Source: an uncultured bacterium
GTDB lineage: Bacteria > Bacillota_I > Bacilli_A > RFN20 > CAG-826
Length of the DNA stretch: 64,000 nucleotides
NCBI GenBank assembly: GCA_949283025.1
Contig: CASDRB010000012.1
Location: 197,384 to 261,383, forward strand
Direction of reading: 5' to 3'
The notes below the pieces were generated by a model. The model was not told the origin of the DNA and searched no databases. It worked only from the letters and a program-made list of their open reading frames with translations. This document shows, one piece after another, positions 1-64,000 of the stretch. The position numbers and the translations under genes were made by a program. Position 1 is the stretch's first letter. Every line of letters starts with the position of its first letter.

Positions 1-407
1 AGCCCGACCAATGCAGCGTCTTTAATTATTTGAGTCATCTCGTCTTTACTTAACTTTTTTATTTCCTCATCGCTTCTTGTTGTACAAGATGAATCTAATG
101 TCTCTAAAAAATCATTTTTGATTTTAATAAAATCAGTCAATTTTCCGTTTCGATGATAATGTTTTTCTAAACCGACAAATGTACCAGAAACTGTAGCATG
201 AATAGGCTGATCAAAAAAAGCGGCATGCCTAATACCAATAACTTGGCACATATTAACATGATCGCCCTCTTTTATGAAAAGTTCGGCCTTGTTGCAACGA
301 GCGTTTGTCATTGCTAAATAAACATATTCGGGATGAACGAAACGTATTGTCGGCATTGCTCCTAATAATTTTTTTGTGTCTGCTATGTGATTAACTTTAG
401 CAATCAT
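1..407 (-). CDS. RnfC/PduS-type (RnfC_N / SLBB) electron-transfer oxidoreductase subunit, N-terminal part. The CDS runs off the left edge of the window.
   Basis: The reverse-strand ORF starts at ATG 405-407 (MIAKVNHIADTKKLLGAMPTIRFVHPEYVY...). 'EGDHVNMCQVIG...IHATVSGTFVGLE' fits the RnfC N-terminal barrel-sandwich hybrid pattern (vGDkV..Gq..a....VHaSvSGtV..I). The following '...EMTQIIKDAALVG' resembles the start of the SLBB/NADH-binding region. No stop codon before position 1. Confidence 0.45.
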   Translation of the reverse strand, partial: MIAKVNHIADTKKLLGAMPTIRFVHPEYVYLAMTNARCNKAELFIKEGDHVNMCQVIGIRHAAFFDQPIHATVSGTFVGLEKHYHRNGKLTDFIKIKNDFLETLDSSCTTRSDEEIKKLSKDEMTQIIKDAALVG

Positions 408-505
408 ACAATATTATTATCTAAACTTTTTATTTCATAATCAACAACAAAAATAAATAAACGAACACTCGTTCATTATTGTTATAACGAAATCTTTTTT
501 ATTAG

Positions 506-2212
506 TTATAAATTGCGATTTGCTTCTTCTTCTAAAATACGATAAGCGACTTTTCCAACCAAAGTTTTTGGAAGCTCGTCTTTAAATTCTATATCATAAG
601 GCATCGCGTATTTAGCAACATGTTTTTTTAAATAAGTTAAGATGTCTTTTTTTAACTCGTCGCTAGGTTTATAACCATTTTTTAACATGATATACGCTTT
701 AACTTTTTGCATCTTAACTGGATCTTTAACGCCGATAACGCATGACATTTGCACAGCATCGTGGGCATCGATAATATTTTCAATTTGGCTAGGATAAACA
801 TTATATCCGTTGGTAATAATCATTCTTTTTAATCTTTGAACAAAATAAACATATCCGTCTTCATCCATATAACCAATATCACCAGTATGAACATACGTTA
901 AACCATCGCTATGAACTTTTAATGTCTCGTCAGTTTCTTTTTGATTATCTAAATATCCTTTCATAACTGTTGGTCCAGCCAAACAAATTTCTCCTTGCTG
1001 ATTTGTTGGAAGTATTTCATCAGTTCCAGGTTTACAAATGCGATAAACCATGTCAGGTAATGGAACACCTATGCTGCCTTCTTTTTCTTTAACAACAGGG
1101 GTAAGACAAGATGCAGTAACACATTCGGTAGTGCCATATCCTTCTCTAACATTAATTTTGCAGCCATGTTCATGCAAAAATTTGTCAAAACGTCTTTTTA
1201 ATTCTATAGACAAAGTGTCTCCGCCAGAATAAACGCCTTTTAAAGAAGAAAGATTGGCTTTCTGCAAATATTTAGTCCTCATCATCGCTTCAAATAAGCT
1301 TGGAACACCCGCGATAAAATTGGGGTGGGAAGACTTGATTAATTTAGAATAAGATTTAGCAGTAAATCTTGGAACTAAAGCACATGTTCCTCCTTGGCTT
1401 AACATCGTGTGGATAGCGATACCTAATCCAAAACCATGAAAAATAGGCATGACCGCCAAAAATACATCGCCAGGTTTAAAGCTTTTATTCATTTCTAAAA
1501 TTTGATCAGATAAGGCATTAAAATTTAAATTAGTTAGCAATATTCCTTTATTGGTACCGGTGGTTCCACCGCTATACAAAATAGCGGAAACATCGTCTTT
1601 GTCCATTTTGGGGAATGAATATCCGCCAATATTATTTTTTCCTTTATAAAAATCTTTCCAAAAAATAACCGGCTCGCTTGAATCTATTTTTTTAATCTTT
1701 CGACCTAGCGTTAAATCATATAATGGTTTTTTCCAATGTGGCAAACCATCTCGAACAGATGCAATAATTGTATACTGTAAATATTTTAATCGGGATCGAA
1801 TATTTTTTATCTTGCCATAAAACGAGTCTAAAATTAACAGCCCAACCGATTTAGAAAAATTTAAATAAAACTCAATTTCGCCTTCGCTAGATAAAGGATG
1901 AATCATGTTAGCGACTGCACCAATTTTATTAAGTGCGTAAAACATCATAATTCCTTGTGGAGAATTAGGCATTGCAATCGTGACGCGATCACCTTTTTTT
2001 ATGCCTAGATTTATTAAAGCATAGGCGGTTTCTAAAATTTGTCTTTTAAATATTTTATACTTAACTTTTTTGCCCATGAATTCATAGGCGATAATATTTG
2101 GGTAACGATTAGCAGCTCTTTCTACCATTTCAGAAAATGAGCCTTCAAAATAAGGCAAAGTTTCTCGGGCATCTCCATATGCCTTCAGCCAGGGTTTTTC
2201 AATATTATTCAT
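506..2212 (-). CDS. AMP-forming acyl-CoA synthetase / long-chain-fatty-acid--CoA ligase
   Basis: 568 aa. AMP-binding signature 'YSGGTTGTNKGILLTNLNF' and the conserved C-terminal 'GYGTTE' block are present. An RBS-like AGAGGAAAA lies upstream of the ATG at 2212. Confidence 0.8.
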   Translation of the reverse strand: MNNIEKPWLKAYGDARETLPYFEGSFSEMVERAANRYPNIIAYEFMGKKVKYKIFKRQILETAYALINLGIKKGDRVTIAMPNSPQGIMMFYALNKIGAVANMIHPLSSEGEIEFYLNFSKSVGLLILDSFYGKIKNIRSRLKYLQYTIIASVRDGLPHWKKPLYDLTLGRKIKKIDSSEPVIFWKDFYKGKNNIGGYSFPKMDKDDVSAILYSGGTTGTNKGILLTNLNFNALSDQILEMNKSFKPGDVFLAVMPIFHGFGLGIAIHTMLSQGGTCALVPRFTAKSYSKLIKSSHPNFIAGVPSLFEAMMRTKYLQKANLSSLKGVYSGGDTLSIELKRRFDKFLHEHGCKINVREGYGTTECVTASCLTPVVKEKEGSIGVPLPDMVYRICKPGTDEILPTNQQGEICLAGPTVMKGYLDNQKETDETLKVHSDGLTYVHTGDIGYMDEDGYVYFVQRLKRMIITNGYNVYPSQIENIIDAHDAVQMSCVIGVKDPVKMQKVKAYIMLKNGYKPSDELKKDILTYLKKHVAKYAMPYDIEFKDELPKTLVGKVAYRILEEEANRNL

Positions 2213-2223
2213 TGTTTTTTCCT

Positions 2224-3552
2224 CTAATCTATTTTTTTAAAGTCCGATGATGGTCTTCCACACAACGGACAAACATAATTATTTGGGATTGTTTCCCCTT
2301 CATAAATATACCCACAAATATTACAACGCCAGTGATGAGTTTGCAAATTGTTTTTATCATTTTTATTGCTTACGCAAACCAATTCATCAATAATGTTGTC
2401 CAATATTTGGTAATCGCTTTCTTTAAGGCTAGATTTGATAGTTAAAGAAGTTGAAATAATGTGGCAATTTTTCATTTTTTCAATGGAATTACTCATAATT
2501 TTTTTAGCTTGTGGGGCCCACGATCCGTTTTCAATTAAAGCAAAAGTTTTATTGGCGATATTATGGTCGATTAAAACATCTAAATATTCGCGCATTTTTG
2601 GAAAAATTCCCATATTGAATGTCGGGGCAATTAAAATGATTTTGTCATAAATAAATGTTTTAGAAAGAGCGATAGAAAAATCTTCTTTATTTAAATTTAT
2701 TATGTCGACATCGACATTTGATTTTTTAATAGTTTCAAATAGATATAACGCGGCTTTTTCACTATGTCCATAAATGGTCGTGTAAACAATTAAAATACCC
2801 TCTTTTTCTTTTTGGTATGTCGACCAAAGTTGATAACAATCAATCAATTCATTAATACGTTTAGTGTGAATTGGTCCATGAAGAGGACATATTGTATCAA
2901 TGTTTAAATTAACAGCTTTTTTTAAAACATTTTGAACTTGTTCACCATACTTCCCAACGATATTTGTATAATAACGTCTTTCTTCAAATTTTAATTCTTT
3001 TAAATCATCATAATCAACGGAATCAATTTTATTTACGACACTAAATGAACCGAATGCATCAGCACTAAATAAAACTTTGCTATAACTATCATAAGACAAA
3101 ATAACTTCTGGCCAATGAACCATTGGTGCATTAATGAAATTTAAAACATGGTTTCCTAAATTTAATTGATCGCCTTCTTTAACAATCGTCTTGTTAATTA
3201 TATTAACATTTGGAAAAAACTGCTTTAAAAATACGAACCCCATGTTAGAAATTACAATATTGACGTTTGGATATTGTTTTAAAATAGCTTCTATTCCCGC
3301 GGTGTGATCTGGTTCTAAATGGTGAATAACAAAATAATCTAAAGGTTTATCGTTTAATACTTTTTTGACATCGACGACAAATTGATCGATTACCGATGCA
3401 TCGCAAGTATCCAATAAAGCTGTCTTGTTATCATTTATGATATATGCATTATAAGACATCCCTTTTGATAAAGGTATTTCGCCTTCAAAAATTCGCTGTT
3501 GGTGGTTGTTAAAATTTAAATAATAGATATCTTTTTTAAATTCTTTAATCAT
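2224..3552 (-). CDS. Flavodiiron protein (FprA family) with C-terminal rubredoxin domain (flavorubredoxin-like O2/NO reductase)
   Basis: 442 aa. Metallo-beta-lactamase di-iron motif 'HHLEPDHTAG', a central flavodoxin-like domain, and C-terminal rubredoxin Cys pairs 'CNICGYIYEG...CPLCGRP'. Confidence 0.75.
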   Translation of the reverse strand: MIKEFKKDIYYLNFNNHQQRIFEGEIPLSKGMSYNAYIINDNKTALLDTCDASVIDQFVVDVKKVLNDKPLDYFVIHHLEPDHTAGIEAILKQYPNVNIVISNMGFVFLKQFFPNVNIINKTIVKEGDQLNLGNHVLNFINAPMVHWPEVILSYDSYSKVLFSADAFGSFSVVNKIDSVDYDDLKELKFEERRYYTNIVGKYGEQVQNVLKKAVNLNIDTICPLHGPIHTKRINELIDCYQLWSTYQKEKEGILIVYTTIYGHSEKAALYLFETIKKSNVDVDIINLNKEDFSIALSKTFIYDKIILIAPTFNMGIFPKMREYLDVLIDHNIANKTFALIENGSWAPQAKKIMSNSIEKMKNCHIISTSLTIKSSLKESDYQILDNIIDELVCVSNKNDKNNLQTHHWRCNICGYIYEGETIPNNYVCPLCGRPSSDFKKID

Positions 3553-4469
3553 AATTGCTCCTTTTCTTTTAAAGTTTTTTTGTTGAATAAAACTAAATCA
3601 AAACAAGTAAAGATTGCTACGCCAATTAATAACCCAAAACTCACATCTGTTAAAAAATGTGCACCGACGAGCATTCTTGAAAATGCAACCAGCAAAATCC
3701 AAATTAAACCAATATAAAATAAAATGGTTTCATATTTGCAGTATTTTTCATTTATTTTTGGCAAATAAACCAAAAAAGGAATCAAAGAAAAAATTGTAGC
3801 GGTATGTCCGGAAGGAAATGATTTAAACTCTTCGGATGCGGCACCCATAGTATTGATATAAGCATCCTTAACCGATGTCCCTGTTTCCCACCAATTGCGA
3901 TAATCGCTCATGGTTGATGCATACGTATATAAAAACCTAAAACGAGGACGACACATAATTCCTTTTGTAATATTAACAACTAAAGTTGCCATTAATAACA
4001 CTAATGGTGCAATTAACAAAATAATGAGCAATTGGCGAATGTTTTCAAAACGAATAAAAAGATGATATCCTAACCAACACCCTAATCCAGCAATTACTAT
4101 GCCGATTGGAATGCCAACATACCAAAACATATCTTGTATGTTAAAAGCATTGACGCTCACAATCATGTCGGCTTGAAAATAAATCGAGGCGACAATGGCG
4201 ATAATTCCTAAAATAATTAATCCTATTCTTGCCCACATATTTTTTTGTTTTAAGCCAATGATAAAATATCCCGCCCCATAGCAAGATAAACCGATATATA
4301 CTGGCAAGCAACCAAATGCAGACATAGCGATTCCAAAGCCGTTGTTAACTGAATAAATGGCTTGGTTAATTTGCAAATCAAAAAAACTGCCAAATACTAT
4401 CCCTAATATTGCAATGCCGAATAACGAAAATAAATGCCACTTATTGCTCATCTTTGATACCTGTTTCAC
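3549..4469 (-). CDS. PAP2-family (type 2 phosphatidic acid phosphatase) integral membrane phosphatase
   Basis: 306 aa, multi-TM. PAP2 motifs present: KX6RP ('KGIMCRPRFRF'), PSGH ('FPSGHTAT'), SRX5HX3D ('SRMLVGAHFLTDV'). The stop overlaps the start of the upstream GT2 gene. Confidence 0.7.
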   Translation of the reverse strand: MKQVSKMSNKWHLFSLFGIAILGIVFGSFFDLQINQAIYSVNNGFGIAMSAFGCLPVYIGLSCYGAGYFIIGLKQKNMWARIGLIILGIIAIVASIYFQADMIVSVNAFNIQDMFWYVGIPIGIVIAGLGCWLGYHLFIRFENIRQLLIILLIAPLVLLMATLVVNITKGIMCRPRFRFLYTYASTMSDYRNWWETGTSVKDAYINTMGAASEEFKSFPSGHTATIFSLIPFLVYLPKINEKYCKYETILFYIGLIWILLVAFSRMLVGAHFLTDVSFGLLIGVAIFTCFDLVLFNKKTLKEKEQL

Positions 4470-5175
4470 TTAATAGATAATTTTTCTTATTCTTTTTAAT
4501 TTTTTTCATATCTTTTAAAAATTGAATAGATGAAGATGTAATTTTAACTGTTGAAGATGTGTCATTAATCCAAACAACCGGTATTTCTAAAACGGGAATT
4601 TTATTCAATTTCGCATAATATAAATATTCAACATCAAAAGCAAAACCATTAATAATTTGCTTGTTGGCAATATCTTTTGCAATTTCTTTTTTCATCGCTT
4701 TAAAACCACACTGAGTATCTTTATAGTGGAAATGAAATTTGAGATTGACTAAACAGCGGCATACATAACCAATAAACTGACGAATCAGTGGCTGTTTTTG
4801 AGGTAATACTGATTCTTTTAAATGTCTAGATCCGATAATAAAATCATATTGGCTGCATTTATTTCTAACCACCAATAAAGCACTTAAATCAGTTGAAAGA
4901 TCAGCATCCATAAACATGATATAGTCGCCGCTTGCTGCTTTAATACCTTCATTAACAGCGCCACCTTTACCGCGATTAGGTAAATATGAAATTGCTACAA
5001 TTCCATCGATAGACTCAATCACCTTTTTAGTGTCATCTTTAGATCCGTCGTCAACTAAAATAAGTTCATAATTAAAATCGTGTTGTTTTAAAAACGGAAT
5101 TACCTTATTTTCAATATTTTCTTTAATGCACGCTCCTTCATTATAGCAAGGAATAATAATCGATATTTTTTTCAT
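4441..5175 (-). CDS. GT2-family glycosyltransferase (polyprenyl-phosphate sugar synthase-like, DPM1/GtrB type)
   Basis: 244 aa. 'ISIIIPCYNEG', 'LVDDGSKDDT' and 'FMDADLS' (the DXD-type motif) are typical of GT2 dolichyl/undecaprenyl-phosphate glycosyltransferases. There is a 29-nt overlap with the PAP2 gene. Confidence 0.7.
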   Translation of the reverse strand: MKKISIIIPCYNEGACIKENIENKVIPFLKQHDFNYELILVDDGSKDDTKKVIESIDGIVAISYLPNRGKGGAVNEGIKAASGDYIMFMDADLSTDLSALLVVRNKCSQYDFIIGSRHLKESVLPQKQPLIRQFIGYVCRCLVNLKFHFHYKDTQCGFKAMKKEIAKDIANKQIINGFAFDVEYLYYAKLNKIPVLEIPVVWINDTSSTVKITSSSIQFLKDMKKIKKNKKNYLLSETGIKDEQ

Positions 5176-5314
5176 ATTTCTAACCTCACTTTATTATTAG
5201 TGATTTTACTTTTTAAGTAAATAAAAAATATTCATGTTCATAAATTAAATATGCAAATCATGCAAAAAATATAAAAAACTACAATAAAAGAAAAAAATTA
5301 CATACAATAGACGT

Positions 5315-6880
5315 ATGGAAAATAAATTAATTTTGACAATTGACATGGGCACTCAATCGCTTCGTGCTGGTTTGATTGATAAAAAAGGTAATATACAAGC
5401 GATTTCTAGAATCAAATATCCACAAACATATTTTTCTTTAAAACCAGGCTATACCGAACAAGATCCAGATGTTTATTTTAAAGCGCTTTGTCAAGCTACT
5501 AATAAATTATTTAAGGAAAATCCAAATATTGATAAAAACTCAATATTAGCCATATCGATGGGCTCATTTCGAGATTCGGCTGTGATGTGTGATGAAAATA
5601 TGAAGCCAGTAAGACCTGCTATCTTATGGCTAGATCAAAGACAAGCCGAAGCTAAAGAAAAAATATCGTGGTACTCTAAATTTTTATTTGGTATTGTCGG
5701 CAAAACTTCCACTTTAGTATTAAATCGAAAAAGAACACCTGCCCATTGGGTCAAAGAACACGAGCCAGAAATTTGGAATAAAGTCCGTTATTACATGAAT
5801 ACTTCGACATATGTAATATATTGTTTAACAGGCGAATATAAAGATACTGCTAGCGATTACGCAGGACATTTTCCAATTAACTTTAAAAAGAAGAATTTTT
5901 ATAAATCAGATAAACATTTTCAAGGTCAAATTTTTGGAATTAAATTGAATATGTTATGTCAATTAGTTTCGCCCGATTTACCTGTTGGATATGTCAGTGA
6001 AGAAGCCGCAAAATTATCTGGAATTCCTCAAGGCTTAAAAGTTTTTGTTCCTGGCTCAGATAAAGGTTGTGAAGTCTTAGGATTAGGGGCTATTGAAAAA
6101 GATGTAGCTGCTGTATCCTGTGGCACAGCTTCCACTGTTGGTATTATGACTAAACGATATCACACTCCTGAACCTCTGCTTCCTTCTTATCCTGGCGTTG
6201 TGCCTGGATATCATAATTTGGAGTTGCAAATTTATCGTGGCTTTTGGATGTTAGGGTGGTTTGCTCGGGAATTTGCAGAAAAAGAAACAGATGAATCTCA
6301 AACTCATCACATGCATGTTGAAGATGTTTTAAATTCAAAATTAAAAGAGGTGCCGCCAGGTGCTGACGGATTAGTTTTGCAACCTTACTGGGGTCCAGGA
6401 TTAGGACGCCCATTATCAAGAGGTGCAGTTATTGGTTTTTCAGATACTCACACTAAATTACATTTATATCGAGCCATCATTGAAGGTATAGATTATGAGT
6501 TAAAAAGGGCTCTAGAAGTCAATATTGAAAAAAGAGCGCATGTAAAAATTAAAAAAATCAAGATTGCTGGTGGGGCATCACAAAGTGATGAAATATGTCA
6601 AATTGCCGCTGATATTTTCAATTTGCCAACATATAGAGTGCAAACATTTGAAACGTCCAGCCTCGGTGCTGCTATCGCGGCTTTTGTCGCTTTAAAAGAA
6701 TATCCAGATATTCAAACAGCAGTTAAAAATATGGTTAGACAAGGCAAATGTTTTATACCAAATAAAGAAAATGCTAAACAATATGATTTTTTATACAAAC
6801 ATGCTTATAAAAAAATGTATCCAGCATTAAAAGGTATTTATAAAGATATTCGCTTAAATGAATTAAAAAAGAACAATTAA
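5315..6880 (+). CDS. FGGY-family carbohydrate kinase (xylulokinase/glycerol kinase-like). Substrate unknown.
   Basis: 521 aa. N-terminal 'LTIDMGTQSLRAGLID' and C-terminal 'IAGGASQSD' blocks match the FGGY kinase signatures. Confidence 0.7.
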   Translation: MENKLILTIDMGTQSLRAGLIDKKGNIQAISRIKYPQTYFSLKPGYTEQDPDVYFKALCQATNKLFKENPNIDKNSILAISMGSFRDSAVMCDENMKPVRPAILWLDQRQAEAKEKISWYSKFLFGIVGKTSTLVLNRKRTPAHWVKEHEPEIWNKVRYYMNTSTYVIYCLTGEYKDTASDYAGHFPINFKKKNFYKSDKHFQGQIFGIKLNMLCQLVSPDLPVGYVSEEAAKLSGIPQGLKVFVPGSDKGCEVLGLGAIEKDVAAVSCGTASTVGIMTKRYHTPEPLLPSYPGVVPGYHNLELQIYRGFWMLGWFAREFAEKETDESQTHHMHVEDVLNSKLKEVPPGADGLVLQPYWGPGLGRPLSRGAVIGFSDTHTKLHLYRAIIEGIDYELKRALEVNIEKRAHVKIKKIKIAGGASQSDEICQIAADIFNLPTYRVQTFETSSLGAAIAAFVALKEYPDIQTAVKNMVRQGKCFIPNKENAKQYDFLYKHAYKKMYPALKGIYKDIRLNELKKNN

Positions 6881-6951
6881 GAAGGATTACTTCCTTCTTT
6901 TTTTTATAAAACAATTGAATTATTTTATCTTATTTTGTATCATACTCGCGT

Positions 6952-7428
6952 ATGAAAAAAATGATTATTATGAGCGCGGCTCCAGGATGTGGAAAATCGA
7001 CGTGGGCACATAAATATCAAAATAGTCATCCAAACACTTATATAATTTCAAGCGACGAAATTCGTTTTGAATTAACAGGTCAATATCAAGATTTTTCTAA
7101 ACAAACATTAGTGTGGGAAATTTTTGAAAAAAGAATTTTAGAATTTTCAAAAAGAAATGAAGATTTGACAATAATCCTAGACGCTGTCATTGATTTAAAT
7201 TCTTTGCGAGTAAAGTATTTCAATTTAGGAAAAGATTATGATAGACGTATTCTTGTTGTCTTAAAAAAACCATTAGAAGATATATTAAAATACAATCATC
7301 AAAGAGAAAAAGAAAAATGGGTTCCTGAAGATATTGTTAAAATTTTATATAACAAATTTGAAGAACCGAGCAAAGAAGTTTTAGACTTATTCGATGAATA
7401 CTATTATATAAATTATTATTTCAATTAA
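6952..7428 (+). CDS. Small P-loop NTPase / predicted kinase (AAA_33/zeta-toxin/PNK-like)
   Basis: 158 aa. Walker A 'SAAPGCGKST' and a hydrophobic-D Walker B 'TIILDAV'. Confidence 0.5.
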   Translation: MKKMIIMSAAPGCGKSTWAHKYQNSHPNTYIISSDEIRFELTGQYQDFSKQTLVWEIFEKRILEFSKRNEDLTIILDAVIDLNSLRVKYFNLGKDYDRRILVVLKKPLEDILKYNHQREKEKWVPEDIVKILYNKFEEPSKEVLDLFDEYYYINYYFN

Positions 7429-7524
7429 TTTATAATATTGTTTTAGCTTTTTATCCAAACTTAATTTTTGCTATTAAATAGCATTTTTTTAATGTTAAAA
7501 TTAATATAACACGGGAGGAAACAC

Positions 7525-8751
7525 ATGAAAAAATATCTCGAGGAAATCGAAGCTGGTTTTACACCACTTACAATTTGTCAAGAAGCGGCGCGTTGTTTGT
7601 TATGTCATGATGCGCCATGTTCAAAAGAATGTCCGGCTGGAACTGATCCGGGCAAATTTATTCGTTCTGTCCGCTTTAAAAATTACAAAGGAGCAGCAGA
7701 AACAATTAGAGAGAATAATATATTAGGAGCTATTTGCGCTAGAGTATGTCCAACGGAAAAGTATTGTCAAAAAGGCTGTTCAAGATCTGGTATTGATAAA
7801 CCAATCGACATAGGAAGAATCCAACGTTACGTAACAGATTTAGAAGCCTCTTTAAACATGAAAATATTAAAAAAGGGACCATCTAAAAATAAAAAAATTG
7901 CCGTGGTTGGTTCAGGTCCTGGAGGATTATCCATTGCTGGAAATTTATTATTAAAAGGGTATCGTGTAGAAATATATGAAAAAGAAAGCAAATTGGGTGG
8001 ATATTTGCGTTATGGCATTCCATCTTATCGTTTGCCAGAAAAAGTTTTAGATAAGGAAATAAAACGAATAGTAGGTTTAGGTTTAAAAGTTCATCTATCA
8101 ACAAGAATTGGAAAAGATATTACCTTAAAACAACTTTCAGATGAATTTGATGCTGTCGTTATCGCGACAGGTTATAGCCAAGGGAAAGTTTTAAAAGATT
8201 TCGCCAACAATCCTTATGTTGAAACAGCTGTATCGTATTTAAAAAGAATTAAAGAAAATAAAGGCGATGTCGCTGTTGATGACAATATTTTAGTTGTCGG
8301 CGGAGGCGATGTTTCTATGGATATTTGCACATCATTAAAGATGTTGGGCGCTCCAAATGTTACCGCTGTTGTATATGAGGAATTATTTGAATTTAAAGCA
8401 TCTAAAAAAGAATTAGAAGGGGCTAGAGATTTACAAGTAACAATTATTGATGGCTATGTTCCTACAGAGGTCAAAAACAACACCGTTACTTTTGCTCATC
8501 GACGCATACCTAGTCAAATTCGCATCAGTGCTGATAAGATCGTTCTAGCAGTTGGCCAAGTTCCAGATATGGATGATTTAAATATCAAAATGGAAAAAGG
8601 TGAAGTCGTATCCAAAAACTATCGAATCGAAAATAGCAACATATTTGTAGTTGGCGATGTATCAACTAATAAAGAAAAAACAGTCGTTGGTGCGGTTCGT
8701 TCTGCTAAAGAAGCAGGATATTACATCGACAAATATTTAGGAGGTAAATAG
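7525..8751 (+). CDS. preT: NAD-dependent dihydropyrimidine dehydrogenase subunit PreT-like (glutamate synthase small-subunit-like FAD/NAD(P) oxidoreductase with N-terminal Fe-S domain)
   Basis: 408 aa. N-terminal Cys cluster '[16 protein letters not shown]', dinucleotide-binding '[13 protein letters not shown]' and a second '[10 protein letters not shown]'. RBS GGGAGGAAA upstream. Directly followed by the preA-like gene. Confidence 0.65.
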
Positions 8752-8753
8752 AT

Positions 8754-10001
8754 ATGATTAAAAAAGATTTATCGGTCGCCTTTTTAGGTGTTAAATTTGA
8801 AAATCCATTTTGCTTATCTTCTTCTCCAGTCGGCAATTGTTATGACATGTGTAAAAAAGCATATGACGTCGGATTTGGAGGAGTCGTATTCAAAACTATT
8901 GGGCCAAAATCATATTTCATTGATGAAGTTTCTCCTCGCTTTGATAAAATCGATAAAGAAGACACGCCATTTATTGGCTTTAAAAACATGGAGCAAATTG
9001 CCGAACACCCATTAGAAGAAAATTTAGCTGATTTAACAAGGTTAAAAAAAGAATACCCAAATAAAGTCTTAATTGCTTCAATTATGGGGAATGATGAAAA
9101 AACATGGGAGGATTTGGCAAGGTTAGTTGAAGAAGCTGGCGCTGACATGATTGAAATGAATTTATCCTGTCCACAAATGACTTCTCATGCTATGGGGTCG
9201 GATGTTGGTGCCAATCCTGAATTGTGCAAAAAATATTGTCGAGCTGTTAAAAGAGGTAGCAAATTGCCGATGATGGCTAAAATGACACCAAATATCACCG
9301 ATATGGTTCCAGTGGCATTAGCATGCATGGAAGGTGGTGCCGATGGAATCGCTGCTATCAATACGGTTAAATCTATTTGCAACATTGATTTAAATAAATA
9401 TGTAGGTATGCCAATAATCGATGGCAAATCGTCTATTTCTGGTTATTCCGGAAAAGCAATTAAACCGATTGCCTTAAGATTTATTCAACAAATGAAATCC
9501 GATCCAAGATTAAAAGATGTTGAAATATCCGGTATTGGTGGCATTGAGACTTGGGAAGATGCTGCCGAATTTATTTTGATTGGTTCCACCACTTTGCAAA
9601 TGACAACATCTTGCATGCAATATGGCTATAGAATCGTTGAAGATTTAAAAAACGGCTTGATGCATTATATGGACGAACAAGGTGTAAACAGTTTAAAAGA
9701 ATTAATTGGGTTAGCAAATAATAACATCATTCCTGCCGAACAGTTAAATCGTGATTATATTGTTTATCCAAAAATTGATTTAGATAAATGTGTTGGATGT
9801 GGGCGTTGTTATATTTCTTGTTACGATGGTGCTCATCAAGCTATGGAATGGGATGAAAAAACTAGACGTCCTAATTGCAATCATGATAAATGTGTTGGAT
9901 GTTTACTATGTGGTCACGTTTGCCCAGTTAAAGCTATTTCTTTAGGAGAAATTGTTATAAAAAATGGTCGAAAAACCAAAATAGAAGACATAAAATTATA
10001 A
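8754..10001 (+). CDS. preA: Dihydropyrimidine dehydrogenase subunit PreA-like (DHOD-like TIM barrel with C-terminal 2x[4Fe-4S] ferredoxin domain)
   Basis: 415 aa. DHOD/DHPD-like 'NLSCPQM' and two ferredoxin motifs '[11 protein letters not shown]' and '[12 protein letters not shown]'. RBS GGAGG upstream. Translationally adjacent to preT. Confidence 0.7.
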
Positions 10002-10011
10002 TCAAAATTGG

Positions 10012-10042
10012 CTGGTTTTATTGCAAAACCAGTCTTTTTTTG
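10012..10042 (+). terminator. Rho-independent terminator after preA
   Basis: 8-bp stem ctggtttt / aaaaccag with loop attgc, followed by tcttttttttg. Confidence 0.55.
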
Positions 10043-10055
10043 TTTAATTTTTATT

Positions 10056-10295
10056 ATGAAAACAAAATTAGATAAAGAAGATTTGATTTTATTAACGCTA
10101 TCAATCGTCCTTTTTATTGCTAATGCGCTTGTTATAAGTATTGGAGTGTATTTATACCCAGATTTTAATTTACCAAGTTGGTATTTGCTTTTACTTATTT
10201 GTTTTATAGTATTTTTTGTTTTTGCGATTTTATCTTTAATTGTTAAATTATACAATCAGCGAAAAATAAATCATAAAAATAAAAACCAAAAGTAA
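10056..10295 (+). CDS. Small hydrophobic membrane protein (2 TM), hypothetical
   Basis: The track ORF 10008-10295 begins inside the preA terminator hairpin. The internal ATG at 10056 (MKTKLDKEDLILLTLSIVLF...) is the more plausible start. Two hydrophobic helices and a basic C-terminal tail. Confidence 0.3.
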   Translation: MKTKLDKEDLILLTLSIVLFIANALVISIGVYLYPDFNLPSWYLLLLICFIVFFVFAILSLIVKLYNQRKINHKNKNQK

Positions 10296-10342
10296 TTTTG
10301 TAATTGCAATCAAAAATCATTTATTTATAATATGGCTTTGTT

Positions 10343-11536
10343 ATGAAAAATTTTATTTTTGTTTCTCCGAATTTTCCAGATGTTTATTATAAGTTTGTCA
10401 CCGCTTTAAAAAAACAAGGATTTAACGTGTTAGGAATTGGAGATGGCCCATATCATGAGATTCCAAATCAATTGAAACAAGACATTACTGAATATTATTA
10501 TGTTCATTCTTTAATGGATTATAATGCCGTAGAAGAAGCGGTTAGATTTTTTATAAATAAATATGGAGAAATTGATTATTTAGAATCCAATAATGAATTT
10601 TGGTTAATGCAAGATGCTATTTTAAGAGAAAAATTTAATATTAAAAATGGATTAAGACCAAAAGATATGGATGTAATCAAATATAAATCCAAAATGAAGG
10701 AAAAATTTAAAGATGCGGGCGTAAAAGTAGCTAGACATATTATTGTTAGTGACTTAAACGCTTCTTTAAACTTTATCAAAGAAGTAGGTTATCCTGTTTT
10801 TGTCAAACCAGATTGTGGAGTTGGTGCAGAAGACTCATACTCAATCAACAATCAAAACGAATTAGAAGCATTTCATCAGCGAAATTTATCACAACCATAC
10901 ATTATGGAAGAATTTTTAGAAGGAGAAATTATAACTTTTGATGGAATTTGTGATAATCAAAGTAATGTCTTGGTTTCGTTTCATGAACACTTCCCTATTT
11001 CTAATGCTGATGTAGTTAATTTAAATATTGATGATTATTATTATGCCCAATGCCAATTTGACGAGCAATTCAAAGCAATGGGACAACGAGTCGTCAAATC
11101 ATTTAATTTACAAAAAAGATGTTTTCATATTGAGTTTTTTAAATTGTCTAAACCTCGCCCAGGATTAGCTGAATTAGGGGAAATTGTCGCAATTGAAGTT
11201 AATATGCGTCCTCCAGGCGGTAATACTCCTGAATTATTATCGATTGCTTTAAATGCTTCGTTTTATGATTGCTATGCGCAAATTATTGACCATGATTGCA
11301 TCGACGAAGATTTAAGTAAAAATAAATTTATCGCTATATCCGTCGCACGCAAAGATCATTTCAATTATGTACATAATCATGACCAAATTATGTCATTATA
11401 TCAAAATAGTATTGCTGATTATGGTCGATATAGCAAAGAAATTGCCCTTAATATGGGTGATTCATATTATTTTGGACGATTCGATAGTGTTGAACAAGCA
11501 TTAGAATTTCAAAAATTTATTCAGCAAAAATATTAA
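10343..11536 (+). CDS. ATP-grasp domain protein (carboxylate-amine ligase-like). Substrate unknown.
   Basis: 397 aa. 'GYPVFVKPDCGVGAEDSYSI' resembles the ATP-grasp central-domain motif, and the Glu/Asn-rich C-terminal 'IEVNMRPPGG' resembles the ATP-grasp Mg-binding loop. Confidence 0.5.
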   Translation: MKNFIFVSPNFPDVYYKFVTALKKQGFNVLGIGDGPYHEIPNQLKQDITEYYYVHSLMDYNAVEEAVRFFINKYGEIDYLESNNEFWLMQDAILREKFNIKNGLRPKDMDVIKYKSKMKEKFKDAGVKVARHIIVSDLNASLNFIKEVGYPVFVKPDCGVGAEDSYSINNQNELEAFHQRNLSQPYIMEEFLEGEIITFDGICDNQSNVLVSFHEHFPISNADVVNLNIDDYYYAQCQFDEQFKAMGQRVVKSFNLQKRCFHIEFFKLSKPRPGLAELGEIVAIEVNMRPPGGNTPELLSIALNASFYDCYAQIIDHDCIDEDLSKNKFIAISVARKDHFNYVHNHDQIMSLYQNSIADYGRYSKEIALNMGDSYYFGRFDSVEQALEFQKFIQQKY

Positions 11537-11668
11537 GCACCATCTATGTGAGTATCACATATTTTTAATTGTGATTTTTTTGTGCCTTTTTTCTTTTCAT
11601 AAAGCATCATTTCATCATCTTTGCTCAGATAACGTTTCTTTTTTAAATATGCATATTTATTTTTCATA

Positions 11669-12574
11669 TTAAGGCATTGTGTTTCCTGTTGAACAATATA
11701 AACGATACCAATCAGGTTTGCTTAATTTAATTTTTAAAGCCTCGATGGAATCGCTGACATATTTTGGGTTGATTGCACCTGTCACAACATAAACATTATC
11801 GTGTAAGTTTAATAAAAACGCTGTAGCTATACTAGCTTTTGTTGTTTGATATTTTTGTGCTAATTCCTCCATTACTTCATTGCATGCCTTCATCTTTTCG
11901 TGTCTAAAAATAGATCCTTGCATGAATCCGTATTGATAAGGAGACCAGCATTGTAAGGAAATATTATGGTTTTTCAAAAAGAAAAATAAATCGCTAGCGC
12001 GCATAGTTCCCTCATCGTTATTAATATTGCAGTTAATATTTTCACGTATCAAATCTAAATGGCCAAGTCCCAATTGCAATTGATTGGTTGTTAATTTAAT
12101 TCCTGCATCTAATAAATATTGCACTGCTTCTTTAGAAAAATTAGAAACCCCAAATGATTTGACATAGCCGTTTTTATATAAATAGTCAAACGCTTCTTTA
12201 ATCTCTTCAGCATCTAAAAAGATATCTGGTCGATGCAACAAATACGAATCGAAATAATCCAATTGGCAACGTTTTAAAGAAGCAAGACAAGCTTCAATAA
12301 TATGTTGTTTAGACAAATCATAATGCTTAAATTCATCCTTGCGAATACCGCCTTTTGTTTGAATGAACATTTTTGGCCTTAATTCTGGATGAGCCCTTAA
12401 GACTTCTCCAAATTTTCTTTCGCTATCGCCATTGACATAAATATCAGCTAAATCAAAAAAATTGATTCCATGATCTAAATCAAATTTGATTAATTCATAT
12501 AATTGATTAGTATCTAAATCACGCAAACGCATAAGTCCTTGAATAATTCTTGAAGGTCTTAATTCATTTTCCAT
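11669..12574 (-). CDS. Aldo/keto reductase family oxidoreductase
   Basis: 301 aa. AKR-like 'LHRPD' and 'GVSNFS' blocks. Confidence 0.65.
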   Translation of the reverse strand: MENELRPSRIIQGLMRLRDLDTNQLYELIKFDLDHGINFFDLADIYVNGDSERKFGEVLRAHPELRPKMFIQTKGGIRKDEFKHYDLSKQHIIEACLASLKRCQLDYFDSYLLHRPDIFLDAEEIKEAFDYLYKNGYVKSFGVSNFSKEAVQYLLDAGIKLTTNQLQLGLGHLDLIRENINCNINNDEGTMRASDLFFFLKNHNISLQCWSPYQYGFMQGSIFRHEKMKACNEVMEELAQKYQTTKASIATAFLLNLHDNVYVVTGAINPKYVSDSIEALKIKLSKPDWYRLYCSTGNTMP

Positions 12575-12793
12575 ATTTTTCTCCTTTTTATTATCATATC
12601 AAAATTTTTATAAAATGGGATTGTTTATCATCAAAAATCAATTTTATGTGGCAAAAATGTCAAAATTATAAAATTAGTTAGAATAATTCTAATAAATACT
12701 TTTACAAAAGCTTTTGTTTTTTGTAAAATGTAATAAGTGATTTTGATTGCTCCTTAGGGATCTAATTGCTAGAAAGTGAAGGGGTTTATTAAG

Positions 12794-12994
12794 ATGAATG
12801 GAACAGTAAAGTTTTTCGACGATAAAAAAGGATTTGGCTTTATTATTGATGATGATTCTAAACGCGAAATCTTTGTTCATTTCACTGGTATTATCGGAGA
12901 AGGACATCGCACTTTGGTCGATGGACAAAAAGTCACTTTTGACGAAGAAGTCGATCCAAAAAACGGCAAGCCAAGAGCAGTTAATGTCAAATAA
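12794..12994 (+). CDS. cspA: Cold-shock protein (CspA family)
   Basis: 'MNGTVKFFDDKKGFGFI...IFVHFTGI' carries the RNP1/RNP2 motifs of CspA. RBS GAAGGGG lies 9 nt upstream of ATG 12794 (the track ORF starts at an upstream in-frame GTG). The long AT-rich leader 12575-12793 is typical of csp genes. Confidence 0.85.
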   Translation: MNGTVKFFDDKKGFGFIIDDDSKREIFVHFTGIIGEGHRTLVDGQKVTFDEEVDPKNGKPRAVNVK

Positions 12995-13067
12995 ATAAAT
13001 TTAAGGCACTTAATGGTGTCTTTTTTTATTGAAAATTTTTTCGATAATATTTAATATTATCACTGGT

Positions 13068-14432
13068 ATGAAGCAAAATAGGTTGGTAAAAGGTTCTATA
13101 ATAAAAGGTTTATTAGCGTTCTCTTTGCCAATCTTTTTTGTTTATCTATTAAATTATCTTTACCCCGCTGTTGATTTTTTCATTTTGTCATTAGCAGGCG
13201 CAGAAAAAGATATTTCTAATGTTTTATCGGCATATTTGCCGATAAATATAGCAATATCTTTGTTGACAGGCACTGGTGTAGCAGCGACATTTTTAATTGG
13301 ACAATATCATGGCGCAGGAGATGAACAAGGCAAATTAAAAGCTATTAAATCGGTAATTGTTTTTATTAATATCGTCGCTGTTGGTCTAAGTTTTATTATC
13401 GCTTTGTTTTCACCTTTGATAATTCAAGCATTAAATATACATGACCCAATTGCCAAAGATGCATCATTACGCTATTTATTAATATCGACTATCATCATTC
13501 CTTTTAATGGCTTAATTTATACGACACATGCAATATATAAAGGACAAGGGAAATCACTTTTACCTTTTGTATACAATTCATTAGGCGTGTCTTCAAATAT
13601 ATTATTTGATTTCATTTTTATTTATTTTTTAAATATGAAAAGTGATGGTGCCGCAATCGCGTCTGTTTTAGCATATCTATTTGCGGCTATAAGCATTTAT
13701 TCGTATATTTTCATCATTAAAAAAACTGGCAACCCTTTAAAAAATGTCCAAATTGATAAAATGATGATTCAATATTTAGCCAAAAAATCTTTTCCGTTAG
13801 CTATTCAAGAAGCTTTAGTAATAATTTGTTTTTCTGTGTTTGTCTCAGTTATCAATTTAAGAGGAGATATAACATCCACTGCTTTAGGTATTTCTGATCG
13901 AATTACTAATATCGCTTATGTGCCAGTGTTGGCATTTGGAAATACCATCTCCGCAGCAGTTTCTCAAAACCTAGGTGCTGGAGATATAAAAAGAACTAAT
14001 AAAATCGTATGGACTGGTGTTTTAATATTGCTCATATTTACTGCAATATTTAGCTTGCCCATTTTTTTGTTTATTAATCAATTAGCGAATTTATACACAG
14101 AAAACAAAGTCACTATTGATATGATTTTTTCCCGCTCCTGGGTTATATTTTTTGATTTAATTTTATGCGTCTTATTGACGCCTTTAAATGCATTAGCTTC
14201 AGGTTCAGGAAATGGTCGATGGTCTTTATATGTTTATTTATTTTCTGATATGTTAATTAGAGTGCCGTTAATATTGATATTAGGTTTGATGGATTATCCA
14301 TTATGGATAGTCAGCATTTCTTATCCAGCATCAACCATTTTAGGTCTTGGAATAATATTATTTTTCTATTTTAAAAAATATTGGCAAAATATCGAAAAAT
14401 TGTCAGTGAATATTCATCGATACGATAATTAA
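13068..14432 (+). CDS. MATE-family (MOP superfamily) multidrug/oligosaccharide efflux transporter-like membrane protein
   Basis: About 12 TM. N-terminal 'LLAFSLPIFFVYLLNYLYPAVDFFILS' resembles the first MATE repeat. The track start 13029 is a TTG, so the ATG at 13068 (MKQNRLVKG...) is preferred. Confidence 0.45.
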   Translation: MKQNRLVKGSIIKGLLAFSLPIFFVYLLNYLYPAVDFFILSLAGAEKDISNVLSAYLPINIAISLLTGTGVAATFLIGQYHGAGDEQGKLKAIKSVIVFINIVAVGLSFIIALFSPLIIQALNIHDPIAKDASLRYLLISTIIIPFNGLIYTTHAIYKGQGKSLLPFVYNSLGVSSNILFDFIFIYFLNMKSDGAAIASVLAYLFAAISIYSYIFIIKKTGNPLKNVQIDKMMIQYLAKKSFPLAIQEALVIICFSVFVSVINLRGDITSTALGISDRITNIAYVPVLAFGNTISAAVSQNLGAGDIKRTNKIVWTGVLILLIFTAIFSLPIFLFINQLANLYTENKVTIDMIFSRSWVIFFDLILCVLLTPLNALASGSGNGRWSLYVYLFSDMLIRVPLILILGLMDYPLWIVSISYPASTILGLGIILFFYFKKYWQNIEKLSVNIHRYDN

Positions 14433-15908
14433 TTATAAATTTAATAAATTTATAAATTGGTAAAGATGACTATGTTTTTCATCATCGTATTTAAAAACAT
14501 CAATATCTTTTAATATTTCGTTGCAAGCCCAAATAAGATATTCATCAATAGAATGATATTTATTTTGCAAAAATTCATCAATCATTTGTTTAAATGGAAT
14601 TAAATCAGTATTAGCTGTTAAAATTTCTTCGTATTTTTTAGGATTGCAAGCGATAAATTCCACCAATTCTAATTGACGTTTTAAACGAGGCGGCAAAACA
14701 AATAATCCACCAGCCTCAATAAGACCAATTCCTTCTTTTTTAATATGCATTAAAGATGGTCTAACATGGAATATGCCATCACTAAATTCTAAAGTACAAT
14801 TATTATTTCTCAAAATAATAAACATTCGATATTCATCTTTTATTTTGTCAACGATTACCGTCATGGTGTTATGATCTTTACTAACAATTTTTAATATCTC
14901 ATCATCATGGTTTTTCCATGTTGTTAAAAATTTATTTGCTAATTCGATCAAACTATTTTTATTTGTGCCTTTTAAGCAAAATGCAGTCGTTGGCCAATCT
15001 AAAATAGATACTTCTATATCTTTATGAAAGTTGTTGTTTAAAACTATTTTTGTTTTGGCGTCTAATATTGGTAGACAATGCGAGCCACCTTGAAAGTGTT
15101 CATGTTGCAAAATTGAACCACCAACAATAGGCAAATCAGCATTAGCTCCAATAAAATAATGAGGAAATAAATCAATATAATCTAATAAAGCCAACAAATT
15201 ATTTTTTTCCACACTCATTGGAATATGCTTATCGCTGACAACAATTAAATGCTGGTCAAAATAACCATATGGTGAATATTGCATAAACCAATGCTGATTA
15301 TTCAACGCTAAATTAATTATTCTAAGCGAATTTTTATACTCTGTATAAGTTCCGACATTTTCTTTGCATATCACACATAATGGATAAGATTCTTGTTTAA
15401 TTTTTGATTGCGTCATTTTAACTATGTCTTTGTTAGATTTTTCTGGTTTAGATAAATTGATGGTTACAATTAACTCGTGATTATCGATTTTAGATTTAAT
15501 TACGATGTTTTTGTCAATTTTTGTTTTTTGAACATAATTTGAATGAACACTTAGATTATAAAAATAATCTGTCGCTTTTTTGGAATCAATTTTCAACAAT
15601 TCATTGAATCGTTTGTTAACCTCGCTAGGACGCGGAGTTAAATGACCTAATAATTCAAATGCATGATGCAAAGCATCATCCATATCATATTTTAAATCGT
15701 TAATCAAATACGAAACTAGTTGATCAAATAGATGGTCCACTACTTCCATGTTGGAAATTTGTTTTTTATCTATTTGGCCAAAGTATGGTTTTTTAATTTT
15801 TAAATCGTGCATCAAATAATTTCGATAAAAATCAAAATCATTTTCATCTAAATATAGATGAGTGTGGCAGTAATATAATAATTCTTCAATAGTTTTGGAA
15901 ATTTCCAT
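14433..15908 (-). CDS. galT: UDP-glucose--hexose-1-phosphate uridylyltransferase (Gram-positive type, about 490 aa GalT)
   Basis: 491 aa, the size of Firmicute GalT, and N-terminus like lactobacillus-type GalT. Sits in a galM-agaA-transporter context. Confidence 0.6.
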   Translation of the reverse strand: MEISKTIEELLYYCHTHLYLDENDFDFYRNYLMHDLKIKKPYFGQIDKKQISNMEVVDHLFDQLVSYLINDLKYDMDDALHHAFELLGHLTPRPSEVNKRFNELLKIDSKKATDYFYNLSVHSNYVQKTKIDKNIVIKSKIDNHELIVTINLSKPEKSNKDIVKMTQSKIKQESYPLCVICKENVGTYTEYKNSLRIINLALNNQHWFMQYSPYGYFDQHLIVVSDKHIPMSVEKNNLLALLDYIDLFPHYFIGANADLPIVGGSILQHEHFQGGSHCLPILDAKTKIVLNNNFHKDIEVSILDWPTTAFCLKGTNKNSLIELANKFLTTWKNHDDEILKIVSKDHNTMTVIVDKIKDEYRMFIILRNNNCTLEFSDGIFHVRPSLMHIKKEGIGLIEAGGLFVLPPRLKRQLELVEFIACNPKKYEEILTANTDLIPFKQMIDEFLQNKYHSIDEYLIWACNEILKDIDVFKYDDEKHSHLYQFINLLNL

Positions 15909-15910
15909 AA

Positions 15911-16894
15911 TTAACCTCGATTAGAATTTAATCCAAAGCATAAATCGATATAACGAGAATATGGCACATTGGCTTTTAAAGATCTATCGCTAACATGAGA
16001 GTCTTCTAATTCGATAGCAACGCTTCTTCTATTTAAATAAGGAGACGATAAGGATGGAACATTTATTTTGTTATCAGAATAAATTTGTGCTCCACTATAA
16101 TTTGAGCATATATCTACAAAATATTTTTTTCCTTTTAAATGAATAACATTTTCTCCATCGCTAGAAAAACAAAAATGCTGGTCATATCCGCCAAGATAAG
16201 CTAATTTTTGATCATCGATGTACCGATCAAAAGAAAGTCCATTTCTAAAATCTCTAATTTCATCAACTTCTTTTTCGCATAATGGAACAAAAGTTTTTGA
16301 ATCTACTTCGACAAAACGATTTGAGTCCATTTGCAAAGATAAATTTTTATTGGTGTTTTCCCCTAAACAAAAATAGCAATGATTAGTTAAATTCATTATT
16401 GTATTTCGATCGCTTACAGCGTGCAATTCAATATGTATATTGTTTGTCAATTCATTGATTACATATATTATTTTAAAATCGACCTCGCCAGGAAAACCAG
16501 ATTCCAAATGCATTGAATGATAGGTAAATGTCAAAACAAAATTATGACCTTCCATATGATATTCATAATTAAAGCGACACGTGCTTAAACCAAACATACC
16601 TCCATGCAAACAAACATTGGTCTGTCCAACATTTGTAGCTAAAAAATAAGGTACATTATCGACCCATAAAACACTATCTTTTATTCTTCCAGCGACCCTG
16701 CCTATTGTTTTTCCATAATAGACCTCAGGCTTAAGAAAATCATCAACATTTTTGGTTGACATAATCATATAATCACCTAAATATTTAATTTGATATATAG
16801 AAGCACCAAGATTACAAAAAGTAACATCAAGCGATGTATTATTTAACACTTTAATAAAATCTACGCCCTTTTCTTGATATGTGTTAATTAACAT
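15911..16894 (-). CDS. galM: Aldose 1-epimerase (galactose mutarotase)
   Basis: 327 aa. Conserved mutarotase His/Glu blocks 'NVCLHGG' and 'FCLGENT' style. Located between galT and agaA. Confidence 0.6.
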   Translation of the reverse strand: MLINTYQEKGVDFIKVLNNTSLDVTFCNLGASIYQIKYLGDYMIMSTKNVDDFLKPEVYYGKTIGRVAGRIKDSVLWVDNVPYFLATNVGQTNVCLHGGMFGLSTCRFNYEYHMEGHNFVLTFTYHSMHLESGFPGEVDFKIIYVINELTNNIHIELHAVSDRNTIMNLTNHCYFCLGENTNKNLSLQMDSNRFVEVDSKTFVPLCEKEVDEIRDFRNGLSFDRYIDDQKLAYLGGYDQHFCFSSDGENVIHLKGKKYFVDICSNYSGAQIYSDNKINVPSLSSPYLNRRSVAIELEDSHVSDRSLKANVPYSRYIDLCFGLNSNRG

Positions 16895-19231
16895 TTATTT
16901 ATCCTCCAATTTTTTAATGTAATAAATTCTTGATCCAAAATCTCCTAAGGCTCTTACATCGTCATTAAAACCAGTCCCCATCCATTGTTGTTTTAATTTT
17001 AATGCTCCATTATTTAAATCAGATCCATAGATGACATATGATTCTTTTTCACCATTCATGGTTTTTCTTTTGCCTATTTGTTGCACCAACCAACCACGTT
17101 CATTGACGCGAATTGGAAGGACCATATTTATCAATCCACCGAAAGTTGCAAGCGGATGAACTTGCCTTCGAACTTTTATTTCGTATTGCCATTCATCAAT
17201 CAATCCATCTAACTTAATTTGATCGATTGGGGGGTTGATTTTTTGCAATCCGTTATAATACCCTAATATAGCTTCTTTTTTATCTTTTGAAACAACCATC
17301 CATAAACAGTAATTATCATTTTTAATATCTTTAAATCGATAAAAATCACCATCGCATATCAAAGCGCGATGAGATTTGTAGAACTTGACTTGTTCAATGA
17401 CCATTTTTTCTTCATATGGTAATAATGTAGACAAGTCTAACTCGTATCCAAATGCCCCAAAGCAAGCGACATTAAATCTTGTTTCAAAAGGAGTGTTTCT
17501 CAATACTGAATGGCTCGGACAGGCACTTAAATGATTAGAAATAGTTTTTAATGGATATGCTAACGACAATCCATTTTGTATATTTAATCGTTCAAATGCA
17601 TCAGTATCATCGCTAGACCAAATCGAATCAAAATATGTTAAAACACCTAGGTCAAACCTATTTCCGCCTGAAGCACAACCTTCAAAATAAACATCTGGAT
17701 GACTATTAATAATGTTATCTAACACACGATATAAGCCAAGAATATAACGATGATAAAATTCTCCGATTTCAAAATTAGAAGTTGCAACATCACTGATATG
17801 GCGATTCATATCCCATTTAACATATTCAATATTAGCGTGGTTTAATATGTTATTAACATTTTCAATGATGTAGTCTTGGACTTCTTTTTTTGTCAAATCT
17901 AAAACCAGTTGATGCCTACCCAAACTTGGTTGATAGTCATCAGACTTAATAGCCCAGTCTGGGTGCAAACGATAAAGTTTTGAATCTTGATTAACCATTT
18001 CTGGTTCAAACCATAGTCCAAACTTCATTCCTTTTTTATTGACATATTTAGCAAGACCATCTAAACCAATTGGCAATTTCTTTTTGTTGACATCATAATC
18101 TCCAAGACCACGAAAATCATCTATACGATTAGAAAACCATCCATCATCTAAAACAAACATTTCAATGCCTAGTTTTTTTGCTGAATTAATAATTGCCTTT
18201 ATTTTAGATTGGGTAAACTTCATATAGGTCGCTTCCCAATTATTTATTAAAATTGATGGATATTGATTTTTGTGATTAATTTTTAAAACTCTTTGACGAA
18301 TAAAATCATGCATATTTTGACTCATCCCATTAATACCTTTATCCGAATAAGTCATTATGGCATAGGGCGTTTCAAAAGTTTCATTAGGTCGTAAATGATA
18401 TTCAAAACAAAATGGATTAATTCCTAACTGAATTCTTACTTTATCAAATGAAGAATGTTCAACTAGTTCTTGATGATTTCCAGAATAAATTAAATTGAAT
18501 CCATAAACGCTTCCATGCGAATTTGTGGCGGTGTTTTCTTTTAATAAAAAGAATGGATTGTGGCGATTAGAAGAATTTCCAGTTTTAGAATCATTAATAT
18601 AAATGCTATGATCCAATTTAATTTGATTTACTTGGCCTTCAAATCCCCAACCTCCATATAATGATTGCAAAACAAAATTTTGATTGTTCAGCTCTAATTG
18701 CATTGAAGCAGCTTTGAAAATTTTTATTAATTTCCCGCTGAGATTGCTTATTAAAATATTTCTAACGATAACATCATTTTCAAAGTCAACAATATATTTC
18801 AAATCGACTTTAATATTTTTTACATTGTCAACTAACGTGATTATTAATTCTTCCATTTCTCCATGGATATCAGCAAGTTGAGTCAATGGAGTTATTTGTT
18901 TATTAATAATATGCGATACATATTTCAAATCTAAAATATAATTGTTATCGACTTTAATTAAAATAGACGGCTCTTTATAATCACCTTTACCAACGCTAGA
19001 AATTTCTAAACCTTTTAAATCAAGACAATAACTGTAATCCTTTTGGTCATCATAAACCGTACATGTTCCCGCACTATAGGCATATTTATCTAAAAGAAAA
19101 TCATAATTATCATGGTCAAAAATATATTTGCCATAATACTGGCTCAAAAGATGTCCAAACGAGGAAACATTAAAAATATACGATGTATTTTTTGTGTCTA
19201 ATTTAAAAACATTATTTTGAAATTTAATCAT
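16895..19231 (-). CDS. agaA: Alpha-galactosidase, GH36 (melibiase/raffinose hydrolase)
   Basis: 778 aa. The GH36 hallmark 'MFVLDDGWF' and catalytic-region 'KWDMNR' are present. Confidence 0.8.
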   Translation of the reverse strand: MIKFQNNVFKLDTKNTSYIFNVSSFGHLLSQYYGKYIFDHDNYDFLLDKYAYSAGTCTVYDDQKDYSYCLDLKGLEISSVGKGDYKEPSILIKVDNNYILDLKYVSHIINKQITPLTQLADIHGEMEELIITLVDNVKNIKVDLKYIVDFENDVIVRNILISNLSGKLIKIFKAASMQLELNNQNFVLQSLYGGWGFEGQVNQIKLDHSIYINDSKTGNSSNRHNPFFLLKENTATNSHGSVYGFNLIYSGNHQELVEHSSFDKVRIQLGINPFCFEYHLRPNETFETPYAIMTYSDKGINGMSQNMHDFIRQRVLKINHKNQYPSILINNWEATYMKFTQSKIKAIINSAKKLGIEMFVLDDGWFSNRIDDFRGLGDYDVNKKKLPIGLDGLAKYVNKKGMKFGLWFEPEMVNQDSKLYRLHPDWAIKSDDYQPSLGRHQLVLDLTKKEVQDYIIENVNNILNHANIEYVKWDMNRHISDVATSNFEIGEFYHRYILGLYRVLDNIINSHPDVYFEGCASGGNRFDLGVLTYFDSIWSSDDTDAFERLNIQNGLSLAYPLKTISNHLSACPSHSVLRNTPFETRFNVACFGAFGYELDLSTLLPYEEKMVIEQVKFYKSHRALICDGDFYRFKDIKNDNYCLWMVVSKDKKEAILGYYNGLQKINPPIDQIKLDGLIDEWQYEIKVRRQVHPLATFGGLINMVLPIRVNERGWLVQQIGKRKTMNGEKESYVIYGSDLNNGALKLKQQWMGTGFNDDVRALGDFGSRIYYIKKLEDK

Positions 19232-19239
19232 AAATATCC

Positions 19240-20841
19240 CTAATTTGATGTATTTTTAGAATTTTCGGCCACTTTTCTGGCTTTTATATCATCGAGCAAT
19301 TTTGAATAAGTTTTTTCATCAATTTTATAAAATTTTTTAACAAGAACATAAGTAATAACAAATAATATCATCGGTAAAATAGCAACGCCTAATTTATAAA
19401 TTATTACCCCGCTAAAATCTACTGTTGATGTAAAGGTGTTACAAATGACTTTTAATTCTTCTTCGCTAATTAAACCCATGGCTTGTTGTTGTTGGGCATT
19501 TGAAATTTCATTGACTATTCCAAATAATCCTGCAGCTATCAAAAATAAATACAAGACGCCTTGTTGAATAGCGCTAGATAGTTTTGCGGTCAATGGTCTT
19601 AATGAGAATATAACCGACTCTTTTCTTTCATTAAATTTCCATTCATTGTATTCAATAGTGTTAGCCATCATCATGACTAACATTAAATAAAACACGCCTT
19701 GGGCAGAAAAAATGACTACGCCAATTAATGCAAGTGGAATAACATATAAAATATTAATGCTCTCATTGACAATTGGAGCAGGGCCTAAATAAATTCCATT
19801 CCCAATTGGCAGACCATAAACAAAAAACACAATATATCCAACAACAGTCATAATAATACATATGTTAAATAATTTCGCTCTAGTAAACTTTTTAGAAAGA
19901 AGTGGGAATAAAAATTGAGCTAATATTGTTCCTAATCCATAAACGACCGTAAAAATAGTCATAATTGTACCACCATCACTAAAATTAACGGCAAAATAGA
20001 AGTAATTGATTCCTAGTGCATTTAATATTCCTGAGGCACAATAATAAATTAATAAAATGATTGTCATCCATCTCACTTGATCATTATTTTTCATTACCGC
20101 AAACATATCTTTAAATTTTGGTGCTGGATGTTTTCTTTCTTCTTCAATATCGCGAGTATGTTCTTTAACAAAGAAAAATAAAACAACTTGTAAAAGAGCA
20201 AAGACACAAACAACGATAATTGTTATCCATGTATAAGAAGATTGATAACCGAAACTAGAAGAAATAATAGGAGCCAAACCAGCGACAGCAAATTGACCCA
20301 CCGAACAAAAAATTGACATAATTGCCGTAATTGAAGTTCGTTGTTTTTCATCGCTTGTCAATGAAGGCAACATTGACCAATATGCAATATCATTCATTGT
20401 AAATGTAATTCCCCACAATAAATAAAAAACCGCAAACCAAGCCACGTAACCCCATCCTTGCAATGATGATGTCAATAATGGAAAAACAAACAAACATAAA
20501 ACAATTAATGAATTAGATAAACCACCTATTAAAATCCATGGTTTATATTTGCCAGATTTAAAATGACATTTTTCAATAATCACACCCATAAACGGATCAT
20601 TTAAAGCGTCAAAAATACGATATCCAATTACCAATCCCGAGATAACTCCAAACATAGCTGCAAATTGACCGCCATCAATATTTTGGCTCGCAGGTGTTAA
20701 AATTCCTGAATATTGAATAAAAGTTAGCAAAAATAATGACACAAGAGCATAAGCAGCATCCCTGCCAATTGCCACAATCGAATAAAGCCACTTCGTCTTT
20801 TTAGGCACATTATTGCCATCAAACGTTTGATAGAATTTCAT
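19240..20841 (-). CDS. Glycoside-pentoside-hexuronide (GPH):cation symporter family sugar transporter (melibiose/raffinose/lactose-type)
   Basis: 533 aa, about 12 TM. Its length and N-terminus fit GPH/LacS-type carriers. Co-oriented immediately upstream of agaA. Confidence 0.6.
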   Translation of the reverse strand: MKFYQTFDGNNVPKKTKWLYSIVAIGRDAAYALVSLFLLTFIQYSGILTPASQNIDGGQFAAMFGVISGLVIGYRIFDALNDPFMGVIIEKCHFKSGKYKPWILIGGLSNSLIVLCLFVFPLLTSSLQGWGYVAWFAVFYLLWGITFTMNDIAYWSMLPSLTSDEKQRTSITAIMSIFCSVGQFAVAGLAPIISSSFGYQSSYTWITIIVVCVFALLQVVLFFFVKEHTRDIEEERKHPAPKFKDMFAVMKNNDQVRWMTIILLIYYCASGILNALGINYFYFAVNFSDGGTIMTIFTVVYGLGTILAQFLFPLLSKKFTRAKLFNICIIMTVVGYIVFFVYGLPIGNGIYLGPAPIVNESINILYVIPLALIGVVIFSAQGVFYLMLVMMMANTIEYNEWKFNERKESVIFSLRPLTAKLSSAIQQGVLYLFLIAAGLFGIVNEISNAQQQQAMGLISEEELKVICNTFTSTVDFSGVIIYKLGVAILPMILFVITYVLVKKFYKIDEKTYSKLLDDIKARKVAENSKNTSN

Positions 20842-20948
20842 TTTTAATCTCCTAAATAATGTAATGAAATTTATTACTTTTTTATTTTAACACTTGTTAA
20901 TTAGAAAATATATTTATCTATTGTCTTTTTTTATTCTATACTGAAAAT

Positions 20949-21995
20949 ATGAAAAAAATCGGCAATCTTTTTAAAGAACTTTTTTCAAAGGAACCTTATG
21001 GCTATTGTGTTTTGGGCGGAAGATTTGAAATATTAGGCAATCATACCGACCATAACCATGGATTGTGTCTATCAAGCAGTTGTGACATTTTAATAAAATC
21101 TGCTGTTAGTAAAAATGATACTCAATTTATAAATGTTCATTCAAAAGGATATGATTACATTCAAATTGATTTAAATGATTTAACGATAAATCAAAACGAG
21201 TACTACACCACCAAATCTTTAATAAAAGGGGTAATTTATTATTTAAAAAATAATAACTACAAAATTGGCGGATTTGATATGCTTTGTATCTCTGATATAA
21301 CACCTGGTTCAGGTGTCTCATCATCTGCAGCTTTTGAAGTTATGATAGGAAAGATAGTGTCTTGTTTATTTAATCAAGACAAAATTCCTGCCTTAACATT
21401 AGCTAAAGCCGGACAATATGCCGAGAATAAATATTTCAATAAATCTTGCGGCCTATTAGACCAAATAAGCGTCGCTTTTAATGGCGTTAAATTTATTGAT
21501 TTTAAAGATGTGGAAAATCCAACAATTGAAGAATTAGAATTTGATTTACCTATTGATTTTGTATTGATAAATCCAGGAAGCAGCCACGAAAACTTATCAA
21601 AATTGTATAAATCAATACCCGATGCAATGAAAAGAGTGGCTAATCGTTTTCAACAAAACTACTTAAGAGATGTGGACTACATCCAATTTTGCGAAAACTC
21701 AGATTTAAATTGTGATGATTTAATTGCCAAACACTTTTTTAAAGAAAACAAAAGAGTATTAAAGGGTGTACAAGCAATTAAAAATAATGATGTGGATGCA
21801 TTATTAGAAGCGATACGTTCATCTAATTTGTCTAATCGCATCAATCTTAATAACACCATGATTGATGGCCATTATGAGCATTCTCCTCAAGAGGCAATTG
21901 ATTATGCCTTTAGCATTACAAATGAAAAAGACATTGCTTGTAAAATTAATGGCGGCGGATTTGCCGGAACTATAATTTGTTTTATTAAAAAATAA
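20949..21995 (+). CDS. galK: Galactokinase (GHMP kinase)
   Basis: 348 aa. Galactokinase signature 'GRFEILGNHTDHNHG', the GHMP motif 'PGSGVSSSAAFEV' and C-terminal 'GGGFAGTII'. Divergent from the transporter-agaA-galM-galT operon. Confidence 0.75.
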   Translation: MKKIGNLFKELFSKEPYGYCVLGGRFEILGNHTDHNHGLCLSSSCDILIKSAVSKNDTQFINVHSKGYDYIQIDLNDLTINQNEYYTTKSLIKGVIYYLKNNNYKIGGFDMLCISDITPGSGVSSSAAFEVMIGKIVSCLFNQDKIPALTLAKAGQYAENKYFNKSCGLLDQISVAFNGVKFIDFKDVENPTIEELEFDLPIDFVLINPGSSHENLSKLYKSIPDAMKRVANRFQQNYLRDVDYIQFCENSDLNCDDLIAKHFFKENKRVLKGVQAIKNNDVDALLEAIRSSNLSNRINLNNTMIDGHYEHSPQEAIDYAFSITNEKDIACKINGGGFAGTIICFIKK

Positions 21996-22083
21996 AAAAC
22001 GATTCCGTTTGTCAACAAAATGCAAGAAAAATATGGCTTTGAAAACGTTAAGATATTACATAGTTTAAATCAAGGTCCAACTT

Positions 22084-23334
22084 TTATTTTAAATACTCAT
22101 CAATCATCGATTGAGTAACACCTTTGTTTTTAATAATTTCTTCAAAAAATTTCCCAGATTTTCTTATAGACAATATATCTTTTTCAAAATCATACGCGAC
22201 TAGACCAAACCTAGCGCTTTCCCCTTCTTTCCATTCGAAATTATCTAAAAAAGTCCATTGGTAATATCTTTTAACAAAATCTAAATCGCTGATCACTCTT
22301 AAATGATCATAAATATATAAACTTCTAAAATTATCTTTTGCATCGCAAGTTCCGTTTTCGGTGATATAAATATCGCCACCAAACATTTGATGATATTTTA
22401 TGCATGTATTTCTTAAACCGATTGGATAAATTGCCCAACCTAAATCATTTCTAGGGTATTTTGGATCGGGGGAATACGAAAAATGCGCGACATTATTGCT
22501 GGTGTAATAATTGATGCCTATATAATCATAATATTTGCCTTTTTTGCATCCAACAAATCCAATTGGAAAAGAAAATTTTCCCCATGCCATCGCTTTAATT
22601 GGAGCGTCATTAAAAGCTTTATCAAAAAAGTTTGTCTCCCATTGATAAATTAAATTTTTGGGATTTTTAGGTTTAAAATATTGAACATGATGAGCAAACC
22701 CAACATGCGCCATCGGGTCAATTTCATGTAATATTTGATATGATTTAATATGTGCAACGCATAAATTTTTTAACACTTTTTGCATGTGGAAAAAATTCTT
22801 TTCTTGATTTAACCATTCGCCAAATAAAAAGCAATTCACCGCGTAGACATTTGGCTCATTAATCGTGCAATACTCATGGCAATAGTATCTTAAATTTAAA
22901 GCGACAAATTTAACAAATTCAATGAATTTTTGCACATTTTTTCTTTTCAACCAACCACCAATTTGATCAAACCAAATCGGATTAGAAAAATGATGTAAAG
23001 TAATTAATGATTGAATATTATATGACTTTAAAAGTTTGATTTCTTCAATATATCTATCCATCACTTTTTGGTCAAATTTTCCTTCTTGAGGTTCGATTCT
23101 CGACCACTCTAATGAAAAACGATATATTTGAATTTTCATGTCTTTCATCAATTCAATATCGCGCTTATAATTTTCCCAATGTCGGTTTGCTCTTAAACAA
23201 TTAGTATGATCAATAGTCTTATCATTATTTTTGCACCACTCAAACCAACTGTTATTTTTATCTCCGCCCTCTATTTGAGTGGATGCAGTAGCAACTCCCA
23301 ATAAAAAAGATGGATTCAATTTAAAGGCTTTCAT
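22084..23334 (-). CDS. GH1 family (6-phospho-)beta-glucosidase/beta-galactosidase
   Basis: 416 aa. N-terminal GH1 signature 'FLLGVATASTQIEGG' and nucleophile motif 'YITENG'. Confidence 0.7.
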   Translation of the reverse strand: MKAFKLNPSFLLGVATASTQIEGGDKNNSWFEWCKNNDKTIDHTNCLRANRHWENYKRDIELMKDMKIQIYRFSLEWSRIEPQEGKFDQKVMDRYIEEIKLLKSYNIQSLITLHHFSNPIWFDQIGGWLKRKNVQKFIEFVKFVALNLRYYCHEYCTINEPNVYAVNCFLFGEWLNQEKNFFHMQKVLKNLCVAHIKSYQILHEIDPMAHVGFAHHVQYFKPKNPKNLIYQWETNFFDKAFNDAPIKAMAWGKFSFPIGFVGCKKGKYYDYIGINYYTSNNVAHFSYSPDPKYPRNDLGWAIYPIGLRNTCIKYHQMFGGDIYITENGTCDAKDNFRSLYIYDHLRVISDLDFVKRYYQWTFLDNFEWKEGESARFGLVAYDFEKDILSIRKSGKFFEEIIKNKGVTQSMIDEYLK

Positions 23335-23335
23335 A

Positions 23336-25018
23336 TTAATTCTCCTTTAGATAAACTCTAGCTTCGTATGGTTTTAAATAATTATCGTCATTCTCCATGT
23401 AATTTGATATTAATAGTTTATAATCACATAAATTTAGTTTTTTTGTTAATTTAATATTTTTGTTTTTAAAATTTGTCAAAGCTAAAAGAGTATGTTTTTT
23501 ATCCTTTCTTAAATAAGCAAAAATACTATTGCTATGTTTTAAAATAGTAATATATTTCCCGTCTTTAATAACTGGGTATTTTTTTCTAATTTCAATAATC
23601 TTTTGATAATAATAAAAGACACTATTTGAATCATTGATAGCATTTTTTACATTAATTTTTTCATAGTTTGAATTCATTCTAATCCATGGCTTGACACTAG
23701 AAAATCCACCGTATGAGCTATCATCCCAAGCCATAGGAATTCGAGCGTTGTCTCTGCTGACTTCAAAAATATATTTTTTTATTAATAATCCTATTAATTT
23801 ATTCTTCTGACTAAGAGCATACATGTTTTTTGCTTCAACATCTTTTATTTCATCAATAGATTTAAAATAAGCGTTAGTCGTACCTATTTCTTGACCTTGA
23901 TAAATAAACGGGGTGCCTTGAAGGAAAAAATAAAATGTCGCAAGCATTTTACTAGATTCGACTCGATATTTTTGATCGCATGTTCCAAATCTGCCAACTG
24001 AGCGTCTTTGATCATGATTTTCAATAAATAAAGAGTTCCAGCCTTTTTGATATAGACCATCTTGCCATCGTTGAATAACCTTTCTTAATTTTTTGACTTT
24101 AAACTTCGCCTTTAAGTATTTAACACCAAAATAATTATCGGTGTCAGTATGGTCAAAATTAAAAACCATGTCTAATTCTTGGCGTTTAGGATCAACCAAA
24201 TTTTTGGCTTGTTTTAAAGACGATAACACCGTTTCCCCTACGGTCATACAATCGTAATCAGCGTATGCTTTTACATATAATTCATGAAGGTATTCATGCA
24301 ATCTAGGGCCATTAATATAAGCATCTTTTCCTGTTAGTGCCAATTTAGGGAAGCGATTTTTAAAATCTTGTTTTTTAGATATTAAAGTAATGACATCGCA
24401 CCTAAACCCATCTACTCCTAAATCAAGCCAAAAACGAAGAATATTAATAACTTCTTCTCTTACTTTTTCATTTTCCCAATTTAAATCAGGTTGTCCTTTT
24501 GCGAATAGATGCAAATAATATTCATCACTATTTGGATTTTCTTTTTCCCAAGTAGAACCACCAAAAAATCCTGTCCAATTATTCGGTGGCTTTTTGCCGT
24601 TGTTTTTTCCTTTTTTAAATATGTAGTAATTGCGATAAGGACTATTTTTATTTTTTAAAGCTTCTTGAAACCATCGATGTTGGTTAGAAGTGTGATTAAC
24701 CACCAAATCCATGATAATTCTAATACCTTTTTCGTGAGCCTTTTTGATAAGCGTTTTCATATCATCTAAAGTTCCAAAAGGTGGATAAATATCATAATAA
24801 TTTGCTATATCGTATCCATTATCTTCTTGTGGTGAATCATAAACAGGAGATAACCAAATGCAATTTATTCCTAATTGCTTTAAATAATCCAATTTAGAAA
24901 TAATTCCTGGAATATCACCAAAGCCATCTGCGTTAGAATCTTTAAAAGAGCGTGGATAGATTTGATAAATTATTGCATCTTTATACCAATCAGTATGTTT
25001 CATATTTTTACCTTCCAA
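23336..25018 (-). CDS. GH13 alpha-glucosidase (oligo-1,6-glucosidase / sucrose-isomaltose-trehalose-6-P hydrolase subfamily)
   Basis: 560 aa. 'DAIIYQIYPRSF', region I 'DLVVNHTS', region II 'GFRCDVI', region IV 'FIENHDQRR'. Confidence 0.8.
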   Translation of the reverse strand: MEGKNMKHTDWYKDAIIYQIYPRSFKDSNADGFGDIPGIISKLDYLKQLGINCIWLSPVYDSPQEDNGYDIANYYDIYPPFGTLDDMKTLIKKAHEKGIRIIMDLVVNHTSNQHRWFQEALKNKNSPYRNYYIFKKGKNNGKKPPNNWTGFFGGSTWEKENPNSDEYYLHLFAKGQPDLNWENEKVREEVINILRFWLDLGVDGFRCDVITLISKKQDFKNRFPKLALTGKDAYINGPRLHEYLHELYVKAYADYDCMTVGETVLSSLKQAKNLVDPKRQELDMVFNFDHTDTDNYFGVKYLKAKFKVKKLRKVIQRWQDGLYQKGWNSLFIENHDQRRSVGRFGTCDQKYRVESSKMLATFYFFLQGTPFIYQGQEIGTTNAYFKSIDEIKDVEAKNMYALSQKNKLIGLLIKKYIFEVSRDNARIPMAWDDSSYGGFSSVKPWIRMNSNYEKINVKNAINDSNSVFYYYQKIIEIRKKYPVIKDGKYITILKHSNSIFAYLRKDKKHTLLALTNFKNKNIKLTKKLNLCDYKLLISNYMENDDNYLKPYEARVYLKEN

Positions 25019-25065
25019 AAATATTTTAACAACTTTTCATAAAAATTATCTATAATATCGTTAAT

Positions 25066-25506
25066 ATGAAAATATTAATTGTTTCAGATAGTCATGGTGA
25101 TCAAGACACATTAAATCAAATTTTATTACAAAATCCAAGAATGGATTTATATTTACACGCTGGCGATTCTTTACAAAACCCATATACACTAAAACCATTT
25201 ATTTCAGTCAAAGGAAACTGCGATTACGATATAAATTTATTAGAAAATATCAAATTGAAAACTCCATACGGTTATTTATATATGCAGCATAAACCTTATT
25301 TTTCATCCAATGTTTTAAATGATGACAACATAAAAATATTTATAAGTGGTCATACTCATATTCGACAATTTAAAAAAATAGATAACAAATATTTTATCAA
25401 CCCTGGTTCAATTGCTTTTTCAAGAGACCCTTTGGGGCCATCTTATTGCATATTAACAATTGATAAAAATAATGTTGATTGTCAATTTATTAATTTGTCT
25501 ATTTAG
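25066..25506 (+). CDS. YfcE-like metallophosphoesterase (phosphodiesterase MPP family)
   Basis: 146 aa. 'ILIVSDSHGD', 'HAGD' and 'GHTH' metal-binding motifs. Confidence 0.7.
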   Translation: MKILIVSDSHGDQDTLNQILLQNPRMDLYLHAGDSLQNPYTLKPFISVKGNCDYDINLLENIKLKTPYGYLYMQHKPYFSSNVLNDDNIKIFISGHTHIRQFKKIDNKYFINPGSIAFSRDPLGPSYCILTIDKNNVDCQFINLSI

Positions 25507-26041
25507 ATAAGTAAGTATATATACAATGCGGGATAGATTCAAACCAAGCCTTCATCATTATTGGATATTCTTCAATTTTAATTCTATTTCTCACTAATCG
25601 ATAAACAAATGTAACGTCAGAAAGCGCCAGCGCCTCTGCCCCTCTTATTATATAATATTCATTAATATCAGCGCCCAATGCTTTTAAATGCTTAAGCAAA
25701 GCGTCTTGGTATGTTTTTATTAAGTCATAATAAATAAAATATGGCTCATCGTATTTTAATATATTTTTAACAAAATTAAAATTTTCCAAAATAGATTTAT
25801 AAGTCGTATAAATTCTTTGTCGCCAAGGATATGTAGTATTTTCTGGATTTTTAAAAGAAGCTAATATTACATCTTTCAATACATTAGACATAACATCATA
25901 TTTATCTTTAAAATAATAATAAAAACTAGCCTTAGCTACTTGAGCATTTTGGATTATTGTATCCGTTTTTACCTTATCCATCGGTTTTTTAGATAAAAGA
26001 TCAAACGCAGCAATTTTAATTTTTTGTTCAATGTTTTTCAC
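25499..26041 (-). CDS. TetR/AcrR family transcriptional regulator
   Basis: 180 aa with an N-terminal HTH ('...VKTDTIIQNAQVAKASFYYYFKDKYDVM'). Confidence 0.7.
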   Translation of the reverse strand: MKNIEQKIKIAAFDLLSKKPMDKVKTDTIIQNAQVAKASFYYYFKDKYDVMSNVLKDVILASFKNPENTTYPWRQRIYTTYKSILENFNFVKNILKYDEPYFIYYDLIKTYQDALLKHLKALGADINEYYIIRGAEALALSDVTFVYRLVRNRIKIEEYPIMMKAWFESIPHCIYTYLSK

Positions 26042-26063
26042 AAGATTAATTTTATATTATTTT

Positions 26064-26972
26064 TTATTTTTTAGAAACGCTGATATTATATTTTTTTAAT
26101 TTATCATTCATTTTTTTAAAGTATGGATAAAACAATTTAAAATATCCTTTTGTCTTTGGATTTATATAATTGTCTTCTACAGTAAAATCATTAGAAATTC
26201 TTTTAAAATTATAAGGAGTATTCACTTTCCAATGATTTAATATTCCAAATTTAATAGCGTCATGCGGGCAATACATTGTGCAGTGCATACACATTGAACA
26301 ATGTGACGATATTTTTAATTTCCCTTTTTTGTCTTTATAAATAGCGTTAGTTGGGCATAAATTATAACATGTGCCACAATCGACACAAGATTTCATATTA
26401 ACGCTAGAAAACCATGAATTTATGCAAGGCGCAATCCATTCAATTCTCAACAACGTTGATACTAACCGGTATCTTAATTTATATTTAACTTGTTCTTCTT
26501 CACCTAAGGATATTCGTTTAGCAATCATTTGACATATTGGTTCGCAATATAACAATTGTTGCTTAACAACTTCATCTTTATATCTAAACATGATGTTATA
26601 TGGCAAAATAATGTGTTCTTCTAAAATTAATTTATAACCTTTTTTTATTATTTTTTTATAAAAATGATAAGATGAACTATCATTTAAATGATAAGGCTCT
26701 CCAGACGTCTTAAAAATAAACATTTTTTTATCCTTAACGTTTGGCAATTGCTTTAAGAATTTATTAAACGCTGCAGGAACATTAAAAGCATGAATTGGAT
26801 AACCAATTCCAACATAATCATAATCATTAGGGTCAGGAACATTGACTATTGATTTTTTATATTGATATAAATCGACTTGAAAACCATACTCGCTCAAATG
26901 TTTAGCAATATATTTAGCACATAATTTCGTGTTCCCGGTTCCACTAAAATAGTATAAAACCGCTTTTTTCAT
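26064..26972 (-). CDS. Flavodoxin-like domain fused to 2x[4Fe-4S] ferredoxin (EFR1-family ferredoxin-like protein)
   Basis: 302 aa. N-terminal 'VLYYFSGTGNTKLCAKYIAK' (flavodoxin fold) and C-terminal 'CVDCGTCYNLCP' and 'CSMCMHCTMYCP'. Confidence 0.55.
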   Translation of the reverse strand: MKKAVLYYFSGTGNTKLCAKYIAKHLSEYGFQVDLYQYKKSIVNVPDPNDYDYVGIGYPIHAFNVPAAFNKFLKQLPNVKDKKMFIFKTSGEPYHLNDSSSYHFYKKIIKKGYKLILEEHIILPYNIMFRYKDEVVKQQLLYCEPICQMIAKRISLGEEEQVKYKLRYRLVSTLLRIEWIAPCINSWFSSVNMKSCVDCGTCYNLCPTNAIYKDKKGKLKISSHCSMCMHCTMYCPHDAIKFGILNHWKVNTPYNFKRISNDFTVEDNYINPKTKGYFKLFYPYFKKMNDKLKKYNISVSKK

Positions 26973-26983
26973 ATAATAATTGT

Positions 26984-27988
26984 CTATTTAAATGATCTGT
27001 TTGGATAACAAGCTTCCATCGTTTCTTCGATTCCTTCTTTCAAACCACCTCTTGTTATATGCAATTCGTTACATACTTTATCCATTACTTCAGGGGAAAC
27101 AACAATGTCTGCTGACATGATTTGTTTCATGACTCTAACCAAATCTAATCCAGGTTGTTTGCCTTGTTTTGCCTCTTTTTTGACAATAGCTTTAGCACCT
27201 AATGCGCAAATCCAACCAGCAGGGTTAATTATTTTTCTTGTTTTGCCAGTTGCCGCAATCATCATCGTATCAAGCATCCAATTATAAGATTTATTTTCAT
27301 CACCAATCGGATAATATTCTCCATCTTTACCATATTCAATAGCGCCTATTCCTGCCTCTGCAATATGTTTGACATGAGTCATGGTTGTTGAACCTTTTGG
27401 AAAGAAAATAGTCTTTTTATTATAAGCAAATCTATCTAAAAATGTAGCTTTCCATAATGGAATACGTTTAGGCATCGAACCAAAAATATATGGCAATTCT
27501 AACACCACAACTTCCATTTTCTTTTTTTGCTCATTTAAAAGTGCAGCTTGTTCAACCCTAGCTCTTATATATGGGTGATATTTAGCCAATTCTAATTCAG
27601 GATAAGTTTTATTAAAATGGGTAAAATAAGAATTATAAACAACAGATTTTTTAATGCCAGCTTTTTCAGCTGCTCTAAAACATTTAGCACAATGATCGAC
27701 TAATCTTAATTTGAAAAATTCATATGCCGGAGCAGGCGGAGTATCGCGATCATCTGGTCCAATTGAATAAATCATATAATCATATCCTTTTAACAATTTG
27801 ACCAATTCCTCTTCTTTTGCTTCAAAAACATCACAAATTGTTACTTTCACTTCTTTTGGCCACCAGCCAGTTAAATCAACGTCATCAATAGCAATAACGC
27901 CTACTTCATAACCTTTTTGTAAAGCTAATAAAACAGTGTGGTAACCTAAAAACCCGGTTCCACCCATAACCATAATTTTTTTTGCCAT
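26984..27988 (-). CDS. NAD(P)-dependent epimerase/dehydratase (extended SDR / NmrA-like) oxidoreductase
   Basis: 334 aa with a Rossmann N-terminus 'IMVMGGTGFLGYH'. Confidence 0.6.
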   Translation of the reverse strand: MAKKIMVMGGTGFLGYHTVLLALQKGYEVGVIAIDDVDLTGWWPKEVKVTICDVFEAKEEELVKLLKGYDYMIYSIGPDDRDTPPAPAYEFFKLRLVDHCAKCFRAAEKAGIKKSVVYNSYFTHFNKTYPELELAKYHPYIRARVEQAALLNEQKKKMEVVVLELPYIFGSMPKRIPLWKATFLDRFAYNKKTIFFPKGSTTMTHVKHIAEAGIGAIEYGKDGEYYPIGDENKSYNWMLDTMMIAATGKTRKIINPAGWICALGAKAIVKKEAKQGKQPGLDLVRVMKQIMSADIVVSPEVMDKVCNELHITRGGLKEGIEETMEACYPNRSFK

Positions 27989-28279
27989 CTATGTTTCTCC
28001 TTTTTATGACTAGTTTAATTATATGTTAGTTTTATACAAAGAAACACTAATTTTTCAACAATTTTATCAAAAATGTTTAATAATCTTTAATTAATTATAT
28101 CGATTATTGTTTTACACATTATATTTAACAAATAAAAAATCATGCACATATATATTAAATAAAATTAGAGATATAGCGTTTTTTTGAACTTTTTTATTAT
28201 TTAGTCTATATTTAAAATGAGTTCGATTGTAATTAAAAATATTATAAATATTTTATGTAAACGAAAATTTTTTTGTTAA

Positions 28280-28311
28280 TTGATACATAATTTTGTAAAA
28301 GATTGTATAAT
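28280..28311 (+). promoter_or_regulatory. Putative sigma-A-type promoter for the fibre-subunit operon
   Basis: TATAAT at 28306-28311, preceded by TTG (gattgTATAAT). TTGATA at 28280-28285 lies at a non-ideal 20-nt spacing. The site is in a 365-bp AT-rich gap, about 40 nt upstream of RBS AAGGAGA and ATG 28354. Confidence 0.3.
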
Positions 28312-28353
28312 GTAAAAGATTGCAAAACCTTTTATCAAGGAAGGAGAACTTAG

Positions 28354-29133
28354 ATGAAAAAATTAACAAAGCATGCAAGTAGAAGAAAATGGATTCTTGG
28401 TGGCGTACTAGCTTTTGCTGGCGTAACTCTATTAACTGTTGGTACTGCTACTTGGATTGTTGGACAAGATAGTTCTAGCAAAGATGAAGACATTCAAGTA
28501 TCAGTTGACTCAGTTGAAAATAGGTCAGTAGTGTTGACGACCAAATTATCAGATAGTGCGATTGAATTAAAAGAGACTAAGGAACCAGCAGAAGACGGTA
28601 TTCTAGGACTTGAAGGTGGAGCGACTCCAGATGCATTAAAAATTACATTTAGTGAAATTAAATTAACTTATGGTAACAATTATTTCAATTCGGATAGCGA
28701 TAGTTTAAAATTTGATTTTTCAATCAAATATCACGACGAAGAAGGTAGCGCTACAAATTCGCAAAATTTAGTTAAAGAAAGTAAAATTGGCACTAAGCGA
28801 GTTCAAGATAAAACAGCAGCTTCTATTAAAAATGAAAGCAATGATTCGTGGGAATATGTTGCTGCACCTGAACCATTGACTTTATCTGGCAGCGGAGGAA
28901 CTGGTGATACAGATCCTACTAGCGGTTTAAAAACTATCACATACACTAGTAAAACTGTAGAATTTAGATGGGGTAGCTTCTTTAATAATGAATCACCTTG
29001 CACATATTACAACAAATTGACTTTTGACAATGAATTAAAAGCGATGAATGATATTACTAATGAATTAGAAGCTATGCAAGTTTTAAGTAAAATTAGTTTA
29101 ACTATCTCTGTTTCAGTTGTTAAAGGAGCTTAA
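28354..29133 (+). CDS. Secreted protein with SipW-cognate (TasA/camelysin-type) N-terminal signal peptide. Paralog 1 of 5. Candidate fibre/matrix subunit.
   Basis: 259 aa. N-terminus 'KKWILGGVLAFAGVTLLTVGTATWIVGQDSS' has a basic n-region, a hydrophobic core and a G-T-A-T-W-x-x-G-x-D box, resembling B. subtilis TasA '...GGGTWAAFND'. Strong RBS. Clear paralogy to the next ORF ('DIQVSVDSVENRSVVLTT' versus 'NITVSVADVQDKSLIITE'). Confidence 0.5.
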   Translation: MKKLTKHASRRKWILGGVLAFAGVTLLTVGTATWIVGQDSSSKDEDIQVSVDSVENRSVVLTTKLSDSAIELKETKEPAEDGILGLEGGATPDALKITFSEIKLTYGNNYFNSDSDSLKFDFSIKYHDEEGSATNSQNLVKESKIGTKRVQDKTAASIKNESNDSWEYVAAPEPLTLSGSGGTGDTDPTSGLKTITYTSKTVEFRWGSFFNNESPCTYYNKLTFDNELKAMNDITNELEAMQVLSKISLTISVSVVKGA

Positions 29134-29135
29134 AA

Positions 29136-29873
29136 ATGAAAATTAAACACAATAAAATTTTAACCTATTCAATGTTAGGTTTAGCTGCTGTATCATTAGT
29201 AGGCGTCGCGTTTTCATCATGGTTAGTCCAAGAGACTCAAGGAGCAAAAGTTGAAAACATCACTGTGTCAGTCGCCGATGTTCAAGACAAAAGTTTAATC
29301 ATAACTGAAGCAAAAGTTGATGAATATAATAAGACTTTCCTTTTTGATGCTAAAGAAGATGATACAACTGGGCCTATTATTTATACAGGTGAGACTGGTG
29401 GGGAAGATTTGAATTTTGGAATTACTTTTAAAGTAGAAAAAGCCTTAAATGCAAATGGCACTGCCGCTGCAGATAATTTTGGTGGCGTCTATGTTAAATG
29501 GGAAGTCACTGACGATGATGCCGGACGAGCTTTAAAAAACGCTATAACTAATAATTACATTGTTTCACCTTTGTCCGATAGCAATGTTGCTCTTCCTTCA
29601 TTTACTAATATTGGAGCTGATAGCGGAACTACTGTTAGTGGAACTAATGTTCAGGTCACATATGATGCTGATACAGTAACTAAAACCACTCTTACTGTTT
29701 CAGTCACATTTAGTTTTGCTTGGGGGAGTAAAACTGGCAGTCAAAATCCAGGAGAGTATGCTACTACCGATGATCCCGCTACTACACAAACTGCATTACA
29801 AGTTTTAATTGATTTGCAAGCCGCTAATAATGCGAAGTTTAACATTGTCTTAACTCCATTTTTAAAAGCATAA
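29136..29873 (+). CDS. Secreted protein with SipW-cognate signal peptide. Paralog 2 of 5.
   Basis: 245 aa. 'LGLAAVSLVGVAFSSWLVQETQGA'. RBS AAAGGAG. Thr/Ser/Asp/Asn-rich beta-type composition. Followed by a terminator. Confidence 0.5.
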   Translation: MKIKHNKILTYSMLGLAAVSLVGVAFSSWLVQETQGAKVENITVSVADVQDKSLIITEAKVDEYNKTFLFDAKEDDTTGPIIYTGETGGEDLNFGITFKVEKALNANGTAAADNFGGVYVKWEVTDDDAGRALKNAITNNYIVSPLSDSNVALPSFTNIGADSGTTVSGTNVQVTYDADTVTKTTLTVSVTFSFAWGSKTGSQNPGEYATTDDPATTQTALQVLIDLQAANNAKFNIVLTPFLKA

Positions 29874-29894
29874 TAAATTTATCAATAAACTTTT

Positions 29895-29924
29895 AACGCC
29901 TTTTTAGGCGTTTCTTCTTTTTTA
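29895..29924 (+). terminator. Rho-independent (probably partial) terminator between the subunit genes and the signal-peptidase gene
   Basis: Stem aacgcct / aggcgtt with loop tttt, then tcttctttttt. Confidence 0.5.
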
Positions 29925-29947
29925 TATGCGCGCACGCATAATAACCT

Positions 29948-30994
29948 ATGAACAGTTTAGAAATTCTTTCATTAATTATCACTTTTATCTGTTTGATAAG
30001 TTTTTGCATCGTTTTTACATTTTTATTTCGTGCCTATTTTAAAAATACGATAAAAAATATCAATGAAGGAAAAGAAGATATTGAATTAATTGATCAAGCT
30101 GTCATCGATGAGCAAAAAAAACATTCTAAAAAACAAAAAGTTTTAAAAGTAACCGGTAAGGTCATCTCATATACCATATTAGGCGCACTTATTGCTTTTT
30201 TTGGAATGGCCATCATTTCTAGAATAGCAGGTAATACTTTATTTTTTGGAGATACTACTGTAGTAGTTATCGCTTCTGGTTCAATGTCGAAAAAAAATAG
30301 CGCTAATACATATTTGCAAACATACGATTTAAACAATCAAATCGACACATATGATATAATTGGCATTAGCAAATATAAAAATTCACAACAAGTAAAATTG
30401 TACGATGTTGTCGCTTTTAAAGCTGATAACGGGGTCACAATTGTTCATCGCATTATAGATATTCAATATGATGATGATGGTATCGCTTATTACACTACAC
30501 GCGGAGATTCTAATGCGATAAGCGATAATGGTAGTTTATATAATGGCTATTTGACGTATGAAAATCTGGTTGGATATTATAACGGGGTGCGAGTTCCAAT
30601 ATTAGGTTCGTTTGTTATTTTTTTACAATCAGGTTCAGGAATTATTACTATTCTTTCCATCATATATTGTTTCGTGATGTTTGATGTATATAAAAAGAAA
30701 CTAGATGATGCAATTATCAATCGTAGCAATATGCTTATAGAATTGATAGATTATGATCCATCAAACGGCGATATCATTAATGATTTTAAACAAGAGTTGT
30801 ACTATCAAGGAATCAAATATACTTTCAAAGACGGACAATTTATCGATAAGTCTGAAACAATCGACGAACGTTTCAAAGATGTTGATAAAGATGATATGGT
30901 ATTTGTTAATGAAAGCAAAAATGAAACGTCTATTAAAATAAAGAATACTAAAAACAATCACATAAGTGATTTAAATGATAAGCGTGATAAATGA
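29948..30994 (+). CDS. sipW: Sec11/SipW-type (S26B) signal peptidase I with an extra N-terminal TM and a C-terminal cytoplasmic extension of about 100 aa
   Basis: 348 aa. Ser box 'VVIASGSMSKK', His box 'TIVHRIIDI' and 'TTRGDSNAISD' match the Sec11/SipW family (SGSMEP ... VHRV ... TKGDNN..D). TM helices flank the catalytic domain. The extra tail is 'DVYKKKLDDAIINRSN...KRDK'. Ends with a TGA stop. Confidence 0.7.
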   Translation: MNSLEILSLIITFICLISFCIVFTFLFRAYFKNTIKNINEGKEDIELIDQAVIDEQKKHSKKQKVLKVTGKVISYTILGALIAFFGMAIISRIAGNTLFFGDTTVVVIASGSMSKKNSANTYLQTYDLNNQIDTYDIIGISKYKNSQQVKLYDVVAFKADNGVTIVHRIIDIQYDDDGIAYYTTRGDSNAISDNGSLYNGYLTYENLVGYYNGVRVPILGSFVIFLQSGSGIITILSIIYCFVMFDVYKKKLDDAIINRSNMLIELIDYDPSNGDIINDFKQELYYQGIKYTFKDGQFIDKSETIDERFKDVDKDDMVFVNESKNETSIKIKNTKNNHISDLNDKRDK

Positions 30995-31007
30995 GGGGGA
31001 ACACACT

Positions 31008-32819
31008 ATGAAAACACACTTTACACGAAAGAATTTTATCGTCTTATCTTGTGTCTTTTTTTATTTAGTCATCACTGCCTTTTGTGCATTGTGCCTAGAT
31101 GCTAAAAGTTCAATAGTAAGAGACGGCAATCCAATTCAATTAATTGCTAAAGCATTCGGATTTACTTTAGTATCAATTAATTTAGCAACTGGAGTATTAT
31201 GCGCGATGTTAGGAATTTATACATTGCTTTTTGCCGCTGCACTAATTTATGAAACAAGACTAGCAAAATACTATGGTGAAAAGGCTAACTCATTAAAATG
31301 GTTGGGAATTTATGTTATTACTTTTGTAGTTTGTTATGGACTAGCTATCGGCATTGGAGTTATCGCGCATATTCCAGTTGACGCTACTGCATTAGGATAT
31401 TCATTTTCATTTTGTTTACAAGCCTTTTTAATTGGCTTAATTATTTTCATATTTGCGGCAGCATTAGTCTTGTTTGCCCTACTTTTAATTTTGAACATCA
31501 AAAATTATGGAAAGCCATATAAATGGTTTGGACCAAAAGTTGAAAAGGCTGAATTAGATGAAAAACTTCAAGAAAGAATTGAAGAAAATAAACAGATTGA
31601 ACAGGGCTTATTGGCCGCTGCATTTGGCGATGTAAAAGCTCAGGGAGTCGCTCATACTACTGAATCAAACACAAATAGTTCCACTTCTGCAAATTCATCG
31701 TTAGAAAACAATTATAATTTAGTGAAAGAAAGGGTCTTCCCTGGTTTATGCAAAATTGACACTATTCATGAGATTGTTTTGCAAGAAGATTTTGCTAACG
31801 ACATAAACTTAGCCACTCTTTGTGAACAATTCCGAAACTATTTGGCTTCACATGAAAGATTATACTATGATATGCCAACTATTCGCGCTTTTGTGGCAGG
31901 ATTAAGTGCATCTCGTTTAATTATTTTAGAAGGTCTTTCTGGTACTGGTAAATCTTCAATCGCTCGTTATTTTTCTGATTTTATTAACGAAAAGTCATTT
32001 TTTGTTCCTGTTCAAGCTACTTGGCGCGATCGTACATCAGTATTAGGATTTTTTAATGATTTTTCCAAAACTTATAATGAAACCGAATTTTTAAAACATC
32101 TATATGAAGCCACATATCGAGCAAGACATGTCAATATCATGGTTTTAGATGAAATGAATATTTCCCGTATTGAATATTATTTTGCTGATTTCTTGTCAAT
32201 TATGGAATATCCGATGAATGACTGGGTTTTAAAAATAATGCAATTACCATATGATTTTGAAGCACCTCTGCATTTAGAAGATGGTGAACTTCACATTCCT
32301 GAAACGACTTGGTTTATCGGCACCGCAAATAAAGATGACTCAACATATACAATTACTGATAAAGTCTATGACCGTGCTATAGTCATCTCTTTTAGCGATC
32401 GAAACGAACCATTCCAAGTTGTTGGAAAATCTGACCCAATCACTTTATCTTATGATTATTTAATGGAACTATATAATCATGCTCAAAAAGATGAAGATAA
32501 TCGTTTAAATGGCGCTGACATCGCTAAATTTAAAACTATCACTGACCAAATTTATGATTCGTTTGATTTGACGTTTGGTAATCGTATCATGAATCAAATC
32601 GAATTATTTGTTCCAACATTTGTTGCTTGTGGCGGAACAAAAGAAGAAGCATTAGACTTTATGTTAGCCCGCAAGGTTTTAATTAAACTTGATGGCCGCT
32701 TTGAAGAATATGTTAAAAAAGGATTAGAAGAATTATTAAAATTAATCAAAAAAACTTATGGCAAAGGCAATTTTGCTTTGAGCCAAGAATTAATTGAAAG
32801 ATTATTAAAACGCTTCTAA
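31008..32819 (+). CDS. Membrane-anchored McrB-like AAA+ (AAA_5) NTPase: 4 N-terminal TM helices and a Ser/Asn-rich linker, followed by the NTPase domain
   Basis: RBS GAGGGGG lies before ATG 31008 (the track ORF begins upstream at 30975). Walker A 'LEGLSGTGKSSIARY', McrB-type Walker B/sensor 'IMVLDEMNISRIEYYFADFLSIMEY' (compare McrB 'IDEINRAN...GEL..LLE') and 'WFIGTANKDDSTYTITDKVYDRAIVISF' (compare 'GTMNtaDrs...lD.AlrRRF'). The first roughly 200 aa are polytopic membrane. Confidence 0.5.
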   Translation: MKTHFTRKNFIVLSCVFFYLVITAFCALCLDAKSSIVRDGNPIQLIAKAFGFTLVSINLATGVLCAMLGIYTLLFAAALIYETRLAKYYGEKANSLKWLGIYVITFVVCYGLAIGIGVIAHIPVDATALGYSFSFCLQAFLIGLIIFIFAAALVLFALLLILNIKNYGKPYKWFGPKVEKAELDEKLQERIEENKQIEQGLLAAAFGDVKAQGVAHTTESNTNSSTSANSSLENNYNLVKERVFPGLCKIDTIHEIVLQEDFANDINLATLCEQFRNYLASHERLYYDMPTIRAFVAGLSASRLIILEGLSGTGKSSIARYFSDFINEKSFFVPVQATWRDRTSVLGFFNDFSKTYNETEFLKHLYEATYRARHVNIMVLDEMNISRIEYYFADFLSIMEYPMNDWVLKIMQLPYDFEAPLHLEDGELHIPETTWFIGTANKDDSTYTITDKVYDRAIVISFSDRNEPFQVVGKSDPITLSYDYLMELYNHAQKDEDNRLNGADIAKFKTITDQIYDSFDLTFGNRIMNQIELFVPTFVACGGTKEEALDFMLARKVLIKLDGRFEEYVKKGLEELLKLIKKTYGKGNFALSQELIERLLKRF

Positions 32820-32822
32820 TAT

Positions 32823-34184
32823 TTGATAATTATGCAAAAAGATAAATTTTTGGTTAAGATAAATGAATCGTTTATTCAAGCGCTTGGAATAAAGTGCGAT
32901 TTTAATAATGTAATTAAGGCGATTCATAAACAAGAAATATCTCTTTTTAGTCAACATCTTGAATCAGATTTATCATTTTTTGAAGAAATCAATTCTTTGA
33001 TTGATAAAATGATGAATATTATTTATCACCCCCATTTTCAAACGACGACAAATGAAGTTGTATTAAGAAGTGAAATTAGCCAATCTTTAAACCAAGAATC
33101 TTTTATCAAAACCACAAACGATCCATCTCTTTGGAAACAAAAACCAAACAAAGAAATGTATCCAGAATATGTTCATTCTATTGAATACATCGACACCTTG
33201 AATATCTATGAAAACAGGGTACTAATTTATGTTTATGAACAAATCTTAGCTTTTTTAGAAAACTATAAAAGTCAAACGATAACCCAAAATTCTTCTATTC
33301 AAGAATTTTATAAGCAAAAAGGTTTAGTTTTTGCTAAGCACAACATCGTCGATGATTTATTAAAAAACAAAAAAAGGATTGCCGAATTTATTCAAGGTGA
33401 TGAAGAAAAAATAGCGGAAATGAATACATTTTTAAAAGTGTATAAAAAAGCTAAAAGAATTAAATTAACTAGTTTTTATAAATTGCTTCGCCATGAAAAA
33501 ATTGCTCTGCCGTTAATGCCTACTAATATTTTAATTCACGACCTTAATTACAATTCAATTTATCGTTTTTATAAAAAATATCTAGTAGTCAAAACCGAAA
33601 AAGATGGAACTACTTATGAAGAATTAGCAAACTACATCTTCATACGTCTAATTGATGATTTAATAACATCAAAGTATAAATTTAACAAATTTAGCAAAAT
33701 AAAAATAAATCAACTTATTTTGCATCCAACAAAACCATTTGTTTGCCGCAAAGATGGTTTTAGATATTCAATTGATTATCAATTCCCGAATATTGATGTT
33801 TGTGTCTCATATAACAAATCTGCTTTAGCTTTTCATCGTTTAACAATAAGAGATAAATTATCAAATTATAGTTTTATTGATGATCGTGATATCAACACAT
33901 TTTATATCACGCTTAACAATGAATGTGATCAATACTTCAATGTTGTCGATATTAACATTAATAAACAAAACAATGATGAGCATATCTTCGACAATTTATT
34001 CAAATCAATGCGCGTTAATATTCCGTATAAAAACGATAAAGTTGAACGATGTCCAGTATGTGGTGGCATGCGTTTACAAAAGGACAAAAATTATTATTAT
34101 TGCGATAATTGTGGTTCAAAGCTTGCTAAACTAAAAATTAAGAGCAAACCGAGTCTTTGGATACAATCTTTGTGGAGGTATTGA
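32823..34184 (+). CDS. Hypothetical soluble protein with C-terminal C4 zinc ribbon. Genetic partner of the AAA_5 NTPase.
   Basis: 453 aa. C-terminal 'CPVCGGMRLQKDKNYYYCDNCGS'. No recognisable catalytic motif by eye. Starts 3 nt after the NTPase gene and ends (TGA) 2 nt before the ABC ATPase gene. Confidence 0.35.
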   Translation: MIIMQKDKFLVKINESFIQALGIKCDFNNVIKAIHKQEISLFSQHLESDLSFFEEINSLIDKMMNIIYHPHFQTTTNEVVLRSEISQSLNQESFIKTTNDPSLWKQKPNKEMYPEYVHSIEYIDTLNIYENRVLIYVYEQILAFLENYKSQTITQNSSIQEFYKQKGLVFAKHNIVDDLLKNKKRIAEFIQGDEEKIAEMNTFLKVYKKAKRIKLTSFYKLLRHEKIALPLMPTNILIHDLNYNSIYRFYKKYLVVKTEKDGTTYEELANYIFIRLIDDLITSKYKFNKFSKIKINQLILHPTKPFVCRKDGFRYSIDYQFPNIDVCVSYNKSALAFHRLTIRDKLSNYSFIDDRDINTFYITLNNECDQYFNVVDININKQNNDEHIFDNLFKSMRVNIPYKNDKVERCPVCGGMRLQKDKNYYYCDNCGSKLAKLKIKSKPSLWIQSLWRY

Positions 34185-34186
34185 TA

Positions 34187-34969
34187 ATGGCAGATAATCA
34201 AATGTTAAAAATTAACCAAGATATTTTAACTAACAACTTGCCTGACATTGCAATAAGTTTTGAAGACCTTCATAAATCATATGGAAAAAAGGAAGTGTTA
34301 AAAGGAATCACTTTGCAAATCAAAAAAGGCGAGATTTTTGGTTTTTTAGGAAAAAACGGAGTAGGCAAATCCACTACGATAGATTGCCTTGTCGGATTAA
34401 AAGATTATAATTCAGGAACAATTAAAATTTTTGATTTGGATATCAAAAAAAATCCATTAGAAGCCAAGTCTTTATTTGGTTATGTCCCATCTGAACCTAT
34501 GACTTACGAACTCATGAGCGGGTATGAGTATCTACAATTTGTTTCGGCCGCTTATGAAATGAGTCAAGAATCATTTGATGAAAACTATCAATTCTTAAAA
34601 GAAAAATTTGCCATAGGAGACGAGGATTTAAATCGAAGAATCATCGAATATTCTCATGGTATGAAACAAAAGGTTTGTTTGATGGCCTCATTAATTCATA
34701 ATCCAAAATTATGGATTATGGATGAACCAACAGTCGGTTTAGATGTCATGGTTTATGAAACATTATTAAAAATGATGAAGGAGTATTCAAAAAGCGGAAA
34801 TACTATTTTTGTTACTTCACATAACATTGATTTAGTCGCTTCAATTTGCGATCGAGTCGCTATCATTAATAATGGTAATATAGTCAATTTGATTGACTTT
34901 AATAAAGAACCATTAAAAAGAAAGGATTTAAAACGCATCTTTTTTAGGGTGTATGGCATCAATTTATGA
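34187..34969 (+). CDS. ABC transporter ATP-binding protein (NosF/ABC-2 type)
   Basis: RBS GGAGG lies before ATG 34187. Walker A 'GKNGVGKST', signature 'YSHGMKQKV' and Walker B 'LWIMDEPT'. Confidence 0.8.
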   Translation: MADNQMLKINQDILTNNLPDIAISFEDLHKSYGKKEVLKGITLQIKKGEIFGFLGKNGVGKSTTIDCLVGLKDYNSGTIKIFDLDIKKNPLEAKSLFGYVPSEPMTYELMSGYEYLQFVSAAYEMSQESFDENYQFLKEKFAIGDEDLNRRIIEYSHGMKQKVCLMASLIHNPKLWIMDEPTVGLDVMVYETLLKMMKEYSKSGNTIFVTSHNIDLVASICDRVAIINNGNIVNLIDFNKEPLKRKDLKRIFFRVYGINL

Positions 34970-36573
34970 TTTTATCTTTGGTTGGCAAAGAATATGTTGA
35001 AGCAAAAGAAAATGCTTCTAAATCAACCATAGCAGTTAAATGGATATTAACCGTATTGCTATATGCTTTTTTTGTTGCGTTAGAAGTATATATTTTTATT
35101 GCTATAAATAATAAATTGGATGAAATGTCATCATATGGCTCGTTTGATTTTATTTGTGTTTATTTATTTGTCATTACTATTATTTCTTCTATCATAGTCG
35201 TCAATAAAGCCAGAATTTCCATCTTTAAAGAAAAAGATCGGCTTTTATTATCTAAATTACCAATTACAAGTGATGATATCGTCATTTCAAAAGTTATTTA
35301 TATATATTTAAAAGAAGTCGCTAATTCTTTAATATTGGCCGCTCCTATTTTAATAACTTATGGCGCCCTTCACGAATTAAAGACTGGGTATTATATCTTT
35401 TCTTGTTTGTATCCTTTTTTTATTTCTTTTTTTAGCATCGGCGTCACAATGATTATTCTTATTCCATATAACTATATTTATAACTTTTTAAAGAAAAGAT
35501 ATATTTTACAAATTATTGTATCGTCTATTTTAGTTATTGGCTTATGCTTTGTTTATAAATACGTTTTAGAATTATTTTTAAATATTGTTAACAATTCCAA
35601 ATTGGATTATTTATTTTCTGAATCATTTATGGAATCGATCAATAAAACTGCCAGTTATTTGATACCAGTAAGTTCATATTTAAAAATGATTACAATTAAA
35701 ACTAATTTAGTTAGCAACACTTCTATATTTATTGGAGTATGTTTATTATTTAGTGTCATTGGCTTTTTCTTAGCTAGTTCATTATTAAAAAAATCACAAT
35801 TTGCCACTTCTGAAGAAACTTCAAGTGGTAAAATTAAAATCAAAAAGATAAAAACTGCCAAAAAAGCCTTAATTAGCAAGGAATTAATGTTGATTTTTAG
35901 AAACTCTAATTTCATTTTTACTTATACCGCCTTGATTATTATGCAGCCTTTTTTGACGTTGGTAGTCATCACTTCTTTAAACAAATTATTATATGATAGC
36001 CTAGAAATGTTTTTAATCTATTATCCAGAGATGATTAATGGTATCAATATTTGTATTATCTTGCTATTTTCATCTATTATTGGCGCTAGTTCAATTGAAC
36101 CATTATCAAGGGAAGGGAAAGGGCTATTAACCGTCAAACAAATCCCTATTTCTCCTATTACACAAACTTTGATTAAAATATCTATTACATCAATTATCTC
36201 TATTTTTTCTTTATTGATTTCAAATATCGTTTTGATTGGCACTTCCACTATTTCTGCAACTGTTTTTTGGGTTTCATTAGGGATAGGGATTTTGTTCACA
36301 ATTGAATTAAATATTTTGGGTTTGTTTTTAGATTTAAGACGTTTGGATGTTGATAAAAAAGCAAACATGACTTATCTTTCAGCTTTTGTATCCTTTGCTT
36401 TTCCGTTGTTATTAGGGATAATTCATTTTGCTTTAACCTTTATAAGGGTCAATGCCACCTATATTTATTTAATTGAATTTGGGCTAGCAATAATTGTTAT
36501 GATTCCTTTAATTTTGATGTATAAAAAAATAGTTAATGATGGTTTTACCAAGATGAGGAGTGAATTATTATGA
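34966..36573 (+). CDS. Large polytopic membrane protein, probable ABC-2-type permease partner
   Basis: 535 aa with at least 12 hydrophobic helices. Its ATG overlaps the ATPase stop (ATGA), and its stop overlaps the next start. Confidence 0.45.
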   Translation: MILSLVGKEYVEAKENASKSTIAVKWILTVLLYAFFVALEVYIFIAINNKLDEMSSYGSFDFICVYLFVITIISSIIVVNKARISIFKEKDRLLLSKLPITSDDIVISKVIYIYLKEVANSLILAAPILITYGALHELKTGYYIFSCLYPFFISFFSIGVTMIILIPYNYIYNFLKKRYILQIIVSSILVIGLCFVYKYVLELFLNIVNNSKLDYLFSESFMESINKTASYLIPVSSYLKMITIKTNLVSNTSIFIGVCLLFSVIGFFLASSLLKKSQFATSEETSSGKIKIKKIKTAKKALISKELMLIFRNSNFIFTYTALIIMQPFLTLVVITSLNKLLYDSLEMFLIYYPEMINGINICIILLFSSIIGASSIEPLSREGKGLLTVKQIPISPITQTLIKISITSIISIFSLLISNIVLIGTSTISATVFWVSLGIGILFTIELNILGLFLDLRRLDVDKKANMTYLSAFVSFAFPLLLGIIHFALTFIRVNATYIYLIEFGLAIIVMIPLILMYKKIVNDGFTKMRSELL

Positions 36574-39008
36574 AAAAGACTTTATATGTCTTATTAATCA
36601 TTCCTTTCATTGTCGCTATTTTAACTTTTGTTAACATAGTCGTTTTAAAAAACACTATTGGTGTAGATATAATCGGTATCAATTGGTCATACGCTGATGA
36701 AGAAGGCTTTCAAATTCGCGATCAATCATATCAATTGGAAGCCACCCCTATCATCGATCCAAATTATGAATTAAGTGAAGGAAATGATTTGGTGTGGTCT
36801 ATTAAAAATAAAGATGGTTCAGACAACAGTTATGCTACATTAACTGAAAATAATGGTAATTATTATCTAAAAGCTAACTTAGAAGGTTATATTGATATCA
36901 CTTGTTCAAACCGTAAAAATACAGTTTCAAGAACATTCAGTGCTCAAATATTTAAAGATGGTGCTATCATCATTAATAATGCTCAAAATCCTAGTTCAGG
37001 ACAATCTATTTCTAATATAAGAAATTATGGACAATACGATTTAATGTATGGAAATGATAAAAGCGTAAATAAGATTAAATCATCTTTAACATTAGATATT
37101 AATGTTTTATCTGCTGTTCCAAATGATACTTATTACCTTTTAGATCAAAGCGTCAATGTCGCTTTTGAAAATGGAAAAGTCAATTTTATCGGTGTTGGCC
37201 AAGCCTATTTTACCTTAGCAATCACTTCTATGCCCTACATTACATCTACTTATTCTTTTAATATTGTTGAAGATGGTATTAATGTTTACAATTATCAAGA
37301 TTTATTAGAATGCACTAACAAATCTAATGATGGGGAGATTGTTTGTTTACAAACTAATTTGCAATCTTTGCAATATACATATCAAATAGATGCTAATGGC
37401 AATTACACACAAACATATTTAAATAATAATACTAAATTGTTTGGCAATTATGATTTTAAAAACAAAAAATTTAGTTTCAAAGATGAAATTTATCGTTTTA
37501 CCACTACTTATAATCATGAATATATCGATCAATATGTTGAGCAAGCTTACAATAATGACCAACAAAAATTACAAGAATTATTACAAGTAAAAAGCGCAGT
37601 TCATGTCCAAAAAGATTTTTATGGAAATGGCTACACAATTAATACACACGAGGTGTCATATCCTACCAATGGAAAAATCGATCCTTATTCTGGAAAATTA
37701 AAACCTGGTGCAAATGATTTATTCCAAGGTCCGTTAACTTTTGTTTCTTTAGGAAAATTAGAAGCTCCAATAGTAGAAACTTACGGACAAGATAATTCTG
37801 GAATGTATATTGAAGGAAACGATATTACAATCGATGATTTAAAAATCCAAAATACAAACGATGTTGATAATTTATACAATCTTGAATATGTTGGTTCTGT
37901 AATTGATACTTTAGGAAATAATATAACAATTTCTAATTCTATCATTCGCAATGGTAGAGTAGGTTTAAGAGTATTTTCTAGCCCAGGATTTGTTTTAAAT
38001 AACTCTATGATTAGCAATGCTAGAGAATTCTTATTAAAACTTGGTTCTAATCGCTATGTTAAAACAAACGATTCAGAAACCGTATACATCGATTATCGAA
38101 ACAATCGATATTCAGGACCGATTGCCAAGTTTATGAACAATACTACTGGATTAAACGCTGATGTAATAATGGATGATACCATTAAAGATTTTCAAAACCC
38201 CATTGAAACATTAAATGCTTATTATAAAATGCAAAACGGTTTAGACAATCAAGAAGCTTTATATCGTAATGATAGAACTTTAATCTATGAACAAGAAGTA
38301 AAAATAATTGATTCTATTTTTTATACATCCGGATTGTTTGCCATTGGTTTTGATACCAATTTTAATGGACCATATTTATATAATGGATTACCATCATTTG
38401 TAAAAACGATATTATCAAGGTTGGAAGAACAACCAATTGTTCCTAATAATATTGGGGGTACATCTTATCCCACTAATTTAATAATAGAAGGCGACACCCG
38501 TTTTTATGATTATAAAGATATTGATAGCGTCGATTTATCTTGTTTAATACAAGAAAGATTTGGAGAGATTTTACATTCGATGGGCTATGATATTGAAATA
38601 ACTATCGATCAATATTTCCCAGTGAAAAAAATGTTAAAAGAATATATAACATCGCTTCAACATTTATACGCTTATCAAGAAAATGAAAAAAATTATATTA
38701 ATACAATTGTAGCGTATTATGGAGGGGGTAATAATTTATCCAATGTCGATTTAACAAGCACTACTAACCCCAATTATTCTGAAATTATTGAATTAGACTA
38801 TGCTTATGCATCTTTAACTGGAGATGGTTTAGAAACGGGCGAAGATGATTTAATTAATATGGGGTCGGCTTTATTAGCTAGATGCGTACCGATGGCGGCT
38901 GGATTTAACCCATTCAAATTCATTACTAACGGCACTTATACTGATAAGCCGTATTTATATGGTGAAACACCTAATATTGAAGATTTATATAATCGAGGAG
39001 GAAATTAA
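36570..39008 (+). CDS. N-terminally membrane-anchored extracellular protein with right-handed parallel beta-helix (PbH1/CASH, NosD-like) repeats
   Basis: 812 aa. Signal-anchor 'LYVLLIIPFIVAILTFVNIVVL'. Beta-helix repeat signatures 'GNNITISNSIIRNGRVGLRVFSSPGFVLNNSMISNA'. Translationally coupled to the permease gene. Confidence 0.45.
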   Translation: MKKTLYVLLIIPFIVAILTFVNIVVLKNTIGVDIIGINWSYADEEGFQIRDQSYQLEATPIIDPNYELSEGNDLVWSIKNKDGSDNSYATLTENNGNYYLKANLEGYIDITCSNRKNTVSRTFSAQIFKDGAIIINNAQNPSSGQSISNIRNYGQYDLMYGNDKSVNKIKSSLTLDINVLSAVPNDTYYLLDQSVNVAFENGKVNFIGVGQAYFTLAITSMPYITSTYSFNIVEDGINVYNYQDLLECTNKSNDGEIVCLQTNLQSLQYTYQIDANGNYTQTYLNNNTKLFGNYDFKNKKFSFKDEIYRFTTTYNHEYIDQYVEQAYNNDQQKLQELLQVKSAVHVQKDFYGNGYTINTHEVSYPTNGKIDPYSGKLKPGANDLFQGPLTFVSLGKLEAPIVETYGQDNSGMYIEGNDITIDDLKIQNTNDVDNLYNLEYVGSVIDTLGNNITISNSIIRNGRVGLRVFSSPGFVLNNSMISNAREFLLKLGSNRYVKTNDSETVYIDYRNNRYSGPIAKFMNNTTGLNADVIMDDTIKDFQNPIETLNAYYKMQNGLDNQEALYRNDRTLIYEQEVKIIDSIFYTSGLFAIGFDTNFNGPYLYNGLPSFVKTILSRLEEQPIVPNNIGGTSYPTNLIIEGDTRFYDYKDIDSVDLSCLIQERFGEILHSMGYDIEITIDQYFPVKKMLKEYITSLQHLYAYQENEKNYINTIVAYYGGGNNLSNVDLTSTTNPNYSEIIELDYAYASLTGDGLETGEDDLINMGSALLARCVPMAAGFNPFKFITNGTYTDKPYLYGETPNIEDLYNRGGN

Positions 39009-39009
39009 C

Positions 39010-40110
39010 ATGAAAAAACATTTTTGGAAAGGACTATTTGTTGCTTGTTCATTGCTATTAGCTACCCCGCTAACTGCTTGTTCAACATTTTTTGGTGGCA
39101 GCGAATATCTAATCGACGATGTCACAGCAGTGACAAATGATAATGGTGACACGGTTGTTACTATCACTTTTAGTGATAATACGGTTCCAAACGTCGTATT
39201 TACCATTCCAAAAGGACAAGAAGGAAATGGCATTAAAGATATAAAAAGCGAATATGATGAAAATGGCCAAAGAATTAAAATAACTATTTCTTTTACAGAT
39301 CCAAGTGTAGAAGATTATATATTTTATATTCCTGTCATTAAAGGTGAACAAGGTAATGGTATAAGTGAAGTTAAAGTCGACACATTGGAAAATGGTGATC
39401 AGGTTCTTACTTTTTCTTATTCAGATGGAAGAAATGATACCGTCATCACTATCCCACGCGGACAAGCCGGTAATGGCATTGAATCAATCAACATTGAGCA
39501 AGACGAACAAGGCAATTTAATCGCGACAATTACTTTTACCGACTTGGATATGCCACCAGTCAGTTTTACTATTCCTAAAGGCAATCCAGGAAATGGCATA
39601 ACTATGATTGAAACAAGCGAAACCGATGATAAATATATTCTGACAATTTATTATGATAATGGTCTAACTGATACAATTGAATTTGATAAGCCTACTACTA
39701 ATGAATGGTATTATGGAAATAATGATCCAAGCGATAATATTGGTCGTATCGGAGATTTTTATTTAAATACATATACAGGCGATGTTTTTATCAAAGTTGC
39801 TGATGGAAGCGCTAGTGGCCATTGGAAATTTTATTTAAGACTTGGCAATAACCCCGGCCAAGGAGGCGATAAAGAACAATATATTGTCGCGTTTGATTAT
39901 AATGGTGGCAATCCTATCAACCCAGATGAGCCTCATTCTGTAAAAGTTGATGAAGGAAAATGCATCGATTTACCACTAGCACAAAAAGATGGATTTGAAT
40001 TTATTGGCTGGTACACAGATTTAGTTATCGATGCCAACACAGCACATTTTACTGACGCTACCCCCGTTACTCAAGATTGGACTTTGTACGCTCATTACGA
40101 AGCTTTATAA
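39010..40110 (+). CDS. Lipoprotein with 5 tandem internal repeats of about 39 aa and a C-terminal Listeria-Bacteroides repeat (Flg_new) domain
   Basis: RBS AGGAGG lies before ATG 39010 (the track ORF starts upstream at 38959). Lipobox 'LLATPLTAC'. Repeats with core 'TIPKGQEGNGI / IPVIKGEQGNGI / TIPRGQAGNGI / TIPKGNPGNGI'. C-terminal 'VAFDYNGGNP...KDGFEFIGWYTD' matches the LBR consensus (FdxNGG...P.k.Gy.F.GWY.d). Confidence 0.55.
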   Translation: MKKHFWKGLFVACSLLLATPLTACSTFFGGSEYLIDDVTAVTNDNGDTVVTITFSDNTVPNVVFTIPKGQEGNGIKDIKSEYDENGQRIKITISFTDPSVEDYIFYIPVIKGEQGNGISEVKVDTLENGDQVLTFSYSDGRNDTVITIPRGQAGNGIESINIEQDEQGNLIATITFTDLDMPPVSFTIPKGNPGNGITMIETSETDDKYILTIYYDNGLTDTIEFDKPTTNEWYYGNNDPSDNIGRIGDFYLNTYTGDVFIKVADGSASGHWKFYLRLGNNPGQGGDKEQYIVAFDYNGGNPINPDEPHSVKVDEGKCIDLPLAQKDGFEFIGWYTDLVIDANTAHFTDATPVTQDWTLYAHYEAL

Positions 40111-40141
40111 ATTTTATATATATATTAATAAATAAACAAAA

Positions 40142-40176
40142 ACACGAAGCGTCCCGAATCGCTTCGTGTTTTATTA
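40142..40176. terminator. Strong bidirectional rho-independent terminator between convergent transcription units
   Basis: 10-bp stem acacgaagcg / cgcttcgtgt with an 8-nt loop, flanked by an A-run upstream and ttttatt downstream. Confidence 0.65.
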
Positions 40177-40201
40177 ACAAAATGTCAATAAATAACTATA
40201 A

Positions 40202-40348
40202 CTAATCTTCTATTAAGACAAAGTCGCTAGCTGGATGTCCACAAATTGGGCAAACAAAATCATCTGGTAATTCTTCTCCTTCATAGATGAATCCACATAT
40301 TTTGCATTGCCATTTTTTGTTAGTTTTAACTTCTTTTTTGTTTTCCAT
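40202..40348 (-). CDS. rub: Rubredoxin (48 aa, below the ORF-track size cut-off)
   Basis: The reverse-strand translation is MENKKEVKTNKKWQCKICGFIYEGEELPDDFVCPICGHPASDFVLIED, carrying the two canonical CxxCG rubredoxin knuckles. An RBS-like AGGAGAAAAAA lies upstream. Confidence 0.8.
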   Translation of the reverse strand: MENKKEVKTNKKWQCKICGFIYEGEELPDDFVCPICGHPASDFVLIED

Positions 40349-40417
40349 GTTTTTTCTCCTTTATATGGAATGCCATTAGTGTATGCTATTTAAAATTAAA
40401 TTAAAAGAAATATGCAC

Positions 40418-41590
40418 TTAATTATTAATAGCGTCATTTATAGCAAGACAAGTTAGCAGGCACCACTTCATATTATATCCACCACAAAGACCATCTATAT
40501 TTAATATTTCGCCTGCAAAAAACACATTTTTTTCATGTTTTGAGATGAATTGATCATCAACTTCATCTAAAGACACGCCACCAATAGAAACTTGTGAATC
40601 TTTAAAATCATATAAACTATCGAATGTGAATTTTAAATCATTTAAAGAACTGCACAACTTGACAATATCATTATTTGTTAAGTTAATTTTTGGTTTTATG
40701 TTATTTATTTTATAAATGTAGTCCGCTATTGGTTGGCCAACATAACAAAGCAAGGGATTATCCACTACTTTGTTAATATCAATTAATTCTTGTAGATCAA
40801 CACTAGGCAACAATGATAGATGAAAAGAAACATCTTTTTTATAATTGTTTCTAGCAATTATAGAAGCAATATCCATCATTACGATGCCAGATAAACCATC
40901 CTTTTTAAAATTAATCTCGCCCTGTTCTTGATAAACACACTTTCCATCAACTATCAACTTGACATTAGCCTTCATTCTTTGGCCAAATAAAGATTTAATA
41001 TTTTCTTTGACTTTGATTGGGCATAACCCAGCTTTAAAATCATAAAATTTATAACCATGTTGTTTTATCACGTCGATAAAATTGCCATCGCTACCTAGAT
41101 TAGGGGAAGATTTCCCACCTACTGCTATAATTAATTTATCAACTGCATAAACTCCTTTATTAGTTAATATAGTAATATTTTTATCATTGATTTTATAATC
41201 CAAAACACCCGTTTCTAAATGAATGATTACTTTATTTAAAAATAGTTGTTGTTTTAATATTTCTACAACATTATTTGCAGATTCACTAATCGGATATAAT
41301 CCTTCCTTATTCAATATTTTAGTTGGTATGCCTAAATCATTTAATGTTTGAATTTGAATATTTAAAGGATATTTTTTGATTAATTTTTCAACGATTAAAG
41401 GATTATTAAATTTATCAGGATTATCATCAATGGTATTAATGTTGCATTTGCCATTTCCAGTCGCTTTAGTTTTTTTAGCAATTTGATCATTTTTTTCAAA
41501 GATTAAAACATCGTTATTTTTATTTTTTTGTTTAATTAATAACGCTAATAAAACGCTTGAGTAGCCACCACCAATGATTCCGATTTTCAT
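40418..41590 (-). CDS. HI0933/BaiN-family FAD-dependent flavoprotein (NAD(FAD)-utilizing dehydrogenase)
   Basis: 390 aa. 'KIGIIGGGYSSVLLA' FAD-binding N-terminus and 'ATGNGKCNI' (the TGxGRCN motif of the HI0933 family). Confidence 0.6.
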   Translation of the reverse strand: MKIGIIGGGYSSVLLALLIKQKNKNNDVLIFEKNDQIAKKTKATGNGKCNINTIDDNPDKFNNPLIVEKLIKKYPLNIQIQTLNDLGIPTKILNKEGLYPISESANNVVEILKQQLFLNKVIIHLETGVLDYKINDKNITILTNKGVYAVDKLIIAVGGKSSPNLGSDGNFIDVIKQHGYKFYDFKAGLCPIKVKENIKSLFGQRMKANVKLIVDGKCVYQEQGEINFKKDGLSGIVMMDIASIIARNNYKKDVSFHLSLLPSVDLQELIDINKVVDNPLLCYVGQPIADYIYKINNIKPKINLTNNDIVKLCSSLNDLKFTFDSLYDFKDSQVSIGGVSLDEVDDQFISKHEKNVFFAGEILNIDGLCGGYNMKWCLLTCLAINDAINN

Positions 41591-41605
41591 ATTTAAAATT
41601 ACTTT

Positions 41606-43882
41606 TTAATCTATATTTGCATACAAAGTTTTTGATGTTTCACAAAGAAGATCGCTTGCCTCTAAATATCCACCAATCCAAACAAAAAGCCAAGTTCCCT
41701 TATATATGCTTGTCGTAACTATTGTATAGTCATAGTTTTTATAGTTGCTGGCGCTAATTGAAAGGAGCCCATCATACAAATATATATTTTCTACACATGC
41801 AGTGCCACTTCCTTTTTCGTATCTATATTTGTAATAAAATCCTTTGCGTATTATAACACTTAATGCACTACCATTCCCCATAGTTGCTAACAACTGATAA
41901 TTCCCACCGCTTGTTTCTGATTCGTACACATATTTTGTTGATCCGCCATTTCCAGAATTTCCTGCACTTAGGAACCTCATTTCAATTCCTTCACCTGGTT
42001 CGATAGTGACATCTATGTTTCCTAACATAATATACATTTGATTGCTAGCAAAAGTATAATTCGAACCTTCTTGCATTGAAAAGTAAGTTCTTTCGGCTCT
42101 TGATGATGATTCGATTTTTATTTGTTGACCAATTTCAATCATAAACTCTTTAGATATACTTTCTAAACCATTTTCTGTGGTTAATAATACTTCGTTGTTG
42201 CCACTGGAGTCATAAGACCAGACTCTATATCCAACAGTAGGATGTTCATAATTAAATTTATTATCGATAATAATTCTTAATATATATGATGATAAGTATC
42301 CATTGGCCCAACATTTTAATCCATTAGAATTTGAATAAATGGTTTCGCCTGCTTTTAATAAGTAATTTTGATATTCATTTAATGTTGAATTAAAAAACGG
42401 TCCCGATGCACTAATGTTCACATTTACATTCGTGGTTCCTTCATTGGATGAAACTCTTAAATTACTTTGTTTTATATTAGTTAGATCAATTTTAGCACTT
42501 CCATCTAAATTCTCAGTTGTGACATAGCCACCAAATGATCCAGAACTAGAAACTATTATCGTTCCATTATTAATTAATTTTGCATCACCTCTATCAATAG
42601 GATAAGATGTGATTCCATTAGTTGAATCTGTTTCATAAATAATAAATTTATTTAAAATGTTAGCTGTAGAACTATTTGAAATTGTCAAAGAAGATCCGCC
42701 CATAAATTTCACCTGATAATTGAAATTGAATTCAGTGTTGCCTTCTAATCTAATATCTAATTTGTATGAAATTGGTAAAAAATAATATGAAGTATTAATT
42801 TCTGCTAATTCTAGGTCAAAATACAAATATCCCATATTAACGAGTCCGTTTATAGCAATATAAGTTTTTGAATTATCGGCATTCGTATAATCAGGATTAA
42901 TTGGACAGTATTCAAAAGAAATACTCCCAGATTCAAGAAAAAATAAAGGTTTCGAACCACTTTCATTAACTTTTTGCTGGCTTGAAATGATACAGCCAGT
43001 AACATCAACTGGTCTTGACATAATAGATGTGGATAGGTATGCTCTACATTGAACATCAAATACACCTCCAGATTCTATTTGCAAATATGTTTGAGTGTTA
43101 TAAAAATCAAAAACATTTACAGGACAAACATTATTGTTAATCAATTCATTAATAGCACTTATGCCAGGCATATCGTAAATACCAATTGGTGTTCTTAGAT
43201 AACCAGTAGATGTAATTTTTAAATATCTATTTGAATCGAATTCGTTAGAATAACTAGGATTTTCTACATTATCGACATTTTTATTATTTATTTCTTTTAT
43301 ATATCCATAATTATATAGCGAACCATTTACAGTAATTGAAGAATTTTCATCTAGTGATACTTCAGCATAATAACTGCAAATTCCTTTTGTTCTAAATTGA
43401 CCGCCAATATACATATATCCATTTACAATCAAATTAGTATTTATTAATTTTAATTGACTTCTTCTATATGTGTTTACACCAGCCGAACTAGTATCAATAA
43501 ATAAATCTTTCAAAGAAGCGACGTCGGTATTATTCCAATTTTTGAGTTCATCATAAGGTAAATATAAACTTGTATTGTCTCCAACAATTAACGTCTTATT
43601 TTCTTCAGTAAGAAAACTTCCAGAAAGTAAATAAACATCAACATTTTGAGAAGATTGTGAAGCAGAGATTAAAGCGCTCTCCAAGTTTGCAAATCTTGCA
43701 TATGGAGAACTAGTGCCTTGATAATAATTTTCAACAATAGCTTTTGAATTTTTATCAATTATCGCAGGAGCAGTTTCTTCATTATTATTTTTAGAATCAT
43801 ATTGAACAATTAAAAAAGAAGATAAACTTATTGAAAATATGCCACCAAATAAAATTAAAGAAGATAGTACACTTTTTTTCAT
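41606..43882 (-). CDS. Large secreted/surface protein (758 aa). The N-terminus resembles a SipW-cognate signal. Paired with the small paralog upstream.
   Basis: 'MKKSVLSSLILFGGIFSISLSSFLIVQYDSKNNN'. Asn/Ser/Thr/Tyr-rich beta-type composition. Separated by 2 nt from the upstream 206-aa gene. Confidence 0.4.
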   Translation of the reverse strand: MKKSVLSSLILFGGIFSISLSSFLIVQYDSKNNNEETAPAIIDKNSKAIVENYYQGTSSPYARFANLESALISASQSSQNVDVYLLSGSFLTEENKTLIVGDNTSLYLPYDELKNWNNTDVASLKDLFIDTSSAGVNTYRRSQLKLINTNLIVNGYMYIGGQFRTKGICSYYAEVSLDENSSITVNGSLYNYGYIKEINNKNVDNVENPSYSNEFDSNRYLKITSTGYLRTPIGIYDMPGISAINELINNNVCPVNVFDFYNTQTYLQIESGGVFDVQCRAYLSTSIMSRPVDVTGCIISSQQKVNESGSKPLFFLESGSISFEYCPINPDYTNADNSKTYIAINGLVNMGYLYFDLELAEINTSYYFLPISYKLDIRLEGNTEFNFNYQVKFMGGSSLTISNSSTANILNKFIIYETDSTNGITSYPIDRGDAKLINNGTIIVSSSGSFGGYVTTENLDGSAKIDLTNIKQSNLRVSSNEGTTNVNVNISASGPFFNSTLNEYQNYLLKAGETIYSNSNGLKCWANGYLSSYILRIIIDNKFNYEHPTVGYRVWSYDSSGNNEVLLTTENGLESISKEFMIEIGQQIKIESSSRAERTYFSMQEGSNYTFASNQMYIMLGNIDVTIEPGEGIEMRFLSAGNSGNGGSTKYVYESETSGGNYQLLATMGNGSALSVIIRKGFYYKYRYEKGSGTACVENIYLYDGLLSISASNYKNYDYTIVTTSIYKGTWLFVWIGGYLEASDLLCETSKTLYANID

Positions 43883-43884
43883 AA

Positions 43885-44505
43885 TTAACCTAAATTTACA
43901 GCTGTTATTTTCAAATCAAAATGTGAAATTTCACTATTATTGGCAGCAGAAGAAAAACTATTGTAAATTTGTGAAAAAGAAGTATGGTCAAGAATAGTAA
44001 AAGTGAAACCTACTTCAATATTTGTAACATTTTCCGTAGATAATTCAATTGCTATTTCATCACTAAACAAATAATAATTTGAGACAGTCAAATTATGCAC
44101 ATTATTTTTATTTATTTCTAAAGTATGTGAAAAGTATTCATTAATAAATTTTCCATTTATTTCAGCTAGATTAAAAGTTAATTTGATAGAATTATTCAAA
44201 ACATAATTTGTGCTTTCAGCCACCTGTCTATTAATATCAATATAATAAATTAATCTACCAGTATCAGTAATTTGTCCATCTTCAATAAAACCATCTTGGC
44301 AAATTGTAAAAGTTTTAAATCCTAGAGGATGACTATCGTTTTTATTAAGTGTTATAAATGAATGAACTCCAGCAAAATTAAAACTATTATCCTTAATTTC
44401 TCCAGAAAAACTATCTCCAGTAACTGAGAATGAGGAAAATCCTAATGAAAAAAGGCAAATGGGCATAATAACACTAAATATAGATAATAATGATTTTCTT
44501 TTCAT
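43885..44505 (-). CDS. Secreted protein with SipW-cognate signal peptide. Paralog 3 of 5.
   Basis: 206 aa. 'LLSIFSVIMPICLFSLGFSSFSVTGDSF'. Confidence 0.45.
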   Translation of the reverse strand: MKRKSLLSIFSVIMPICLFSLGFSSFSVTGDSFSGEIKDNSFNFAGVHSFITLNKNDSHPLGFKTFTICQDGFIEDGQITDTGRLIYYIDINRQVAESTNYVLNNSIKLTFNLAEINGKFINEYFSHTLEINKNNVHNLTVSNYYLFSDEIAIELSTENVTNIEVGFTFTILDHTSFSQIYNSFSSAANNSEISHFDLKITAVNLG

Positions 44506-44607
44506 AAGTTTATGTTACATTTTGTGCATTTATATGTCAATTTTCAACTTTGATATATTAAATTGATTAATACTATAAACAAATAATTAACAATAATATT
44601 ATAAATA

Positions 44608-45405
44608 TTACCCTTGATATGTAGTCCATGTTCCACTGACGCCTGGGTCTCCCCATATAGCGCTTGAATCAACAATTGAATACATGTTATTAGTGCCCAT
44701 ATCTGCAATAGATAAATCAACAGTCTTAGCGTCCAAATAAGCAAGTTCACCATCACCATTAACTCTAACAAAGATAAGACTATCGTATTTTGCAATATCT
44801 AACTCAAATGACCAATAATTAAATTTGCCTGTTTCATCATATTTAATATGTGTCATTCTTTCGCCCGGCCATTCTGCGTTTTTAACATCGTCTTGAGAAT
44901 TCCAAGCATAGACTGCTGTTCCAGCAGCAGTTTCATTCCACCAAGAAGCGTCTTGGAAATAAATAGTAGTCAACTCTGGATCTGGATCAGGTTCTGGATC
45001 TGGAGTGACATTTCCACCATCACCAACATAAGTGAAAAATGCATATAAAATTAATCCGCTTTGTTCTGGAACTTTAGTATAAATAGTGGGTTTGCCATCA
45101 CCTTCATAAGCAATCCATGATGTAAATTCAACATCTTTTACACTTGATGTAATTTCATTTTTATTTGGCAAATCAGTTTTAGCGTCACCATAAAACGGAA
45201 TGCAATTTTCTAAATGTAATTCTTCGATATTTTGACCTTTTTGATTGTTATAAAGACCATTTTTAGTAAGTACTAAATATGTGACAAATTCATTGGAAGC
45301 ATTTTCGACTTGATTAACTTGTTCATTGATAATTTGTTTATTCGAACATGCACCAAGAAGAAACAAAGGAACGATCAATAATATTTTTTTAATAATGTTT
45401 TTCAT
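44608..45405 (-). CDS. Lipoprotein with a C-terminal aromatic-rich putative carbohydrate (starch) binding module
   Basis: 265 aa. Lipobox 'LFLLGACSNKQ'. The Trp/Tyr-rich C-terminal domain ('IYFQDASWWNETAAGTAVYAWN...YWSFELD') resembles CBM25/26-type modules. Sits immediately downstream of the amylase gene. Confidence 0.4.
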   Translation of the reverse strand: MKNIIKKILLIVPLFLLGACSNKQIINEQVNQVENASNEFVTYLVLTKNGLYNNQKGQNIEELHLENCIPFYGDAKTDLPNKNEITSSVKDVEFTSWIAYEGDGKPTIYTKVPEQSGLILYAFFTYVGDGGNVTPDPEPDPDPELTTIYFQDASWWNETAAGTAVYAWNSQDDVKNAEWPGERMTHIKYDETGKFNYWSFELDIAKYDSLIFVRVNGDGELAYLDAKTVDLSIADMGTNNMYSIVDSSAIWGDPGVSGTWTTYQG

Positions 45406-45416
45406 ATTTGTTCCTC

Positions 45417-47858
45417 CTATTTAGCAACAATGACACCATAAGGCGGCAATGTTCCATTATCTGAAGCTCCATTTAAAGCATAAATATCAGTTTTACCACT
45501 GACATTGACATTAACACTTATGTTAGATTTACCTGTGTTGATATAAATATAAAACGTTCCATTATCTGAAGCCACAACAAAATGATAGATATCATTGTTA
45601 CCTTCATACGAATATGCATCATATTTAGCATTAGAACCATACATCTTTTTAATTTCAATTAATTGCTTATAATAATCTAACATGTCACCGTCATTATCAG
45701 ATTCACTTTGTTGAGCGGCAGATTTTAAAGTTTTATTATAAGAATCCCATTCAACTTTATAAGAGCCAAAAGTATAATCGACAGTTGTTTCGTCTCCCCA
45801 ATTAAATGGTTGACGATACCATAAATCTTCATTGTTTTCATTTCCGTATTTATTAATATGTTGGTCGGTATTAGAAGACATGCCTAATTCATCACCATAA
45901 TAAATCCAAGAAATGCCCGGGGTCAAAATAGTTGAAGCTGCTCCAACTCTAGCTTGGCCAACTTGCAAAGCGGTTCCAGTTATATGGTCGGTATTCGACA
46001 TTTGATTAATCAATCTCATTGTATCGTGATTAGAAGTGAAAGCGGAGTTGATAAAATCGCTTCGCTTGCCACCTTCTACCCTAACGCCAGTATCACCTAA
46101 AGTGGCGTTGCTATTAGAAGCAAATCGATCGTAAGTTTCTCCAGCATGATTTTGAGCCATATAGACAGCTCCTTTATCATATAACCATTCGCGGTTGTGA
46201 TAATATAAAGCAAAGTCAAATTGGCTATCAAGAGCTTGATAATATGGAGCGATTCTTGTTCCCCATCCATCAAAGTTTTCACCAACTAAAAAACAATCTG
46301 GGAAAATATATTTAATTCGATTGGCAAATTCTTTCCAAAAATTGACATTTTTAGTCAAATCGCTCGAATAATCAAATGAGGTGGTAACTTCCTCCATTTT
46401 TTCTTCATCGTAATATGTTTTTTCACCATAATCTTCAATAATTATGTCATTGCCTGTGGATTCAACTTCATCTTTCATATAGATATGTTTGACGGCATCT
46501 AGTCTAAATCCATCTAAACCAAATCCCATCCAATATAAAGCCATATTGATAATTAAATCGCGAGTGGCTTGACAATCATAATTTAATTCCGCCATATTGG
46601 AGCCAAATTTGCCGTAGTAATAATAATTTGATTCACCATCTTTATACCAATCTGGGTGATTTTCAACATTGATTAATTTATATGAACCATTTTCATAATA
46701 TTGGACCTTGTCGCCTTTAAATTTCCAATGGTACATATTTCGATAATCAATTTCATTTCCAAATTCGTCGACACCTTTTTCAGCGCGTTGTGATTTTTTA
46801 AACCACACATTATTTTTAGAAGTGTGATTAATAACTAAGTCCATCAAAACTTTCATTCCTTTTTGATGAGCTTTATAAATTAATTCGCGATAGTCTTCAA
46901 TCGTGCCAAACTTAGAATCAACCGCATAAAAATCAGTTATATCATATCCATGGTATGACTCAGAGGCTTGAATTGGTGTCAACCATAAAACTTGAACCCC
47001 TAATTCAGCTAAATAATCTAAAGAATTAATAACGCCTCTTAAATCTCCCATTCCGTCGCCGTCACTATCTTTAAATGAGGCGACAAATATTTGATATCCA
47101 ACTCCTAAAGAAGAAAAGGATTGGGATGTTTTTGAAACACCGTAGTTTGAAGATGACGAATCGACATCATATTGACTACGATAATTACCTGTATCATCAT
47201 TGACAACTGGGTTTTCAATAATATCGTCGCTATATTGGAAAGTAAACCCACCGACATTACCTTGAACACAATAAATATGCACATAGCCTTTTTCGGCTAA
47301 ATGTTTATCAAAATCTTGAATGTAAGTATTGGCTCCACCATCACTAGTCCAATGCGAACCACCATCCATAGAGTTTTGATTAATTATTAAAAATCCTAAA
47401 CGTGTAGCATTAATTAAACTGACAGAAGTTCCGGTTTTTCCGCCTTTTAAATCAGTTCTTGTCATGTCTATATCCATGACGCGCCCACTTTGATCAATAT
47501 TTGCACCGCTGCCACCAATGTCGCTCATCCACGATGTCGACATTTCATAAAAAATATTTTGAACTGAGGGATTAGATGCTCCCCAAAGAGTTCCTTCAGA
47601 ATCAATCGGAGCATTTTGCCAAAGCCAAATCGCCCAATCATTATATTCGTTAGCGCTTGCTTTTGGTCTTAAATAATGAATGTAGAGATGCCCTTGTTCA
47701 GACCAAGATTCAACCCAATCATCATAATTACCTTGAATAGACGTAGTTACATCGCTTTCCGAAGTTTGACTTGATGGCAAACTTGAAGTAGTAGGATTGC
47801 AAGACGATAAAATCAAAGAAGCTAATAAAACCCCTATTTTTAAAACATTATTTTTCAT
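45417..47858 (-). CDS. GH13 alpha-amylase-family lipoprotein (amylase/neopullulanase-like, with N-terminal accessory domain)
   Basis: 813 aa. Lipobox 'LILSSCNPTT'. GH13 region I 'LMDLVINHTS', region II 'GFRLDAVKHI', region III 'FLVGENFD', region IV 'FTSNHDTMR'. Confidence 0.8.
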   Translation of the reverse strand: MKNNVLKIGVLLASLILSSCNPTTSSLPSSQTSESDVTTSIQGNYDDWVESWSEQGHLYIHYLRPKASANEYNDWAIWLWQNAPIDSEGTLWGASNPSVQNIFYEMSTSWMSDIGGSGANIDQSGRVMDIDMTRTDLKGGKTGTSVSLINATRLGFLIINQNSMDGGSHWTSDGGANTYIQDFDKHLAEKGYVHIYCVQGNVGGFTFQYSDDIIENPVVNDDTGNYRSQYDVDSSSSNYGVSKTSQSFSSLGVGYQIFVASFKDSDGDGMGDLRGVINSLDYLAELGVQVLWLTPIQASESYHGYDITDFYAVDSKFGTIEDYRELIYKAHQKGMKVLMDLVINHTSKNNVWFKKSQRAEKGVDEFGNEIDYRNMYHWKFKGDKVQYYENGSYKLINVENHPDWYKDGESNYYYYGKFGSNMAELNYDCQATRDLIINMALYWMGFGLDGFRLDAVKHIYMKDEVESTGNDIIIEDYGEKTYYDEEKMEEVTTSFDYSSDLTKNVNFWKEFANRIKYIFPDCFLVGENFDGWGTRIAPYYQALDSQFDFALYYHNREWLYDKGAVYMAQNHAGETYDRFASNSNATLGDTGVRVEGGKRSDFINSAFTSNHDTMRLINQMSNTDHITGTALQVGQARVGAASTILTPGISWIYYGDELGMSSNTDQHINKYGNENNEDLWYRQPFNWGDETTVDYTFGSYKVEWDSYNKTLKSAAQQSESDNDGDMLDYYKQLIEIKKMYGSNAKYDAYSYEGNNDIYHFVVASDNGTFYIYINTGKSNISVNVNVSGKTDIYALNGASDNGTLPPYGVIVAK

Positions 47859-47873
47859 AAATTACCTCTTAAT

Positions 47874-48248
47874 CTAAGCATCCCAAATCGCATACAACTC
47901 AAAAGGCGTCTCGGGAGTTGCGGTTTGAGGAATAACATCATTTTCAAAGTCCCATAAATCGTTTTTGTCTAAAACAAATTTTAATGTAGACCAGCCAATA
48001 AAGGTAGTAAACGAAGGATCTGGGGATTCGACTTCAGTTGGATATTTAGTAATCTTTTCACCTGCATACGCAAAGGTGGTATAAATCGGCAAGGTCTCCT
48101 CACTGATAGCACCAAAATTATAAAAATTAATCGTGATTGCATTAGGATCATCAAAAGATGTAGAAGTTGTTGAAGAAGATGAATTACTTGTTGGCTTGCA
48201 ACCAACTAAAGCTATAACTGCTAATAACAAACATGCTGCTTTTTTCAT
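47874..48248 (-). CDS. Small lipoprotein with a Listeria-Bacteroides-repeat-like domain
   Basis: 124 aa. Lipobox 'ALVGCKPTS'. '...FYNFGAISEE...YPTEVESPDPSFTTFIGWS' is LBR-like. Confidence 0.4.
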   Translation of the reverse strand: MKKAACLLLAVIALVGCKPTSNSSSSTTSTSFDDPNAITINFYNFGAISEETLPIYTTFAYAGEKITKYPTEVESPDPSFTTFIGWSTLKFVLDKNDLWDFENDVIPQTATPETPFELYAIWDA

Positions 48249-48259
48249 TTTGTTTTCTC

Positions 48260-51256
48260 CTAACTTTTGAAAATGACAAATTGGCCAGGTCCTAAAGTAA
48301 TTTTGCCATCGCCAATAGAAATGCCATTATCTTCACCTTTAGTGTTGTAATACAAAGTTTTAGTTCCAGCTTCATCCCAAGAGATAGTTCCACCGACTCT
48401 ACCACTTAAAAATAACCAATAAGTAGTTGTGGCAGTACCAAACCAAACACCGATAACAGTGGCATTATATGTTGAATCGTTTTCACCATTTCCCCAAGTT
48501 GAGGTCTTAGTGACATTATCATCATAACCGCAGCGAGTTTCCATCATTTCGTTGCGAATCTTGAATATATTTGCAAATTCTTTTGAATATTCTAACATGT
48601 CAATTTTTTCGCCTTGGTATTCAATAGATATTTTTCTATCCCATTTAAACGAATTGCATTCATCAGAACTCATATAAGAATTATGAGTAATTACTTTGTC
48701 AAACATTCTAACTGCTGGACCGCATTTTGGCGCGGTTAAATCACCGTCGACCCAAGATGGCAAATCAGGATATGGAATTACATCTGGATTATCTTCAATT
48801 TTGGTTCTAAATAATTCTTCTCCGCCTTGAATAAAAGAAATACCCAAAGACATTGCTACTGCCGCATGAGCCGCCACTGAAGCGGCCGCTACAACTTCTG
48901 GATTTGGTTCTTTAGAAGCGGGTGGATTTTCTCCTGGATCATCTGCTAATGTGTAGTTTAATTGATCCCACAATGTGTAATTATCATGGCAAGAAACATA
49001 ATTAACTGTTTGATATGGATTAGCACCAACACCAGTATGAATACCTCTTATCATGTCCCCAACTTTTTGTCCTTTATCACCGACATCAGTTGCTCCTTGC
49101 GCCATGAAGCCCCAACCTGGATATGGATTATTAGTGCCATAACCTTGGTCGTTGCCACCTCTCATCGCGTTTCTTCCACCATCAGAAAAACCACCTAAAA
49201 TACCTGGGCTGTCAGTCGTTGGATACAATTTAGAATAAACATTGCTAGTCCACGCGCCATTATCAGCTGGACCAGAATATCCTAAAGACCAACCTTCGCC
49301 ATAACAAACGATGTCTGGATCGATTTTATATAATTCGTCTTTAACTTTGCGCATGGTATCGACATCTAAAAGACCCATTAAATCAAATCTAAACCCTTTG
49401 ATTTTATATTCGCTTGCCCACCATTTGACTGAATCGACAATGTATTTAGACATCATTGTAGCTTCACTTTTTACTTCATTGCCACATCCAGCACCATCAG
49501 TATAAAAGCCATTTTCATCAGTTCTAAAATAATAATAAGGCATAATTTTTGTAAATATTGATTGAGTAACCGACGCTACATGATTATAAACCACATCCAT
49601 GATAACTCTAGTGTGATTATCATTATTCGCATAAGCTTGAATTAATTGTTTAAATTCTTTGACTCTAACCTCGCCATGATATGGATCGCTAGAATATCCA
49701 CCTTCAACAACATTGTAATTTAAAGGATTATATCCCCAGTTAAAACTCATGTTTATTTCATCATTTGAATGATCAAAAACAGGTAAAATTTGAATGGCAT
49801 TAACTCCTAATTCTTCAATATGATCAAAACCTGTTTTAACTGTGATTCCGTTTTCTGAATAAGTTGTTCCAGATTCATAAAAAGCTTGAAAAGTACCTGG
49901 AGTAGATGTTCCATTCCAAGTATCATCCATCGTCAAATCACGAATATGAATTTCATAAACCGATAAATCGGTTGGATGCTTGATATCATAACCTTCAACA
50001 CCATCCCATACTTGCGGAATTTCATCCCAACCATCTGGATCAGTAGTGTCAAAATCTAATATCATTCCTCTTTCGCCATTGACTCCCGCTGCTTTAGCAT
50101 AAGGGTCAACCACTTCATTTGCACCGGCACTATTATAAACATAATATGTATAATACTTGCCATGTAAATCACCATCGACAATAGCAGAATAAACGCCGCC
50201 AGGCATATATGACATACGATATACTTGATATTCATAAGCAGCCATATCAACATCTATAGAAGAATAGCGATTTGAGTTGCCAACACTATAAATGCGCAGC
50301 TCCACTCTTGCTGCAGTTGGAGCCCACAATTTAAATGAAGTTTTTTCTTTGCTATAAACTGCACCTAAATCGTTACCAGAATATGTGTAATAAGTTTCAA
50401 AGCGTTGATCATCATATAATTTTTCCCAACCAATTGATGATGTTCTACTTTTTTCATAATTTGTAAATTGAACTTCTATTTCATAAACGACATTAGTGGG
50501 CATCGTGTATGGGAACTTAATTTCAATTGAATTGGAAACATTGTCTCCTTCACCGCGCCCTATTTCGTATTGATGGCGATATAATTCCCGATTAGATGCA
50601 CTTAAAGAATAATATTTAGAATCTAATGCATATAGTTTATACGATCTAATTGGCCCAGTACCTTTAACTTGGACAGTTTTCCAATCGACAAATTGAGCCG
50701 ATTCGATTTTATCAAAAACTGTCTCTTCAGGAGAGCCGTAAACCTCAACGGTATTTCTACTTCCGTATACGCTATATAAATTCATCACTCCATCGACAAT
50801 GCTAAAATCTTCATACTTTACGAGCGTGTCAAGAGATTGACCAACCCAAGTATTTCTTGTTTTTATAATAAAATAAAAACGATCGTGCTGTGGCCAGCCC
50901 ATTTGTCGAGGTTTAAATTCAATATACATTCCAAAATCATTGACACCAGTTTTTTCATACTCGGTTCCGTTAACACCGTCAGTCCAAATATAAAAGCATT
51001 TGTCATCATATGTTCCTTCATCGAGTTTAAAATTAAGTATAACAGTGTTTGGAATAGCGATTGCGCTATAAACTTTTTCTTGTTCTTGCCCAATATATTC
51101 ACCTGTCGGATCGTTTTCAAAAAGTGCAGACGCATCTTTTTCAAATTCAATCGTTTTCGATGGATTAGCGTCATTAATGACACCAACGAGCAAAGCACAT
51201 GATAATAAAAACGCCAGTTTAGCAATTTTCATATCAAAACCTCCATATAAAACCAT
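48260..51256 (-). CDS. pulA: Pullulanase type I (GH13_14 with CBM48-like N-terminal domains), secreted
   Basis: 998 aa. Signal peptide present. 'YEIHIRDLT', region I 'RVIMDVVYNHV', region II 'GFRFDLMGLLD', region III 'YGEGWS', region IV 'VNYVSCHDNYTLWD'. Confidence 0.8.
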   Translation of the reverse strand: MVLYGGFDMKIAKLAFLLSCALLVGVINDANPSKTIEFEKDASALFENDPTGEYIGQEQEKVYSAIAIPNTVILNFKLDEGTYDDKCFYIWTDGVNGTEYEKTGVNDFGMYIEFKPRQMGWPQHDRFYFIIKTRNTWVGQSLDTLVKYEDFSIVDGVMNLYSVYGSRNTVEVYGSPEETVFDKIESAQFVDWKTVQVKGTGPIRSYKLYALDSKYYSLSASNRELYRHQYEIGRGEGDNVSNSIEIKFPYTMPTNVVYEIEVQFTNYEKSRTSSIGWEKLYDDQRFETYYTYSGNDLGAVYSKEKTSFKLWAPTAARVELRIYSVGNSNRYSSIDVDMAAYEYQVYRMSYMPGGVYSAIVDGDLHGKYYTYYVYNSAGANEVVDPYAKAAGVNGERGMILDFDTTDPDGWDEIPQVWDGVEGYDIKHPTDLSVYEIHIRDLTMDDTWNGTSTPGTFQAFYESGTTYSENGITVKTGFDHIEELGVNAIQILPVFDHSNDEINMSFNWGYNPLNYNVVEGGYSSDPYHGEVRVKEFKQLIQAYANNDNHTRVIMDVVYNHVASVTQSIFTKIMPYYYFRTDENGFYTDGAGCGNEVKSEATMMSKYIVDSVKWWASEYKIKGFRFDLMGLLDVDTMRKVKDELYKIDPDIVCYGEGWSLGYSGPADNGAWTSNVYSKLYPTTDSPGILGGFSDGGRNAMRGGNDQGYGTNNPYPGWGFMAQGATDVGDKGQKVGDMIRGIHTGVGANPYQTVNYVSCHDNYTLWDQLNYTLADDPGENPPASKEPNPEVVAAASVAAHAAVAMSLGISFIQGGEELFRTKIEDNPDVIPYPDLPSWVDGDLTAPKCGPAVRMFDKVITHNSYMSSDECNSFKWDRKISIEYQGEKIDMLEYSKEFANIFKIRNEMMETRCGYDDNVTKTSTWGNGENDSTYNATVIGVWFGTATTTYWLFLSGRVGGTISWDEAGTKTLYYNTKGEDNGISIGDGKITLGPGQFVIFKS

Positions 51257-51304
51257 TATATTTTATCATAAAAAACAAATATTGTTTATATAAGTTTACT
51301 TTTA

Positions 51305-51334
51305 TAAAAAATGCGCGTTTTGTACGCGCATTTA
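51305..51334. terminator. Rho-independent terminator downstream of the nuclease gene (minus-strand sense)
   Basis: Stem atgcgcg / cgcgcat with loop ttttgta, an A-run on the plus side and a T-run on the minus side. The GC stem is conspicuous in AT-rich DNA. Confidence 0.55.
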
Positions 51335-51341
51335 ATATCAA

Positions 51342-53543
51342 TTATTTTGTTTTTCTTTTTAAAATCACTGCACCACCGATAATCGGAATAATGGCAACAC
51401 TTAAAATGATAACAATAATCAATATTTGATTGGTGTCATAGACAGGCTGTTGATTTAAACCATTACTAATAATGGCTCTATTGATAAAATTCTCATAAGT
51501 ATCAATGCCATATTTATTAATAATATAATCATATCTTTCCATCGCTAAACCAATTAAATTATCAACATTTGAGGAAGCTGTTTTCAATTCGTTTTGTTGT
51601 TGAATAGTCAAATTATTAAATTTAATTTTCATTTGATTCCAACCATCAATTGATGGCGGCGTTACACCATTATCGCAAGTAATAGTATTTAAAAATAATT
51701 GGCAATAAGATTCAACTGGCGATAGTTCTTGTGAAGAATCACTGGCTTTGTATAATTGAATTGGCTGTTGACCTTTTTTATAAAAACGGAAACGATCTTG
51801 CCCACTACTGTTATTAAATCTTAATATTGCGTCAGTGCTATTTGATTTTATTGTTATACCATTATTGTAAGAAATGCTCATAATCGCGCTCTTGTCGCTC
51901 GGTGAAACAAATTTTAAATCGTTAGGATTGGAAGAAGCTATCGCATTATTTACATCACTTTTTATAACATATCCTCCACTGACACTTTCAATAATGAAAT
52001 TATATGATTCTCCGTCTTCATAATTTATTACATTATTATTAATTGAGACTTCATGATAATTATTTGTTACATCACCTTTTGAAGCATCAAAAACCCATCC
52101 TTTAGAATTATTTTCATAAACAATTAGATAATTGCCGCTCCAATCAGATAGATTTTCTCCAACTTTTACATATCCAGATGGGAGTATGGGTTGAATAACA
52201 TCAATGGTGCACGATGCACTAATCGATGGATATTTAACTGATGTGGCGGTAATGATTGTGCTTCCAATGGATAATCCTTTAACTAACCCATCAGAACTAA
52301 CACTAGCTATGTCAGGATTAGAACTAGCCCAATTTACATTTGTGGAAGCATCGCTTGGAATTGCTGTAACACTTAATTGATAAGTTTTGTTCTTATCTAA
52401 TGTTAATGATGTCAAATTCATTGTTAACTCTTCTAATACTACTGGCTGTTTAACATTAACTTGGCAAGTAGCACTATATGAAACACCATCAATTGTAGTT
52501 TTAGCAGTTATCGTGGCATTCCCTACCTCTTTAGCATTTACATTTCCCAAACTATCAACGCTAGCAACACTAGAATTAGAAGATGAATATACAATTGTCC
52601 CACTGCCGTTATTAATAACAGCGTTAACATTAGCAGTTTCGCCAATCTCTAAAGATAAATTTGATGTAATAGAAATGGACGGTTCGTTATCTTCTAAGGC
52701 TCCTGGACCAGAATATGAAACATCATAAATCATATCTGCAAATTCAGGATGATCAATAAATGGATTGCGGTTATGTTGAAAATCATCATATATGACATTA
52801 TTTCTTCTAATTTCGCGATTAGTTGGCGGAAATTCGTTGTTCCAATCCAAACAAGTTTGCAATGATGTGAAACAATTAGTCACATTTGTGGAATATCCAG
52901 TGTTGTAATACATCACTGACATGTATAATACTGCTCTAGCCACTTCGCCTTTAGCCTCATCACAAGGTTCGAAAGTACTTCCGCTTGTATAATTATCAGT
53001 TAAATTTCCTAACGAATCTTTAACTTGCGTGCCATTTGTTACCTCACCAAATTTACTGTTGGATCTTGTTCCGTTAACTTTATTATCAGATGCAAATAAA
53101 TGATGGGCATCGGCTCCTGGACCGCTTTCACCATAACCACCTAAATTTTTAGCAAAAACATGTTCTCTATTCCATCCACTAGATCCACTGACATGTTGAC
53201 TTTTTTTCATAGTAGTTCGAGTGTATATTAAAAATACTTCACTAGAATTATTCTCTGATTCATCTCCAGATTCGCAACTATCCCATATATTAGAATAACT
53301 TAATTGTTTATATCCATTTCTAAGGATAGTTTTTAATCCAGACCTTAAATCTGTTCCTGTCATTCCTCTGATATTTTCATAATATGAATCGTCAACAGAT
53401 GGCGTTTGTGTTCCACTCCAAGCTTCAACCAACTCTAATTTGTTAAATACATTGGTTTTTAAATTAACTGCGCCAAAAGACAATGTAAGCAAAACAAAAG
53501 ACGCTACTAAAAAAATAGACTTTTTATTGATGTGTTTTTCCAT
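51342..53543 (-). CDS. Cell-surface Endonuclease I-family (EndA/Dns-like) DNA/RNA nuclease with two Big_2 Ig-like domains and a C-terminal TM anchor
   Basis: 733 aa. Signal peptide. 'WNREHVFAKNLGG', 'DAHHLFASDNKVNGTRSNSKFGEV' and 'NRNPFIDHPEFA' match endonuclease I blocks. Two copies of 'VASVD..GNV.AKEVG.ATITA'-type Big_2 repeats. C-terminal 'IIVIILSVAIIPIIGGAVILKRKTK'. Confidence 0.6.
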   Translation of the reverse strand: MEKHINKKSIFLVASFVLLTLSFGAVNLKTNVFNKLELVEAWSGTQTPSVDDSYYENIRGMTGTDLRSGLKTILRNGYKQLSYSNIWDSCESGDESENNSSEVFLIYTRTTMKKSQHVSGSSGWNREHVFAKNLGGYGESGPGADAHHLFASDNKVNGTRSNSKFGEVTNGTQVKDSLGNLTDNYTSGSTFEPCDEAKGEVARAVLYMSVMYYNTGYSTNVTNCFTSLQTCLDWNNEFPPTNREIRRNNVIYDDFQHNRNPFIDHPEFADMIYDVSYSGPGALEDNEPSISITSNLSLEIGETANVNAVINNGSGTIVYSSSNSSVASVDSLGNVNAKEVGNATITAKTTIDGVSYSATCQVNVKQPVVLEELTMNLTSLTLDKNKTYQLSVTAIPSDASTNVNWASSNPDIASVSSDGLVKGLSIGSTIITATSVKYPSISASCTIDVIQPILPSGYVKVGENLSDWSGNYLIVYENNSKGWVFDASKGDVTNNYHEVSINNNVINYEDGESYNFIIESVSGGYVIKSDVNNAIASSNPNDLKFVSPSDKSAIMSISYNNGITIKSNSTDAILRFNNSSGQDRFRFYKKGQQPIQLYKASDSSQELSPVESYCQLFLNTITCDNGVTPPSIDGWNQMKIKFNNLTIQQQNELKTASSNVDNLIGLAMERYDYIINKYGIDTYENFINRAIISNGLNQQPVYDTNQILIIVIILSVAIIPIIGGAVILKRKTK

Positions 53544-53633
53544 AAATGCTCCTAAAGTGTGCGTGTTTATTATATAACAAACAAATTAAAAAATGGAAAT
53601 AAATTAAACTATTGTGCAATTATCTAAAATTAT

Positions 53634-53656
53634 AAAAAAGCCTACAAATTGTAGGC
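53634..53656 (-). terminator. Rho-independent terminator after the Fe-ADH gene
   Basis: Stem gcctaca / tgtaggc with a 3-nt loop, and a T-run on the minus strand (plus-strand aaaaaag). Confidence 0.5.
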
Positions 53657-53659
53657 GAT

Positions 53660-54829
53660 TTATTCATAACACTCTTCTAAAATCTGCAATATTTCTTCAT
53701 GGTCTAATTGTTTATAACCATATCCAGAATTATTGACAGAATAAGCGATGTCGTGAAGCATTTCTTTTGTAGCTCCTAGTTCTTTTAATGATGTGACCAT
53801 ATTAGAATTTTTAATAAATTTGGTCAAACGTCTTAAACCTTTTAAAGCAATTTCTTCATCATTTAAACCGCTTGAATTTACATTGAATACTTCAATTGCA
53901 AAACGTTTAAATTTAGGCAAACCATAAGAATAAATATGACGATAATAAGGTATAGAAATAGCCGCTAAACCCATGCCATGGGCACAATTTGTATAAGCTC
54001 CTAATTGATGTTCAATAGCATGGACGAGCCAATCTTGGGTTTTGCCTTTTCCAACCAAAGTATTTAATGCCAAAGTAGCGGTCCACATAATATTGCTTCT
54101 CGCTTCATAATTGGTTGGATTTTGAATAGCAACAGGTGTTTGCTTAATTAAACATTTTAATAAACTTTCAATTAAATAATCTGAAACATTATCATCGTCG
54201 TCGCTAAAATATTGTTCCATCAAATGCGACATAATATCAAATATTCCAGATACCATCTGATATTGGCTTACTGAATATGTATAAGTTGGATTTAAAATAG
54301 AAAATTTAGGATATGCTTCTGGTCCAAATACACGACCCACTTTTAATTTTTGAGCGACATTGGTAATAACAGAACCACCATTCATCTCTGAACCTGTCCC
54401 CACCATTGTTAAAATAGAAGCAACAGGTACGACATAATTATCTAATGGTTCGCCTTTAATCCAATATTTTTTCCATGCATCATCTTTACAATACGCTGAT
54501 ACAGAAACACCTTTTGCTAAATCGATAACTGATCCACCACCAACAGCTAAAATTAAATCTATGTGATATTCGTGGACTAAATTGACGCCTTCCATTAATT
54601 TTTTATATGTAGGATTAGGCATAATATTTGCCAATTCAACAATATGTTTGTCGCAAGATTTTAAAATTTTAATAACTTCATCGTAAAGGCCGATTTTTTT
54701 AATTGAACCGCCGCCATAAGCTAATAATATGTTTTGGCCATAATGAGACAATTCATCTTTTAAATTATCTAATGAATGCTCTCCAAAATAAATTTTCGTC
54801 GGATTATAAAATACAAAATCTTGTTTCAT
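53660..54829 (-). CDS. Iron-containing (group III) alcohol dehydrogenase
   Basis: 389 aa. 'AVGGGSVIDLAKG' and the His-rich metal-site blocks of Fe-ADH. Confidence 0.8.
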   Translation of the reverse strand: MKQDFVFYNPTKIYFGEHSLDNLKDELSHYGQNILLAYGGGSIKKIGLYDEVIKILKSCDKHIVELANIMPNPTYKKLMEGVNLVHEYHIDLILAVGGGSVIDLAKGVSVSAYCKDDAWKKYWIKGEPLDNYVVPVASILTMVGTGSEMNGGSVITNVAQKLKVGRVFGPEAYPKFSILNPTYTYSVSQYQMVSGIFDIMSHLMEQYFSDDDDNVSDYLIESLLKCLIKQTPVAIQNPTNYEARSNIMWTATLALNTLVGKGKTQDWLVHAIEHQLGAYTNCAHGMGLAAISIPYYRHIYSYGLPKFKRFAIEVFNVNSSGLNDEEIALKGLRRLTKFIKNSNMVTSLKELGATKEMLHDIAYSVNNSGYGYKQLDHEEILQILEECYE

Positions 54830-54839
54830 AATTACTCCT

Positions 54840-55679
54840 TTATAATAAAAGTTCTAACATCATCATAATAGCAAAACCGGCGATAAAAGACCAAATACCA
54901 AAATGAGAATTAGATGATTGTTTAAACTCTGGAACTAGTTCATCGATAGTGACATAAATCATTGCTCCGGCAGCAAAAGACAACAGCCAAGGCAAAGCCA
55001 TATCAGCAACAGCACTAGTGATAAACATAGCAATAACAGCAAAGATAGGCTCCACAATTCCACTTGCTAAACCATACAAAAAGGCTTTTGGTTTAGATAC
55101 ACCATCTTCTAACATTGGAATAGACACCGCTGCACCTTCTGGAATATTTTGAATAGATATACCAATTGCAAGCGCTAAAGCGGTAGACACACCCAAAGCC
55201 ATCGCCTCTTGATTTCCGCCTTTTAATAAAACACCACAAGCAAATCCAACTGCTAGACCTTCTGGAATGTTGTGCATTGCCACTGCTAAAAAGAATTTTA
55301 AACGTTTAGTTGTTCTAATTGATGGCAATCCTTCGGCGTGTTCTTCTTTGTTAATATGAATGTGTGGAACCAATTTATCTAAAGCATAAAGTAATAGACA
55401 CCCTAAAATAAATCCACCCACCATCGGTAAAAAAGCAATTTTATCATATGATTCTTGGGCTTGTTCTAAAGCTGGTTTTAATAGACCAAAAAAGGATGTG
55501 GAAATCATAATTCCACTAGCCAATCCAACAATGATAGCAGACGTTTTACTAGAAAAATTTTTCTTAAAAAAGAAAACTAATCCAGAACCGATGGTCGTGG
55601 CGATAAATATGGAACTGATTGAAATGATAATCGCTAAGGTTTCGTTCATAACTTGACGCTTAATTATATAACAATCCAA
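54840..55679 (-). CDS. zupT: ZIP-family metal (zinc) transporter
   Basis: 279 aa, 8 TM. 'HNIPEGLAVG' and 'IQNIPEGAAVS' are ZIP signature helices. Confidence 0.75.
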   Translation of the reverse strand: MDCYIIKRQVMNETLAIIISISSIFIATTIGSGLVFFFKKNFSSKTSAIIVGLASGIMISTSFFGLLKPALEQAQESYDKIAFLPMVGGFILGCLLLYALDKLVPHIHINKEEHAEGLPSIRTTKRLKFFLAVAMHNIPEGLAVGFACGVLLKGGNQEAMALGVSTALALAIGISIQNIPEGAAVSIPMLEDGVSKPKAFLYGLASGIVEPIFAVIAMFITSAVADMALPWLLSFAAGAMIYVTIDELVPEFKQSSNSHFGIWSFIAGFAIMMMLELLL

Positions 55680-55694
55680 TCTAAATTAATATAA

Positions 55695-56699
55695 TTAATA
55701 ATAAAAATTTACCATCGCATCATAAAAATAAAAAGATAATTCATTTGGTATTAAATATTTAACTTCGTCATTGCTCATATTAGTTTCAAATATTAAATAT
55801 TGATGGTCGTCAAATTCAATTATTTTTAATAACTCTAAAGCAATAGTTATTCCAATTGAATCGGTATAATATCCATAAGTAATCGTTTGATATTTGTATT
55901 TATTTAATATTGAATTAATTTCGTTGTTGCGATACGGGGTTTTAATATCGTTATCAAAAATTAATGGATTGCTATATAAATTAGGCAATTCGTTATTCAA
56001 ACAATATTCGAGTACCGAGTCAAAATTATCAATATAAAAATTGGAGAAATCATAATAAGAACAATAATAATTTAAAATCTCATTTTGATAGTTGCTATGA
56101 TAAATAATCAATTGGTCATCATAATAATTAATTGAATTAATTTTAGTTAATTGTTGATTAGAAATCGAAAAGTGTTTTTCTAAATTCAAACGAATTTTGT
56201 TAAATACTTTTTCTCCATTATTAACCATAATTAATTCATCATTGAGAGGTTGATAATTAATAAATTGATACATACCTATGCCTAATGATAAACTGGCAAC
56301 AATTAAAATATAAAACATGGTGACTGGTTGAAATATTTTCAAATTGACATTATGTCTAATTTTTAATGCCCACCAAACAAAAGAAAATAACGAAATACAA
56401 ATTGCATATATTCCGCATATAATCAAATAATCGGCGTATCTTGAAAAATAAAAAATAATGAAACTGAATAAAAACGATAAAACAATAATTAACGACCGTA
56501 CTATCCATTTAAAATTTCTTTTTTTAAAATAAAATGCATAACCAAACGCCAAAGATGAAACAAGCAATGAACAAAAACATGTGGCAATAAGATGATTAAT
56601 TAGATTGTTTATCAAAAATAATGCAAAAAACAAGCTGATAAAAAATACATTAAACCAATATGCAAAAACATCTAAAAATTTAACTTTTTTAACAATCAT
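55695..56699 (-). CDS. Hypothetical membrane protein (N-terminal 4-5 TM, C-terminal soluble Tyr/Asn-rich domain)
   Basis: 334 aa. Hydrophobicity only. Its stop overlaps the mazG-like gene. Confidence 0.3.
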   Translation of the reverse strand: MIVKKVKFLDVFAYWFNVFFISLFFALFLINNLINHLIATCFCSLLVSSLAFGYAFYFKKRNFKWIVRSLIIVLSFLFSFIIFYFSRYADYLIICGIYAICISLFSFVWWALKIRHNVNLKIFQPVTMFYILIVASLSLGIGMYQFINYQPLNDELIMVNNGEKVFNKIRLNLEKHFSISNQQLTKINSINYYDDQLIIYHSNYQNEILNYYCSYYDFSNFYIDNFDSVLEYCLNNELPNLYSNPLIFDNDIKTPYRNNEINSILNKYKYQTITYGYYTDSIGITIALELLKIIEFDDHQYLIFETNMSNDEVKYLIPNELSFYFYDAMVNFYY

Positions 56700-57022
56700 A
56701 ATTTATCGTATTTATTAGCCTTTCCTTTGCATTTTTCTATTGGGTATTTAGCAATATTTTTTCTCATTTTGTCGCTTATTATTTGATAAATATCAACATC
56801 TAATTTGTCCGCTAATTGAAAACAATATGTAAATACATCTGCCAATTCGTCTTTGACATCATCTAAATTATAATTTTGTTCATCCCATTGAAAACACTCT
56901 AAAAGTTCGTTTGCTTCTATCGATATTGATTTGGCTAAGTTTGCAGGTGAGTGAAATTTATCCCAGTTTCTTTCATTAACAAATCGTTTTATTTGTTTAT
57001 TGATTGTTTTTAATTTATCCAT
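56696..57022 (-). CDS. MazG-family nucleoside triphosphate pyrophosphohydrolase (small, all-alpha NTP-PPase)
   Basis: 108 aa. 'EANELLECFQW...ELADVFTYCFQLADKL' matches the MazG EExxE/D motif region. Confidence 0.6.
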   Translation of the reverse strand: MDKLKTINKQIKRFVNERNWDKFHSPANLAKSISIEANELLECFQWDEQNYNLDDVKDELADVFTYCFQLADKLDVDIYQIISDKMRKNIAKYPIEKCKGKANKYDKL

Positions 57023-57057
57023 GTTTATTTTATTTTAACAAATATTGGCCAAAAATC

Positions 57058-57088
57058 ATCAAAATAAAAGGTGTAGATTTGCTACACC
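57058..57088 (-). terminator. Rho-independent terminator ending fibre module B
   Basis: Stem ggtgtag / ctacacc with loop atttg. The plus-strand A-run 57058-57069 gives a T-run on the minus strand. The hairpin overlaps the sipW-like stop codon. Confidence 0.5.
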
Positions 57089-58737
57089 TAGTTATCTTCT
57101 TGTTCTTGAGTTTCACCACTTAAAATTTTTTCTTTAAGCTCTTGATAATGATCTTTGATTGGAATTTCTTTTTTATTAAGACCATCTTTGCTCATACAAT
57201 CCTTTATTAATTCCAACGCTCTTTTTAATGATAAAGTGGAACGGACTTTTAAGACGACAGGAATATCGGCATAAACACCTTTATTTCCAACATCTTTAAC
57301 AGGATAAGTTGTGTTTTCATAATCTTTATAATCTAATGCTAGATATAATTTTAAATTTTTGCCAGAAATAGCAATTTTACAATATGCTTTCTTATGCAAT
57401 CTAAATGTATCACCGGTAGCAGAAATACGAGATTTAACACCATAAGATAAAATTTCTTGTTTCATCGCATTATATCGGCTTTGCAATTCTTCATCTAGTT
57501 CTAAGAAACGTTGAGAAAATGAAATGCGGTCATAAGCTTTCGTTTTTCTTGGAGCGCCTGTTGAAGTAAACAAATGAGAACGCAAAGAATCATCTTCATC
57601 TTGCTCTTCTTTAATTTCTTCTACATTTGTTTCCTCATTATTTTGATTAGTGTCTACTGCTTGAGATTCATCCATTAAATTGTCTTCAACAGCATTATCT
57701 TGCGCTGTAGAAACTACTTCGTTATCTTTTTCTTGTTCGATTTGTTCAACTTGTTCAGTATTTTCTTTTCTTGTTGCCCAATCTAAATAATGAATTTCGT
57801 TTTCCTTAATAATCGCATCATCAATTTCATTTTCAAAACGAGTGTATAAATATTGTTTTCTCAAATTTATTTTTTTGCCTAAATAAATGTCTAAAATATC
57901 ATAAAAACCAATCAACACTAATGCTAAAGCAATGGTTATCATACCTATTCCAGATTGAATATAATAAATTACTATTCCTAATCCAAAATTTTGAAAACCG
58001 TTATATTTTCCAATTATATCTTGATATGTTAATCCTATTTCATAACCAGCACTCGATGTATTAGCATCGCCTCGAGCCGTAAAATATTTAACTCCTTCGT
58101 GTTCATAAATATCAATAACTCTATGAACAACAATATTATTATTGTCATCTTTAAAAGCAATAATATCATATAAATCAATATCGCCTTCTTCAACTTTATT
58201 AATACCAATTAAAGAATAGGTAGAAATTTGATTTGTTAAATTGTTTTCAATTAAATATTTATTATCTGGGTCCACTTTTTCCATTGAACCTGATTTAATA
58301 ATTAAACACGAGGTATCATTAATCATAAATAAGTCGCCTGACGCTCTAACATAAATAGCAAATCCCATAAATGCGACAAAGCAAATATAAACAACAATTA
58401 ACACGATATTTGCGACCATTTTAATGATATTTGCAGATTTTCTACCTTTTTCAATGTGCTGAGTAAAAGGAACGACATTTTCTTGTTTATATTCAACGGG
58501 TTGTTGATGATCATTTACTAAAGCTTCGGTTTTTAAAAAGTACTTTTTGTTTTCTAAAATAACTTCTCTTGCTATATAAGAATCTTCAACTTTATGATCG
58601 ATGCACTTTGCATAATATCGATAATAAAGATAAAACAAAACACCAAAACCTATCACAAGCAAAACAATGACACTGATTGAGACCGCCAATGAAATGGCTT
58701 CTAAATTGGATACACTATTTAAAATGATATTTGTCAT
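57088..58737 (-). CDS. sipW: Sec11/SipW-type (S26B) signal peptidase I, second copy, with a 2-TM N-terminal extension and a C-terminal cytoplasmic extension of about 230 aa including an acidic low-complexity tract
   Basis: 549 aa. Ser box 'LIIKSGSMEKV', His box 'IVVHRVIDI' and 'TARGDANTSS'. Three TM segments. Tail 'QVEQIEQEKDNEVV...EEQDEDDS' followed by a folded basic domain. Confidence 0.65.
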   Translation of the reverse strand: MTNIILNSVSNLEAISLAVSISVIVLLVIGFGVLFYLYYRYYAKCIDHKVEDSYIAREVILENKKYFLKTEALVNDHQQPVEYKQENVVPFTQHIEKGRKSANIIKMVANIVLIVVYICFVAFMGFAIYVRASGDLFMINDTSCLIIKSGSMEKVDPDNKYLIENNLTNQISTYSLIGINKVEEGDIDLYDIIAFKDDNNNIVVHRVIDIYEHEGVKYFTARGDANTSSAGYEIGLTYQDIIGKYNGFQNFGLGIVIYYIQSGIGMITIALALVLIGFYDILDIYLGKKINLRKQYLYTRFENEIDDAIIKENEIHYLDWATRKENTEQVEQIEQEKDNEVVSTAQDNAVEDNLMDESQAVDTNQNNEETNVEEIKEEQDEDDSLRSHLFTSTGAPRKTKAYDRISFSQRFLELDEELQSRYNAMKQEILSYGVKSRISATGDTFRLHKKAYCKIAISGKNLKLYLALDYKDYENTTYPVKDVGNKGVYADIPVVLKVRSTLSLKRALELIKDCMSKDGLNKKEIPIKDHYQELKEKILSGETQEQEDN

Positions 58738-58758
58738 TTGTTTTTCCTCCCGATCTAA

Positions 58759-61260
58759 CTATTTTGGAACAACTTGCAAGAAGTAATTTTTACGCACGAT
58801 AAATGGATTTTCCACATAATCTTGATATGCAACATACTCACCTGTAACAACATCTTGTAGACGTTTACCTTTTTGATCATAGTATTTAAGGAGTTGCTCA
58901 AAAGTTACTATATTGCCGCTAACTCCAATTTCAGATGGAATAGTCAATCCTGCTTGCCTGACATAATTATCGGTTCCTAAAATTGGTGTTTCTAAATAAT
59001 AATAGTCTTCGCAACGATATGAATACCTGCTAGTATCTAAATAATTTGAGCCCACTTCTAATATTTGTCCACCAAAATCATCTGGATCATAAATGTTAAC
59101 AAAGATGTTATGCAGACGATATGTCCAAATATCGACTGAATTTGGTATGTTATTTATATCATAATTTATGATTGTATATATGTTATATGTTCCAGTAACT
59201 TTAAATCTGATTAACTTAACATTATTATAAACAGCGTTCCATTCAGCAGAACCTTTACCCCACTCTGCAAGAGATTTTAATTCACTTGGGGCTCCATTAT
59301 TGTATGTTCTAACTTTGATACGTCTTAAATCTTCTGTATATAAAGTATTTCCGTCCACCGAAGTATATTTTCCATCCATTACATCTTGCAAAGATACCAA
59401 ATATTTTTTTGAAGAATAAACTTCTTCTATTTCATTACCATTGATATCTTTGTACTTATACACCGGTGCGTCATATTTCAAATTAGGATCCAAAGAGTCA
59501 GTAAATTCAGAATCATTAGGATTAGTATTATCTTGTCCATATAACTTTTGATCATATATTGTATTTTGGTCTAAAGCCACTTGAATGGCAAAATAATAAG
59601 CTGGTATCAAATATTGCCTTCTTGGAGTTCCATCATCATTATAAAAAGTATAATCAATATATTTTAATGTTGGATCATTATCATTACTAGGAACATTGAC
59701 TGTTCTATTTCTTAATTCATAACTTCTTAAAAGGGTACCGCTAGTGCCTTGTCTTGTAAAATTTAATTTATAAGATTGAGGATTATTATAATCAAGAGCT
59801 AAAGATGAACCACCGATAACCCTAGGCTCATAAACTCTTTCAACAACGATATATGTGCCACGTATGTTTCCTTCATAAGCGAATGTATTTGATAAATCTG
59901 TTTTATAAGATTCATAAATATAAATTCCATCATTTCTTAACATGCTATCAATATAGTCAATTTGATCGCCAGTAAAATTGCCATTCTCATAATAATTATC
60001 GTAATATTGGTTGCCTGTATCATAAGATTCTTTTACAAAAAAGTAAATATTATATCTTCCTATCTGATCATTTAAAGGAAAATCTGAGAAAATATTTCTT
60101 GAATGTTCATTGCCCGCCCAAGAACTACCATAACAGTTGATATCATTTCTTATAATATACTTGCCAACGACAGAATCACTATTTAAATTTGATTCATTAA
60201 TTAAAAGATTTGTATAACGATACGCCTCATATTTTATACCATAATAGTATGTTTTTAATTGGGGTAGCCAATCAACCCATTCCCATACATCATAGCTGCT
60301 TTCTTTTACTCCTGCAAAAGAGGCATTTTTTTGTAATGTGTCACTAAACTCTTTGTCGTAAGAAAAATTTAAAGAACCGCTATTGGTAAAAATTTCTACA
60401 CATTCTTTTAAATTATCTTTATTTCCAGCATCATATGAATAATTATCTTTTCCAGTCGAATACATAGGATAAAAAACTATTGTTTTTCTTCCATCAATCG
60501 TAATAGCGCAATCATTATAAATGCTCAATAACGTATTAAAACGAGCAAGTTCGGTAGTAGTAGAATACGATCCTGCTACATAATGATAACCATTAGCATC
60601 ACTTGGCGTTTTCCCACTTCTTTTATATGTATTGCCATCATAAGATAGGCCCCAGCCCATAAAATTTAAATAATAAAATTTATTATCATTAACTTCAGAA
60701 CTTCTATCTAGTAACCCGCACTTCAAATCACTATTATTTTTAGAATTTACAGGTAAAACATTTGGATTACTTAAATCATCGAGCATGCCGTTAGTCACTT
60801 CTGCAACATTACGATAAATTCTTGGTCCAATATAACAATTATTCACAATATAATTACTTTGTGTGGATTCATCTGGCCAATTTGTTTCATCATAAATCCA
60901 TTTCCCATAATATCCTTGTGCTTCTTGTTGGCCTTCTGGGATGTAAACCCATAGTGAATCATTGCTTTTATATTCGTTTGTTCCACCTTCAACTGGAGTT
61001 AATTTACTAGTTATGTCAACATTTTGAGCTAAAAACACAACATCATAATATTCAACATCGTTAACAACAACATCGCTTTCTTCACCAAAAGTTTGGTTGG
61101 CTCTTATTGCATCTCCAATTGGTGATGCTTGTTCAGAAATATTAAAATTATTAGCAAAATAAAAGGTGGAATATGCTGTTGTTACAACCATGCCCAATGC
61201 ACCGACAACTAAAAACGATGCAATGATAGGTTTTTTGAAAAAACTTTTAATATTCATCAT
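58759..61260 (-). CDS. Large secreted/surface protein (833 aa) with a SipW-cognate-like signal peptide
   Basis: 'KKPIIASFLVVGALGMVVTTAYSTFYFANNFN' (compare TasA 'GGGTWAAFND'). Tyr/Asn/Gly-rich. Its ATG overlaps the stop of the upstream small paralog (TAATG). Confidence 0.4.
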   Translation of the reverse strand: MMNIKSFFKKPIIASFLVVGALGMVVTTAYSTFYFANNFNISEQASPIGDAIRANQTFGEESDVVVNDVEYYDVVFLAQNVDITSKLTPVEGGTNEYKSNDSLWVYIPEGQQEAQGYYGKWIYDETNWPDESTQSNYIVNNCYIGPRIYRNVAEVTNGMLDDLSNPNVLPVNSKNNSDLKCGLLDRSSEVNDNKFYYLNFMGWGLSYDGNTYKRSGKTPSDANGYHYVAGSYSTTTELARFNTLLSIYNDCAITIDGRKTIVFYPMYSTGKDNYSYDAGNKDNLKECVEIFTNSGSLNFSYDKEFSDTLQKNASFAGVKESSYDVWEWVDWLPQLKTYYYGIKYEAYRYTNLLINESNLNSDSVVGKYIIRNDINCYGSSWAGNEHSRNIFSDFPLNDQIGRYNIYFFVKESYDTGNQYYDNYYENGNFTGDQIDYIDSMLRNDGIYIYESYKTDLSNTFAYEGNIRGTYIVVERVYEPRVIGGSSLALDYNNPQSYKLNFTRQGTSGTLLRSYELRNRTVNVPSNDNDPTLKYIDYTFYNDDGTPRRQYLIPAYYFAIQVALDQNTIYDQKLYGQDNTNPNDSEFTDSLDPNLKYDAPVYKYKDINGNEIEEVYSSKKYLVSLQDVMDGKYTSVDGNTLYTEDLRRIKVRTYNNGAPSELKSLAEWGKGSAEWNAVYNNVKLIRFKVTGTYNIYTIINYDINNIPNSVDIWTYRLHNIFVNIYDPDDFGGQILEVGSNYLDTSRYSYRCEDYYYLETPILGTDNYVRQAGLTIPSEIGVSGNIVTFEQLLKYYDQKGKRLQDVVTGEYVAYQDYVENPFIVRKNYFLQVVPK

Positions 61261-61865
61261 TATCCCACCCTTTCATAAGTTATGTTTAAAGTTAAGGTTA
61301 CTTTTTCATCTTTATACAAATTTAATTGTTCAAGCATCGTAACAAACTTAGCGGATGAATCTGGTTTCATACCGCTTTTGTAACGAAATAAAGGTGTTAA
61401 TGTATAAGTTTTTGTTCCTGCAGTTAAATCAACATTTAAAAATCCTTCTTGATTTTCAACAAATTCAGCATATGTATTGAAAGCAATATTATTTCCAACA
61501 TCAAATCCTAATTGATATTTGAAATCATAACCGCTCAAATTTGCATAATCATCACCTAAAGAACCTTCGGCAATAGGATTAAAATCAAACACGAGATTTG
61601 GAACAAAATTAACACCAACATCTTCATTGCCTATTTCATTGTCTCCGCCTTGTTCAAAAACAATGCGATAGTTTTCATATCCTAATGTAGTTGGACCAAT
61701 TAGGTTTATTTCTCCTAATTCGCATTTAGTAGCAATGGTTATTCCAAATGCTATTTGATCGTTTTGGGTTTGGTTAGTAAAAATCCATGCTCCAAATCCA
61801 GCAGTTACAACTGTAGCAAAAGAAATAAGCGGAACAAAAAGTTGTGCTAAAAAACGTTTAAACAT
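61260..61865 (-). CDS. Secreted protein with SipW-cognate signal peptide. Paralog 4 of 5.
   Basis: 201 aa. 'LFVPLISFATVVTAGFGAWIFTNQTQND'. The shared block 'FEQGGDNEIGNEDVGVNF' corresponds to 'YTGETGGEDLNFGITF' in paralog 2. Confidence 0.45.
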   Translation of the reverse strand: MFKRFLAQLFVPLISFATVVTAGFGAWIFTNQTQNDQIAFGITIATKCELGEINLIGPTTLGYENYRIVFEQGGDNEIGNEDVGVNFVPNLVFDFNPIAEGSLGDDYANLSGYDFKYQLGFDVGNNIAFNTYAEFVENQEGFLNVDLTAGTKTYTLTPLFRYKSGMKPDSSAKFVTMLEQLNLYKDEKVTLTLNITYERVG

Positions 61866-61901
61866 CTTATTTATTTATATATTTATTTCTAAACTATATT
61901 A

Positions 61902-62525
61902 TTATTTGTCTGTCCAAGTAGCTGTAACAGTCACTGTTAAAGTAAATTTTTTGCTATTTAATGCAGTAACCATGGCATCATATTCTGTTTTGTCAGCTGG
62001 TTTATCAACATATGTCCAAGTTAATGGCACACTAGACCATTTATGAATGGTCCCAGAACTCATTGTGCCAGCATTATAATTATCAACAACGACATCACTA
62101 GCACTTTCTTTTGCAAGTCCATTAGTTAAATCAAAATAAGTTGTGACATTATCAGTTGAACTAATAGCAACTGTATAAGAAAGTGTCAATTTGCTATTTG
62201 TAAGTAATTCTTGTAAACCACCAACTGTTTCATATGAAACTTTAATATCATAAGAAGTTACGGTGGATTTTATTCCTTCACTTGCAATACTAGCATTAGC
62301 AATACCGCCTTGATCTAAAGTTAAATTAACTGCGGTTAAATCGTTATCAGTATCAACTTCCTTTATTTCTACTTTCAACTTATCAACTACCGGGGTAATA
62401 CTGAAAGTTCCACTAAGCGTATCAGTAACTGAGGTATCACTAAATACCCAAGCAGAAAAACCTGAACCGACCACGACAGCTGCTCCTAAAACAGGTAGCA
62501 TGAAATTATAAAATTTTTTATGCAT
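61902..62525 (-). CDS. Secreted protein with SipW-cognate signal peptide. Paralog 5 of 5 and first gene of module B.
   Basis: 207 aa. 'MLPVLGAAVVVGSGFSAWVFSDTSVTD'. Strong RBS AAGGAGGG. Confidence 0.45.
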   Translation of the reverse strand: MHKKFYNFMLPVLGAAVVVGSGFSAWVFSDTSVTDTLSGTFSITPVVDKLKVEIKEVDTDNDLTAVNLTLDQGGIANASIASEGIKSTVTSYDIKVSYETVGGLQELLTNSKLTLSYTVAISSTDNVTTYFDLTNGLAKESASDVVVDNYNAGTMSSGTIHKWSSVPLTWTYVDKPADKTEYDAMVTALNSKKFTLTVTVTATWTDK

Positions 62526-62645
62526 AACAAATCCCTCCTTCTAAAGAAAAATGCACAAAACCTTATCGGTGTATATATATTAAGATAAAGATACAAAAAA
62601 ATACAAAAACCGCATTTTTGTCGTGTATTTATATGATTTTTGTGG

Positions 62646-62674
62646 ATTATAGTTAAGGAAAAATATACATTTAA
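62646..62674 (-). promoter_or_regulatory. Putative sigma-A promoter of fibre module B (minus strand)
   Basis: On the minus strand: TTAAAT (plus 62669-62674), a 17-nt spacer, then TATAAT (plus 62646-62651), about 120 nt upstream of ATG 62525. Confidence 0.3.
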
Positions 62675-62714
62675 TCTATTATTTTGTATTTTTTCCACAA
62701 AAAATTAAAAATAA

Positions 62715-62727
62715 CCCCCCCCCCCCC
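62715..62727. repeat. Homopolymeric C13 (G13 on the minus strand) tract in the upstream region of fibre module B
   Basis: A 13-nt poly-C run in a genome of about 28% GC. It lies 41 nt upstream of the putative -35 and about 190 nt upstream of the first start codon of the minus-strand operon. Confidence 0.9.
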
Positions 62728-62850
62728 GAAATTTTTAAAAGTTTTCATACTTTTTTTAAAAAAAGTTCAATTATTTCTATTTTTTACAACGAAATTCGAT
62801 TATTTTATAGACATTTTTGACCAAAATGTAATTTTATATTATACAAAAAA

Positions 62851-62878
62851 ACACAGCATAAACGCTGTGCAAAAAAAC
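62851..62878. terminator. Hairpin terminator (bidirectional) downstream of the Zn-ribbon membrane protein gene
   Basis: Stem cacagc / gctgtg with loop ataaac, flanked by A-runs on both sides on the plus strand. Confidence 0.35.
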
Positions 62879-62896
62879 AACAAAAAACGCTTTTTA

Positions 62897-63286
62897 TTAG
62901 AAAAATGCAATAGCATTAGTAATACTAGGTAAAATCAAAATTCCATAAATTACTGACCAGACAATGCTTAAAACAAAGCCAATTAACGCACCAATACCAG
63001 CGGCTTTTGCTTTGGCTGGTTCACTTTTCAACCATACACAAAATAAAATTAATCCTGCTAGTGGAATAAAAAATCCTAATATCCCCCATCCGATAGCACT
63101 AGAATTGCTAACAGAAGATGTTGAGTTATTATAATTAGGTGTTGCATTTTGTTGAGGCTGTGGTTGATTAACAGTTGGTTGAGGTTCTACTTCTGGTTGA
63201 GAAGAATCAACAAGCGTAGCACCACAAAATGTACAAAATTTAGCACTATCATCTACTTCACGACCGCATTTTGGACAAATTTTCAT
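62897..63286 (-). CDS. Membrane protein with N-terminal zinc-ribbon, Pro/Gln-rich linker and C-terminal 2-TM domain
   Basis: 129 aa. 'CPKCGREVDDSAKFCTFCG', a Pro/Gln/Asn-rich low-complexity linker, then two hydrophobic helices. Confidence 0.45.
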   Translation of the reverse strand: MKICPKCGREVDDSAKFCTFCGATLVDSSQPEVEPQPTVNQPQPQQNATPNYNNSTSSVSNSSAIGWGILGFFIPLAGLILFCVWLKSEPAKAKAAGIGALIGFVLSIVWSVIYGILILPSITNAIAFF

Positions 63287-63443
63287 TGCTATTTTTTCTC
63301 CTTTTATACATTATTAATAATATTATATTCGTTTAAAAATATAAATTAAATAAACAAAACGACAATAAAATGTATTTTGATAAATATTTTTTCTTTGCTA
63401 ATCCTAATACATTGTTTATACTAAAAACGAAAGGGGAATATAT

Positions 63444-63653
63444 ATGTCTAACAAATCAAGACTAGCGGCTTTATTGCTTTGCTTTTTCTTAGGCGGAATC
63501 GGTGTCCATCGTTTTTATGTTGGTAAAATTGGCACAGGTATTTTATGGCTCTTTACTGGCGGATGCTTTGGCATTGGTGTTATCGTCGACTTTATCATGA
63601 TTGCTGTTGGTGCATTCAAAGATAAAGCAGGAAATGTCATTAGCAAATGGTAA
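63444..63653 (+). CDS. TM2-domain membrane protein
   Basis: 69 aa. 'GGIGVHRFYVGKIGTGILWLFTGGCFGIGVIVD' matches the TM2 domain consensus. RBS AAAGGGGAA. Followed by a terminator. Confidence 0.7.
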   Translation: MSNKSRLAALLLCFFLGGIGVHRFYVGKIGTGILWLFTGGCFGIGVIVDFIMIAVGAFKDKAGNVISKW

Positions 63654-63683
63654 TTTAGTTAATTAAATTACTTTAAAATAAAA

Positions 63684-63708
63684 CTGCCCAGTTGATGGGC
63701 AGTTTTTT
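63684..63708 (+). terminator. Rho-independent terminator
   Basis: Stem ctgccca / tgggcag with loop gttga, followed by tttttt. Confidence 0.7.
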
Positions 63709-63721
63709 AAATCCACAATTA

Positions 63722-64000
63722 ATTAAGATTCTAAATAAAACGCGAATGAATTTAATGCGACTGTAAAATATTTTCCAATAAAATTGCTATCAAACGCAAT
63801 TCTAACATACTGTATTTGGTTTTCAAATTTAATGTCTTTTCTTGATAGACCTTTAGCGTTTGCATCAGCAGCAAATTCTTCCGTCCAATCTTGAGCTAAA
63901 TCCCATGTTATTCCATCACTTGAAGTATATATTAGTGCTTTATAAAACTTTGATTGAATATTTGAAATTTGATTTTCAAATAAAGCACCATAAGTAAATG
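63722..64000 (-). CDS. 3' end of a hypothetical CDS that continues beyond the right edge of the window
   Basis: The reverse-strand frame is open from the window edge to TAA (plus-strand tta at 63722-63724). The encoded C-terminus is ...GITWDLAQDWTEEFAADANAKGLSRKDIKFENQIQYVRIAFDSNFIGKYFTVALNSFAFYLES. No start codon lies in the window. Confidence 0.3.

Follow-up and report, generated by a model that had tools for sequence, protein, structure and literature searches.

The stretch of DNA that we analysed (the window) is 64 kb long and has a GC content of 30.9%. Its minus strand carries an operon of four tightly packed genes, whose products are 207, 201, 833 and 549 aa long. The promoter-proximal gene (61902–62525) encodes the 207-aa secreted protein with an N-terminal signal (..VVGSGFSAWVF..), and the second gene (61260–61865) encodes its 201-aa paralog with a signal of the same type (..GSGFSAW..). 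They are followed by the gene for the 833-aa protein (58759–61260), which starts with a membrane or signal segment and has no recognised domain, and by the gene for the 549-aa membrane protein (57088–58737), which combines a SipW/archaeal-type signal peptidase I domain at residues ~106–284 with a long C-terminal extension. An intrinsic terminator lies at the operon end (57089–57069). On the same strand upstream, a gene at 62897–63286 codes for a 129-aa membrane protein with the Pfam domain Zn_Ribbon_1. It ends in an intrinsic terminator of its own (62870–62851; 8-bp stem with 4 GC pairs, T-run), which is kept in all strains and forms the upstream boundary within the intergenic region 62526–62896. 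Because the two terminators bound this region, the operon promoter has to lie within 62526–62850. An earlier note on this DNA had called it the only plausible promoter region, and we agree, as it is the sole intergenic region between the two terminators. The first gene starts with ATG at 62525, preceded at a distance of 8 nt by a ribosome-binding site AGGAGG (62539–62534) that is conserved in all strains.

Pfam domains were found in none of the four operon proteins. The 549-aa protein, described in the earlier note as a SipW-like peptidase, matches the NCBIfam SipW model with E=2.6e-11 and contains the catalytic-type motifs SGSME and VHRV, but the match is weak, with 43 bits against a cut-off of 190; the model TIGR02228 gave 38 bits (cut-off 51.85). 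Similarly, the two small proteins are paralogs as claimed, but only weakly related, with 26% identity over ~100 aa (BLASTP, E=6e-6). An AlphaFold (AF2) model of the 207-aa protein, based on an alignment of 28 sequences, predicts a beta-sandwich with a pLDDT of 65.6, in which residues 1–43 are disordered. Foldseek with this model returned only generic beta-sandwich matches (best E=0.085), and a profile search of the 207-aa family against PDB sequences was empty. No likeness of the small subunit to TasA, camelysin (Peptidase_M73) or TapA was found by sequence or fold, and no adhesin or fibre domain was recognisable in the operon proteins. With a generic beta-sandwich model and no TasA match, the label "fibre" that had been given to this module is not supported. 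The sequence features support the view that the products are secreted proteins processed by the SipW-like peptidase, and the signal peptides together with the weak SipW match would fit a location at the cell surface.

A second SipW-type module is located at 28354–30994 on the plus strand, where genes for 259- and 245-aa proteins with similar N-terminal signals precede a gene for a 348-aa SipW-like peptidase. The latter reaches 53.7 bits with TIGR02228, above the cut-off. The region upstream of this module (27989–28353) contains no G/C tract. The locus at 41606–44505 showed no homology to the four-gene operon by BLASTP.

Within the promoter region of the operon, the plus strand reads AATAA-C13-GAAAT. 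The wider surroundings are AAAAATAA-CCCCCCCCCCCCC-GAAATTTTT, where the C run occupies positions 62715–62727. On the minus strand, which is the sense strand of the operon, the run is G13. C runs of 1, 2, 3, 4 and 5 nt occur 6743, 1524, 184, 35 and 3 times in the window, after which no length is represented up to the one run of 13; among G runs the maximum is 6 nt (17229–17234). The number of G or C runs of at least 13 nt expected in 64 kb from base composition is ~4e-6. The G13 run is genuinely present in the sequence and far exceeds what chance would produce, and the earlier note was right to call a 13-nt poly-C extreme for this DNA. The tract also exceeds the length of ~7–8 G or C from which slippage is frequent in simple sequence repeat (SSR) contingency loci, making it a candidate hypermutable element.

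To compare strains of the same species, we located the locus in public assemblies (ENA, Logan) via the neighbouring Zn-ribbon and TM2 proteins, which are identical in many of them. The intergenic region is spanned by 13 other assemblies, an upper bound on independent observations as some may derive from the same samples, and in all 13 the tract occupies the same position between flanks that are nearly identical. Its length is G13 in the window and in L002, G10 in L004, G11 in L010 and L046, G14 in L003, L005, L006, L007 and L051, G15 in L001 and G16 in L045, while L043 and L044 carry the interrupted forms G-T-G9 and G-T-G10; exact homopolymer lengths from short-read assemblies may be one base off. 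The observed lengths cluster at 10–12 and 13–16. Since the G-T-G interruption is common to two samples, the assemblies capture heritable differences and not noise. Thus, the 14 assemblies display the combination of conserved flanks and inter-strain length polymorphism that characterizes contingency loci. The earlier note had proposed to look for such polymorphism in assemblies and had named invariance across strains as evidence against a switch; what we found were lengths of 10 to 16 and two interrupted forms.

Pairs of strains with identical flanks over 360 nt differ by 1–3 G. L007 (G14) and L010 (G11) form such a pair, and the flanks of L001 (G15) are identical to those of L003, L005 and L006 (all G14). 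L002 (G13) shows one flank mismatch to L004 (G10) and one to L046 (G11). As a control we used 19 other homopolymers in the surrounding 3 kb (A/T runs of 6–7 nt and G5): 14 were invariant and two T runs differed by 1 nt, while for the remaining three no counterpart in another strain could be assigned. Tract length changes far faster than point substitutions accumulate in the flanks.

Several contigs break off at the tract or close to it. The first letters of L053 lie within the tract, L051 stops 12 nt beyond it, and L008 and L009 end before it. We considered these ends as a sign of within-sample heterogeneity and rejected this interpretation, because five Logan contigs of another species (L057–L061) also stop exactly at their poly-G, so that such breaks are systematic in Logan assemblies. 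L052 (ERZ16268265) diverges completely over its last ~95 nt (window ~62750–62841), right after the terminator of the Zn-ribbon gene, which suggests an insertion or another arrangement in place of the tract-bearing promoter region. Scanning metagenome contigs with the 24-nt upstream flank yielded only a chance match in a marine coding sequence (L042).

Diversity within the locus peaks in the gene that directly follows the tract. In the strains compared here (L001–L007, L010 and L043–L046), its 207-aa product either shows 74–86% identity (81–86% against the window) or is replaced by a different allele that aligns only over the 46-residue N-terminus. In some strains the replaced allele comes with an extra 198-aa paralog inserted before the gene for the 201-aa protein. 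The TM2, Zn-ribbon and 201-aa products, on the other hand, are 94–100% identical to those of the window, and for the genes flanking the hotspot the values are 97–100%. The homologous first gene in a clade of 60% GC likewise occurs as many alleles with 70–95% identity among them. Such diversity fits a surface target under diversifying selection. Where stochastic expression and sequence diversification coincide, they usually mark a surface structure under pressure from phages or the host.

We next turned to the promoter and leader region itself (62526–62850). Apart from the tract length and a diverged block at ~62640–62705, the strains have nearly the same sequence here. The 3′ end of the tract (62715) is 190 nt away from the ATG, and 40 nt separate it from TTAAAT (62674–62669)-N17-TATAAT (62651–62646), the promoter candidate of the earlier note. 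Both distances were correct on re-measurement. The candidate itself (62646–62674) is not conserved within the species, as four strains (L007, L010, L043 and L044; haplotype B) have ATATAT...AAATAT instead. An alternative candidate, TTAACT-N17-TATAAA(T) (62628–62656), overlaps it and starts 58 nt downstream of the tract. Its −10 element lacks the T at position 6 and is kept in all strains, and its −35 element is the consensus TTGACA in haplotype B. A third candidate brackets the tract (62708–62738) and consists of TTAAAA (62738–62733), ATTTC, G13, T and TATTTT (62713–62708), with a spacer of 19 nt at G13 and 17 nt at G11. Its score of 8/12 is reached by 54% of shuffled flanks. Since promoter-like matches are as frequent in this AT-rich DNA as in shuffles, none of the candidates can be trusted from sequence alone.

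The two haplotypes of the promoter region differ by a heavily substituted block of ~65 nt (62640–62705), which begins 10 nt downstream of the tract. In haplotype B it removes the TTAAAT/TATAAT pair and creates the consensus TTGACA −35 of the overlapping promoter. A 10-nt inverted repeat, TTTTTGTGGA / TCCACAAAAA, at 62695–62704 and 62637–62646 flanks the promoter candidate of the earlier note. Its GTGGA/TCCAC cores are retained in both haplotypes, and the sequence between them diverges. We rejected an invertible promoter formed by TTTTTGTGGA and TCCACAAAAA, as haplotype B is collinear with haplotype A and not its inverse, and the segment measures only ~48 bp. A promoter at the perfect TATAAT just after the terminator (62843–62838) was also rejected, since this element is TATAAC in haplotype B and has no −35.

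The 189 nt between tract and ATG (62526–62714) contain seven copies of the hexamer ACAAAA/TTTTGT, where 0.4 are expected. No other 189-nt stretch of the 64 kb exceeds this count. Several of the copies are arranged as inverted pairs and may be binding sites of a regulator; together with AT-rich palindromes, this hexamer-rich leader makes up all the candidate regulator sites. A GACAAAA motif shared between the promoter regions of different species is only weakly enriched (0.93 vs 0.33 per kb). We rejected a riboswitch or structured leader, as the leader matched no Rfam family (best E=0.97) and folded no better than shuffled sequences (z = −0.8).

To find homologous operons in other species, genome contigs were scanned with the alignment of the 207-aa family. 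This yielded 31 loci with a total of 318 kb, all from MAGs labelled as uncultured gut Bacilli, Mollicutes or Firmicutes. Identities are 25–46% in the best aligned segment, with one match restricted to the signal peptide that reaches 61%. Most loci share the operon plan of the window, with small paralogs, a protein of ~750–950 aa and then one of 330–540 aa. G or C runs of at least 7 nt occur 12 times in the 318 kb, and 10 of them lie within 320 nt upstream of the matched gene, a region that makes up 3% of the sequence (binomial P=3e-14). Nine of these 10 are G on the sense strand. Relative to the start of the matched gene they are G8 at −132 (L011, L013), G7 at −131 (L015) and −125 (L012), G10 at −45 (L016), −198 (L017), −68 (L027) and −65 (L037), and G9 at −302 (L023), the exception being C7 at −47 (L019). 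An eleventh run, G9 in L014, is located just upstream of the first gene of the operon, so that 10 of 11 tract-bearing species share the sense-strand orientation. The tract is present in 7 of the 8 closest homologs and mostly absent from more distant ones. Its length varies here as well: we found G9, G10, G14 and, at a contig end, at least G11 in the species of L016, and G7 vs G8 between near-identical flanks in the 60%-GC clade. Poly-G has stayed associated with this operon family even in distant species. Such retention of a G run before one operon family, despite the divergence and the differences in base composition, speaks for selection and therefore for a function.

In four to five of these relatives, the tract is located inside the spacer of a good sigma-70-type promoter. 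The layouts are TTGACG-C-G10-N7-TATAAT in L027 (11/12, spacer 18), TTGACT-AC-G10-N7-TATTAT in L037 (10/12, spacer 19), TTGAAA-AAATAC-G10-TGT-TATT(A/C)T in L062 and L016 (10/12 and 9/12, spacer 19) and TTGACG-AC-G9-T-TATAGT in L014 (10/12). Only 1–5% of shuffled flanks reach such scores, and one or two fewer G would bring the spacers to the optimal 17 nt. This placement suggests a geometry other than the changes in UP-element or activator-site spacing that the earlier note had put forward. The bracketing candidate of the window has the same layout as L017 and L016/L062. The species of the window and L017 have in common TTAAAA, a short A-rich linker, Gn and T/C-TAWWTT, as well as a leader of ~190 nt.

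Our preferred interpretation, with a probability of about 0.62, is that the tract is a hypermutable contingency tract which, by slipped-strand mispairing, tunes transcription of the four-gene operon for secreted proteins and a SipW-like peptidase. During replication, mispairing would add or remove G's. Since the operon can be transcribed only from the stretch that contains the tract, each change in length would alter the promoter geometry and set transcription to another heritable and reversible level, either on/off or graded. This could happen in two ways. The tract may set the −35/−10 spacer of the weak bracketing promoter TTAAAA-ATTTC-Gn-T-TATTTT, with an optimum at ~G10–11; the length clusters of 10–12 and 13–16 would then correspond to "on" and "off". 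Alternatively, it may determine how far conserved upstream DNA is from a promoter 40–58 nt downstream, and on which face of the helix. We infer that tract length affects transcription, that switching is reversible and that the products form surface structures on which the host or phages exert pressure. The phase-variation switch of the earlier note is borne out insofar as a slippage-prone homopolymer of strain-variable length occupies the promoter region, and the sense-strand poly-G upstream of homologous operons across species lends it further support; on/off switching itself is still a candidate property.

A counterpoint is that the tract of the window is not inside a convincing promoter, while better-looking −35/−10 candidates, one of them not conserved, are found 40–58 nt downstream. 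It could be hypermutable but neutral, a relic of an ancestral promoter-spacer tract that now lies ~75–105 nt upstream of the active start and drifts in length with no change in expression. A spacer tract is indeed still seen in L016, L027 and L037, the bracketing promoter of the window scores at chance level, and interruptions like those in G-T-G9 and G-T-G10 are the usual first step of decay or stabilisation. However, long G runs are quickly lost without selection. All 14 assemblies keep at least 9 uninterrupted G's in a genome of 31% GC, L017 as another species with the same long-leader layout keeps G10 at −198, and the orientation is the same in all tract-bearing species but L019. We therefore regard neutral drift as rather unlikely. 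About equally doubtful is a reading that retains selection and changes the mechanism. The poly-G would be an ancestral, selectively maintained part of an undescribed SipW-dependent operon family across a clade of gut Bacilli of 30%–60% GC. In the species of the window and in L017 it would have moved out of the core promoter and act from ~−75 to −105 by a mechanism other than classical spacer variation, such as a non-B DNA structure or the helical phasing of a hypothetical activator.

The tract might also work as a structural or RNA element, either through a G-quadruplex or R-loop of the G-rich non-template strand or, if transcription began at a more distant upstream promoter, as poly-G within a long 5′ leader, comparable to leader tracts with an effect on mRNA level or processing. 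In a pure spacing role the G's would not have to lie on the sense strand, as they do in every tract-bearing species except one, and the TATAAT just after the terminator would offer a start for such a leader. A 5′-UTR-dependent SSR mechanism is described for Haemophilus influenzae (PMC12721329). Yet common ancestry of homologous promoters accounts more simply for the shared orientation, and the loss of that TATAAT in haplotype B, its missing −35 and the lack of an Rfam match or significant fold in the leader all speak against this explanation. In L027, L037 and L016, moreover, the tract is clearly upstream of the −10 and thus not transcribed from that promoter. We consider a structural or RNA role improbable. 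Poly-G artefacts occur in two-colour Illumina data, and together with the contig ends near the tract this could indicate a sequencing error or a mis-joined contig. The earlier note had kept an assembly artefact in view, but in 13 further ENA and Logan assemblies from different pipelines the tract sits within the contig, and the unique flanking sequences on either side are the same. The heritable G-T-G interruption and the homologous tracts in MAGs of other species from unrelated projects point the same way, leaving hardly any room for an artefact. The preferred interpretation thus remains a contingency tract acting on transcription.

The layout can be compared with several known systems, the nearest being the poly-G promoters of Treponema pallidum tpr/tp0126 and, for a distal geometry, nadA. 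The poly-A of Mycoplasma hyorhinis vlp is a promoter-spacer homopolymer of surface-protein genes that switches by slipped-strand mispairing. The poly-G of Neisseria meningitidis porA and the poly-C of opc are summarised as promoter-spacer switches in PMC7864442. Like these, our locus has a promoter homopolymer, placed in the spacer in its relatives as judged by sequence, whereas the bracketing promoter of the window is at chance level. The promoters of the outer-membrane-protein genes tprE/G/J, tprL and tp0126 of Treponema pallidum contain a poly-G of ~7–12 nt, whose length varies within and between isolates and determines transcription; in tp0126 it separates −35 from −10, and a 17-nt spacer is optimal (PMC7864442). 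A guanosine homopolymer in the promoter region is common to both cases, and the tp0126 layout recurs in L027, L037 and L016. In contrast to the spirochaete tracts, the tract of the window is longer (10–16), ~190 nt from the start codon and outside a convincing −35/−10 pair, and its host is an AT-rich uncultured member of the gut Bacilli. In N. meningitidis nadA, repeats located upstream of the core promoter alter how far distal elements or operators are from the promoter, resulting in graded adhesin expression (PMC2791445). This simple-sequence tract upstream of a core promoter is the geometry that the earlier note had proposed, and in the window the tract precedes candidate −35 elements by 40 nt and 58 nt, themselves at chance frequency. 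Unlike the TAAA tetranucleotide of nadA with its repressor NadR and IHF, the tract of the window is a homopolymer, and regulator sites are present only as candidates.

With Bacillus subtilis tapA-sipW-tasA, in which donor-strand exchange assembles the TasA fibres (PMC9674648), the operon has in common a peptidase of SipW type, a weakly matching candidate in our case, and secreted proteins with matching N-terminal signals in one transcription unit. It differs in that there is no TasA, camelysin or TapA match by sequence or fold, and its peptidase has ~260 extra C-terminal residues. In addition, tasA is regulated by SinR/SlrR, with no repeat tract involved. A literature search found neither a repeat-controlled SipW-associated operon nor SSR phase variation for this group of uncultured gut Bacilli.

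Very probably, the locus is a slipped-strand switch of a well-known kind in a group without an earlier description. Phase variation by repeat tracts is textbook knowledge for Neisseria, Campylobacter, Treponema and mycoplasmas, and to our knowledge hardly documented in uncultured Bacilli with reduced genomes, which are frequent in gut metagenomes. The locus provides a concrete example, with a strain-variable tract that is conserved before the same operon family in distant species and a hypervariable first gene. Switching of a surface structure by the tract, if real, would account for differences in phage susceptibility or host interaction between strains of organisms that are so far beyond culture, and existing metagenomic reads could give the on/off state directly. 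Should the tract be an ancestral element acting from outside the core promoter, populations of an abundant, uncultured gut lineage would switch a hypervariable surface structure used as a phage receptor or as an organelle of host interaction. The aspects most worth following are the conservation across species and a possible action at a distance. On the practical side, assemblies of these genomes break or are mis-sized at the tract, and reported lengths need care.

The homologous loci showed several further features. The operon family (L011–L041) spans genomes from ~25% to 61% GC, an unusually wide range for the same gene order and upstream tract. Some distant species without poly-G have other repeats upstream of the operon, namely T15 in L033, T13 in L031 and (ATT)9 in L032, which are statistically less compelling in AT-rich DNA. 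In L011 (5303–5707, minus strand) the homologous operon adjoins a tmRNA gene on the opposite strand, and L012, L013 and L015 look similar by eye. Finally, the 60%-GC clade has a conserved palindrome, TCTAC-N5–7-GTAG, between the G tract and the downstream −35, with stem positions that differ between species as judged by eye.
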